From: Camelus ferus
Lineage: Eukaryota
NCBI RefSeq assembly: GCF_009834535.1
Contig: NC_045696.1
Location: 10,294,001-10,358,000, forward strand
DNA: 64,000 bases
Reading direction: 5' to 3'
The notes under the pieces were generated by a model. It worked only from the letters and a program-made list of their open reading frames with translations, searched no databases and was not told where the DNA came from. A program made the translations under genes and the position numbers. Position 1 is the stretch's first letter. Every line of letters begins with the position of its first letter. This document shows, piece by piece, positions 1 through 64,000 of this stretch.

Positions 1-335
1 TTATGTGCCAGCGACAAGCTGAATTTTCTTCAAGGGCTCTAGGATCCAGATTATACCCTCTCCCATCCAACTCTGAGTCACTGCAGGTGCCTATTCAGAG
101 TCCCTTGGTGTGTCTTCAGCCATGCAAGGCAGAAACCTGCTGCTCCCAGGACCTCCTTGCATGAGAACCTATATTTCCCTTTACCTCATTTCTGTCTTTA
201 ACAAAGAAACATCCATCCCAGAGAAATCCTGTTCCTGTTGACTCCTGATTCTAGACAGGAAAGTGTATGTTCCTTTGACAGAATAGGTAAGATTTTAACA
301 TTCTGACCACTATGCATGCTTTTATTAATTTCCAG

Positions 336-451
336 GGAAAATGCTTAACATCCACCCATCCTTGCTTCCTTCGTTTAAGGGTTCAAATGCCCATGAACAA
401 GTCCTGGACTCCGGAGTCACACTCACTGGGTGTACTGTGCACTTTGTAGCT
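336..451 (+). CDS. GART: GART trifunctional purine biosynthetic protein, penultimate coding exon (GAR transformylase domain)
   Basis: ttccAG acceptor ends at 335; encodes (G)KMLNIHPSLLPSFKGSNAHEQVLDSGVTLTGCTVHFVA with the formyltransferase NIHP motif; GTGAGT donor at 452. Confidence 0.97.
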
Positions 452-547
452 GTGAGTATGTCTTTTTCTATCAAAGTATTACTAGTGTTTATGTGTAAAT
501 TGTACTGGCCAGAGGTTAATGTTCAAAACTTTTGCTTTCTTTTCCAG

Positions 548-739
548 GAAGATGTAGATGCTGGACAAATTATTTTACAAGAAGCTGTTCCAGTGAAGAG
601 GGGAGACACTGTTGCAACTCTATCTGAAAGAGTAAAATTAGCAGAACATAAAATATTCCCCTCAGCCCTCCAGCTGGTGGCCGGTGGAACTGTGCAGCTT
701 GGAGACAATGGCAAGATCTGTTGGGTCAAAGAGGAATGA
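548..739 (+). CDS. GART: GART last coding exon
   Basis: Pyrimidine tract and ttccAG end at 547; encodes EDVDAGQIILQEAVPVKRGDTVATLSERVKLAEHKIF...GKICWVKEE-stop, matching the mammalian GART C-terminus; TGA 737-739. Confidence 0.97.
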   Translation, partial: EDVDAGQIILQEAVPVKRGDTVATLSERVKLAEHKIFPSALQLVAGGTVQLGDNGKICWVKEE

Positions 740-1144
740 AGCCTCCTAATCCAGGAATGGAGCCAGCTTCGGGAGAATTCTGACTGCTTACAGGGAGGCT
801 TTTTATCATAGACTTAGCCTAAACAATATCTAAGACATGTACGTATTGTCTCCAGTGGTGTGGTCTTTCGCATTTTACCGTTTTGGGGCCTCCTTGTTCA
901 TTCAATCAGACTAGCCGTTCAGAATTCCAAACTTTCAGCCAAACAAGATACGAAAACTTAGTCTTTCTTATTTTTTGAAGAGTTAATCAACAAGTCTGAC
1001 AAGTTAATATTTCTTCCCCATATTAGGTATCTGTACTGATTTGAATTGAGACTTCTCTAATTATTCTGATCATAAGTTGGTGTCATAAAATATCTGGGTA
1101 GCTCCCATTTCTGAGGGACAGTTTTCTTTGTGCTCTGAAGTATC

Positions 1145-1150
1145 ATTAAA
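1145..1150 (+). terminator. Candidate GART polyadenylation signal (ATTAAA); alternative AATAAA at 1977-1982
   Basis: Hexamer about 400 nt downstream of the GART stop; usage cannot be shown from sequence. Confidence 0.35.
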
Positions 1151-3989
1151 CATTCCTCTAATAACTGACAATTTCTGTAATACCCAGATTTTAGCTTCAC
1201 AGTTGGGAGGATGGAGGGCAATCAACCCAGACTAGTAAAGAGTATAATGGGACTACATTTATTTCCCACTGCAGCCAGTCATTTCCAGTCTGGTATGCAG
1301 TTCTGGAACTGGGAGGTTTAGGTTGACATACTGGGTACACGCACTTGACCCTACACACAGGACACCAAGCTTGGGACCACATTTCTATCATAGCTGAGCA
1401 AACAGGGAATGGCCACCTGGCCCGTAGGCAGGCAGCCAGCCTTCGATACTGAGCCACCTTCAAGATGGTGTGGCCTAAGAGCTCTGCCTACCCGACAGGG
1501 GTGCAGCCTTACAGGAAGGGTACCTAGAAGCCCTGTTCAAGTCCTCATGTAGAGTTTAAACTCAAACCCTAACAGCACAGGACTCTTACAGTAGTTACGT
1601 ATAAAAGACAGTAAACTCTCACCTTCAGACAGGAAAGAGTAGGGGGTCAAGAGGAGCAGAGTGGAGTTCCGACAGGGACCTTTGCCAGGAGACCCTAATC
1701 ACTGCCTCTGGTGCTAGTAGGATTCCCCAGGCAGCTGGCCGACATTACCCTACCTCTTGTTGACCGCGTCAGCAACTGCCATCAAATGGGAAGGACAGGT
1801 ACATCATTTCACACAGGTGCGTTTGCTGCAGAAGCAACGGACTCACTGGTTCTGGAGAGTTCACTCAACATAGTTAAGCACGTATTCTGTATATGCCAAA
1901 CACTATCCTATGAAGCCTTTAGAAAGTTAAAAGATATAAAGGAAAATGTTATTGGTTGATAAAATCACATACTGTTAATAAAAGTGGAGGCTGGTACCAG
2001 TATGTAAATTAGAAAAATCAATACTGAGTTTATGACTTTAGAACTAATTCTCCAGTCCTTACTTTGACAGTAATCACAAAAAGGAACCAGCACTCCATGG
2101 AAAGTAGCTGATTTCAGTATCTTCGATAGAATCAAAACGTGTGAAATATCTGACTGACAGAAACCAAAAAAAAAGTTGAAAGCAGCAAGGATGATAAAAG
2201 AAAAAAGGAGGCAGCTTAAAGAATGTCCTGTCTAGTTTTGATAAGCTGAATATTATTTGGACATGTTGAATGTGTGAGTGCCACTGGTTTATAATGATAC
2301 TCAATGAGAAAAGGTCATTTAAGTTATAAAAAAAGTCATAATGCTTAAAATGGTGAAAATGTTAACTTTGATTAATGTAATAAATACAGATATTTGTCTT
2401 TTATTACAGGATGTCTCTATTTGTGTAAGCAGGAAGCCCCTTGATCATACATTGTGTTCAGGTAGAAAGATATGGGACAGGTTGGGGAAGGGGTTCAGTC
2501 TGCTGGTTGGTTACACACAGGAATCAAAGAGAAAGGATTCAACTGTGAGTTCCAAAATGATAAGTAACCCAAATAGTCTAAACAGCAATATTAAAATTTC
2601 TAAGAAATTTCATAGTCTTTAAATGTTCCTTCTCAATTTTTTTTTACTACTTTTAACTACCATGTAAACTTTTTAAAATAACTCAAGTATACCATGATAT
2701 TTAATTATAATAAAGTTTAATAACTCGTACAGCTAGTCCTTCATTACTTCCTTTCACCAGAATTTTCTTGGCTATTCTCTCCCCTGCTAAGCAGCCAGAA
2801 GCACAACCAAAATCATGCCCAGGCAGAGACTGGCAAGGACATTGCTGCCAAGCCAAGTTGGGCTCTGTCAGCTCCCTTTCCAGCAGGCACTCGTCTATAG
2901 CTGCTCCCACAACTGAAATGCACTCTGAATGCCTGTTATCTCTAGGTCATTTGTCCAGGCTTAATGTCCCAGGCAGGATTATCTGGTCAAGTTTAGGTCA
3001 CTCACCCTGCTCTCATGGCCATGGGTCAAAGAGAACAGGAAAACAGCCTTTGGGCTGTCAGAGACAGTGAAACTGCCTGTCACACAATGGTGGATGCCCC
3101 AGACACAAGGGATTCCCATGCTCAGCAGCCCCCATTTGGCAAAGGTCCAGTGACAGATGCAGCTGTAAGTAGTTCAGGAAGATTAATAAAATTCCAGGGT
3201 TTTTTTTTTTTTAAGTTCATGTTATGTTGACAGTCCTACTAGCTTTTTCTCCCCAAGCTGCTTTTTACCAGTTACCTTTGTAATACATAAATTACACCTC
3301 TGCTATTGTTTTTTTTGGGTTTTGTTTGGTTAGTTGGTTGGGGTTTTTTTGTTTGTTTGTTTTGGGGGTTTTTTGTTTGGTTTGGTTTGGTAAAAATGGA
3401 AAATGTTGCCTTTAATGAGAAAGCTGGCAATCAGGGGACAGGCAGACTCGTCCCAAAATCAACTCTGAAGATTGTGTTCAGCCATCAAAGTTTTTAAAGA
3501 GAAAAGGGGAAGTAATCTCAGTTAATCATGGAGATAGGGGATCAGACTCACCGCCATCTCCCACTGCGCGCAGGTCTGTCGACTCCGTGCTACCTTCCTT
3601 TAGGTGCTACCCTGGTCACACAGTTTGCTCATGAGATTACTGAAGGGGAAGCTGGGGAAGAGAGCAGGTCATCTGCTAATTACTTAATTCTTCATGTCTA
3701 TTTCTTTGATCTGCTAGTCTTAGAGAGACTTCTACAGAGGTGGAGGGTGGCTGTGGCTCACTCTGAGGACACAGACACTGATGACAGACATGCTGGGGAA
3801 CACCTAGCTTCCTGAACACTCCCAGCGGCTGACATCCCAGATCACTCGTGCCAAGACCCACCACTGTTTAAAAGAGACAGTCTGATAGCCATTCTTTCAC
3901 AAGCCATGTAAACCTTATATTAACCACAACATAAGGCCATTTTCCTTTAACAGAAGTCAATTTTTAATTAACAATTAAAAATTAACTCA

Positions 3990-4420
3990 TAAGTAGAAAT
4001 AATCCAAATGTCCATCAGCTAATGAATTGATAAAAAAGTGGACTATTCATACAATGAAATATTATTCTGCCATAAAAAGAAATGAAGTACTTACACACCC
4101 ACACACCCTACAACATGGATGAACCTTGAAACATAAGTTAAAGAAGACAATCACATGACTGCATACTTATGATTCCATTTATATGAAATGTCCAGAATAG
4201 GCAAATCCTTAGAGACAGAGTAGATTAATAGCTGCCAGGATATTTGGAGATGATGACCAAAGGGTACAGTGTTTCTTTTTGGGTAATGACAATATTCTAA
4301 AATCTATTGTGTAATAGTTGCACCACCCCGTGAACACACCTAATCCAATGAATTGTACTCTTTAAATGGATGAAGTGTGACATATGAATTATAGTCAATA
4401 AAACTGTCCTCCCAAAAAGA
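3990..4420 (+). mobile_element. Old L1 (L1MB/L1MC-like) 3' end fragment
   Basis: Typical L1 3' motifs: ccaaatgtccatc, atggatgaaccttgaa, atgattccatttatatgaaatgtccagaataggcaaatc, terminal caataaaa. Confidence 0.8.
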
Positions 4421-4487
4421 TAAAACTCCTTCTGTTACCATAAAAAGATTAATTCATAGTTCTTTAAAAACATCAGGATTACATTTA

Positions 4488-4930
4488 ATCAGCCACAAAA
4501 AAGAATAATGCCATTTGCAGCAACATAGATGGAACTGGAGATCGTCATTTTAAGTGAAGTAAGCCAGAAAGAGAAAGAAAAATAACATATGATATCACTT
4601 GTATGTGGAATCTAAAAGAAAAAAAAAAGACACTCATGAACTCATCTACAAAACAGAAACAGACTCACAGACATAGTAAACAAATTTATGGTTACTAGGG
4701 GGAAAGGGAGTGGGAAGAGAAATTGGGAGTTGGAGATTTGCAAATATTACCTTCTATATATAAAATAGATAAACAACAAGTTTCTTCTGTATAGCACAGG
4801 AAACTATATTCAATCTCTTGTAGTAACCTATAATGAAAACGAATATATGTATGTACATGTATGATTGAAACATTATGCTGTATACCAGAAATTGACACAT
4901 TGTAAACTGACTACACTTCAACTTAAAAAA
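4488..4930 (+). mobile_element. Younger 5'-truncated L1 3' end with target-site duplication
   Basis: L1 3' UTR (gccatttgcagcaacat, aaaacagaaacagactcacagacatag), A tail; TSD GATTACATTTA at 4477-4487 and 4931-4941. Confidence 0.9.
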
Positions 4931-5389
4931 GATTACATTTAGTCGTATGTTATAAAATACATCAAACTTACATTCAAAATACTTCACATTCGGAATGAAG
5001 TCACTTGAATACAGATAGACTTCCATGTTTTGTGACAGAAATCATGCTAAACACTATCTAAACAGAAATTCTAATCCGCAAATCTTCCATCTGTTAACCT
5101 GGTAATTCCCTGGGTAAGCTTATTAAAAATGCTAACTCCTAAGCCCCACCTGTGTTCTGAGCATTGCAATAAAGCACTGCATGAAGATTTCAATACTCCA
5201 AACTGATTTTATTTTTAAAAGAGGTTCATGAATTGAATTATTTGTGGAGATTGATAGTCAATTGCATTTTAAATTTTTCTGCACCACTAACCTCCAAAAA
5301 TGTATAGGAAAAATAGTTTTATGTAGCAATATCACTCAATTCCTTGACTGTTTCTGTTATATGCAAGAACAAAATAAAACAGGTGTCAT

Positions 5390-8095
5390 TTGATTTCTCC
5401 ACATCCTCACCAATACTTGCTATTTTCGATCATTTTGATTACAGTCATTCCAGTGGTACAAAATGGTATCTCATTGTGGTTTGATTTACATTTCCCTAAT
5501 GACTAATGATATTAGGCATCTTCCCATGTCTTATCAGCCATTTGTATGTCTTCTTTGGAGTAGTATCTATTCAAATTCTTTGCTCAATTTAAAATTGAGT
5601 TAAATGTCTTTTTATTGGTGAATTGTCAGAGTTCTTTATATATCCTAGATACTAGACCCTTATGAGATATGTGATTTGAAAAAATTTTCTCATATTACGT
5701 GGTTTCTCTTTTCAGTTTCTCAATGGTATCCTTTGAAGCCCAATTATTTTTCATTTCAATGAAGCCCAATGTGGGAGCCCATGATTGGGTTAACAAATTG
5801 TAACAGACCCCAGCCACTTGTCTCCTTAAAGAAGAGCAAATGTGCTTAGTAACTGCCTTGCTTGCACAGTTGAGGTTTTAGATAGCACTCTGCTCCTTGC
5901 AAAGCAACAACCCAGACCCTCGGCTATAAGCGCTGGGCGTGCCTGCTGTTAGATAGTATTCTATCCCCAAAGCAAGGAACTGGCTGGGCTAGTGGTCTGC
6001 TTTAACGTATCTATAAGAATGTATCTTGCTCCCCTCTTCCCATGACTTCCCTAAAGGTAAACTGTGGGCCCCCAAAGTAACGAGTCTTGGGCTGGAATGG
6101 TAAACAAGTTATAAAAAGCTGCAGACTCAGAGGTGAGGAGGCTGGTTAGCCAATGACGGGTAAGACCCCCAGAGGGGGGCAACCTAAGACAGGCACAGCC
6201 GCCTGAGTCCAAGAAAAATGTCAAGCAGCTTCTTCTCAGACGTTCAACCCTGATAAGCTGTAAGGCTCGCTGATGTCAACACAAACATGACTTACCAAAA
6301 GATAAAGGGTCTTTTGACCTTGAGCCAGACTTTACAATCTAGATCCCACCCTGTCTTTCCCTAAATTCCTGCATTCCATCACACAATTGTCAATGATTTC
6401 TCCTTTGATTGTACACAATAAATGTGAGGGCATTTGAGAGGTTTGTGGAGTTGGCTCCCGACTCCCTCTCGCTGTCTTGACTTTTCCATAGAGTCTTGAG
6501 TAATTCATTCCGTTTCGGTGGGACTTCTGCTGGCCAGAACCCACAACTGGTGACAAACCCACAGCCCAATTTTTCTATTTTTTCTTTTGTTATTTGTGCT
6601 TTTGGTATCCTATCTAAGAAAACATTGCCAAATCCAAGGTCACAATGATTTACACCTACGTTTCCTTCTAAGAGTTTTATAGTTTCAGCTCTCATATTTA
6701 GATCTTTGATCCGTCAAGAGTTCATTTTTGCATGGTGTGAGGTAAAGGTTCAGCTTCATTCATTTCCATATGCACATCCAGTTGTCCCAGCACCATTTAC
6801 TGAAGTTTATTATTTCCCCCATTAATTGTCTTGCAATCCCTGTCAAAAATCAATTGACTATAAATGTATGAGTTTACTTCTCTGGATTCTCAATTATATT
6901 TCATTGATCTGTATGTCCATCATATGCCAGTACCACGAAGTCTTGATTACTCTAGCTTTGTAGTGAGTTTTGAAATCAGGAAGTGTGACTCCTCCAACTT
7001 TGTTTTTTTCAAGAATGTTTTGGTATTCTGTGTTCCTTGAATTGCCATATGAATTTAGAATCAGCTTGCCCATCTTTTTCAAAAAAGCCCACAGGGATTT
7101 TGAAAGGAATTTTATTTAATCTGTAGATTAATTTGGAGAGTATTTCCATCCTGACAATATTAAGTCTAATCAAAGAACATGGGATGTCTTTCCATTTATT
7201 TGGGTCTTCTTTAATTTCTTTCAACAATATATTATGACTTTTAGTCATAATTTAGTCATTTTACCTCCTCAGTAACATTTATTCTTAATTTTTTTTTCCT
7301 TTTGATGCTATGTTAAATGGAATTGTTAATTTCCTTTTCAGCTTGTTTAGTGCTGGTTTATAGAAATACAACTTATTTTTGCATTTTGTAACTTATATCC
7401 TGCAACTTTGCTGAGTTCATTTATTAATTCTAATAGTTTGTCAACTCTTTAGGATTTTCTATATATAAGATAAAATCATCTGTATATGTAGTTTTACTTC
7501 TTTCTCCCCTCCTTTTTTTCCCCAAATAAAAGATGTCTTTTATTTCTTTTTCTTTTCTAATTTACATAGCTAAATAAATACACAACACTACATAAAAGCG
7601 GTGAGAGCTGACATCCTTTTCTTGTTCCTGATCACATAGGAAAGCTTTCAGTCTTACCTATTAAGTGGATTGTAGTAAATACACTTTATAAGGTTGAGGA
7701 AGTTGCTTTCTAGTCCTTGTTTGCTGGGTGTTTTTACTATGAGAGTTGGATATTATCAAATGCTTTTTCTGCATCCATTGAGATGATCATGTGTTTTTCC
7801 CCCTTCATTCTTTCAATATGGTGTATTCCATTGACTGATTTTTCATATCCTACTGAACTATCCTTGCATTCCAAGGATAAATCTTTCTTGGTCATGGTGT
7901 ATAATCTTTTAATATGCTGCTGGATTTGACTCGTTGGTAATCTGTTAAAATTTTTTCATCTATATTCATAAAGCATATTAGTCTGTAGTTTTCTCTTCTT
8001 GTAATATCTCTGTCTGGTTTTGGTGTCAGGATAATACTGACCTTACAGAATGAGAAACATTTAGGAAATGTTCTCTTCCATTTTTCTTTTCTCAG
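5390..8095 (-). mobile_element. Degraded L1 ORF2 region, interrupted by an LTR at 5770-6563
   Basis: Minus-strand ORF fragments with L1 ORF2p peptides: [19 protein letters not shown] (7892-8098), LKEIKEDPNKWKDIPCS (7009-7248), [10 protein letters not shown] (6894-7082), ETIKLLEGNVG (6390-6695); multiple frameshifts. Confidence 0.92.
5770..6563 (+). mobile_element. Solo LTR, probably ERV2/betaretrovirus-like class
   Basis: Termini TGTGGG...CCCACA; 6-bp TSD GCCCAA at 5764-5769 and 6564-6569; TATAAAA near 6110 and AATAAA 6417-6422. Class inferred from TSD length. Confidence 0.85.
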
Positions 8096-9193
8096 CACCC
8101 CTCAAATAGGCCTTCACCACCAGGGCAGAGAAAGTTTCACCACTTATCAAAGTAACTTAATTTATCAGCTTTCTGCAGTAGAAGGGTGGACAAACTGATC
8201 CTTCAGGAATTTGGATAGTAAACAGATTTCTCTCATTTCTCATTAGCAATTACAATACAGAGGTTTTAAGAGTGTGTGTTTGTGTGTACGTATGTGCCCA
8301 TGTGCCTGTCAGACTGGCGAAGTTGAGATTACTAATGCATTATCAAGGGTGGGTGGAATAACGGGCATTCCAATATGCTGGTAGTACAGATTGGTTCATC
8401 CTCTCTCCAACATAATTTAACAAGACTTATTTATTCACAAAATGCAGTGGCCACCTTTCCATGTCTGTGCCTAGAGATCCACATCAGTATTTTCACAGGC
8501 TGTAGAGGATTGGAAGCTTCCTAATTTATGTTTCCAATCTCTCGTGGTTATTTAATACCCACCCCCTTTTTTTTGCTATTATAAATAGTGGTTCAACTGA
8601 AAATCTTGGATTCCCCTCCCCTAAAATTCTCAGAAGTAATCAAGATCCTAAAGTTTGTGTGAATGGTTCTTATGCTGAGCATGGCCTTTTAAATGGAGAA
8701 TTTATTGATTAAGAACACTCTGCCATTGCTACTTTGTTTTAGGTATTTTTGTCATGTTAATGCTTTGGAGGAAAAAAAAAATCTTATTTTTCTTACTGGC
8801 AGAATTTTACTCTGGTCCTTAGAGAAGAGAAATGTTCGTAGTTTGAATCCTTTGAGAAACCACTCAGCACTGGAAATGAGACAGACACTACCATCTCACC
8901 TCTCACCTTTGCAAAACCCAACTGAGAAAAATAAATGGTCCTTGAAAGGCTGGGTAGATGGTACACTTCAGCGCTTCTCTTTTCTACATAAAGTGTTGAA
9001 ACTTGAAGTGCATTTCAGAGGCAAAGTAGGGAGAAGGAAGGGGGTGAGAGGTGTAAGGCAGGAGAATGGGATGTCTATAAGGAACTTGTAGGAAGTTTTG
9101 CTTGGTGGCTTCGAATAGAACCCTCTCCTCTGTGTCCTGTAAATAATCTTCAGTGAAATGTCCATTTTCCACTGACATCTTATAAAATGAAGT

Positions 9194-9315
9194 GGGGAGG
9201 GTATAGCTCAGCGGTGGAGCCCACGCTTAGCATACCCGAGGTCCTGGGTTCAATCCCTAGTACCTCCATTAAACAAATAAATAAACCCAATTACTGCCCC
9301 AACAACAAAAAAAAT
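9194..9315 (+). mobile_element. tRNA-derived SINE (camelid Vic-1-like)
   Basis: GGGGAGGGTATAGCTCAGCGG (A box)...GGTTCAATCCC (B box), followed by the family tail aaataaataaacccaattac and an A-rich end. Confidence 0.9.
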
Positions 9316-9840
9316 TTTTTTTAAAGAAGAAGATAAGTGTTCAGGCATGCCCCAGAGCTATAGGAGACAGGAATAAAGGCTCCCAGGAGCTATGCTGAGA
9401 AATGAATCATACTGCTTAGCACTTTTGGTTGATGATTCAGATACAAAGAATGTTTAAAATCTAATCAATGATTTAACAAAGGTCTCTGTACTACTAACTA
9501 AATTTTGAAACAATTTCTCCCAGAATTGAGACTGTTGATTTAGAAAGCTACGTGCCAAGCCAATATGCAACTACTCTAGCACCTTCTTTTCCTTCTGCAG
9601 CATTTAATCATGTTCGTCCTCTGGATGGGAAGGGTTATAAGGAAAAATCTTGCAGTAGTCTCTGCCACTAACTGTATGGCCTCGGGCATGTCATTTTTCT
9701 CTCAGATGAGTAAGACTAGATGATTTCCAAGGTCCCTTCTAGTTCCAACATTCTACTATTCCTTGATTAGCAGATTTGGCAGATAATGAATCTAGGGAGA
9801 ATTAAGGGAAAAGGAGGAATGAGAGAAAGAATGGTCCGCA

Positions 9841-10265
9841 GTGGAGTCCCTGATCCTCAGCATTACTGACATTTCAGGACAGATAATTCTTTGTTGTTCA
9901 GGCTGTCCTGTGCATTGCAGGATGTTGAGCAGCATCCTTGGTCTCTACCCACTAGATGCCAAAAAAATCCTCACTTGTGGCAATCAAAAACGTCTCCGGA
10001 CAAAGGTCCCCTGGGAGACAAAAATCTTTCCTCTGTCCAGTTGAAAGCCAATGGGTACAGTCAGCCAAAGAACGATGCAAGGGTCCAGACAGTTTGCCTC
10101 AGGTGTGGTCAGTGGTCCTCTGCACCAGCATCACCTGGAAACGCATTAAACATACAGATTCTAGCTCCACCCCAGCACCACAGAATTAGACTCTCTAGAG
10201 GGAGTATGTGGAATCTGAATTATTAAGAAGCTCCTCATATTACCCTATAGGGTAAGAATTCCACT
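9841..10265. mobile_element. hAT-Charlie relics (MER20-like ~9841-10040, MER5-like ~10090-10265)
   Basis: gataattctttgttgt..ctgtcctgtgcattgcaggatgttgagcagcatcc..ctctacccactagatgcc (MER20-like); cagcatcacctgg..cagattct..ccccag (MER5-like). Confidence 0.7.
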
Positions 10266-10399
10266 CCAGGCCCTCCTAGCTCAAATCTGAACAGAATGAG
10301 TCATCAAATACTATTCTGGTTGAATTCAGATCAGTTCAAAAGAAGGAAAGGGACTCCAAGTTCCTGATTCTGATTATTGAAACACTGAATTCAAAACAA

Positions 10400-10620
10400 A
10401 CATTGACGTAGTGCTCACCACATGCTTTACATTAGCTCAATGAATCCTTATAGCAACTTTATCAGGTGGATACCATCATCACCCCCTTTTTATAAATGAG
10501 GAAACTGAGGCACAGAGTTAAGTCACTTAGCCAAGAACATCCACTGAGTGCTAGGCATATCCAAGATCCAAACTCAGGCAGTATGGATCTAGAGCATGTG
10601 CACTTAACCACTACACTCTG
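10400..10620 (-). mobile_element. MIR SINE
   Basis: Core atgaggaaactgaggcacagagttaagtcactt. Confidence 0.8.
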
Positions 10621-10699
10621 CTTCCCTTGAATGTGTTTGTCAGGACAGGACTTCCAGAATGACAAAGCACTGATCTAACCAGGGAAAGAGACAGCCAAG

Positions 10700-12040
10700 A
10701 AGAGCCCTCCTGGGATCTAGTCAGCTCTGGGTTTGGGAAGGTCATGTGTATACGATAGGTTGCACCTATTCAGGAGCAATCAGGGCAGGGCTTAAAAGTG
10801 TCCCCAAGCCACACACAGAACCACCCACACAAGTCTCACTGGCACAAGGGGCTTAAACACAATCTCTGACGAACACTGGTTCACCAGTAATCCACTCTGA
10901 CCCCGAAGCAACTTCTAGTTGCTAAAAACATCAAGCCTAAAAATACTGTACTCATCCCCAGCAGAAAACTGTGTGTGTGCTGAAGGCTGTACCCTCTGAG
11001 GAATGATCAGACAGGGAACCTCCAAGTAACTAGTCTCTAGCTGAATATGAGGCAAAAACATAAATTCCTTGAACTGTGCCACGCACACACATCCAGTGGC
11101 AAAGGGGAAAATCTAAGTGGCTAAGAGGGTTGATGCGCATCCCTTGCTCAGTAAGTGCCTTATTCCTACCCAGGGCAACCCTAAACAGCCATTGTTAAAA
11201 GATAAGAACAAGAGGGGAAAATCTGAGCAGGGACATCAGAGGCTACACATTGTAGGGAAATAGACTTTGCAGAATTAGTTCAGCAAAGTCGCTAAGAAAT
11301 AGACAACAAAGCCAGCAACAACCACCACCTTCAGAGTGGGGGAATCAGTATCCAAGGCAGCTACAATGTATTATCTAAAATGCCCACCTTCAACAAAAAA
11401 TTACAAGACATGCGAAAAACAGGAAGTGTGACTCATACACAGGAAAAAAAGTAGGTAATAGAAAATGTCTTTGACAGGGGCCTAGATGGTGAAGACTTCG
11501 CAAAGACTTCATAGCAGCCATTAAAACTATGTACAGAGAATGAAAGGAAAGTATGCTTAAAGAATTAAAAGAAGGTATGATGAAAATGTCTCATCAAATA
11601 TAGAATATCAATAAAGGGATACAAATTATTTTTAAAAATTCAAACAGAAATTCTGAAGTGATAAATATAACATTTGAAATGAAAACGTCACTAAAGGGAC
11701 TCAGTAGTAGTAGGCTTGAGCTGGCATAAAAAAGAATCAGTGAACTCGAACATAGATAAAATAGAGGTCATGCAACCTGAGAAAAAAGAATGAAGAGAAA
11801 AGAACAGAGCCTCAGAGAAATTTGGGACACCATTAAGTACACCTCACATGCATAATGCGGGCATTGAAAGGAGAGGAAGAGACAAGAAAAATATTTGAAG
11901 AAATAATGGCTATGAACATTACAAATTTTATAAAAAACATTAATTTACACATCTAAGAAACTCCATAAACTCAAAAAAAGATACATATCCAGACACATCA
12001 GAGCCAGAATGTTTAAAGCCAAAGACAATGAAGGCACCAG
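10700..12040 (+). mobile_element. Ancient L1 5' UTR/ORF1 remnant
   Basis: A-rich ORF1-like sequence (aagaatcagtgaactcgaa, gaacagagcctcagagaaatttgggacaccattaag, aaaatatttgaagaaataatggc); left boundary approximate. Confidence 0.7.
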
Positions 12041-12043
12041 AGC

Positions 12044-12080
12044 AACTCAGATCACATAGGACCTTAACTGTTGAACAAAC
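12044..12080 (-). pseudogene. Micro-NUMT: 37-nt fragment of mitochondrial 16S rRNA
   Basis: AACTCAGATCACATAGGACCTTAACTGTTGAACAAAC versus recalled mammalian mt-16S reverse complement AACTCAGATCACGTAGGACTTTAATCGTTGAACAAAC (33/37 identical). Confidence 0.7.
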
Positions 12081-12197
12081 CCAATGCATAGGAGACAACA
12101 TAATGGATCTTAACTTTAGATAAAAATTCTTTACCTATAAATGAAGCCCAGGTTTCCCAAGGATTGTCAAAGGCTCTCTACCCTGTAGTTGGAATCT

Positions 12198-12430
12198 CAA
12201 AAAAAAAAAAAAAAAAAGAAAGAAAGAAAAGAAAAAGAAAATGGTAACTCTGTGAGGTGATGTTGTTAATTAGCTTGTGATTATTATTTTGCAATTGTAC
12301 ACGTTTTGCACAATTTTTTACAATTTTTTACACTATTTTTTAATTGTAATTTGCACACAAATTATCAAGTTGTACACTTTAAATGTATACAATTTTTATT
12401 TGTCAATTATACCTCAATAAAGCTGAAAAC
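12198..12430 (+). mobile_element. A-rich tract followed by an L1 extreme 3' end fragment
   Basis: atggtaactctgtgaggtgatg...ttaattagcttg...atcaagttgtacactttaaat...gtcaattatacctcaataaagctg. Confidence 0.75.
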
Positions 12431-12962
12431 AAGTTGTGAAGGCTGAGAAAAGCATAGAATAGTTGTGCTGTAAAGCTGTGATTTTGATAAACATGCAGGG
12501 TAAATGTAATATGGGTTGGAAACAATTCAAATCTTGATTCTCAGGATCTGCATGTTTCCCCCACTGATGGCCTGGGAGATATGTGCATTATTCATAGTTT
12601 CAAGGAACAGAAAGTGTTAGAGCTCAGCACCAGTCAAATGCAGATAACTCAAGCTCAAAGCACAATAAATCATCATGCTAAATCAATACCAAAAATGAAG
12701 AGGAGGCATCCTGGGTTGGGGAGGGCCGTTTACTGTCAGCAAATTTCCACAGATCCTGTGTGCGGCCCCTACTGACTACTTTAGGATGGGTCGATAACTG
12801 GTTAACTCACCTGGGAAGAGGGAAATGGGAAAAATATCCAAATGAGTGTGGCTCTCCTCTTTTCCAGGGTACCTTTCCCCAACCCCTCTGGACTCTGAGT
12901 CTTGTTTAACTAATTAAGCGAATCTACCACCTTCTTTCTTTTCAAGCCAACCCTGTGTACAG

Positions 12963-13470
12963 TGCTAACTAAAAATTGGCACTTGCCATCTGCCTCTACA
13001 GGGATTGGATCACACTGGCACTGGCCATCCAACTCTGCTTGGATTAAATCAGGAACCACTGCAACCACTGACCTTCAACATACCCTGAAAGGAGTTCAGG
13101 ATGGAGATCAGGAATGAGGCGCTCTGTGCTCTGGGAGAACTGGGTGAACAGGCCATCAGATAGTTAGATGTTTTCAGGAGAAGATTTTATGACCCCAGTT
13201 CTTGTGTCTCCTCATATCTAGAAAAGCACTAGAATCATTAATGGTGACGTCTGCTCCTCGTGACTAGCAGCAGCCTCTGCCTGAACGTGTGCTTGGCTGC
13301 ATGTCCCCCCTCACTGAAATCATATATAATACTGAGCTTTCCCCCTGCCTCCTTGGAACAGTTTCTCAGAGCTTTCTGGGATGCTGTCTCCCAGGCTATA
13401 GTCCTCATTTTGCCCCAGAATAAAACTTAACCCACAACTCTCATGTTGTGTGATTTTATTTCAGTTGACA
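12963..13470 (+). mobile_element. Solo LTR, ERV1 class
   Basis: TGCTAACT...AGTTGACA imperfect inverted termini; 4-bp TSD ACAG (12959-12962, 13471-13474); TATATAA near 13323 and AATAAA near 13419. Confidence 0.85.
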
Positions 13471-13862
13471 ACAGCAAACTCTTCCTTGATCAAATAGAGT
13501 AAAAAATGATTTGATACCCCTGAAACTAACATAATACCGTACATCATAAAACAAATAAACAAAAAAAAAGAATTGAGATGGCAGAGAGACAAATGCATTT
13601 TCACGGTGTTTCTGGGAATTGTAGCTTCAGAAGACAGTATTTGCAAACATCGTTGAACAATATGTGACTCTGGGATGCAGACGGAGCCATAAATCAGTGT
13701 TCAGGGGAGTGTCATTTTGGTTTCTATGGCACCAGAACTTATTGGCAATAAATCAACTTCTTTGCCATTATCACAGAACAAGTAAATGAAAGGGGAAAAA
13801 ATGAAACAGATGGATTAAAACAGAAACAAGAGTCCTCACTTGCTTTAGTCAAAGGGTGGAAC

Positions 13863-14497
13863 TGGGACAGGAAGGAAGGGGGAGGGCACAGCCATTCAAG
13901 GAATGACACAGCAAATAACACCAAAATGGTGGAAGATTAAGCTCCCAGGAAGCCTTAAGGCTCAAGATGGCAAGAAATTTGACTTCTAGACCTTGAACTT
14001 CTTTATACACTCATTGCAATGTATTAGCATGCTAAATGGCACTCCCACAGGTCCATGACAGTTCCAAGGCTGACCAAAAAAGGTCGAAAAGTGGGCGGTG
14101 GCCCAATTCCTGGGAGTCCCAGCCCCTTCCCCAAAAAGTAGTTGGAATAATCCTCCCACTTGTTAGCATATGAAGCTACCCAGCCTATAAACACTAACAA
14201 CCCCACACCTCGTGGCCTCTCCCCCTTCTGAGTGAGATGGATCTCACTGTCTATGGTGTGTATCTATTGAGCACTCAACCCCCTCACTTCATGGCCTTTC
14301 TTGCCTTCTGAAACAGCCTACACTCTGTCTATGGAGTATGTATCTCTCTAAATAAATCTACCTTTACTGTAACAACTGTGGCTTGCTCTTGAATTCTTTC
14401 CTGTGCAAACCAAGGACCCACATTTGTCGGGGCACGTCCCAGACTCAAACAAGACCTGGGATACAGCCCTCCTCTCGCCCCACATTTTCCTGTATCA
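13863..14497 (+). mobile_element. Solo LTR, ERV1 class
   Basis: TGGGACAGGAA...TTCCTGTATCA termini; 4-bp TSD GAAC (13859-13862, 14498-14501); TATAAA near 14187, AATAAA near 14351. Confidence 0.87.
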
Positions 14498-15435
14498 GAA
14501 CTACATTTGAGAGTACAAAAAGAGAAGAGGTTACTTTTGCCATGCTTCTTGCAGTAGCTCAGAAAATATTTAATATAACTGTAAAGTAAGAAAATTTATT
14601 TTTTAGTAACTTTTTAAAACTATCACATCTATTTTCCACCCACTCAGAAACACAATTAATGGCTAAGTTTTGGTATGCTAACTAAATTCCTGCCAACTCT
14701 CTACTCTCCCTTGTTTATGGGGAAACTTTCAAAATGCTCAACTCTATTGTGAGAGCACAAAATTATGAAAAAGATGTTCTAAACTAGGAAATGTCACACA
14801 TCTAATCCAATGTACTTTAATTTAAAATTGGTCCTTATGCATAAGACTGTAACACACCCCAGCTAACAAACTTGAGGTAATAATTAGACTTTGTGGAAAA
14901 TAACTGCAGTTCAGATATGTTGATTCTAACCATGACATGAGTTTAAATGGTTAATAATGCTATGTAGAAGGTAAACAGGCTTTAAAAATTCTATGGAGTT
15001 TAAATAAGCAAGATAGCATGATGACATTAAAAAATGCTAATCAACCTACATGTTTGGTTCTGACTCTAAATTTGATCCTTTGGTCACATCTTATACTCAC
15101 AAGGACTGTTGACTGTGCACTATGCAGTCACCTTTTAAAAGGAAAAGAACTATATTTTCAAATGGTGAACTCTTTCTGCTCGTAACTAAACTGAACAAGA
15201 ATGCTTTGGTTTATCACTCATTTGACCTGCTAACTTAAAAGCCTATGAGTTGTCTGAAAGACATCATTAGGACAGTTGTTGAAACTGGAATGCAAAACAG
15301 TACATTAAATAATACTGTAACTATGTTAAATCTGCTGAATTTGCTAACAGTGTGCTATGGTGACGTAAAGGAAAACCCTTGTTTTGAGGAAACAAATACT
15401 TAAGTACTTTGGGGTAAAGGACATAATACATGCAA

Positions 15436-17691
15436 TTATTATTATTTTTTAAATTTTTAAAAATCATACCAAACATTCATATGTTTATTTCTTTCTCTAT
15501 TAAGTTGCCAAGTGCGACGTTCCCACAAAAGGAAAATCAGCCCCAGTGGCAGAGCAATCAGTACAACTTCTAGGGTAAGTCGTAGAGAAACAATGAAACC
15601 TTTCAATTTTCCATCAAACAAAGCAGGGAAAATTTAAACCTGTAATTTAAATTTAATCTCAACACATTAAAAAAAAAAAAGCCAAAGCTTTTCCAAGCAG
15701 TTTAAAGTATAAGCTACTGTTTTAACCCAAACATTTAAAAAGAAAAAAAAAATTCAAAGGCACAATTGAATAGCACCAAGTAACATTCCATATAGTACTT
15801 AGAATCACGAGCAGTTCTGGGCGATGTGAAGTCGAAGTAAAAGGACTCCAGGATTTAGAAACATCAATTTCCTGTAAGAACCAGTGGAGTACTGTGGCTA
15901 TGTTGTGTTTCTGGGACACAAACTAACACAAACTACAAAATAAAGGTTCCACCACACACAGAAAGCAAGGCTAATTGATGTCTGACTCCGCATACATGTA
16001 TCTGGCTCAATTATAAGTTGGAAGTTTGACTTTAAAACCTTTGATCAAAGGAATCATGCAACAGCCAAATAAGTGCAGTGAAAAAGAACAGTTTACCTTC
16101 TAATTTGAAAGTACATAAACAGTGTTAAGTCAGAGTTTCCATAAGAGGCTTAAAAATAAAACATTTGATTTATTGCATATAAGTCCTAACAGGTAAAACA
16201 TATTTACTGTGATGTTAAATTACTTTAAAAACAACACTGAGTAGCTCTAGCCAACAGGCAACTTTGCTTAACTTCTCTCTCTTCAAACCACTGTGGACAC
16301 GTCCACCTAGGGTCAGGCTGGTAACTCTTCACATGGTGACACCAAACTGCAGCATTTCTAAGGCATTTCACAAACAAGCTAATCTACAAACCATCTTTAC
16401 AAGGCATGTCTGAGCTTTACTTGGCATTTAAAGAGACATACTTGGGCTACTAACCTGCTGAGGGTTCTAAGCCGAAGGACACTATAATTTATCACTGTTT
16501 ATTTTCCAACCTTGGCAGTCAGGTAGGACAACCTGCCTCCCTACAAGCTACTTTTAAACGACTGCTCCATACAGACCCAACTACACCTACTCATTCCACA
16601 ACCAGCATGTCTTGGACCCACACACATGCCAAATCACCTCCCAGTCTCTCACCCTCCTTGTCAAAGAAGAAAGAGCCACAAAACCTGCTCCCATCCTCTG
16701 AACAGGAAACACACAATAAAGTTTACCTTTCATAGATCAAGACCAAAGCAGTCTTTGTTTGGGTGTGTGAACACACGTGGGCCCACGAAAACGCACCTAC
16801 TCACCTAAGCTCGCTTCGCTGCACCTTTAAAGTAAGATACAAAGATCAACATACATATGTATTTTTTCCTCAGTCTGTAGAAAGGGGAAACACATCCTTT
16901 TCTGTGTGCAGGGTTGCCCAAAGGACCCACATCCTGATGACAGTTCTATATGCAAGCCAACACAACACAGCTGGCCTCCAGTGATCGTAACTCCGAGGGA
17001 CAAGTTTAAGGCCTGGTTCTGAGACAGTTTCCTGTCCAGGCCTCTCTAATACTCTGCGTTTTTCAAGTTCCAAGAAGACTTCTCTGCACTGCCTAGCAGA
17101 GCATTTAAATGAACCCTTTCTGCCGAGCAGCGCGGCCGCACAGTGGCCACAAACGCCAGTCACGAGAATGATGATGATGTCTCTTGCGTGGTGAGATTGG
17201 AGGATACAGCTTACAACACGCTAAGGTAGGTGGCCTGGAGCGTCAGGAATCAGTTCCTCATCACTGTTATCAACAAGCCGGAGTAGGGTGGGGTCGGGTG
17301 GGGGACAGCAGGGGAAGACCGTGGCATACGAATTCTTGGCACGGGGTACCATAGCTCCGGAAGGGCAGCAGACCCAGGTGCTTGGCCTTATTCTTCCTCC
17401 TCCAACCAGGTCTTGCTTAGTGGCCCTCTTTGTATCCCCCTGGCCCCGACCCATTCCGTGCCTGCCCCCGGGAGGCTCCCACCCTCGCCCAGGGGCAGGT
17501 GCAGGAAGCCACGCTGCGTACCCGGTTCTCCGGCTCCGCAGGCAACTTGGTCTGGAACTGGCAGCGGGTGCCACTGCTGTAGTCTCGCTGAATGAAGACC
17601 TTCCCGGACACCGGCGCTTGCTGCCGCCTCTTGGCAAGGACAAGACGGGCCACGCCACCTCCTCTGCCCTCCAGCTGCTGTCGCACCGCAC
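15436..17691 (-). pseudogene. GOLGA7: GOLGA7 (GCP16) retro-pseudogene: 5' UTR + first coding exon (17632-17522) + ~2 kb non-coding sequence + polyA signal and tail
   Basis: [37 protein letters not shown] matches GOLGA7 residues 1-37 (recalled [37 protein letters not shown]) with ATG>AAG; homology stops at GT (17521-17520); AATAAA on - at 15489-15484; A-rich tail 15458-15436; direct repeat TACATGCAA at 15427-15435 and 17692-17700. Confidence 0.88.
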
Positions 17692-19059
17692 TACATGCAA
17701 AGATTCAGAAGAAAATCATTTGAATGATGTCAGAAGAATGAGAGAGAGAAAACTGGTAAAGCAAATGTGGCAACTCTTGGTAGTTGAACCAATACCAGGA
17801 ACTGCGTACCTCCACACTCCGTATATATGAGAAAAATCCAAGTTCATTAGCTAGTTTACACTTTGCAGCTGAAAGTGTGCTTTATTGATAACTCAGCTGA
17901 TTCCAATTCACCTTCTACGTGTACAGAATCACACTATAAAACTGACATTCTAAAAAGAGAAATGTTACTTGCAGTTTCAGTAACTTACAAAGTCTAGTCA
18001 CTTAACCAAATCATTTAACTATTGGGGCTAAAGTATAGTTACTTATAAGATGCAAACATCAAAATGCCATTTGTGATGAGTGCTTTGGAAAATACAAAGT
18101 GCTATATAAGTAGTTTTTTAAACTGTATTTTTTCCCCTTTTATAGCTATGTTTAAAATGTTGGCAAGAGTTAAAACTTATAGAAACACATCTTTCATACA
18201 GTTCTTTTTTGCTCATTGTTTGCTTTTAAGGAAATCTCACTGAATCAGATTTTAAACCATTTTCTGTGCACCTACGCAGAAGGTAACAGATTATTGTCTA
18301 TGACTCAGAGGTCTTTCTAGGCTAGTACCTATTTCTGGCTCCTTTTAGGAGACATAGTCATAATAAAAAAATTATTGCGAGGCACGGTGCAAAGTGGTTT
18401 ACATACATTGTATAAGTCTCACAAAAACTCAGTGATTTTAATGCCATTATTATTTCATCATAAGTAAAATGGAGAAAACAATAGCACTTTCTCACAGGGC
18501 TGCTGTAAGCATTAAGAGACTATATAGAGAGCATTTATTTAGCACAGTTTCTGGCAAAAAGTGCTAAATACACACTTACCATTTGCTGGTACCCTCATTT
18601 ATATAATATAACAGAAAAAAGCAAGCGTAAGAAACAGGATTTTCAACTCAGGTCTGACTCCTCAAGTTTCTGCCACCTTCTTTTTTGTTTTTAATTATCC
18701 CCCCGTACAGGAGGGGGAAATAGCAAATTCCCAAGACAGTGGCTTAACTTAAAGTCAGTAAACACATAATTTGATTTTGTCCTCGACCGTCCTCACTCCT
18801 CACCAACGCCTGACTAAGCGAGCTGCTCACTAAGTACTTGAACTAATGAAAGAGTAGGCTTCTAGCCTGGGTTACCTAGATCTTTCTGGATTAAGTGGAA
18901 CTTTCATGTTTCTGAGCTGGTGTCCATGGCTGCAGCCCCTAAGAGGTTGTTCAAGTAACGTTTGGGGAAACGGACTCGCCTTCCCCTCCCCTCGGCATCG
19001 CCCTCGGAAGCCTTAGGGCTTCAAAGGTCCCAACCTACACTCCCCAAGGTCTACAATAA

Positions 19060-19625
19060 GCTCTACCCGTCACTGCTCCGGCCATGACAACATTTTCTTC
19101 CACTCGGCTGGTCCCGCCTCCCTCCCGGAAGGCGCACGCGCGCCGCGGGGCCCTGCGCGCGCAGCCCTTCCCGGCGAACTACATCGCCCAGAATCCCAAT
19201 CGACCGAACCATCTCGGGCTCGAGGTGGGGGAGGAGGCGGAGGCGGAGCAGATTGCCCGGGGCGGGGCGTAGCCTCCCGAAATGTCCTGCTTGTGTCTTC
19301 TTGGGAAGAGTTCGTTTTAAGCGAGATCCTGGGGTTCCTAGGTAAGGTAGGACATATGTCCCGATTAGGTATAATAGTGCCCTCCGCACCCCCCGAGAGA
19401 TCACTCAGTGCCAAACGGCGGATGGTCTAGTCCAGCGGAGACACTGGTTACCGGCCTGGGCGGAATCACCACGGGAGTGAAGGGCAGACAGCGCACGCAT
19501 GCGCAGAGGCTCAGCATGGGGGCGGGAGCCGCTGAGCCCCTTCCCAATGTACGAGAAGGTGAGTAGGGGGCGGGACAGGGCGTTCCTGGAGTTGGGACTG
19601 ACCGCTCCCCTCAACGGCCGCAGTT
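19060..19625 (+). promoter_or_regulatory. DNAJC28: CpG-island promoter and non-coding first exon(s) of DNAJC28
   Basis: CpG-dense; ETS CCGGAAG 19125-19131, ZNF143/SBS-like ACTACATCGCCCAGAATCCC 19178-19197, CCAAT 19196-19200, GC box near 19260, NRF1-like CGCATGCGCA 19496-19505; donor-like AG|GTAAGG (after 19341) and AG|GTGAGT (after 19558). Confidence 0.85.
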
Positions 19626-20364
19626 AGCACAGTCACCACAATCCCAATCAACTCTGAAAGCTGTTGACCCCAATTGTCCAGAAAACTGTGGAGTCCCCAG
19701 GAGCTCAGTTTTAGCGTTTATAAATCAAAATCCTATTTTCAGTTAAACCACTTTAAGCATTTAATTGCCATTATCGATGTACAAGACTTTCTCCTCTACT
19801 ATGCTGTGCGTTTTTAAAATAACAGCTACCATATTGGGAGGGATCACCTCTCATCTTGGCTTTACGGCATGCAGCAGACAGCTCCTTCGTAACAAGCTGT
19901 AGAGCTTACAGTCTTTTGGACACTTGATTCTATTCGATTTAGTGTCAGACTAGGTACATGCTTTGTCATGTTCTCTGATTGTCTCACGTAAGTCTTCTCA
20001 TGACATGAGAAGAATCCCTGGGACGATAAGGACAGTGATACACTAACTAAAGAAACAGTGGTGCTGATGAAGTTTATAATCTGGCTGGGGCTACAGACAA
20101 TTAAGGGAGAGGCTTATTGTGCCCTACCTAACCTTACCCATTTTGCTTACACCTTGCTATGTGACTTAGTTATGCTGCTTAACCTTCCGGACCTACATTT
20201 TCTCATAAAATGAGAAGACTGGATTAGATGATCTCTGAGAACTCGCCACCTCTAAAATTCTGTGGTTAATTAGTAAGGCGTAGAACCCAGATTATATCAC
20301 AGTATGTGAATGCAAAACATCATTAACTTCCCTTTCTATGCTAACATAGGTGAAACATAGCTAT

Positions 20365-20943
20365 TGCCGAGTTTTAGCAGTGTTAGTGGATAGAGGGACC
20401 CCCAAATTGGAAAGCCCACCAAGCGGGTGGCCAATTCCCTCAAATGTGTGGATCCTTGCCCGCCAACTGAGAAAGAATTCTCAGTAGATGCAGAGAGATA
20501 GAGTGAAGAAAGACCTGCTTTTATTGCTGAGAGAGAGAGAAGAAAAGAAAACACTCAAGTGGGGAGCCATCCGCCAGATAGCTGGTCCAGGCAGCTCCAG
20601 TCCCTGAGTGGGCTACAGGGTCTTTTATTGGAAGGCTTTGCCATTCTTATCTTCATTCCAGTGATGCCAGTCTTCTATTACTGTCTGTTTCCTCCTGTGG
20701 AGCTAAGCTCTAAAACAGAAGCTTTGGTGGGAAAAAAAGAACAAAGAGATACTGGGTTATGTCCTTGGAATTAATGCAGCAGCTGTGGGACATAAATCCT
20801 CCTGTTGCCAGACTGTGTCCTTGGAATTAAGGAGCCAGCTGTGGGATAAGAGCAATGTCCTGCCTTTCATCAGTCTGGCACTTTCTTCCCCTTGTTGGAA
20901 GCCAATCACGGTCAGTAAGACTATCTAATCCTCTCTCTCAGCA
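20365..20943 (-). mobile_element. Solo LTR (ERV1-like) in DNAJC28 intron 1
   Basis: TGCCGAG...CTCAGCA termini; flanks CTAT/ATAT; AATAAA on - at 20525-20520; internal ~35-bp direct repeat near 20760 and 20816. Confidence 0.75.
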
Positions 20944-21081
20944 ATATTAGAAAGAACTGCCCCTTACTGTATGTATAATTTTGTCCTTATTGCTGAAAAT
21001 ATGAGTTTCGCTGATAGTACGACATTCTTCACCCTATATTTGTTTCATTTTATAGATCATTGCTAGGAAGAACTCGGTATA

Positions 21082-22245
21082 ATGATGAACACAATGTATG
21101 TGATGATGGCTCAGATCTTAAGATCTCATCTGATAAATGCTTCACTGATTCCTAATCAAATGAAAATGGGTTCATATCTTGGTGTCATTAGAATTAGAAT
21201 GATGTCAACTCATAAATCCAAAAAGAAGATGAGAGAGTATTATAGGCTGCTGAATCTGGATGAAGGATGCTCTGCAGATGATGTCAGGGAATCTTTTCGT
21301 AAGCTTGCCAAGCGATACCATCCAGATGGTGGCTCTAGTACTGCTGATTCTGCAACATTTATAAGGATTGAAGAAGCTTATAGGAAGGTGCTTTCCCACG
21401 TGATAGAACAAACAAATGCCAGAAAGAGTAAAGTTGAAGAAGCAGAAGAAGAAGAAGAAAAATTTAAATATAAAACACCCCAACACCGGCATTATTTAAG
21501 TTTTGAAGGTATTGGTTTTGGGACTCCAAGCCAACGAGAGAAGCAGTATAGGCAATTTAGAGCAGACCGTGCAACTGAGCAAGTGATGGAATACCAAAAG
21601 CAGAAGCTACAAAGCCAGTATTTCACTGACAGTATAACTGTTAAAGATGTAAGACACAGTAGAGAACAAAAGATAACTCAAGCAATAGAGCGTTTAGTGG
21701 AGGATCTCATTCAGGAATCAATGGCAAAAGGAGACTTTGACAATCTCAGTGGGAAAGGAAAACCTCTAAAAAAATTTTCTGGCTGTTCATATATTGATCC
21801 CATGACTCACAACCTAAATAGAATATTGATAGATAATGGATATCAACCAGAGTGGATCCTAATGCAAAAGGAAATAAAGGATACTATTGATCAACTCAGA
21901 GAGGCAATTTTAGTGTCGAGGAAAAAACTTGGGAATCCAATGACACCAACTGAACAGAAACAGTGGAACCAAGTTTGTGAGCAGTTTCAAGAAAACATCA
22001 GAAAACTAAACAAGCGAATTAATGATTTTAATTTAATTGTTCCTCTCCTGACCAGGCAAAAAGTTCATTTCGATGCTCATAAAGAAATTGCCAGAGCCCA
22101 GGAAATATATGAGACCCTTATGAAAACAAAAGAAGTCACAGATAAAAACCTGAATAACGTTGATCAGGGAGAAGGGGAGAAAACACCTGGAGTTAAGACA
22201 GGTTTTTTTAACTGGATAAATGTGTGGAAACTTATTAAAATATGA
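21082..22245 (+). CDS. DNAJC28: DnaJ homolog subfamily C member 28, single coding exon, 387 aa
   Basis: Intact ORF; J domain (YYRLLNL...YHPD...[11 protein letters not shown]) and DUF1992-type motif ([25 protein letters not shown]...NGYQPEWI); acceptor ttttatAG ends at 21055; synteny between GART and TMEM50B. Confidence 0.98.
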
Positions 22246-22851
22246 CCATGTCAGTGTTCAAAGTACTGCCCCAAATCATTTTCCATAGTATTGACATTAC
22301 ATAGAGGCTGAGATTTATTTCTGTAACACAAGAGTTTGAGAACTGTGTGTCTCTGTACTTTTCACAAAACTAATCAGATCTCCAATTGATGAATGAGAAA
22401 GCTGTAAGAAACTGAGTTAGAAAAATGTTCAACCAGCTTTGCTCTGAGAATAAGGCAAGACAAGAGAATTACTTTTAAAGAAACAATTTAACCCATTTCA
22501 GAATTTAAATATCAGTCATCAGGTGAAAGGAGTTAGGTCAGGGACGCAGGCTGGAGATCGTAAAGGGTATTCCAAAGTCTTAGTGCAGTTTTTAGCTCTA
22601 ATAACTTAAAAATAGTTTCTGTTTGCCATCTTCAAACAAGGTACTTCAACAACAACAACTAATGTATTATAAGAAGTCCCAAAGCATGGAATGTAGGCAA
22701 GTAAACCTCCAAATGATGTATGTTTGTTTCCAAGTTTGTTGAATTTGTACACCTGAGGTTATTAAAGCTCAAAACTTTTAAATCTTTTGGGACATTCTCT
22801 ATATGGTTAGAAATATTAAGATCAGAAAATTAGCCTAATGGAGATACTGCA

Positions 22852-22870
22852 TTCTTCTTCTTCTTCTTCT

Positions 22871-22902
<32 letters not shown>
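22852..22902 (+). repeat. (TTC)n followed by a long poly(T) tract
   Basis: Directly visible; source of the spurious poly-Lys ORF 22830-23033. Confidence 0.95.
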
Positions 22903-22903
<1 letters not shown>

Positions 22904-25558
22904 ATAAAGGGCTTCTCTGTGGGTACTGACTGAATAAGAAAAACATCAAATATCTGGGCTGTATTTTTAACTCCCTAACTTCTTGATCCATTGGCTGCAT
23001 AAATCCATCAGCCAAGCCAGCTGATTTAGCCATTCTAGAAATAGACTCCAGTGTCCACTTTTAAAGAATTTGAGTGTATTTTCTGACTCTTTGACAGGTG
23101 AAAAAAAATCCTTGGGCTCAGTGGAAACAAGATTTCACTTTTGCCTTCATCCTAATCAGAGGTTGAAATGTTAGGTTTACATAAACCTACATGAAGCCTC
23201 TCTTTCTCCTGTATCAGACTCCCCAGAGGCTTTTTCAGCAACATGGAAATCTCAACTTATTTTCTTAGGAACCCTTTAATAAACAAAGACAAGATGTTGG
23301 GTTTGTTTTTTTTTAAGATGTTGGAATTTTGTGCTCTCTTGCACCTTTGGCAAATGACAAGAGATTGACATCCATTTACAGAAGTGGATGAGAGATTGTG
23401 TCCCATTCACTTTCAGAAAACCTGACTCTTTTCGGTCTGTGTAATTGCCTTATTCACAGAATTGGGCACCTAGAAGGATATGGAGAGTTGTCAAAATGAG
23501 CAGGTCTGTTTCCTTAATTTAATTCAGAGAGCTGTGTTTTGGATGTGGCTCAGAAGCATGGCCACTTTGATTTTGAAAGAACAAGTTATTTTGTACAGTG
23601 TATGATAGTTAAATAAAACTTCATCATCAAAAGAAACTTTTCAGGCATTTCTACCTAGATGATGGGACATTAATTGGTTTAATATGTGATTTTTTGATTA
23701 TTGTATTGAATGAGTTATTAGCTTCTGCAATGAATATATTACTCTAAATAAAATTGTGAGCAGTGTAAAATAATAGCTTTTATAACAAGAGCTGTAGTTC
23801 CAAAACATTTTAGAAGGCTATCATTCTGTGAATCTTGTTAAACATTGGAATTAGATACATGATGCCTAATTACACTACAGCAACATATATAAAAGAAACC
23901 ATTTTCAATATTACATAATGAGAAAGTAAAGTTACCAGAAAAGTCTAGTAACTCCTTAATCTCAGCACAGCATACTTTATGTTTGTAAATGTTGTCTATC
24001 TTAATAAATTTAATTAATAAAATTAACTTTAGTGATTATTCAATGGTCCATTGTATAAACAACTAATAATAATTTTTAAAAAGCATATTTTTGATTGGCC
24101 ACCAACACAAATTCTTTTTATCTTTCTGATTTTAATTTTTTTCATTTTTTTATCTTCTTGATTGATGATGTCAAAACTGACTGAGACATGGGTTATAGTT
24201 AAAAAGGCAAGTTCGCTTATGTAAAACAGAGTCATTTATTTAACTTAACTCCCAAGCTAGAAAAAAAGGGATTTGGGCCAGTTCATTGGAGTTTATGGGA
24301 TTGGAATCTGACACCTCTGTTTTGATGCCGCATTGACTTTTTCTGTTGGTTTTTTACCTTCTAACTTTGTCAGCTTTTCAGGTATAGTAGTAATTTATTG
24401 AGATATCTGAACTCATTCATAGGTACAATCAAACACTGCCTGGTTCCCAGCCTTTCATGGCTCTTTTCTTCAAACTGTAGGACCAGAACCCTGGCCCAAC
24501 ACCCTGAGGATAGAGCCTCAGATCACGTCTAGGAGCTCCGAACCATGTGAAGTGTGGGTCACCCTTGTTCTGTGTGCTCAAGGCTTGGTGTTGGTCAGTG
24601 CAATAGTTTTAAGTTCCTTAAAAGAACAACTGCATTACTATTCATTTGCTTCACTGTATACCTAGGATATAGCCCTGCTCTCGGGGGTACTCCTCCCAGA
24701 GATGGGAGTCCCCTTAACCTTGTCTCTATGGCTAGGATTATACTTCACTGCTACCAACTGCCTGGGTCACCATCCCTGGGCTTCAGCCACCTTCTGGGAC
24801 ATTTCTGATACCTCTCAGGCATGACTCGTGCTGATCTGCCTGTTCCTAGAATTACTGCCTTTCCTTCTCAACAAAGTACTGCTCATTCAGCATGCATTTA
24901 CTGAAGTCCTACAAGGGGATCCACCATTCACAGCATCTGGACCCTCAGAAATCAGTAAAAGGACCCCTCAACCCCAAATGTAACCCTCAGATGCTTTGTT
25001 TGGTGTTCCTGCTGCCCTCACTGCCCCAGCTCCAGGAGGGGGACACTGCGCTTCCTCTCCTTCTCTGGCCTAAGGGCAGACTCACAAATATTGTCATGGT
25101 ACCTCTTGCCTGGCTGAGGCCAGACTGGAACATCCAAATACAGCTTTCTTCAAGGCTCAGGGACGGCAGAAGGGAAGGGAGGACAGCCCCTAGGATGGGA
25201 TAATCCAGCTGTGACCCTCTCTAGTTTGCCTCTGAGTCCAGTACCCAGCCTGCAGTGGAGTGAAGGAGCCCACCCTTCTCCCGCCTCTGGCAGAGCCTTC
25301 AAACACCCTAAGCATGCCTCCACTGCCCCAAATCTAGCCTAGGAAAGTAAGGGCTAGGGATTTTCTTTCTTGCCAAGACTGATTTCAAAGGTCTGGCTTC
25401 CTGTTCAAGGACCCACATCTTCCCCAGATGATTGATATATGCCACTGTCTCCCAGCCCCACTAATTGATAGACCCTACCTGAAGGTCTCAACAGGACACA
25501 TACATCCGAATACACCCCAGGGAGCTTAATGTGGTTACAAGAGGAGACCTACTCACAG

Positions 25559-25584
25559 TTGTGTGTGTGTGTGTGTGTGTGTGT
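25559..25584 (+). repeat. (TG)n microsatellite
   Basis: Directly visible. Confidence 0.95.
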
Positions 25585-25899
25585 ATTTGTTGGAGGGGTC
25601 TTTCCTGGTACACTGTGAGGAACTTCTAGTGAGGAGCATATGATCCAGCGGCAACTTGGCTTTGGCATTTATAGTTGGACCTCTATGCCTTCTGTGAGGG
25701 ACCCTGATTCTGTGGCATCGTCCTCTCAACTTTTCCATTCAGTCGCAGTTTTCACCATAATTTGCCCATTGAGCCCCAAGAGTCTCAGTGAGCTTTGCTT
25801 AAATGATATAGTGGACAGTTCTACTTTTGGCTGCCCATCATCTTCCAAATTGTCCACCCATATTGATGATGGCATGTGTCGTTCATCTGGGGAAGATGT

Positions 25900-26380
25900 G
25901 GTTCCTAGCACAGGAAGTCAGACCTTTGAAGTTGGTCCTGGCAGAAGAGAAAATCCTAATTTTCTTAAATATGCTCAGAAATAGGTGCGTGATCTAGGCT
26001 CTGCCAACAAGGCTTGTCCTTGGGAGACATGGGTTCAGAATGAGGCATGGGAGAAAATTCATTGGCTCTTTTTGAAAGTTCCACTTGGCTGGTGCAAGGA
26101 GGCAGTAGCTGCCAGGTGGAGCTCCTGGCACAGAAGTGGCATCAGTGTCGGTGGCAGTCAAGTTCCTGGCTTGTAGCGTGTGGTGGTGGCCACAGCCATT
26201 TTGGCGTTTTTCTCACCAGGCCAGTTCTTCAGTGTGGTTTTAGGCATGTTTCTGGAAACAACCTTGAACCACTTTCTCCATGCACTGCAAAGTTCCAAGT
26301 GTCCTAGAATGAATCCCTTTCCTGCTTAATCCATTTGGAGTGGGGACTGCAGTTTACAACTAAGAAATGTGACCGAAACA
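25900..26380 (+). mobile_element. Old ERVL-type LTR (LTR16/LTR33-like)
   Basis: 3' end aatgaatccctttcctgcttaatccatttggagtgggg..tttacaactaagaa..gaccgaaaca resembles LTR16-group termini; left boundary uncertain. Confidence 0.55.
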
Positions 26381-26819
26381 GATGAGATTATGGGAACCTC
26401 ATGGCTTTGGGACAAACAGGGACTATATACTGGATTGTAGGGCATGGGGCATCAGATCTGCCACTTTGTAGATGTGTGATCTTCGGCAAAGTACCAAACC
26501 TCACTGACATCTAGGTTTCTCAGATCAATTATTGTGAAGATTCAATAAGCTATCACATGTAAAGAATCCAGCATGGTTGCTGACACATGAAGAGCACTCC
26601 ATCCTAAGTATTAAATTATGTCCTCTGTTGTACTAATACAACAAGAAGAACAGAAGTTCTTATTATTGTTTAAGACTTGTTGAAGAAAAAATGTTCCATA
26701 GTTCTTCTCTGGGGGCAGTATTGATTTCGAAGCTAATCTTGCCAGTTTCAGTCAATTTCCTGAGTTGACTGGAACTGTTCTCTGTCACGCTTTCAGCTAG
26801 CTGCAGGCTTTAAATGAAA

Positions 26820-27290
26820 ATACAGAAGGCAGTCACAAAAGACCACATATTGTGTGATTCCATTTATACGAAAAGTCTAGAATAGGCCAATCTATAGAGA
26901 CAGAAAGTAAATCAGTGGTTGCCTAGGGCTGGAGAGTTTGGGAGGAAATGGGGAGTGACTGCTAATGGTTATGGGTTTTCTTTTGAGGGTGAGAAAAATG
27001 TTCTTAAATTGATTGTGGTATGTGGGGAGGGTATAGCTCAGTGGTAGAGGGCCTGATTAGCATGCACAAGGTCCTGGGTTCAGTCCCTGGTACCTCCATT
27101 AAAAATAAGTAAATAAACAAATAAACAAACAAACAAACAAACCTAATTACCCCCCTAAAAATAAAATAAAATAAATAAAATTGATTGTGATAATGGTTGT
27201 ACAACTCTGTGAACATACTCAGAATCATGAAATTGTGCCTTTTAAGTGAATGAATTTTATGACATGTGAAAGCTTTTATTAAAAAAAGAA
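26820..27290 (+). mobile_element. L1MB/L1MC-like 3' end, interrupted by a SINE
   Basis: gaccacatattgtgtgattccatttata..ctagaataggccaatctatagagacagaaagta..gtggttgcctagggctgg; resumes after 27189. Confidence 0.82.
27024..27177 (+). mobile_element. tRNA-derived SINE (Vic-1-like)
   Basis: A/B boxes, (AAAC)n/(AAAAT)n tail; TSD AAATTGATTGTG at 27006-27017 and 27178-27189. Confidence 0.92.
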
Positions 27291-27551
27291 AACAGTAAAG
27301 GATGATGTCGAGGGGTTCTGAGTTTGCTAGGTTGCTTGCTACTTTTCTATAGGCAAGACATGTCATCAGAAGCACAAGAAATAAGAGAACTATTTTAAAT
27401 TGTGTTAAGCATAAAAATGACTGCCAATATTTTAAGAATTTCATTTTAGATGCTTTTACAGCTGCAGCAAAAGTTGATTATTACTTATCAATTTCTGCCA
27501 AGACCCCACAAAACTTTGTTAGTGTTCCCAGGCCTTTGCTATGGTGTCTTT

Positions 27552-27722
27552 TTTTTTTTTTAATGTATTGCATTTTTATTTATGTATGTATTTATTTTTT
27601 AGTGGGGAGGTAATTAGGTTTACTTATTTATTTATTTTTTAGAGGAAGTACTGGGGATTGAACCCAGGACTTTGTGTATGCTAAAGTACTCTACCACTTG
27701 AGCTATACCCACCCCTCTGCCC
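27552..27722 (-). mobile_element. tRNA-derived SINE (Vic-1-like)
   Basis: ggggattgaacccaggac...ctaccacttgagctataccc; TSD TGGTGTCTTT at 27542-27551 and 27723-27732. Confidence 0.92.
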
Positions 27723-28447
27723 TGGTGTCTTTCTTACAACAAATAGCTACTCTTACTAAACTGAGTGGTGGCCTTCCATAAACAAGAATCCACAAAGTAG
27801 AGAAAAACTAGATAAAAGCAAATGCATGTTTTGTGAAAATAAGTGAGAGAGAATGGTGTTTAGTTACACAGATAAAACTTTTTATTCCTACAACTAATCA
27901 AGCAGTAGTTAGGATGTCAATTCCCACTGCTTCCCATTGTACATCATGTTGCCCACAGCCTGTGGGGAAGCAAAGAGCCCACCTGCCCTTTTTCTTCTCT
28001 CTAACACCAAGAAAAAGTGTCCTGAGAAGTCATGACTGGGTGGCCTTCTGGACATGAGCTGGCGAAGGCTGGAAGAGCATCTGTATGTGCCTCTGGGTCC
28101 CACCCTTATGAACTTGAGTATCTTGAGAGTTTTGGGAGATGCCTGTTCTAAATGCATCGCTCATGGAGCCTGCCTGCCGACAGCCCCATAGGGGCCAAAG
28201 TCATTGGCCTGAGGACAGCGAGTACATCAACTGGATGATAAAGTGTTACACAGTACAAGGTAAGGTTCTTTATTTTGGAAAAAGAAAATCTATTTTGAAA
28301 ATTCACATGTATATAGTAAAAAATCCAATCAATGAAAAAGGATAGGCAATAAATAAACGAGTTCTTCTTTACCCCAGACTCCCCGAGATCCAGACCTCCT
28401 GAGCCTACTCCCCAGATCTAATCACTATCAACAGTTTCTTGCTTATC

Positions 28448-28939
28448 TGTATTAGTTCTCTATTGCTGCTGTAACAAATGGCTACAAATTTAGTGGCTTA
28501 AACAACATAAATTTATAATCTTACAGTTCTAGAAGTCCAAAGTGGATCTCCCTGAGCTAAAATCAAGGTTCTGGTGGGGCTTCATTCCTCCTGGAGGTTC
28601 TAGAGAAGAATCCAATTCCTTGCCTTGTCCAGCTTCTAGACTTCTGCCTGGATCTTTGACTTGTGGCCCTTTCCTTTGTCTTCAAGCCCAGCAATAGCAG
28701 GTGGAGTCCTTTGCATGTCACATCACTCTGACTCTCCTGCCTCCCTTTTCCACTTTTAAGGACCCTTGTGGTTACAAGGCCCACCCAGATCACCCAGCAT
28801 AATCTCCTGATTTTAAGGTCAGTTGATTAGCAACCTAAATTCCAACTGCAACCTCAATTTCCCTTTGCTATGCAATATGACATATTCACAGATTCTGGGG
28901 GTCAGGACATGTTTAGGGGGCCATTATCCTGCGACCACA
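28448..28939 (-). mobile_element. MaLR solo LTR (MLT1-type)
   Basis: tgtattagtt..ctattgctgctgtaacaaat..caaatttagtggcttaaacaaca...ccaca; flanks TTATC/ATATC. Confidence 0.88.
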
Positions 28940-28978
28940 ATATCCTTCCAAAAATTTTTGTACACTCACAGTGTGTTC

Positions 28979-29189
28979 AAGTTGACTCTTGAACAACATG
29001 AGTTTGAATGGCGAGGGTCCACTTATATGTGGATTTTTTTTCAATAAACGAACTACAGTGCTACATGACCCACAGTGGGGTGAATCTGCGGATGGGGAAC
29101 CACGGACTCAGAGGACCCACTGTAAAGTTATATACAGATTTCTGACTACACAGATGGCTAGTGCCCCTAACTTCTGCATGAGTCAACTG
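28979..29189. mobile_element. TcMar-Tigger MITE (Tigger2/MER8-related)
   Basis: Terminal inverted repeats agttgactcttga...tgagtcaactg followed by TA; ggtccacttatatgtggattttttt; related copy in opposite orientation at 52598-52813. Confidence 0.8.
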
Positions 29190-29615
29190 TACATGATTTA
29201 TACACACACGCTGGCTCCATCTCTCAAAACACACAAATGTGAGCACACTATAGATACTCTTCTTATCTTTTATTTGACTTGTCTGTTAATGTATCTTCAA
29301 AATCTTTCCAAATCAACACATATAGCTCTACCTCATTATCTGTTAAGCCAGCATGAGATTGTTGTACGTGCTCACAGAAAGTAGAACTAATCAATACTGA
29401 GCAAATGAAATAAATAGCAGTGCCAGGTTACATAAGGACAGACTATGAGGCATAGAGTCAGAAAATGCAAGCTGAAGTTATCATGAATCGGGAATGAGAT
29501 GTGTCATAATAATGAGTCACAGGGTGTGAGGTACAGAGGTGAACACCTTCCTTGCATTAACTAACTTAATCTTCCCAGCAATCCTATAACATAGTTACTA
29601 TTATTAACTTTTTTT

Positions 29616-29862
29616 TCACTTTTATTAGGTAGAACTGTTACAATTTGACTGCATATATACAATATATTGCATGTAAATACATATACACAATATACTGCAC
29701 ATATTTTTTAAAATTTACATATATGTACTGTTTATTGTTTCTAAGAATGTTTAGAGCTTTAGCTTTTTAAACTTACATAGTTATCAAAGGAAGAAAGCCA
29801 ACCACAAAATAAGAATTAATTCAAAAAGATACATACACCCCACTATTAACAGCAACATTATT
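29616..29862 (-). mobile_element. Short TSD-flanked retro-insertion splitting a MIR
   Basis: 17-bp direct repeat TATTATTAACTTTTTTT at 29599-29615 and 29863-29879; AATAAA on - at 29626-29621; L1-like piece in the opposite orientation at ~29815-29862. Confidence 0.7.
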
Positions 29863-31069
29863 TATTATTAACTTTTTTTGAGAGATGGAGAAACTAAAGC
29901 AGAGATGAAATAACTTGGTTGGGTTACACAGCTGGAAAGCGGCAGAGTTGGGGATTTGAATTCAGGCTGTTTGTGGTTGGTCTGATTTCAGATCCCTGTT
30001 CTTACCCACACGAGGTTATGGTGTTGGCAGAAAAGAGACTGGAGTAGATCACATTAGTGAGTGAAGATTCCAGACTGGGATTCAGTGTGTTTTTATAGCT
30101 GGACTATTATCGTTGTCCTTTATTTCCCTTGAGGTCCTGGCCTCCCCAGCTGTCCCTAATACCAGTGAGTGAGAGGAAATGTGATGTAGGGGAGAGGGAA
30201 CGGGCTTTGGAGCTCAGGAGATTTGAATTCAGATCTAGGGGTTTCCACTCACTAGCCATGTGACCTTCTTGAGCTTCTGTTTTCTCATCTGTCAAATGAG
30301 TATCATCAGACCCAACTTGCAGGAGTGTTGTAATCCTCTGGGATGATGAACATGAAATGCTGGGTGCAGGGTGGGGTCTTCAAAGGTAAATCAGTGGTTC
30401 TCAGCGAAGGCGTTCCTGCCCCCTAGAGGACATTTTGGAAATGTATGGGGGAATCTTCAGTTGACAAAATCATTAGAGGGGCGCTACTGCCAGAGCTTCT
30501 GTTTAGCCCACTTGGACCAGTACGTCGTGCTGGCTGGCATCTATTCTGACTGATTGGTAAGTCCATGCCATCGTAGTTGTTAAATATTTCAGACATCACC
30601 CCTGACCACAGGCATTTAGGAGGTAGGGCCAGGGAGGCTGGGCGTTTTGCAATGTACACGGCAGTTGACCAAATAGAGGTATTGTTCCATGTCCTGCCCA
30701 ACATTCAAATGTCCCACCAGACATTCACGTGGGTGAAAAAGTCTGCTTGTAGTCATCTAAGCTTAGAATGGGATTATATTTTACATATAAACATGACATA
30801 CTTTTTGCATGATTTTAAATACACTATTTTTTTTCCACAGGTGCAACTACTGTGAAAACTGTATTTTATAATCTTGGGAATTTTATCAAGCATTGTACCC
30901 TATTTTAGGAAAACATTACTGATGGCACCATGGCTTATGGCATTTAAATTATCAGTGCCACACATCTATTACAGTTTTCATTTGTAGTACTGAATGCAAG
31001 TATGTACCAGAGGAGATTGGAAACCCCTTTTAATTTAGAACTAAATGTTATTAAACTAATGGAGGTCAT

Positions 31070-31553
31070 AGCAAGCATCCAAGAGGACCCCCAAAGATCT
31101 CCACTTTCTGATATTCACATTATTCTCTAGTGCTCTCCCACGTGTATTAGAGTTGGTCTGTGTGACCAACAGAATATAGCAGAAGTGATGGTATGTCACT
31201 TTTGACACTGGAAGCTTCCTCCTCTCTCACTCTCTCAGACCAGTCAATCTGTATAAGGCGAGTTGCCATCTCCTGAGGCAGCCTTGTGGAGAGGCACTTG
31301 TATCCAGGAACCTAGGCCTCCAGCCAACAGCCATGAGAGTGAGCTTTATTGTAAGCAGAGCCTCAGGCAAGTCTTCAGATGTTTGCAGCCCCAGCTGACA
31401 GTTTAATTATAAGCTTATCAGGAATCTTGAGCCAGAACAACTCAGCTAAGCTGCTCTGAGATTCCTGACACTTAAAAATTGTGCAAAATTATAAATAAAT
31501 GTTTGATGTTTTAAGTTGCTAAATTTTGGGATATAGCCATAGATAACTAATAC
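31070..31553 (+). mobile_element. MaLR solo LTR (MLT1-type)
   Basis: ggcctccagccaacagccatg..tgcagccccagctgaca..cagctaagctgctc..aataaatgtttgatgttttaagttgctaaattttggg..atagataactaataca. Confidence 0.82.
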
Positions 31554-31558
31554 AGTAG

Positions 31559-31593
<35 letters not shown>

Positions 31594-33269
31594 GTCAGCA
31601 ATCTCATTAATTTCATCAATAAGCGTTTAAAAAATATTTTATATGTGCTAACCTAGTGTAATTAAAGTCAATCTATACTATAAAAATTACATATTGAACT
31701 GATTCACTAACTTTGGGGTCACCTATTGTGTTTCCAGCTTCTACTGTCCCCAGAGGCCTTCTGTCTAACTTTTCTATGGTTTCCTGTGCTAATATACTAC
31801 TGTATCTTTTCTGACCCATCCTCTGATCCCTGTTATCCATTGAAGAATTTGCCTCAGCAGTCTTTTAAACCCTGGTGCCCGACTATATCCTTGAAAAAGA
31901 GTACCTGTAATTATTTCACCTTTACCTTTTCCTATATCGTAACATGATGATTTTAACATGAGACTTACAAAAAACCTTGACTCATTTGTAAGAGTATCAT
32001 ACTTCTCTTTTTTCCCATATATATCTCTATTTCAACTGAGATTATGTTCCCCTTTTTCTGTTCTAAAATTAGGGCTTTTTGTTTGTTTGTTGTTGTTATA
32101 CAACTCTGAAAAGCCAGTTTGAGATTTTTTTTTTCTTTTACTTGTAACTGAAAGAAGTCAACTGATAAATGTATCCACTGGCATCAGAGTCTAGACTTCA
32201 GAAAGAAGTGTTTCCTTTTCTGCCTGAGTCAAATGGTCTTCCAAGCTTTAGTATCCTGTTTCCCGTCTAAAGACCATCTTCTCCCCAAATGATTGACACT
32301 GAAAATTCATCCTTTCAGGAGACCGTCATTTCAGATCCACAGGAGTGTGATCTTAGTCTCAAGACACCTTTATCCCAATACAACAGTTCTAACTGACTTA
32401 TTAAAAAGAAGTCTTTTTGTTTCATGACCCCATAAGCTTATGGAGAAAGTGAGACAATATTTTTGGAAGTACATATTTACACAATATGCTTTATTCAACA
32501 TAGCTTCTGCGGTACACTTGGGTGTGTACTTTCAAAAGATGGGACATGAGCACCACTCCATTAGAGTAAGTTCACGAAGCAGACCTGAGAAAGTGAGAAC
32601 AAACCAGAACCCGTGGGACCTGGTGTGAAGGACAGCCTGGATTGTTCCTTTCTCTTAAGAAGGTTGAACCAACTGGACTGAATTCTACCTGTCCAGTTTT
32701 AGATGAAGGAGGCCTTTTAGAACCTGTCCTGGCCCAAACTTGAAAATGGTCCTGAAGTCACAAAGGCTCCAGAATCTAGGAGAGCCCCTCCAAGGTCCTC
32801 AGGTAATAGGAATTTAAGAAAACATATGCTTAAGTAGCTACGTAATGGAATACCAACTGAAATCAGGGCATGTGTGGAGTTTTTTTCCCCAGCTGATTTG
32901 CAACTTTACTAAATACTCAAATCAGTACATTTGAAATGCTGACACTGAAATGTCAACATCAGCAAATTAATCCCATTATCTTTCAAATGCCCATATTTTT
33001 GAAAGCATAGCTATATAAATGTTTGACTCTGTTTGTGAAGTAGAAGCTTATAGAATGATAGAGAAACGAGCTGCATTGTTTTAGTCCCCACTCAAGTCTG
33101 AGAAGGCAACTCAAAGCATGTGTACCCAATGGCAGGTCAACAGTAACATCTTTCTTCATGAATGGAGGTAAGCATTTGCCAACAGATACTCTGTAATAAA
33201 GTTAAAAAAAAAAAAGTCAATGAATCGTAAAATACTTAATACTTTAAATAGTGATGAGATTTGAGACTA

Positions 33270-33800
33270 TAGTAGAAATTTCTACTTGTCCCCCAATATC
33301 TATTCTTCCTTCCTCAGTACCTGAAATCCCATTTTCTAGCATTTCTTGCAGTTTAGTGTAGCCAAGTGACTAAGTTTTTTGTTTTGTTTTGTTTTGTTTG
33401 TTTTTTTTTTTTTTTTGCCAGCAGAATGAAAGCAGAAATGCTATGTGCAAACTTTGGGAAAGGTTCTCAAAGAGAGGGGGTATTCCCTTTGTCCTCTCAT
33501 CTGCTGGAATGCAGGCATAATGGCTAGAGCTCCAGCAGCTCTTTTATACCATGAGGTGACATTAGGAATAGAGGCTGATATCTTTCAAATGCCCATATAT
33601 CTGAAAGCATAAGTAAGTAATTGTGTGACTCTCTTGGCTGGAATAAGGAGGCTGGATCTGACTCCATGACATGCCAGACCAGCTCTAGATTAACTCTGGA
33701 CTTCCTCAACATGAGAGGAAGATACCAATTTTGTTTCAGCCACTGCTATATTGTGGTTGTTTTCCTTTGCTCCTTGTAACCAAATCTAATTCTAATACAA
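33270..33800 (+). mobile_element. Old MaLR LTR (MLT1I/J-like)
   Basis: atttcttgcagtttagtgtagccaagtgactaagtt..gctagagctccagcagc..ttgtttcagccactgctatattgtgg..aaatctaattctaataca. Confidence 0.65.
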
Positions 33801-34098
33801 TAATGAAAAAAGAAGTAAGATTTAAAAGCTTATTTTAAAAAGTCAACTTTTATAGGTCAGCAATTTAACTGGTTTTAAGGCTGCACATATTTCAAAAGTA
33901 ACTTATTCAACAAATATTTATTAAGCACTTAAGATCCTAGCCCTGTATCAGGATGATGTAACTACAAGTGTAAATCTACCAAGTGATAAAATATAAACAA
34001 TAGAAAAATAGTATCCCTGAAAATGAGAACTGAGAGATAATGGAAAAAATAAGAAAAAATAGAGTTGTTCCTCTTACAAGTATAAGACCTAAAGGAGT

Positions 34099-34219
34099 TA
34101 AAAAGACAACATAACACCATTTGCAGCAACATGGATGTTCCTGGAGAATGTCATTCTAAGTGAAATAAGCCAGAAAGAGAAAGAAAAATACCATATGAGA
34201 TCGCTCATATGTGGAATCT

Positions 34220-34251
<32 letters not shown>

Positions 34252-34553
34252 TACAAAACAGAAACAGACTCATAGACATAGAATACAAACTTGTGGTTGC
34301 CAAGGGGGAAGGGAGTGGGAAGGGATAGACTGGGAGTTCAAAATTTGTAGATACTGACAGGCATATGTTGAATAAACAAGATTATATTGTATAGCACAGG
34401 GAAATATATACAAGATCTTGTGGTAGTTCACAGCGAAAAAAAATGTGGCAATGAATATATGTATGTTCATGTATAACTGGAAAATTGTGCTCTACACTGG
34501 AATTTGATACAACATTGTAAAATGACTATAACTCAATAAAAAATGTTAAAAAA
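34099..34553 (+). mobile_element. Young 5'-truncated L1 3' end
   Basis: L1 3' UTR, caataaaa and A tail; TSD AAGA(C/T)CTAAAGGAGT at 34084-34098 and 34554-34568. Confidence 0.92.
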
Positions 34554-35039
34554 AAGATCTAAAGGAGTAATAGGAGTACGAGAACGGTATTTTGTGACAA
34601 CTTGGGACACAAAACCTTTTATTTCATGATACTTCAGATAAGAACTTTTTAAGACTCCCATTGATAATAACTGGACTTACACAATGTCTTTTCCCCAAAC
34701 AACTAAATGGCATCTTACATTCTGTAGGAAATAAAGGCGGGGCTTTCAAAGGCTTAAGTTATACGAAAAATTCAAGATGTAGCATCTTTAAATGAGACAG
34801 TAGGAAAAGACCTGACTATAAGAAAACCAAAAATCTGGTGGATGGCCCAGAAAAGCATCAGGACAGAATGAGAAGATTAGTTAGTTGTGTTGGTAACCTC
34901 AGGTTACAGTACTAGTTGGTAGGCTTGGACGAGTAACTGCACCTTTCTAGGCCTTCATTTCTGCGTGGCGGGGATTAGAAAAGGACATCTCTGCAGACCT
35001 TCAGTTCCTGAGAACCCTCCTGGAGCACGTGCCCTACAC

Positions 35040-35950
35040 TGGGGGGCTCGCGACCAACGCCGCTGGGCCTAAAGGCAAAGAGAGCCGTTGCCCTCTGGGT
35101 CTTGGGCTCCCCACGCATGTGATCTCACAGATGCTGCACCTGAAGTCCTTGAGCAGAAATGCATTGGTGCTGCCGCCCGGAAAATAACACGAGGGGTGAG
35201 CTCTCTATGGGGCCGCGAATCATAAGGTGCGGAGTCCGGCCGTAGGGTCCCAGAAGCTCGCAGAATCTCCACACCCTCGCCCCTCCCACTGGCGTAATTG
35301 CCCCGCCCCTCTTGCCCCGCCCCAGCCAGCCCCGCCCCCCGCCGGCCACTTGCTGCGTCCCGATTGGTTGCTGCGGTGCGCACGGCGCCGCGCTCCGCCC
35401 CGCCGGCGCCCTCGCTTCGCACCCGCCGCCCACTCCCGGCTCCCGGGGGCTGAGGTGGAGCGGAGGACGCCGGCCCGGTAGCGGCGCAGTTGCCTCCTCC
35501 TCTGCGCGCGCGCCTGGGTTCGGCGTGGGCGTCGGGGAAGCCGGGTGAGTGCGGGCGGCCGGTTTCGGGGCTCGCGCCCACCGCCCGCGCGTGAGGAGGC
35601 GCCCCTGGCCGACCTGGCCCGGCCTGCGAGGTGCGGCGGCGCCCGGCCCGGCCTCTCTCTTGCGCGGCGCCGCTGGGCGGAGCGGGCCGGCGGAGCTTCT
35701 GGGCGGCCTGCGGGGCGGGGGCCTCCGCCGCCCCCTCCGCACCTGCCAGCGTCCCCTCAGGCGACCGTGGCCCGCACTTGGCCCAGGCGGGACGCAAGCC
35801 GCGTTATCTCGGCGTCTAATTGCTTCCCGGGGTGGTCTGGAAAGGTTTCCATCTCGAGCCTGTCAGCTTCCCGGGGCGACAGGCGGGCGGGGAGAGACGG
35901 TGTGCGGTCCGTGAGGCGTGTGGGGGCCACTCAAGTATTTCGTCCTCCCT
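35040..35950 (+). promoter_or_regulatory. TMEM50B: CpG-island promoter and non-coding exon 1 of TMEM50B (donor after 35544)
   Basis: Very GC/CpG-rich; clustered GC boxes 35300-35345; inverted CCAAT near 35363; CGG|GTGAGT donor at 35545; next recognisable exon downstream is the TMEM50B start-codon exon. Confidence 0.85.
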
Positions 35951-36280
35951 CCCGTCTGTTCTGAACCATCGATGGGAATGTCAGTGTTTAGTGGACTTTC
36001 CCGACTCTGTTTATGAGAGTCAGGTACCGAGGTGGGAAGAGGAAGTGAAAGTGGATCAACATTCTTTCGGGAATTAATCATAAAGTGTTTGGTGTCCTTT
36101 TAGACAAGGAGCAGCAGAGAGTTGCTCATGTAGCAAAGGTAGTTGTTTTCGGGAAGACCATTTTGGTTTTTAACCTGTAAATTGGCTTCCGAGTTAATCA
36201 CTGGAAGGTGCTTTAATCTGAAAGGTAAATCTGTGACCTTTTAAAGCCAAAGCAGTGATGTGCTCGCTCCCTTACCCCTG

Positions 36281-36283
<3 letters not shown>

Positions 36284-36314
<31 letters not shown>
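36284..36314 (+). repeat. (TG)n microsatellite
   Basis: Directly visible. Confidence 0.95.
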
Positions 36315-36318
<4 letters not shown>

Positions 36319-37129
36319 GAGGGATTCAAGCCTCCGATTGGAATGAATGTATAATCAGCGTTTTGCCTCTCAATGACATTAATTTCTCTTTTCAGAGTGT
36401 CCCACCTCTTCTCTCAAATCTTCACTTACCTGTACTATAAATTCCTTTCTTAGCAAGTCCCAAGACTTACTCCCAGGCTTATCACACCTCTTTTCCATCA
36501 TCTTCAGTCACTTGTCATCTTTCAAGCATAGGTTTCAGACGTAGAGCAAACGTTAGACGTTTTTACCGGAATAGTGTTGCAAGCGTCTTCGTTCTTAAGA
36601 TGAAAACCAAAAGTTGACTTGAATGTTGATGCGGCAGGAAAAGCTGGTTTGATAATAGGTGGGGGGAGGATGTAGCGTTCCTCTTCTGGAGACACGCCCT
36701 CCCCTCCTCGCCCGGCCCGGTCCTCCTCTGCCCGCTAGGATTACCGCAGCCTAACTGTCTAGTCATTTCTGAATTCACTTCTGGAGCCCAAGGTAAAACA
36801 CTTATGTTATTATTTTATCCTTATCTACTCCTTCTAAATGATTACAGTAATATGTTCAGGTTGTAAACATTTTAAAAATATTAAAAATGAATATCAAGTA
36901 AAAAGTTAAAACAGCACAGAAGTATATCGAGTAAAAAGTTAGAATTCCTTGTTTCTTCACTTTGCATCCTTTACATCCTCAATTCCAGTCCCAAGGAGGG
37001 GATGATACCCATAATACTGTTGGGCAGCTGACTTAACATAAGGATACATTTCCTTATCAGTACATGCCAACGACCTACCTCATTTTTAAAATGCTGCATA
37101 GTATGCCACAATTTGGGTGTACTCTAACT

Positions 37130-37251
37130 TTTTTTAAACTTAAAAAAAATTTTTAATTTTGTCCCCGCCCGCCAACAAAGGCACTGGGGATTGAACCCAG
37201 GACCTTGTGCACTCCAAGCACATGCTGTACTACTGAGCTGTCCCCCCACCC
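37130..37251 (-). mobile_element. tRNA-derived SINE, more diverged copy
   Basis: ctggggattgaacccaggaccttgtgc..ctactgagctgtccccc; flanks tgtactctaacttt / tgtactgtaatttt. Confidence 0.85.
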
Positions 37252-37380
37252 GATGTACTGTAATTTTATCACTCCCATAATAATGGATGTTTTGGTTGTT
37301 TATGGATTTTAGTAATTAAAAGCCTTGCTGCATGAAAATGGCATTTTGGGATTACGGGATAAGTTTCAGGTAGATAGTTT

Positions 37381-37514
37381 TTTTTGTTTTTGTTTTTGTT
37401 TTTGTTTTTGAGGAGGAGGTATTTAGCTTTATTTACTTATTTATATTTAGAGGAGGTACTGGGGATTGAACCCAGGACTTTGTGCGCTCTACCACTTGAG
37501 CTATACCCTCCCCC
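37381..37514 (-). mobile_element. tRNA-derived SINE (Vic-1-like) with internal deletion
   Basis: Perfect 15-bp TSD TCAGGTAGATAGTTT at 37366-37380 and 37515-37529. Confidence 0.93.
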
Positions 37515-38067
37515 TCAGGTAGATAGTTTAAACAGATTATTGTATTTTAGAGTATAATTTTAGTTCTTGTCTCACTATGAATCTTCTTATAACTTAGAGG
37601 ATTTTTTAATTTAAAGGCAGTAGCTAATTAGTTTGATTCAAATGCATTTCTTAGAATCTGTGGATCTTTTTATATTTAGAGACTGGATCAAGAAAATTTT
37701 GAAGACCAGGTTAAACAATGATGAATTTATTAACCTTGCTGTCATTTAGTGGTGTGGACTTTAGTTATATTGACTCATTTGATTGGCTTGGCAGGAATGA
37801 ATAGGAGGGCCTTCAGGAAGAGAGGATATGAAGGGACATATGTTGTGTAATACCCTCCTGTGGTAATCCCCTTGAATATCCAACAATAACAGAAATTCTT
37901 GTTCTCTTTTTAAATAAGTTTGTTTTGTTTTGAGTTGTACCTCAGGTACTGAAAAAACTGCAGAGCACATGTAAGTGTACAATTTAAATACTACTACTGC
38001 AGTGATCAGCATTGTATCTACAACCAAATTAAGAAACAAAACATTTACATCTTCCAGGGGTAGCCTC

Positions 38068-38488
38068 TGTTGTGATACACAGCGGGGTGGCCAGTTGGTG
38101 AGCCAGTGACACGCAGGTTGGTAAAAGAATTTACCAGCGATTAAGTATAAGAATAGAAAGGTGTTTATTGGGGTACTCTGTCATAGACAACAGTGGGCCA
38201 CACAGTTGTGGGGTGCCTTTGTGAGCACGAGGGAGGGCCGGTTGTTGGAGTCTTTTATAAGGTGGGCTTGTGTGCAAGTCTCTGATTGGTTGTAGGTGAG
38301 GTAAGAGGTTTAGGGTCATTGAAGTGTGGTGGCGTTTGACTCTGATAAGGTAGGCTGAAACAAGCCAGCCTGAGCGTTACCTAGGGCTATTACTTTGTTA
38401 GGGCAAACACACCTAGCAAAGAATGTCAGACATCTGAGAGCCCAGGAATGGGGTCGTTGGATTTTGAAGGAACTCAGTTGGCCCAACA
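38068..38488 (-). mobile_element. Solo LTR (ERVL/ERV3-like by 5-bp TSD), antisense in TMEM50B intron 1
   Basis: TGTTG...CAACA termini; TSD GCCTC at 38063-38067 and 38489-38493; on -: CCAAT 38289-38285, TATAAAA 38259-38253, AATAAA 38169-38164. Confidence 0.87.
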
Positions 38489-39713
38489 GCCTCTATCCTG
38501 ATCTTTTTGTTAAATCTCTTGCTTTTTAAAATAAGCTTTACACATAAATACATAACTATACACATATATATGTATTTACATGTATATAAATATTTACACA
38601 TATTTTAAATGATATATTTGGTTTGGAATAAATAGTGTTCAAAACAAAATTCTCATACAAACTATGGGCATTTTTCAAAGTTTTATTTAACTTATTGAGT
38701 ACCACAAAGAGCTGGTTTTAACAGGAATTAAGGAATGCATATTTATGTAGTCTATAGGGAAAGGAATGGCTCAATAAAATTACTGAGTTAGGTGTAATTG
38801 GTTAATGTTGCAAAGGGCAACAAAATCATAAGACCTTTGGGATTAATCTTTTCTACCAGGCTATAAAATCATAACACCTTATTAATTTCTGCAGTTAAAT
38901 TCATACCTTGCAGAACCATAAACCGTGTCTTTATTAACAGTGGAGTTTTCATTAAGTAAACTGTGATAACAAAGTTATTTCCCCCCAGAGCACAGATCAG
39001 GTCCAGACAGGCTTATTAGAAGATGCTAGAGTTTTCTCAACTTAATATTAACATTTTGCTTCATAATTATAAGCACATACCTGATAGCAAAGGACAATAT
39101 TGTCATTAGATGAAAGCTTCCAGGAAAAGATGAGCAGAACAGACTGACTTCAGTTTCCCTGTGTTTACAGGGGTCCTTTCTGAGGAAGTTAGTGGGCAGT
39201 GTTATGAGTGAGTCTTGGGCAATGGGGTTCCCTACAGTGAGGGCACCTGGAGGGCTCTAGTGTGGACCAAGTTCTGAAAGGACAGCAGAAATACTCTCAG
39301 AGGGAGTGGACTGTTGCTCTGTGCTTTCTGTTTCTTAGCTGCTCCCAGTGGCCTGCCTGCAGCTATCAGAGTAGGTCAAAGCAGAACCCTCTGGGAGGGA
39401 AGTGAATATCCTTTGCTGATGCAGCCTGCAGGGCTTGGAAGGAGAACTGGAACTGCATCAGCATATGCTCAAGCTCAAGCCAAGCCCAGCTGAGTACAGA
39501 TAGGAATCTGGGCCAAATTCGTGGGGCATTCAGTCCTCAGGTTAAAAAGCTGGCAGAGCACTGGGACATGTTACACTGCTTCAGTCCGGCTTGGTTGCCC
39601 TCCTTGTCTGGGGCACAGCTGGTTCTCTTTTGCCTTCCTGTGTGGATATCTTCCCTGTATTCTCTTTTACTGATTTATTCCTTTGGGTGACCCTCAAACT
39701 CCAGTAGTTTCTT

Positions 39714-40046
39714 TCTTTCTTTTTTAAAAAATTTTATTTATTTATTTATTTATTCATTCATTCATTCATTTTGGGGTGGGGGTGGTGACTAGGTTTGTTT
39801 GTTTATTTATTTAAATGGAGGTACTGGGGACTGAACCCAGGACCTCATGCATGCTAGGCATGCATTCTACCATTGAGCTATACTCTCCCCCTTATTTTTT
39901 TACTATTTTGTCTTGGTTTTTTGGGGGGTGGGGAGGGTAATTAGGCTTATGTGTTTATTTTTTTAAATGGGAATTGAACTGGGAATTGAACCCAGGACCT
40001 CATGCATGCTAACCATGCACTCTAACACTTAGCTATAACCTGCCCC
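39714..40046 (-). mobile_element. Two tandem tRNA-derived SINEs
   Basis: Heads end at ~39891 and ~40046; outer repeat CAGTAG(T/C)TTCTT at 39702-39713 and 40049-40060. Confidence 0.9.
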
Positions 40047-40060
40047 ATCAGTAGCTTCTT

Positions 40061-41280
40061 GACAAGAAGTGTTAAGTTTTTTGGAGACCTTGCCTGTCTG
40101 AATATGTTTTGATTCTGTCCTGATACTTGACTGATATTTTGGCTGGTAATTAAGATTTTACTTAGAAATAATTTTTTTTTCAGAATTTGGAAGTTGTTAC
40201 TCCATTGTCATCTTGCTTCTGGTATTGCTGCTGAGAATTCCATACTATTATGATTCCTGATCTTTTGTATGTGGTCTATTTTTTTTTCTTTCTGCAAAGT
40301 TATAGAATCTATGCTTTGATTCCAGTGATTTGAAATTTAAAATGGTCTGTTTTAGTGTGGGTCTATTTTCATCCATTAGGTTGAGTATTTGATGGGCCCT
40401 TTAAATATGGAAATACAGTACTTTCTATTCTGGAGAAATTTTCTTGAATGTTTTATTATTTTTCTCCCTCTTATTTTCTCTGTAGTCTCTCCTAAAACAC
40501 CTGTTATTTAGATGTGAACCTTTTAAAAGTCTTCTAATTTTCTTATCTGTTTTCTATATTACTTATTCCTAGATTTTCTTAACTTTTATTGCCAACCTTT
40601 CTACCTGGATTTTTTAAAAAATTGCCCAATCATGTTTTTTATTTTCAAAGGCTGTTTTTTAGTCTCTGAATGTTTCTTATGATAGCTTCCTAGTCTTGTT
40701 TTAAAATGCAATATGTTCTCTTATCTGTGACATTATAATGATTTTGTTTAAAGTTTTCTTTCACTGCGTAGTTTTCCAGATTCCTGTCTGGAGGGAAAGG
40801 GTTTGGTTGCCGGTCTCCTGCACCAGAACAGAGGGACAGCAGTCCTTTATGTCTAGTTTTCAGTATAATACCTACATCTTCCATTGTGCCTGGATCCCCC
40901 AGTCCAGAACACAAGAAATAGGGGGTAAACCTCAGACTTCTGCCAGGATATGGAAGGAGCAGTTGCCAGTACTGTGAAGAGGAAAGGGAAGGTTGTGGGA
41001 TCTGACTTTTCTTCCTGCTTCCACCAAGTTTTTACTGGATTGGTTCTTAGCTTTCCCTGCTGCTGGCTTGGAAATTCAGTTTTCTTGGATGTGCTAAGTC
41101 AGGTACCATTGTCCATCTGCTTTCTAGCTTTCAAAATTTTATTGCTATGGTCTCCTCTTCTGTTCTTGCTATCTTTGGGAGTTTATGACTTTTTAAAAAC
41201 TTTTATTGCAGTTTTAGTGAAGTTTCAGGAGGGAGCAAAATGAGATGCTTATGTACATCTGCCATCTTCACCCAGAAGTA
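40061..41280 (-). mobile_element. Ancient HAL1/L1ME-like 5' region
   Basis: T-rich ORF1-antisense-like sequence; ends in ctgccatcttcacccagaagt, the reverse complement of an acttc..aagatggc L1/HAL1-type 5' start. Confidence 0.6.
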
Positions 41281-43289
41281 GTAATAGTTTTTCTCAATTA
41301 AACAGTAATGGCAGTACTGCCAGGAACACAGTGCCATCTACAAAGCAGTGGTATGTATGTGAACCATCTTCTTGGTAGCTGGTGGTTGACAGCATTGAGT
41401 GATCACATGTGCTGGACACTGCTTTTCTTATTAATTCTCACTGAGGGACGTGCTGTCGTACCCCCAGTTTACGTACCAGAAGACAATAGCCTGGGGAGGT
41501 TTAAAGCTTGAACAGTGCCTATCAGTCAGCGACTATTCTGTTAAAAATGGAATGGATAAACGAGCCTGGCCAAGTAGTCACAGCTGGGAGGAAGCTGAAT
41601 GTAGGAGTGGGCCAGGCCAGTGCTAACTCAGCCTAGTCTTTCAGCTACCTGTGTGTGGTGGCTAATGCTGAAAAAGGGTAATTGTTACTTCAAGGTGTCC
41701 ATTTCCTTTGAGCCTTTAGAAATGTCCTTACTGTAGGCCTTTGCCTTCCCTCTACTGCTTGCCAGGTGGGTTCCCTTTCAGCTGTGTGGGTTCAGAGCTG
41801 TGACCCTGAAGCCAGTTTCTCTGAACTGGGGAGTAGGGCATTTACTGAGCAATCCCAGACGATGCAGAGATTCCCTAAGCAGGGCTCCTGCGGGGAACCC
41901 TAGGTAGAAATGACCTCAGAGAGTGAGTGGAATTTTGCCGGGGCTGGATGAGCTCTGGGATTGTTTAGCAGGCATCTGCATTTAGGTGGCAATTCATGAT
42001 TGTATGCCTTTCTATGTTTTCAACTTTTTTTACAAAAAAATTTTAAGCATACAGAAAAATTGAACAGTAGATTCAACATTTTAATATTTTGCCATATTTG
42101 TTTTATTCTTTTTTTTTCTTTGTTTAACCATTTGACAGTGTGTTGGTGACATTGACGCCTAACCCCTAAATATGGAAGCATGCTTCTTCTAATAAGGTTA
42201 TTTTCTTTACATAACCACTATTGTATCATTATCACATCTAGGAAAATAATGTAATCTTCTCTGTCTGACCTGTATTCCAGTTCCCCCAAATGGCCCAGAC
42301 TACCTTAAAATTTTTTTTTGGAACCAGGATCAATAAAGGCTTACACATTTCACTTGGTTTGTTAATTATATGTTTTGACATAAATGGAATTAATGATGAA
42401 ATATTTTGAAGTTTCTAGCTCAGATTGTTCTTGGAGACTGCTTCATTACTGGAAAGATGGCGTTTCACAAATCTCAGCAATGGAAGGGACCCTTGAAATA
42501 ATCTGGTTCAGTGATTTCCAAACTTGACTGATGTGTGTCCTGAAGGTTGAGTTGGGAGTTCGTGTGTAGACAAAGGGGTGAAAGGAGCATTCCAAGGAGA
42601 TACAGATATATATATATTTTTATATATATATATAAATATATGTGGGTATATGTATGTGGCAGTTTGCATAACAGTAGATATAAGTATTGGCTACCTTGTC
42701 CCTTTTATTTCTTTGTGGCTGGAGTATACAGTGTGTCAGGATATTAGGAAGTAAGAAAGCTATATTAGGGGAAAACTAAGTACCCTGTATCTTTTGGACT
42801 ATATCTCATAGGCTGTTGGAATTTTGAATGAATGGAATGATCCAATCTGAGTTTTAGAAAATTCTAGCAGACTATGGAGTTGGGAAAGCAAGGAGGATGA
42901 TTTTAAGGAATAATATGTTTGAATATATTGTCACAAGATTTATTTCCCTCACTGAAATGATACTTCATATTACCAGCATCCACAAATTATCGGTTTAAAT
43001 AAACCTACCTATAAAGTAGGCTCTATGTGTGTGTGTGTGAGACAGGGTAATGAGACATGTATTACATTTGAGAATTTGAAAGACAAAATAGTTAGATTCA
43101 GTCACTCAAAAGGTATTTGGGTGCCTTCTGTGTGCCAGGCACTGTGCTAGGCTCTGGGAAGACTAGTCAGCAGAAATGGACTTGAACTGTCCTTTATGGA
43201 GCTTACTCTCCGCAGGGGGAGAGGTATTAAGCAGATAATAAAATTAATAATGAAATGCTAAGGGGTTTAGATCTAGTCATGGAAATCAG

Positions 43290-44310
43290 CATCATCTTTC
43301 ACTTGGATTATTTCAGCAACTTTTTAACTGGCCTCTCTCCTTCCGCTCAGCCCTGCAGTCTGTTTTCCGCACAGTAGCCGAAAGGATCCTCTTAAACATT
43401 AAGTCACTCTGCTCAGACTCTTAGGCCTCCCTATTTTAATCAGTAAAAACTAAGGTTCTTACAGTAGCTCATGAGGCTCTGTAATTATTCTTCCTTGCCC
43501 CTGTCCCCTCTCTGACCTTGTTTTCTCCTACTTTTCCCTCTCACCCACTCCACTACAGCCCCCCTGGCTTCCATGTTGCTCCTTGAATACCTGGTGCTGC
43601 CCTGGGGCCTTTGCCCTGCTGTTCTCTCTGGCAGATGCCCAGGGGCTCTCTCCCCACCTTCAAGTCTTTGCTGGTGTCATCTTCTCAAGGGGGCCTACCC
43701 TGACATTTCAGCTGTCCCTGCTATCACCTGTACTTCCAGTGCCCCTTACTCTGCTTTGTTTTTCCCCTATGGCATTTATCACTGACATGGTATATTACTA
43801 ACTAACTAACTAACTTACTTACTTCCTCCCTCCCTCTTCTCTTTCCTTTTCTTTTCTTTTCTTTTCTTTTCTTTTCTTTTCTTTTCTTTTCCTTCCTTCC
43901 TTCCTTCCTTTCTCTTCCTTCCTTCCTTCCTTTCTTCCTTTCTTCTTCCTTTCTTTCTTCCTTTCTTTCTTTCTTTCTTTCTTTCTTTCCTTTCCTTTCC
44001 TTTCCTTTTCTTTTCTTTCTTTCTTCTCTTTTCTTCTCTTTTCTTTTCTTCTCTTTTCTTCTCTTTTCTTTTCTTCTCTTTTCTTTTCTTTTCTTTTCTT
44101 TTCTTTTCTTTTCTTTTCTTTTCTTTTCTTTCTTTCTTTTCTTTCTTTCCCTTCTTAACTTATTTTAAAAATTATGTTTATTCTGCCTCCCCACATCCCC
44201 CAAAGCTTCACATGACCAGTGCCTTTGATGTGTTCATTGTTGTATCTTAAGTGTCCACAGCAGTCCCTGGCATGTAGCAGGCACTCTGTAAATAAATGTT
44301 GAATGAACAA
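43290..44310. mobile_element. L2 remnant enclosing a polypyrimidine microsatellite
   Basis: ggcctctctccttcc..cagtctgtt..cacagtagcc..gatcctcttaaa; gggcctttgccctgctgtt; terminal ctggcatgtagcaggcactc..aaatgttgaatgaa. Confidence 0.7.
43797..44155 (+). repeat. Compound (ACTA)n/(ACTT)n/(TTTTC)n/(TTCC)n/(TTTC)n repeat with ~330 nt of pure pyrimidine
   Basis: Directly visible. Confidence 0.97.
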
Positions 44311-46008
44311 AGGGAAAGCTGATGTTTTAGTTGAAAAGTGACAACTAAGCAGACATCTGGCAGTATGAGCAGGAGTTAACTAGGTGAGCTGGGGATGGAA
44401 GTTATCAGATGGAGGGGGTGTGGTTTTAGATGGGGTGATTTAGCAAACATAAGGCACTAAAAGAGAAACCAGAATCACTGGAGAAAGAGGAGAAAATGTT
44501 TTAAGAGCAGGCTGGGGCAAGTAAGGACGAGGCCATATTACAGTTTTATCTTTATCTTAAAGATAGTAATTGGGAAGGCAATGAAAGATTTTAAGCAGAA
44601 GGGAGATACCAGCTTTGTGCCCTTTAAAAAAAAATAATTCCAGCTGCAGTGTGGAGAACATTTTGATGGGGGCAGGAGTGGATGTGGCTAGGTCAGCTGG
44701 GAGGCTATTGTGATGGGACAGGTGAGAGAGCAGTACTCAGGTGATGGTGGTGGAGGGGTTAGGTAGAGAAGTTAGACGAGAGATATTTAGGAGGCATAAT
44801 CAGGTGATGGATAGGATGTGAGAGGTCAGAAAGAAGTAACAAGGATGACACCTGCATTTCTGGCTTGTATAACTGGATGAATGAGGATTCATTAATTGTA
44901 GGGAAACCTGGAATAGCATCAGATTTGCAGGAGATCATGAATTCGGATTTGGACATGTTGATTTTGACATCTGAGGATGTCAAGCAAGTAGTTGGATGTA
45001 TGGCTCTGAAACTGGATATTTAAATCTGCAAATCAACTGCATAGGGAGGTAGCAGAGGGGAGGATTCACATTTTGAATAATTAAAAGTTGTTAAGGATAT
45101 TACTGGGGCAAGTTATATAGTTGTAAAATTAAAGTGTCTTTAAAAATCTGTGTTCCTTATCCTTTACTTTGGTTTTTAGATTTAAATCTTATACCAAAAT
45201 TCATGGTACTTAATATTAAATTTTATCCTTGTTATATATGATTTACAAGTCAGAAAGTAAATAATAAGCATCCTGAGATTAAGTATGTAAAATGTCTTTT
45301 CCAAAAGTACTTAGCTCTCTGAATAATTCATGGTGTTGGATTTTAGGGCCTATTAAATATTCACACTGTGAGTGCCTAGAAACCAGGTTTATAGCAACCC
45401 AAGAAGAAAAACAATATTCTCCAGACTCCTTTGGCAAGATACGAATCAACAGTAATCACCGCCGTCATTGTGGACCTCATTGGACTGCTTTCTTCTTCCA
45501 GATGATCACACTGTTCCTCTAAACTGGGACTGTTTCTCTTCCATCTTGTTCTTCTTGCTCTCTTCACCATGGCAGTGGGATAGTAAGTTTCTCCTCAAGA
45601 AACTGAAAATGAGAGAAATACTGTGAAACTGGTCCAATGACAGCAGTACAGTGTAATGGTCTTGAGCACAGATTTTGCAATCAGATCTGAACTTCAGTGG
45701 AATCCTGTCTTTCCTCCTTGCTGGCGGTGTGACCTTGGGCAAGTTGTTCTCTAAATCTTTTTAGTAATACAAGGTAATGATAGTAATTGCCTTAGAATAT
45801 TTGTGAGTATTCAAAGGAATAGTTTTTTTGAGGATGGAATGGAGTTGTTTGTAACCTATAAGCACCTGTAACTAATAGTAGTACTAGTAATAATGGGGAG
45901 GGTATAGATTTTATTTTTGTTTCATTTGAGCCAATTTGTTTTGCTCTGGCTATGTAGACATAGTATCTTGAATGACATTTAAATTTTGTTAATGTCCTGA
46001 TTTTTTTT

Positions 46009-46085
46009 ATCTTTAAATGGAGGTACTGGGGATTGAACCTAGGACCTCGTGCATGCTAAGCATGAGTTCCCCACCGACCCCAATC
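46009..46085 (-). mobile_element. 5'-truncated tRNA-derived SINE
   Basis: B-box half only (ggaggtactggggattgaacctaggacctcgtgcatgctaagcatg); flanking repeat TCCTGATTTTTTTT at 45995 and 46086. Confidence 0.85.
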
Positions 46086-46878
46086 TCCTGATTTTTTTTT
46101 TGTAACAGATTTTTTTAATGATACAAATTGTAATTTAATTTTAATTAAGTGTTGAATGATTTCTCTGCCAGTTTGTAAATCCTTTAATGATGAGGGCAAA
46201 GTTTTATTCAGTCTTTATTTTGCCCATGGTGCCTTGCTTGTAGAAGATGTTCTGTAGATATTCCATACATGCTCTGGAGGAGTGTTTTGCTAATTAAATA
46301 CCATTATATATGCAAGTCTGCTATTATGCTTGACACACAGTAAGTCAAGGAAGAAAGGAAGTGAGTCAGAGATGAACTCTGAATCAGTCCTCAGCCCTCT
46401 TTCATATTTTCTCCCTGAGCTGCCCCCTGACTTCAGTTACCACTGTGAACTTCTAATCTGTATTTCTGTCTTAAACCACTTTTTCAGTGGTTTCTGTACA
46501 TCTGTCTTATGTACATTTCCACCTGCATGTCCTTTGGTCATATCAAATACATTATGCTCATGCTCTTCTCTCTCATTCTCCCTTCCCTGTTTTGGTTAGT
46601 GGTGTTTCGCCAGCCGTTGGGCACCCAAACATCATCATTCTTAGCTCTTCCCTGCTTGCTAAAAGCTACCACTTTAATATTTTTCAAACTAAAATCTTTT
46701 CTTTAGCCTGTGTCAGTATGGCCTCAGTTTATATTCTTATTCTCTTCCTGTCTAGAGATGCCTTTCACATTTTTTTTCAGTCCCTCCACACTGCTGTCAC
46801 CAGGATTTCCTTTCTAAATCATGGAGCTGATCTTGTCACTTCTCTGCTTGCAAGCCTCTGGTGGTTTCTTACTTAGAG

Positions 46879-47102
46879 CAGGGACTTGTAAACTATGATC
46901 TGTGGGCCAAGTCTGGCCTGCCACCTATTTTGTAAATTAAATTTTATTGGAATACAGCCATGCTCATTTGTTCATATATTGTCTATGGTGGCTTTTATGC
47001 TATGCGGGCATATGAGGGTTGAATGGTTGACACAGATTGTTTGGCCTGCAAAACCAAAAATATATACTATCTGCTTCTTTACAGAAGATTGCTAATCCCT
47101 GG
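46879..47102. mobile_element. MER58-like hAT-Charlie MITE
   Basis: caggg..aaactatg..ctgtgggccaagtctggcctgccacct..ttttattggaatacagccatgctcattt..ggcctgcaaaaccaaaaatat..ccctg. Confidence 0.8.
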
Positions 47103-49227
47103 CTTAGAGGATAGGGTTAGATTTGAGTAGGCTGAAGAATCCTTCATGATCTTGTTCCAAACAGGTTAATCTCTATCACTCTTTGAAATTCGTTAAGCTC
47201 TACCCTGTTCTGTTGTGGGCCTATGTAATTCTGCGTATTTTATTCCTTCGTTTTCATCTGTTAGACTCCTATTCATGCTTCAAAACACCAAATCCTTGAT
47301 CAGACTTTCCCCAGCTATTCCCAGCAAGTAGTGTTCTATAACACTCTTTTTGTATTTCTGTTAAAGCACTTTTGTATTATAGTCCCAAGTGTATGTGTAT
47401 TATAGCACATTTTGTAATGCAATTATCTGTTGTTCTGACAATGTCCCTCACTAGACTGTTCCCTACATTGGTTGTCTTAATCATTTTGTATACTCAGTGC
47501 CTAACACTAGTAGCGTTTAACAACTAGTGAAAGGATAGATGAACAAATAGCTGGTATGAAGGTTTGATTAAAGGAAAAAATTTTGAATTAGCTGTATTAT
47601 TTGGAACTTTGATGTATATGGAAATTGCTTAGACTATGTTTGTATGTTAAAGTGTGTAGTTTTCTCCTCTTGCTTTTTGCAGTTGTCCTTTGGTTTCTTA
47701 AACTGCTTGGAAATGAAAATTTCATAGTTGAATCACTTAAAATGCCCTCTAAAAAGAATTCATTTCCTTTTAAAAAGAGTTGCCTCTCTTAGTAGGAATA
47801 ATTGCTATCTAATGTATTATAAGACTTGTGAGTCCATTAGTTCAGTTCAGTAATCTTGTTTGTTTGTTTTTTTTAAATTGGTACTGGGGTCAGTTTTGTG
47901 GGAGAGCATACCAGTAATTTCCTTGACCTCAAAAAAGTTTTTTTAAGTTTATTAAAAGTAGTTACAGATCTGTTACATTATATAAGAGATTTCTCAATAG
48001 GCACTAAATATCAACAATTCATTGTGTTAATTACAATAACTTTTTAAAACTTTGCATTTGAAAAAATGTAATTCATGCTCAGTGTGGCAAATTTTGAAAA
48101 TAGACAAAGTAAAACAAACATACATATATGTATAATAACATTATGAAAGTACTGGTATTTGTCCTTCCAATATTTTTACATATGTATGTGTTTTTTATGT
48201 ACATATGTATATATACACACACACACATATATACAGTGTTGATTCTTTTTTTTAAAGGAAATAATGCTATAGATACAGTTTTAATAACCTGCTTTTTTTC
48301 ATTTAGTATTAGTCATTACTATTTCTCATGCCATTAAATATTTTTCAAAAATAGATTTTTAAATGTGTGCATGAAGTAAACTGTTTAACTTAAACATTTA
48401 TTCTATTTTTTAACATTCAGATTTTCTCTAAGTAGTCTTTGCCTTCATTTAGTCTCCAAAGTCCTGTTATCTTATGTTAAATATTGTGTACTTGTTTCCA
48501 CTTTAATCCAGGGGATCAGTGTTTGTATTGTCGGTTTTCATTAAATCAAGACTGTGTCATGATAAAATATGCTTCTTTTTGGGAAAATATCAATAATAAA
48601 ACCCATATGAAAGTCAGTCTTCTCAGTTCAGAATGTTAGTTGTTAATATACTAGCTGTCACTTTCCTTGTAAATGTTTACCAGTAGTGGCTGTCTTGGTG
48701 CCTTTGCTCTTGTTATCCTAACCTTATTCTGTTTGTTTCCCATTACAAACTCAGTGAAACTCCAAATCCATTATGAAGTCCACATTAATCTGCAGTGTAA
48801 CCTGGCCCTTAACTGTCTCTCTTTATATTTATTGCAAGTCACTTCCTCCACTAACTTACTATATCCTGATTCTCTTTGGTACCAGCTCATTCTACCTTGC
48901 TAGTATCAAAGGGACTTGGCTTTGTATATAATCGTTCCTGTCCCTGCTCTACCTCTTTTGCTTCTCCTTAATATAATTAACTTCATTCAGATTTTAAATT
49001 TCACTGTGTTTAAAAATTTTAGCAAATGTTGCCTCTTCAGAGAGGCTTTCCCTGACCATTCTAAAATAGATGTCCCTTTTGTTTTTTATTAGGATCCCGT
49101 GCATTTTCTTTTCTTCATAGTAACAATTTGTATTACTTGTTTTGATGTTTCCCTTGACCCATCAGCTGAAGCCCAAGGAGGGAGAAGACCATGATATTCC
49201 AGAAGTCAGTATTTGGAAATAGCTGTA

Positions 49228-49552
49228 CATTCAGCCTTCGGTATCCTTGGGTTCTACATCCATGGATTCAGCCAACTTGGGATTGAAAATATTCAGGAAA
49301 AAAATATTCCAGAATGTTCCAAAAAGCAAAACTTGAATCTGCCAAGTCCTGGCAACTATTTACATAGCATTTACATTGTATTAGGTATTTTAAGTTCTAT
49401 ATCTAGAGATGATAATTGTGGTATATGGGAGGATGTGCATAGGTTATATGCAAATACTATGCCATTTTATATAAGGGACTTGAGGATCCACATGTTTTGG
49501 TATCCATTGGGGGTCCTGGAACCAATCCCCTGCAGATACTGAGGGACAACTG
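49228..49552. mobile_element. MER2-like TcMar-Tigger MITE
   Basis: TA-flanked; gggttctacatccatggattcagccaac...ggttatatgcaaatactatgccattttatataagggacttgag...gatactgagggacaactg. Confidence 0.85.
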
Positions 49553-49839
49553 TATATTTTCTGTTTATAGAACTGTTTATAAATAGAACTTTTTATAGAA
49601 TAGTTTATAGAACTGTTATAAAATAGATATTTTATAACAGGGAGTAAGATTTTTGTTTTAACCTTCAGACGTCTCAAATTCACAACCTTCCCTAAACTTG
49701 CTTTTAACCAGTTAATATTTAATCTTTGATAACGATTCATCTCCATATCTGCAGAAATATCTTGATAAAATGTGCCTATAGTACATACTGAGTAAGGCTT
49801 TAATGCAGCTAAAGCATATCTGAATGATGACATTTAAAA

Positions 49840-52800
49840 AAATGTTTGTGGCCAAAGTTTACATACTGTAAAATACACAGTTCTTAAGTATACACTTCAG
49901 TAACTTTTGATAAATGTATGTACCTGCATTATCACTATCACAACCAAGGTATGGAACATTTCCATCACCCCTAAATTTTCCTTGTAGTTAGTCCTCAACC
50001 CCTACAGGCAACCACTGCTCTGATTTCTGGAACTGTAGATTAGTTTTGCCTCTTAAGCTTCATTTAAATGGAATCATACAGGATATATTCTTTTGTGTCT
50101 GCCTTCTTTCATGTAAATCAGGTTTTTGAGATTTTCTTTTTTCTGCATGGTTATATGTATCAGTTCATTCTTTTCTGTTGCTGAATAGTATTCCATTGTG
50201 TGATTCACTCATAATTTGCTTATCCATTCTTCTGTTGATGAACATTTAGGTTGTTTCAGTTTGGAGCTAATATGAATAAAACTGCCGTAAACTTTCTTGT
50301 ACAAGTCTTTTTTGATGTGTGAATATGTGCTTTTACTTCCTTGGTAAATACTTAGGAATGGAATTGCTGGGTTCTAGGGAGGTTTATTTTTTAACTTTAG
50401 TAAAGAACTGCCACCAGAAATGTATGTGATTTCCACTTGTTCTACAACCAACAGTCTTTTTAATTTTAGCTATTCTAGTGGATATGTGATGATATTTCTT
50501 TAATTTGTGTTTCCCTGATGACTAATGATTTTGAATACCTTTTCATGTGCTTTTTTTTTTTTTCATTGTCTTTTTAAGTCTTTTGCCCATTTCAGGTCTT
50601 GTGCACACTTTTTATTGCTTATATTTTATCTTTTTATTACTCATCTTTTGGAGTTCCTTCTACTTGTAGGTACGAATCTTTTATCAGGTATTTGTTTTGC
50701 AGATGTTGTCTCCCAGTCTGTGTTTCTAGTGTTTGGACCTTCTGTGGTATATTTATTGTCCTTCTTTTCAGGTTAACAACTGGACTCATTACTTTAAATT
50801 TAGAAGTGTTTCACCTAAATCCGTATTTAAGCATATTATTTGAAAATGTAACTGATATACTACTTAGAAATAAGTTATCTTTGTGGACATCCTACACAGT
50901 GTTATAATTTTTGCTGTAAATAGTTGTCTTTTAAATAAAGAGAAGGAAATAAAACAGTCATCTGTATTTACCCACATATTGATCATTTCTGGTATTCTCC
51001 ATTCCTTCCAGTAGATCTGAGATTAATCTGGTGTCATTTCCCTTCAGCCTGAAGAATTTCCTTTAGCATTTTTTTAGTGCAAATCTGATGATGAATTATC
51101 TTAGTTTTGGTTTACCTGAAAATATTTTTACTTTATCCTAATTAAAAAAAGCTTTATTGCTGTAATGGAAAAGAATGTGTATATATATATGTGTGTGTGT
51201 AACTGAATCACTTTACTGTATACCTGAAACTGACATTATCAGTCAACTACATTTCAATAAAAAGTAAAAATTAAAAAAGGCAAAAAAGCTTTGAGATACA
51301 GTAAACGTATAACATTCACTGGTTTTAAGTGTACAGTTCAGTAATTTTTAGTATATTTGCAGAGTTGTGCAGTAATCACCAGAGTCTAATTTTAGAACCC
51401 TGTGCCTGTTAGCCCTCATTCCCTATTGCATCACTAGACAACCTCTTATTTACTTTATGTCTATAAATTTACCTCATTTGGACATTTCATATAAATGAAA
51501 TGTACAATATGTGGTCTTTTGTCTTTCACTTAGCATAATGTTTTTGAGGTTCATCTATGTTGTAGCATGTATCAGTCCTTTGTTCCTTTTTATTGCTGAA
51601 TTTGTATTCCATTGTATGGTAGCCCACATTTATTTATTCATTCGTCAATTGATATATGTTGGATTGCTATACTCCTTGGTTATTATGATTATTGCTGCTA
51701 TGAACATCTGTGTACAAGTTTTTGGGTAGACATATGTTTTCATTTCTCTTGGGTAGATTAGAGTAGAATTGCCATCACCCTCACTTTTGAAGAATATATT
51801 CACTGGTTATAGAATTTGGGATTGTTTTTAAAAGTACTTCAAAAATTGTCCTTCCACTGTCTTCTGGCCTCCATTGTTTCTGATGAGAAGTCATTTATCA
51901 TGCATTTTGTTCTACTACCCCTGTATGTAATGTGATTTTTTTCCCTCTAAAGTTGCTGCTTCTTGTTCTTGTTCTTCTTCTTTTTTTTTTTTTTTTTTAA
52001 TCTCTGGCTTTCAGCAGTTTGATTATGATGTTTTCCTTGTATCTATCCTCCTTGGAGTTTTGCTGAGCTTCCTGGATTTGCAGATTAATATTTTTCACCA
52101 AATTTGGTAAATTATCAGCCATTATTTCTTCAAATTGTTTTTCATTTTTCTGGGATCCAATTAAATATATATTAGACCAGTTACTAGTGTTCCTAAGTTT
52201 GTTGAGGCTTTATTCATTCTTCCCCCAGTTTAAAAAAAAAACCCTCTTCTCTCGATTGGATAATTTCTTTTGATCTTTCTTCAAGTTTCCTATCCTTTTC
52301 TTCTAGTGGCTCTAATCTCCTAGTAAACCCATCTAGTTAATTTTAAATTTCAAATATTATAATTTTGAGTTCTAAAATTTATGTTAAAAATTTGTTTCTT
52401 TTTCTCTATTGAGATTCTCTATGAGTTCAGTTACTTTGACCATGTTCCTTTAAAAATGTTTATACTGGCTACTTTAAAGTCCTTGTCTGCTAATTTCAAT
52501 ATCTGAGTCATTTTGGGGTCTGTTTCTATTGACTTTTTTTTTTCTCCTTGAGGGTCACATTTTTCTTTTTTCTGTGAATAGTAATTTTTTAACTATACAC
52601 AACCCTTGAACAACACAGGGTTAGGAATGCCAACCCTCTGTGCAGTCAAAAATTCATGTTTAACTTTACAGTTGATCCTCCATATCTGTTGTTCTGCATC
52701 CTCTGATTCAGCCAACTGTAGATCGTGTAGTACTGTAGAACGTACTTAGTGAAAAAAATCCGCATGTAAGTGGACCTGCATAGTTCAAACCTGTGTTGTT

Positions 52801-53470
52801 TGAGGGTCAACTGTAGTGGATATTGTGGATGATATGTTATAGACACTTTGGATTCAGTTATCTTCATCTGAAGAGTGTTACTTTTTGTTCTAACAGCTGT
52901 TAAAACACTGGCTGATCACCCTGAAATTGTGGAGATTTGGCTTTACACTTTGATAGAGTACATCTGGAAATCTTCAGGGTGTTTACTGATTTCTGCATTG
53001 GTGGGACTCAGATTCCAAAATGTCTTGCAGGGGGCATCACCTGAAATCTGGTTAGTTCTTTCAGCCTTCTAGCTATTTTTTTCCTGCAGAGGTCCTTGGA
53101 GTCTCCTCTATGCACGTGCTGTTAAGGGGTTATCTGTAAGGTATTTAAGAGAGTTTATATTAAAGTGTTTGGCGCTCCCTCCTGTGACTTACACCTCTCC
53201 AAGATTTCTCCTTCAATTTCCAGCTGCTCTTGTTAATCCTGAACTTCATCCTCTGATACCTCAAGCCAAAAAGACTGACTTTGCTCAAGTTCTAGCTATT
53301 CTGCACCACAGGGATTCACTTGGCTGGGAGTTGGAGGTTAAGGGATTCTTCTGGGGAAAAGCTGTATAAAAGTGGATCTTATTCATTGTGTTCTCTTTCA
53401 AGGGTCAAATCCCCTCCAGTTTCTGCTTGCTTTTCAGCACTCTTCTGTGCTTTCAAATAGTTTTCCTTCT
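49840..53470 (-). mobile_element. Composite of nested old L1M fragments, with a short + strand L1 tail (~51160-51280) and a Tigger MITE (52598-52813)
   Basis: Repeated L1 3'-antisense motifs (aatggaatcatacag, tttagggttgtttc-like, gctgctatgaacatctgtgtacaagt) and ORF1-antisense motifs (tgtcttctggcctccattgtttctgatgagaagtc). Confidence 0.7.
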
Positions 53471-53574
53471 GAAATTTAAGATGTTCCTGAATCATCACAT
53501 CTGAATATACTATTTGGAAAATTCCACAGCATGTTGTACTTTTATGGTTCTTTATGCATGTGATTTTTATCCTT

Positions 53575-54120
53575 CCAGTTATCTATTGCAGTAACTCCAA
53601 AATGTAGTAGTTTAAATAGCCATTTTATTATGCTTATGATTTCTGTAGGTCAGGAATTTGGGCAGTGCATAGTCAGCATGACAGGTTTCTATTCTGTATA
53701 TCTGGGACCTCATCGGGGAAGGCTTGAAGTGTGGGGTTAATGCTAATAGATGGATCAGCAGTCACCCAGAAGTGTTTACTCACACATCTGGCAGTTGATG
53801 GCTGGCTGTCGGCTGGGCCCCCACCTGAAACTGTGGGCCCAAACACCTATACATGGTCTCCTCATAGCACTGTGGCCTTGGATTTTTTACAAAGCAACTC
53901 AGGACACAAGTATTGTGTTCCAGAGAACCAGCTATAAGCTGCATTGTTTTTTATTATCTAGTCTCAGAAGTTGTCTGGCAAAAGTTATATAGCATCACTT
54001 TCTCTGCTTTATTGGTCAACCAGCCTTTTTTATTGGCCTAAATTCAAAGGGAGAGACATAGATCCACCTCTCAATGCGAGAAGTGTCAAAGAATTTGCAG
54101 ACATGTTTTACAACTACCAC
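53575..54120 (-). mobile_element. Old MaLR LTR (MLT1-type)
   Basis: agttatctattgc..tttattatgcttatgatttctgtaggtcaggaatttgggca..ggcagttgatggctggctgtcggctggg..tttacaactaccaca. Confidence 0.75.
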
Positions 54121-54373
54121 ACTCATTTAATAAACAGTAAGCTCCCTCTGTGTCCTAGCACAGTCTTACGTACATCTCTATAGACATTCATTGACGTATT
54201 GAATTTTTCTTCTTCAGTGTAGTAGAGTTAGACCTAAAGTAAATTTGTTTAAATCTTTATGAAAGGAGTAAGGTATTTTACTTCTTAAAAACATTTCCTT
54301 AGATTGATTATTTTTTGTCTTTTTACTTGTAGATTATAGTATTTAATGAAAAATCCATGCTTAAGGGGTGAAA

Positions 54374-54472
54374 ATGGCAGGCTTCCTAGATAATTTCCGT
54401 TGGCCAGAATGTGAATGTATTGATTGGAGTGAAAGAAGAAATGCGGTGGCTTCTGTGGTAGCAGGTATATTG
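54374..54472 (+). CDS. TMEM50B: TMEM50B first coding exon (exon begins 54333)
   Basis: Acceptor ttttacttgtAG ends 54332; [33 protein letters not shown] (33 codons); GTAAGT at 54473. Confidence 0.97.
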
Positions 54473-54523
54473 GTAAGTGAAAAAGCCAGGTTGGTGACAT
54501 TATGCCTCATCTTTTGCCCTGAA

Positions 54524-54606
54524 GAAAAATTTTATATATATATATATTTTTTTATTGAAGTATAGTCAGTTTACAGTGTTGTATCAATTTCAGGTGTACA
54601 GCATAA
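54524..54606 (-). mobile_element. Very short L1 3' tail insertion
   Basis: tttttattgaagtatagtcagtttacagtgttg..ggtgtacagcata; direct repeat TGCCCTGAA at 54515-54523 and 54607-54615. Confidence 0.75.
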
Positions 54607-55160
54607 TGCCCTGAAAATTAATCCTGATTCCTTTGAACTGTGAATACCTGTGATAATACAATTTTTGTAAGCAGTAGCATTTTTAAGTCAATTACATAAT
54701 ATGTATAATTCCTTTAAGGTTCTCAAAGACTCAGAATTTGATGTAACTAATGTTGTGACTCATCGAAGTCCGGGATGTGTAGACAGCAGTAACAATCTCA
54801 GGCCGCATTAGAACTGAAGCCCTGAGGTGCTCTAGGGAAGGGTTGCCATCTCCATTCCCTGGCTGCAGGACAGGCAGGAAGTGAGAGGAAGAAATTTGTT
54901 CACAAACTATTGCTTAATTTTCCTCCCAACATTTTTTTTTCTTCTTTTAACTTTTTATTATTGAAAATGTCAAACATATAAACAAAAATAGAGACAATAG
55001 TATAAAGAGTCCCTTCTTATCCCCTGCACTTATCATTGAGCTTCAAAAAAAAATCAGATCACGTCTAATCTTTTAGTGTTCCATCAGCCATTCCCTGCCC
55101 CTACTACATTTTTGAAGCAAATTTCAGTATCTGTTACACTTAATTTAAACTCATCTTTTT

Positions 55161-55884
55161 CATGCTCAAAACTACAATGAGGTATCACTTCACATAGGTC
55201 AGAATGGCCATCATCAAAAGATCTACAAATAATAAATGCTGGAGAGGGTGTGGAGAAAAGGGAACCCTCCTACACTGTTGGTGAGAATGTAAATTGGTAT
55301 AGCTATTTTCGAGAACAGTTTGGAGGTTCCTTAAAAACTAAAAATAGACTGACCATATGATCCAGCAGTCCCACTCCTGGGCATATATCCAAAAGAAACT
55401 CTAATTTCGAAAAGATACGTGCACCCCAGTGTTAATAGCAGCATTATTTACAATGGCCAGGACATGGAAGTAACCTTAATGTCCACTGACAGATGAATGA
55501 ATAAAGAAGATGTGGTACATATATACAAGGGAATACTACTCAGCCACAAAAAGAATAAAATAATGCTATTTGCAGCAACATGGATGGTCCTAGAAGATAT
55601 CATACTAAGTAAAGTAGGTCAGACAAAGAAAATATTATGTGATGTCACTTATATGTGGAATCTAAGTTGAACTTACTTACAAAACAGAAATAGACTCACA
55701 GACATAGAAAACAAACTTACGGTTACCAAAGGGGAAGGAAGTGGGGAATAAATCTGGGATTAGCAGATACAGACCACTATATATAAAACAGATAAATAAC
55801 AAGGTCCTACTGTGTAGCACAGGAACTATATTAAATATCTTCAGGTAAACTATAATTGAAGAGAATAAAAAATTAAAGATAGAT
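55161..55884 (+). mobile_element. 5'-truncated L1 (end of ORF2 plus 3' UTR)
   Basis: aaactacaatgaggtatcac..aataaatgctggagagggtgtggagaaaagggaaccctcctacactgttggt..; flanking repeat AAA(C/T)TCATCTTTT at 55147 and 55885. Confidence 0.92.
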
Positions 55885-56635
55885 AAATTCATCTTTTCAG
55901 TATATAGTTCTATACCTGAAGTCTAGTAGAAAAAATTGAATAAATAAAGCAGAGTAAGAACTAAAAATAATTATGAAGCAGTCTGCATGCAGAATTCTTT
56001 TATCTGTTTGTTAGTTTTTCTTGCTCTTTATGGTTGTCTCGTCTGCACTTAATTTGTCTGTGAAATTCTTAGTAACTTGTGTGCTTTAAGTCTATTCAGC
56101 CTAGTTTACCTAGAAACATTACATTTTACTAACTCATGTTTAGTCAGTTTTACAGTATTTAATCAATTAAATAATTAAATAAAACTATACCGAGCTTAGA
56201 TATTTTTTGGAGACATGGCATCTCATTTGTGGAAGCAAAAATGCTTGGGCACATTAAAAAGAAATATTCATATTCTTTTGAATATGAACGAGAGAATGAA
56301 ACACATGAGATAATCAAGGAGCTGGTTAGTTGGAGGTTAGTTAAGAGAGCTTTGGTTGCATGTAATTTTATGGTGGATGAAAGAAGGAGATAATTCGTTC
56401 CTAGATAGTAAAATTTTCATTTTGCATTGAGAGCAGAACTTCAGAATCTTACAGAGATTTCATTATATTCACCTCATATGCTATAGAGAATAAGTAAACA
56501 AGGGATTCTCATTTTTCGTATTTCAATATCTAAAAGTAGGCATATTTTATGTTTCAGTTACATGGTCCATAGAAAAAGGGTAATGTTAAGGAACAGGTAT
56601 CATGCTAAGCCAAAGTGTCAGTGGTACTTTAATGA

Positions 56636-56767
<132 letters not shown>

Positions 56768-57028
56768 TAAGTATGAAGGTAATTCTCAATGCAAGGTTAT
56801 TTTTCTATAAACATTTTTGCTTCAAAGTTTAATACTATCTGGAATAACTTTTTAACTTAATTAATAGATTCTTTTTTAACATAAATATATGTGTGTATAT
56901 ATTCCCACTTTATTAAGATTTTTAAATCAAGAATGAGTGTTGAATTTAGTCAGATAATCTTTTTATCATGTATAGAGATTATCTTGTGATGTTTGTCCTT
57001 ATATTTGTTTAACTGACTAATTACTATG

Positions 57029-57162
57029 GTTGTTTCTGTTTTGTTTTGGAGGAAGGTAATTAGGTATATTTATTTATTTTTTTGATGGAGGTTCTGGGGA
57101 TCGAACCCAGGACCTTGTGCATGCTAAGCATGCACTGTACCACTGAACTATACCCTCTCCCC
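57029..57162 (-). mobile_element. tRNA-derived SINE (Vic-1-like)
   Basis: ggggatcgaacccaggacc..ctataccctctcccc; TSD AATTACTATG at 57019-57028 and 57163-57172. Confidence 0.92.
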
Positions 57163-58198
57163 AATTACTATGTTTTATAGGTCCTAAGATTATTTTTATA
57201 TTTTATTATCTCTGAACATCAGGATGCTTTTTGTAGTCAGTGGTATCTCATCATTACAAAAGATAGTATTTTTTTCCTTCTTGTCAGTATAAAAAAATAA
57301 TGGTGCATCTTAAAAATTAATGGCATCTTAGCTGTAACAAAATATGTTATATTTCTAGATTTTTTAGTAGTGATTCATCCTGGAGCATTCTAACACACTT
57401 ACCTTTTACCATGGAGTATTATATTTTTTAAATGTGATACTTGACTGTGTTTGCCAATATTTGGGGAAGGGCAGGATTGGCTTTACATGAGATTGATACA
57501 TGGCTTTTCTCTTTTATTAAATCATTTTCAGGTTTATCTACTATTTCACTTCATAAAAATTTGGAAGCTTTTCATGGATATCTTTTAATAATTAAAAAAA
57601 TGTTAAATGTTAAGATTACATAATTTTCTTAAATGTTAGGGGTTTTAAAAAAGAAACTGTAGAAGACAGAACTACTTATATTCATTCAGGATGCTAAGAA
57701 AAGACAATTCCTTCTACAAAGCACCTTGTTATAACAAAAATGGAAAGAGAAGCTGAACAAAGTGGACCTGTTTCTTATATATAGACCAGTGTTCTCTGAA
57801 TTTGAGAAATGGATCAGAGAAAATCACTTGACTTTTAACACCAAGAGAAACTTTTAAACCCTGATTATAACAAGAACCTTAAAATGAGATACCTCACAGT
57901 GAGTCATTCATGTATAAATGTGAAACAGGCAAAGAAGTCAGAAAATTGACCCCTCTTTTATAATCACTGGAGACAAGTGATAGTAATCTCTTAAAATTAA
58001 GTGTGTTTTCTGGGTGTACTTTAGAAAAATAAAACTAACGTAACATTTCTACCCACTAGGATATTTAAGTTAAAAGATACGTTCAGTTATTCAGATACTG
58101 ACTTTGGTTAGGAAATGTTTCCCTTCTAAATGGTATGTAAATATCTGTGAATATTTTAGCAGCATGAAAGCTTATTAGATGATTTTGTATTGTTCTAG

Positions 58199-58266
58199 GA
58201 TAAATGCTGTGTCCAATGCTCAGGTGAGAGGTGACAGCTATGAAAGCGGCTGTTTAGGAAGAACAG
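58199..58266 (+). CDS. TMEM50B: TMEM50B third coding exon
   Basis: ttgttctAG acceptor; G+[22 protein letters not shown]+G; GTAAAT donor at 58267. Confidence 0.96.
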
Positions 58267-59640
58267 GTAAATGCACTTTTGAGTTGTTAATGTGTGCTGG
58301 CTAAAAAAGAGAGATTTATCAGCAGAAAAAGCAAAGCCCATAGTGAGTCTTTATTTAGGAATGGTAATGATTATATAGGATTTTTTAAAATTTACTTTTA
58401 AGAAAAATTTTTTGTGTTATTTAAATCATTAAGAAAATTAAAGTTACTGTCAGAAGTTTCTATTTTTTGTCGTGTTATATGCCCATAATATGTAGGTAAA
58501 ATGTTACCATTCAAATAGATGGATCTTGGGCTCCAGGTTATTCCTCCAGTGCTAATGATGGATTTATTTTTATCCCAAATGTTGACCAATAATATTAGTT
58601 ACAAGATGGCTGACCATGATTACTAACAACAAAGTATGCATGCATTAAGAGATCAAAACTAGGACTGCAGTGTTTTTCACATTCAGTTGTGATCACCTGA
58701 GTTAACACCAACAGACTACAACGAAAGTATTTAGAAGAAACACGCTGTTTGTCTGCATATACATTTTTTTTTTAATTTGAACTCTTTTGAATTGTCATTT
58801 AGTAGTATTTTCTCTTATTCAGGTTATAACACATTCTGTTAGAATTCCAGTAGTTTTGTTTTCTGTGGAATTTCCATGCCATACATGAAAAGCACAATGC
58901 TAGATGTCCTATCTCCAACCTTTGAGGACTAGGGAGGGTGATTTGTGTTATGGTCGGAAATTTGGACTAGGTGGGAGGGGAATTTTGAAGGATGATTAAG
59001 AATAATAGCAAGTACTTGTGGAGTACTTAGTGTGTGCCTGAGACTGGCTTGAATGCTTGACACGTATTAACTCAGTTAATTGTCACAGTAGTCCTATGAG
59101 GTAGGTGCTCTTGTCCTCAGTTTTAGATGAAGAACTAAGGCACAGAGAACTTAAATAACTTGTCCAAAGTCATAAAGCAAATAAGTGGTGGGGCCAGGAC
59201 CTGAGCACTGACAGTCTGGTTCCAGATCCCATGCTTTTAGCTACCGTTCTGTGATCGTCTCTAATCAGGAACCATTTCGTCTCTTTGTCTGTAGTACTGT
59301 GTGTGTGTGTGTGTGTGTGTATTTTTTTGGTCAGTCTAATTGAGGATAATTTGTATGAAATATAAAATAAAACTCACCAACTTAAAGTATACAGTTTAAC
59401 AGGTTTTGACAAATGTATACAGCAAGATAACTACTACTACAATCATGATACAGGATATTTCTGTTACTCCAGGAGGTTCCCTCTTACCCCTTGTAGTTAA
59501 TCCTGTTACCCCACCTCCTGGCCCCCACTGATCTGCTTTCTATCAGTGTAGTTTTGCCTTTTCTAGAATCTATAAATGGAATCATAGAGCAAGTATCATG
59601 AGACTTTAAACCAAATAAAGGAGCCAAAGAGCTTAGCTTT

Positions 59641-60018
59641 AAAAAAAAATTTTTTTTAATGTAAAAACGCTTAACATGAGATCTACTCTCAACACAATTT
59701 CAAGTGCATGATACACTATTGCTAACCATAGGCACAATACTGTACAGCAGACCTCTGGAACTTACTCATCTTGTAATAGCTGAAACTGTTTACCCGCTGA
59801 ACAGCAATTCCCCAGTTCCCACTCCGTGGCCACTGTTACACTCTCTGTTTCTGTGAGTTTGACTCTTAGATTCCTCACATAAAGGGAATGGGTCTTGAAA
59901 AAAGGAAATCCTGCCATATGTGACAACAGAAAAAAGGAAATCCTGCCATATGTGACAACACAGATGAACCTGGAGGACATTATGCTGGGTGAAATAAGCC
60001 AGTTACAGGGGGGACAGA
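59641..60018 (-). mobile_element. L1 (L1MA-like) 3' end with 5' inversion
   Basis: Minus-strand 3' UTR ~59650-59889 joined to a plus-strand upstream L1 segment 59897-60018; TSD TTAGCTTT at 59633-59640 and 60019-60026. Confidence 0.82.
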
Positions 60019-62037
60019 TTAGCTTTCTTTTGTTCCTGATGCTTTAATTGCTGATGCAGATCTTATAATTTCACTTCCATTGGGATCGTTGAAGAATTGG
60101 AGAGGATGCGGATAGTGACAAATGACAGACAAACCTAAGTTAAAAGTGCGTTTGTGTGTGTGTGCATGAGCGTGCGTGCATACACATGCATGCATGTCTT
60201 GTGCCCCAGTAATGTCAGAAATGGTTGAGAGTAAAAAATAAGAAAGCATGTATTGGCAAGTGAAAATGTACATAGAGCACATGATAATTTATTTGATCAT
60301 TTTTCTTTAAAGAATATTCCTCAGACATTGCTGTGGATTATGTTACTATTATCTTATTTTCTGTAGAAAATTTCACTGTAACTTAACGAAAGCTTTTTAG
60401 CTTAAAGGTAGAGCTTGTATTTGCCTTGGGTCTGTCTGGTTCCAAAGCCCATAGTTTTTACTCTTAGTAAGTGACTGTTATATTTTCTTCCATGATTATT
60501 CCCTACCCAATTAAAATTCACAATACAATTTATATTTATATGTAGTGCCTTAGGTGCAATTTCTGTCTAATGCTTCAAAATTTAAGGGCAGACTGTCTTC
60601 TAGGCTTGCTCAGATGTTGCCACACTAAGCTTCCATGCTACCTAAATGGTTTATTTGTAATTTAGCCCCATTTAATTCCCAGAGGAATTTGCAGGAAAGT
60701 ATTATCAAAGTAATAATACACTACAAATGGAACTGTTAAATAAGAAAGCTATAAAAAGGAACAGATACTAGGTAGAAAAAAGATCATGTACTTAGAATCT
60801 AGGATAAGATGGATCCTCTTAATTGTTCATTAACGTTGGCCATGAGCTTCCTTGCAGTCAAAGCAAAAAAGGGAAAATGTTATAGTTTATTTTTTGCTAA
60901 AGGAAAACATACTCATTTTTCAAGGGAAGTTTTTTTCTTATTTAATTCTATTAGAACGTTTTTGTGTGGTCATATATAAAGGACATGAAGGAAGATAATT
61001 ACAAGAATTTGTGATAGTTCCTTTCATTCACTTTAGATAAAAGCTGTGATTGAATTTGGAGGATGTCTTTCTCGAAGGAACTAAACATTACTGTGTATTT
61101 CTGGGGACCTGCTTAGTATTATAATAAAATTTAGATAATCTAGGGACCCATTTCTCTCAAATATCAGCTGTTCTTACTGTGTTGAGCTTTGAGCTTCCTG
61201 CATATCTGGTGCCTAAAATATATGAATTTTTGTTCACCTAGTAACAGAATATCTGCAGTTGCGGCAAACTTAGCTTTCTCTTATGGAAACTGGCTCAGAT
61301 TTTATTTTCAATTCAGGGAAGCTTTATTCCCCTTCCACAGGGCGACAGGCTGTCAATATACCTGTGATCAGGGTTTGGCACAAATGCTAACCTTCTTTCC
61401 TAAAAATGTGTTGAATCTACTCAAGTGTCTGGATGATCACTTTATTGAGATTCTATTGTGTAAATTCTAGAATTCTATACAGTAGAGGTTTGAAGAGATG
61501 CTTTTGTCCTTGATCTTTTCAAGGGCATGTGGTACAGATTGCCTGCCTCAGCCATAAGAGACTGAATACATGGCTGCTGTTAGCACCATATTGAGTAGTG
61601 GCATGATATTAACATTGATGAAAAAGGGGCATATGTTTCTTATTCATTTGCAGTCTTTCATTCCTGTGTGGTAATGGCTATCTGAAATATATTTGCTATT
61701 TCTAATAGAACAATTACCTTGATAATATATACAACAGGGTAATTTTTCAGTTAGGGTTTAATTAATCAGCTTAGTCAAATAATTACTTATGAAGCTTGCC
61801 TAGTTTAGTTTATTCAACTGTTAGCCAGCAGAATAGTAACTTACCTCTTTTCCATTTCCAAGTGTGGCTTAACACCTTTTAGTTAATTTCTTTTTTTTTT
61901 TTTATCTTAATTCAGTTAATTGTTATAGCAGGTATATGTAAATACATGACTGTTTTGATAGGCATAACATATGTTAGGTTAACCGTGTTCCGGTATTATG
62001 TATTGTTAAGACAAAGAGCTGCAGAATGCAGAAATGA

Positions 62038-62235
<198 letters not shown>

Positions 62236-62484
62236 TAACCCCACCTGGAGTAAAATTTAGTTTAATTATTCAGTTAGCATGGAGATAAAACTCTACGCAA
62301 AGGTTTATAAGTTGTTTAATAAAACTTGGTAGGGTCATTGAGTGCAGTGGGATAACCATGTTAGGAAATCCAGGCCACTGACAGAGACCAGGTAACTCAG
62401 CCATCTCTGGAGGTTCTGATTTCCTTCCTTCCGGCTCTATGCTAGAGACCTGTTTACTGACTGGTGGTAAAAGTGAGAAGCCTG

Positions 62485-62800
62485 TACAGATCCACAGCCC
62501 CTTCTACACTGTTCTAAAATCCATAAAGTGTTGAAGGTCGAGTTTTTCATAACCAGTTTGGCAGCAAAACCTGGCCTCAATTGACCCGGGGCTCTTTATG
62601 GTCTTTATTTCATATGATAAGTATTCACATATTTTCTTAGAGGAATGTGGTTGTATTTGATTATGGGATGCTCGTCCAAACTCAGTTGGGGGTGCTATGT
62701 GATATTATACCCTTTGTTACCATTCTTAAATCTGAAAAATTCTGAGTTCCAAAACATGCCTTGCCCCAAGGGTTTCAAGGCAAGGCGTTATGAACCCTAG
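62485..62800. mobile_element. Tigger-type DNA transposon relic (MER46C-like)
   Basis: aaatctgaaaaattctgagttccaaaaca..gccccaagggtttc..aagg terminal pattern. Confidence 0.5.
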
Positions 62801-63384
62801 TATCTTTTGTTCTATTAATACCTCTTCTTTCCAACCCCAGCGTGTAATTGTTCAGTGCTAGGTACAAGGGGGAGTTTTTTTAAGGGTAAGACTGAAGGTG
62901 TGTGTAGCCTTCATGCAGAAACTTGCTACAGTGGAGAGAGCTCTCTGTGCACCATTCTGAGCTTTGCAACTGTTCCAGTCACGACAGCTTTCCATCCAGG
63001 TTGGGGCTGAAAAGCAGAAGTGGAGGAATCAGAAGACGCTGTTGCACTGGCTCTCTCCCTTCACGCCACAGACGTGAATCAGTTTCAGATAACAGTTTAC
63101 TCGCCTTCTGATACCTCTGTCTCTGGAATCTTTGTCACTCTGCTTAACTGTCACATCTCTTTGTCCTGATTCACAGCTGGCCTTTTACTATCTTGATATG
63201 ATGAGTATAAGATCTTTGGAACACCTTTGTCTTTTGTACAAAATAAGTCAGTACAAGAGGACAGTCGTTGGCTAATGTTTAGTACCACTCATCATATATA
63301 TCTAAAATATATTATTTTAGTTAATTAAAAATACTAACGGAGCAGACAGTTCTAGTATGAAGCTCATTTGAAAGTGCTTTTTTA

Positions 63385-63630
63385 AAAACAGCTTTATTAA
63401 GATATAATATGCATGTCATGTAAATCACCCATTTAAAGTGTACAGTTCAATGCTTGGTATAGTCACAGAGTTGTGCTACCATCACCATAATCCAACTTTA
63501 GAACACTTTTATTACCCCAAAAAGAAACTTCTTACCCATTAGCTATCACTCCTCATTACCCTTTGCCAGCCCTAGGCAACAACTAATCTACTTTCTGTAG
63601 ATTTGCCTGTTTCTAAATGGAATCATATCG
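63385..63630 (-). mobile_element. Old L1 3' end fragment
   Basis: cagctttattaagatataat..cacccatttaaagtgtacagttcaatg..cagccctaggcaacaactaatctactttctgt. Confidence 0.8.
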
Positions 63631-64000
63631 GGAAGGACATTTTAAGCTCATTTTATCCCTGACTCTAAGAAGGGTGGGTTGCTGTTATTAGTTTCCTTGG
63701 AAAGTCTGCATACGTACATGAAGCAACATGTGAAACTTTCTAGTTTCCATTATGAAATCAGGAATAAATGATCATTCCTGAAAGGTATGTAGGGAAGTAT
63801 TAAGTTTGTAAAGGTTATACACGCATTGGTTGATCTTAATCTTTGAAGAACTAGTACATATTGAGGAATTTCTCAATTACGGGTCTCATCTTCATATTTC
63901 TACAGCATTGCTCATTATATACACTTTTCAGTTTGTAAACTGAATATACTTAGAGCATTTCTAACAAGTATTTCAAATCTTTTGCTGTGCAGATTTTCTG

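Follow-up and report, generated by a model that had tools for sequence, protein, structure and literature searches.

A GOLGA7 retrocopy in Camelus ferus that very probably derives from an intronically polyadenylated RNA

A known, if rare, kind of retrocopy is the semi-processed pseudogene whose template was an intronically polyadenylated RNA (PMC4151081). The TMF1 insertion in CYBB, for example, is described as a semi-processed insert that ended past an alternative polyadenylation signal in intron 8, and it combined spliced upstream exons with an unspliced downstream intron and a poly(A) tail; a portion of it turned into a new exon at the landing site (PMC4151081). That insertion was a new somatic or early-embryonic event; it comprised exons 1-8, two introns that had been kept and a 100-bp tail, and it made use of cryptic sites in reverse orientation. 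The rodent preproinsulin I gene (Ins1) is likewise reported to stem from a pre-mRNA that was processed in part, losing one intron and keeping another, but it carried an entire intron, its promoter and the full coding region, and is functional (PMC3449122; PMC4151081). Half-spliced copies are rare, with eight partially processed pseudogenes in human according to the GENCODE report (PMC3491395). In addition, Carelli et al. (2016) described retrocopies lying less than 2 kb from, and head-to-head with, the CpG promoter of another gene, which took new 5' exons from flanking DNA; those retrocopies were intronless and gained their splice sites anew (PMC4772013).

The copy described here, at positions 15427 to 17700 of the window (the whole 64-kb stretch of DNA that was analysed), is very probably a semi-processed retropseudogene of an intronically polyadenylated GOLGA7 RNA. 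Its kind is not new, because the TMF1 insertion had a like origin (PMC4151081), and current understanding is unchanged by it; a clean, well-anchored example is added. In contrast to the TMF1 insert, the GOLGA7 copy dates back millions of years and comprises two exons together with a portion of a single intron; its predicted use as an exon is in sense orientation, with its own inherited donor. Unlike Ins1, it has an intron apparently shortened by polyadenylation, no promoter and 37 codons only, and unlike the retrocopies of Carelli et al. it arrived with a 5' splice site already in place, that of the unspliced parental intron.

The insert lies on the - strand, between exact 9-bp direct repeats of the target-site duplication TTGCATGTA (17700-17692 at its 5' end, where parental homology begins, and 15435-15427 at its 3' end). 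A GC-rich leader of 59 nt (17691-17633) precedes 37 codons (17632-17522) that match GOLGA7 residues 1-37 in protein searches (PDB chains 8hf3_B and 9oa6_B, E ~1e-16 to 4e-17). Protein homology then stops at CGG/GTACGC (in such motifs a slash marks an exon border), of which the GT at 17520-17521 is the inherited 5' splice site of GOLGA7 exon 2, the same hexamer being present in the parent. Over the length of the insert GC content drops from 0.65 to 0.27, the non-coding part turning AT-rich, and an AATAAA at 15489-15484 is followed after 33 nt by the 15-nt A-rich stretch AAAAAATAATAATAA (15450-15436), a decayed poly(A) tail unmatched in the parent. The tail is short and impure. A tblastn search of the whole 64-kb window with canonical residues 1-88 (P0078) and 37-137 (P0015) found no later GOLGA7 peptides, the sole hit with E <1 lying at 17629-17519. 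Compared with the GOLGA7 of other mammals, the copy's residues differ by M1K, P3R, F29L and L33P. With 37 of 137 codons and AAG (17632-17630, in the exon 2 part) at the former start codon, the copy cannot make GOLGA7; its 37 codons show nine differences from the parent, which is too few for dN/dS. All of this agrees with the sequence-only reading from which the analysis started, every sequence statement of which was checked and found correct save one on the flanks, which held in part.

A DNA search of the camel's own genome with the copy returned five matches, namely the copy itself on contig C1, three pieces of C26:2650994-2653459 and an 84-nt paralogue hit on C11. The parent is the intron-bearing GOLGA7 gene on C26 (genome G000), which has five exons, the coding ones encoding residues 1-37, 38-88, 89-122 and 123-137. 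Window positions 17691-15436 are colinear with one 2.47-kb stretch of this contig, and the match takes in the first coding exon and the intron that follows it, as had been predicted. The numbering of the parts needs correction, however. The copy had been read as exon 1 plus unspliced intron 1; it is indeed partly unspliced, but its coding part is exon 2 of the parent, and the intron it kept is intron 2. The leader, moreover, is spliced. Its first 37 nt (17691-17655) stem from exon 1, a non-coding exon further upstream (38 of 39 aligned bases identical to C26:2653459-2653421), and are followed by a 133-nt exon 2 part (17654-17522, 22 nt of 5'UTR plus codons 1-37). Between the two, the parental 5'UTR has a 214-nt GT...AG intron 1 (GTTCGT...CCCGCAG) that is precisely missing from the copy: the parent reads GAGGCGG/GTTCGT...CCCGCAG/CGCGGCC and the copy GAGGTGG/CGTGGCC. 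Contig ORFs of other species (e.g., P0128, P0129 and P0131) read through the same intron-1 3' end into the ATG, and this end is, to judge from those ORFs, ancestral. Parental intron 2 measures 4,825 nt, of which the copy has the first 2,080 nt (C26:2653073-2650994), represented by 2,071 nt at 17521-15451 with ungapped identities of 92.4% and 93.0%; relative to the parent, the copy lacks a 58-nt piece and has an additional one of 64 nt (about 16898-16835). The next parental coding exon (IDRQQFEETV...) begins 2.7 kb past the copy's end.

The RNA origin of the copy is shown, as are its colinearity with exons 1 and 2 and intron 2 and its end behind a conserved AATAAA; the exact loss of intron 1 strengthens the case for an RNA origin. 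The marks of a semi-processed retropseudogene are all present: a multi-exon parent elsewhere in the genome, exact loss of intron 1, partial retention of intron 2, a tail and a target-site duplication. Intron sequence would also be kept if the 5' region of GOLGA7 had been duplicated segmentally, at the DNA level, and a later deletion had mimicked intron removal, yet the missing 214 nt have exact GT...AG borders, promoter and upstream sequence were not copied (homology begins 37 nt before the intron), and the AATAAA, the A-rich tail and the 9-bp duplication all belong to a copy on another contig. Homology past the direct repeats, which would betray a duplication, is also absent, since with 1 kb of flank added on each side it ends at window positions 17694 and 15449, at the repeats. 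Such a duplication is extremely improbable, and precise intron loss, tail and target-site duplication together rule it out. A chimeric retrocopy, in which GOLGA7 exons were joined through a template switch to the gene's own 3'UTR or to some unrelated RNA, was an alternative named in the sequence-only reading; nothing was found in its favor, and it deserves just as little credence: the full insert is colinear with the one 2.47-kb parental stretch, its 2-kb segment maps to the GOLGA7 intron instead of another gene or the 3'UTR, and in the parent about 10 kb more separate that stretch from the last coding exon and the 3'UTR. The single-locus colinear match rules out this alternative as well.

A key feature of the 3' end is that its AATAAA is also present in the parent, at intron position 2040 and 35 nt before the breakpoint. 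A hexamer-to-tail distance of 33-35 nt is at the long end of the usual range. Only three AATAAA occur in the whole of parental intron 2, and 1.9% of its positions have one 10-40 nt upstream, which is the chance expectation for the breakpoint. The parent reads ...TTTTAAAACATTAAAG/ACACAC around the breakpoint (here the slash), with T/GT-rich sequence past it. We weighed whether the template could instead have been a partly spliced nascent pre-mRNA or retained-intron RNA, primed internally on AAAACATTAAA, with a tail that grew later or by slippage. In this stretch 8 of 11 parental bases are A, the tail is short and impure, and the target site is non-canonical, all of which would suit internal priming. 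Against it, an AATAAA placed as here in both copy and parent is unlikely by chance; the longest A-run at the breakpoint is four, while the only run of at least six A in the intron, an A8 lying 600 nt downstream, was left unused; and at the place where the parent has GACACACAC, an A-rich stretch of 15 nt stands in the copy. L1 retroposition, moreover, requires a 3' poly(A). We therefore regard internal priming as improbable, and the genomic A-run that had been named beforehand as a sign of it was not found. A hexamer within the parental intron and a breakpoint free of such a run are what an intronically polyadenylated template would leave, and, with colinearity through intron 2, they support the GOLGA7 RNA originally proposed; we infer that regular cleavage and polyadenylation made the copy's 3' end.

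The favored sequence of events would begin with a GOLGA7 transcript initiated at or near the promoter, from which the 214-nt 5'UTR intron was removed while the following intron was left unspliced. Cleavage and polyadenylation would have taken place about 35 nt past the AATAAA found 2,040 nt into intron 2, yielding a composite-terminal-exon, intronic-polyadenylation isoform as template. Reverse transcription and insertion, presumably via LINE-1 proteins, would then have generated the 9-bp duplication.

Intronic polyadenylation of GOLGA7 has some precedent in the literature, as one study tabulates human and mouse GOLGA7 with an annotated intronic-APA isoform (the intron is unnamed in that table) and gives truncation ratios of 0.38-0.54 in two human cell lines (PMC11541570). 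GOLGA7 does not appear in the readable supplementary files on intronic polyadenylation of two other studies (four files of PMC5928244 and eleven, one excepted, of PMC10960005). Among the matches listed by term searches, none combined intronic polyadenylation with retrocopies or with GOLGA7. A protein search with the 100-aa ORF running from parental exon 2 into the intron gave 115 hits among 123 candidates, of which we examined 28 sequences; 24 of these, on short contigs of either DNA or RNA, pass from ENR into sequence other than exon 3, and 11 of the 24 also read through the end of intron 1 and are thus uninformative on polyadenylation. Separately, 24 sequencing runs share words with the parental stretch, one recorded as RNA (share 0.35), 13 guessed to be RNA and five raw single-cell RNA; a listing of this sort is no evidence of transcription.

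If the preferred reading, an intronically polyadenylated template, is right, the copy preserves, with an approximate date, a GOLGA7 RNA isoform whose 3' end lay within an intron. Copy and parent diverge by about 5-6% at non-CpG sites, and with mammalian substitution rates of 1-2.2e-9 per site per year we infer an insertion age of about 13-28 million years. Thus, the intron-2 polyadenylation signal, which the parent still has, would have existed and been used in germline-contributing cells more than 10 million years ago. More broadly, each half-spliced copy is independent evidence that products of intronic polyadenylation can be stable and abundant enough for retroposition. An asymmetric CpG decay is also in keeping with this reading: in the part of the copy that derives from a CpG island, 13 of 42 parental CpG are TG or CA in the copy, and 4 of 34 show the reverse.

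The insertion lies between GART and DNAJC28, inside an old dispersed repeat. Its two flanks had been read as one interrupted L1M 3' end, and the evidence bears this out in part. The downstream flank matches two other genomic loci at 70% over 166-185 nt, and at one of them (L013) the 150 nt preceding that match align with the window's upstream flank at a local score of 24, which none of 500 shuffles reached (mean 11.7, sd 2.1). At the other (L014), the corresponding 150 nt failed to align, with a score of 12 that was reached by 188 of 500 shuffles. A genome search with the upstream 600 nt returned the self-match only, the flanks matched nothing elsewhere in the window, and 31 ORFs taken from the flanks and the two paralogous copies contained no L1 ORF2 or other L1 domain; L1M is a family name that we assume for the repeat. 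The L1 endonuclease target consensus is 5'-TTTT/AA-3' on the primed strand (here the slash marks the nick). The nick at this site, ...GCAA/AGAT, departs from it, as had been pointed out, and L1 mediation is presumed from the tail and the target-site duplication.

In addition to its value as a record of an ancient RNA, the copy may have acquired a use in its new surroundings. Five predicted Camelus bactrianus RefSeq models of LOC105070226 take window positions 17690-17522 as an internal coding exon of 169 nt (P0156 and P0195-P0198, 100% identical), and the copy's first 169 nt may accordingly be described as a predicted internal exon of a divergent, multi-isoform transcript. All five proteins share three exons on the - strand and diverge after ENR: a first coding exon at 19212-19067 (ATG at 19212-19210; aa 1-49, 100% by tblastn; donor GG/GTAGAG), a second at 18938-18876 (aa 50-69, 100% by tblastn; borders cttag/G and CTAG/GTAACC) and the retrocopy exon, whose borders, catgtAG/TGCGG and AACCGG/GTACGC, are canonical AG and GT like those of the others. 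The acceptor AG (17692-17691) consists of the last base of the target-site duplication and the first base of the insert, and the old repeat ahead of it supplies 68% pyrimidines over 50 nt. The donor in all five predicted isoforms is that of GOLGA7 exon 2. Transcription of the models is predicted to start in a CpG-rich island (about 19000-19600, GC 0.60-0.64) ahead of DNAJC28, which also contains their first coding exon; the copy lies head-to-head with this island at a distance of about 1.4 kb.

Is this exon an annotation artefact, the models being computational constructs without spliced RNA and the copy silent DNA? We consider this rather doubtful, though by no means far-fetched. Support for the exon comes from predicted XP_ proteins and from a single ab initio model, P0161, that is spliced differently, and its ORF passes through what was once 5'UTR and through a first exon rich in GC, a common trait of spurious ORFs. 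Yet the same three exons and donor recur in five isoforms and two annotation releases with differing downstream exons, two of those downstream exons are found in the window behind good acceptors, and all six borders checked are canonical. Moreover, retrocopies have been documented to gain transcription from just such a place, head-to-head with a CpG island and less than 2 kb away from it (PMC4772013; PMC5470649). The LOC105070226 proteins form a cluster of five members, all from NCBI/UniRef and none Logan-derived. The 115 hits showed no equivalent model in another species, and of the 28 sequences examined among them, only two, both Camelus entries, carry the copy's residues.

For a retrocopy of this sort, recruitment as an exon may require no newly evolved donor site, since one is inherited with the unspliced GOLGA7 junction. 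One might go further and speculate, with less confidence still, that the insertion carried a "splice or terminate" module (a 5' splice site plus an intronic AATAAA) to a bidirectional CpG promoter and there seeded a new gene of the camel lineage, LOC105070226; we hold this to be unlikely as it stands. If it were true, the central coding exon of that gene would be GOLGA7 5'UTR and exon 2, in the GOLGA7 frame, and its product would have the first 36 GOLGA7 residues after the lost start codon. Its isoforms would result from joining the inherited donor to new acceptors 7-13 kb away, candidates for which lie in the window: in the models, the donor is joined to an alternative last coding exon at 10134-10102 (VMLVQRTTDHT, then a stop; acceptor tttccag/GTG), and a second alternative last exon (VTTRD, then a stop) is placed at 4827-4813, both on the - strand.

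On the minus strand of the window, the 9-bp repeat TTGCATGTA (17700-17692) is followed by a GC-rich leader of 59 nt (17691-17633), 37 GOLGA7 codons (17632-17522), the hexamer GTACGC directly after them, about 2.07 kb in which an ORF scan found no long reading frame, AATAAA (15489-15484), the tail AAAAAATAATAATAA (15450-15436), 33 nt past that hexamer, and an identical 9-bp repeat (15435-15427). All of these elements had been correctly located in the sequence-only reading. The insert becomes poorer in GC as it proceeds, with values going from 0.65 to 0.27. Two solved structures of GOLGA7, 9oa6_B (E=4e-17) and 8hf3_B (E=1e-16), match the 37 codons, of which the first, once the start codon, is now AAG. 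The window was also searched by tblastn with two GOLGA7 proteins that the protein search had yielded: P0078, covering the N-terminal 88 residues, and P0015, covering residues 37-137. The sole match was to residues 2-38 (17629-17519), and no later GOLGA7 residues were found in the whole 64 kb.

A search of the camel's own genome with the 2,256-nt insert as query returned five matches, namely the insert itself, three adjoining pieces on contig C26 (2650994-2653459, minus strand), and 84 nt at 77% on C11, which belong to a GOLGA7 paralogue where the Erf4 domain is likewise present. The C26 locus is a normal intron-bearing GOLGA7 gene on the minus strand. Its non-coding exon 1 (at least 2653459 to 2653421) is followed by a 214-nt intron 1 (2653420-2653207, GTTCGT...CCCGCAG), exon 2 (2653206-2653074, with the ATG at 2653184 and residues 1-37), a 4,825-nt intron 2 (2653073-2648249, GTACGC...ATCCAG), exon 3 (2648248-2648096, beginning IDRQQFEETV), exon 4 (about 2642299-2642198, residues 89-122) and the last coding exon (2641163-2641119, residues 123-137). 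An annotated 86-aa GOLGA7 isoform from UniRef (P0141, human/Boreoeutheria) joins ...ENR straight to VLKKVSKYIQ..., skipping the exon for residues 38-88, which shows alternative processing at the exon 2 donor in other mammals.

When the copy, extended by 1 kb of flank at both ends, was compared with the parent by blastn, three minus-strand alignments resulted: window 17694-17655 with C26 2653459-2653421 (95% identity), 17655-16899 with 2653207-2652389 (85% with gaps, 92.4% without), and 16834-15449 with 2652384-2650994 (92%, or 93.0% without gaps). Between the first two, intron 1 is precisely missing from the copy, as the parental GAGGCGG/GTTCGT...CCCGCAG/CGCGGCC corresponds to GAGGTGG/CGTGGCC. 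In contig ORFs of other mammals (e.g., P0128, P0129 and P0131) the reading frame continues across the same intron end up to the ATG, and so the 214-nt segment is an ancestral part of the parental gene and not a later insertion. The template of the copy was a spliced RNA. The exon 2 donor is the same in both sequences, and the copy passes through it unspliced. It stops 2.7 kb short of exon 3, after remaining colinear with intron 2 for its first 2,080 nt. Two larger indels occur, a 58-nt GC-rich piece confined to the parent (C26 about 2652985-2652928) and a 64-nt piece confined to the copy (window about 16898-16835, minus strand). The sequence-only reading had proposed exon 1 plus an unspliced intron 1; about 2 kb of unspliced intron does follow the first coding exon, colinear with the genome as expected, but the content is exon 1, exon 2 and part of intron 2, with intron 1 spliced out. 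A duplication at the DNA level would carry homology past the direct repeats, and blastn detected none to the parent within 1 kb on either side.

Priming on a genomic A-run in unprocessed RNA is a further alternative, one that the sequence-only reading had itself raised. The breakpoint lies at intron position 2080, 35 nt past an AATAAA at position 2040. Parental intron 2 holds only three AATAAA and four ATTAAA hexamers, and an AATAAA lies 10-40 nt upstream of only 1.9% of its positions (4.5% when ATTAAA is included). The parental sequence at the breakpoint, TTTTAAAACATTAAAG/ACACACACATTTGTACTCTTTAATTTGGG, is mildly A-rich with no run of more than 4 A, and T/GT-rich sequence comes after it; the only run of at least 6 A in intron 2 is 600 nt beyond. 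Nothing in the parent corresponds to the 15-nt tail. These features agree with cleavage and polyadenylation of the RNA within the intron, and disagree with priming from a run of genomic A.

Given the loss of intron 1, the AATAAA, the tail and the target site duplication, retrocopying of an intronically polyadenylated GOLGA7 RNA, as originally proposed, is the best of the mechanisms, and we are highly confident both that the finding is real and that this is its explanation. The copy is a fossil of such an isoform and belongs to a class already known, not to a new kind: semi-processed pseudogenes are well established (PMC3449122, PMC4151081), GENCODE counts eight in human (PMC3491395), and the TMF1 insertion in CYBB is the closest precedent (PMC4151081). 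Supplement files 2-4 of one study list human and mouse GOLGA7 with an annotated intronic-APA isoform, the intron being unnamed, with truncation ratios between 0.38 and 0.54 for two human lines and between 0.01 and 0.03 for mouse cells (PMC11541570); GOLGA7 does not appear in the supplementary files examined from two further papers on intronic polyadenylation (PMC5928244, PMC10960005). Our literature search found no report pairing intronic polyadenylation with retrocopies or with GOLGA7.

The duplication implies nicking at GCAA/AGAT, which is unlike the L1 endonuclease consensus; this caveat, already voiced in the sequence-only reading, holds, and only the tail and the duplication suggest insertion by the L1 machinery. 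At 70% identity over 166-185 nt, the downstream flank matches L013 and L014, two other loci of the genome. At L013, the 150 nt preceding the match also align to the window's upstream flank (score 24; 0 of 500 shuffles as high), with about 17 nt unmatched where the flanks join, so that both flanks most likely derive from a single old dispersed repeat, each being one half of it. The earlier suggestion of a single interrupted repeat is thereby upheld at L013 but not at L014, where the upstream alignment is not significant (188 of 500 shuffles reach its score). No L1 protein domain was found among 31 ORFs from the flanks and the two paralogous copies.

Kimura distances between copy and parent at non-CpG sites are 0.049 in the 5' segment (653 sites) and 0.061 in the 3' segment (1,330 sites). 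At neutral rates for mammals of 1-2.2e-9 per site and year, these correspond to an age of roughly 13-28 million years. Where the sequence was once CpG island, the copy shows TG or CA at 13 of 42 parental CpGs, and the reverse is seen at 4 of 34, an asymmetry expected if the copy gained methylation once outside the island; decay in the AT-rich part is symmetric (7/17 vs 7/15). The copy differs from GOLGA7 of other mammals by M1K, P3R, F29L and L33P. At residue 6 the parent carries A6S, with the Ser codon TCG (C26:2653169-2653167, in stretch L008), and the copy has GCG; Ala, also present in the other mammals' proteins seen, is the older state, kept by the pseudogene.

The point of interest is the inherited splice donor in a predicted camel-lineage transcript. 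Two camel entries that share the copy's substitutions came out of a protein search with the parental exon 2 plus intron ORF: an ab initio model from Camelus ferus (P0161) and, from Camelus bactrianus, P0156 ("uncharacterized protein LOC105070226 isoform X3"). P0156 clusters with four further proteins, the cluster covering isoforms X2 to X5 and two annotation releases, and all five proteins are 100% identical to the window over three common minus-strand exons: 19212-19067 (residues 1-49), 18938-18876 (residues 50-69) and the retrocopy-derived 17690-17522 (residues 70-126). The acceptor AG of the last (17692-17691) consists of the final duplication base and the first insert base, preceded by a pyrimidine-rich stretch of the old repeat, and its reading frame is that of GOLGA7, prolonged backwards across the former 5'UTR. 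Its donor is that of GOLGA7 exon 2, which arrived ready-made because the template was unspliced at this junction. Past ...ENR the isoforms diverge into different last exons, two of which lie within the window with good acceptors (10134-10102 and 4827-4813). The copy is in this way annotated as an exon of a predicted camel transcript. Retrocopies that use a neighbour's bidirectional promoter and gain new exons are documented (PMC4772013, PMC5470649), and beside these the ready-made donor is an unusual feature. P0161 instead joins ...ENR to a second "exon" at 17346-17224 (minus strand), within the intron-derived part, at odds with the five RefSeq isoforms; it looks like a prediction artefact.

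The first exon of these models lies in a CpG-rich island (19000-19600, GC 0.60-0.64) with GC-box-like motifs, 1.5-2 kb upstream of an apparently single-exon, DNAJC28-like ORF of 392 aa with DnaJ and DJC28_CD domains (21067-22242, plus strand). A plus-strand ORF at 329-736 carries a Formyl_trans_N domain, as in a GART-type formyltransferase exon, and belongs to the 3' portion of a GART-like gene. This places the copy in the interval from GART to DNAJC28, in head-to-head orientation with DNAJC28. By its position the island is probably the DNAJC28 promoter, and the LOC105070226 models look like a putative divergent transcript off that shared promoter. Elsewhere in the window, unusually long ORFs of up to 245 aa occur in several frames on both strands at 35072-35961 and 43805-44247; they have no Pfam matches and probably reflect compositionally biased or repetitive DNA.
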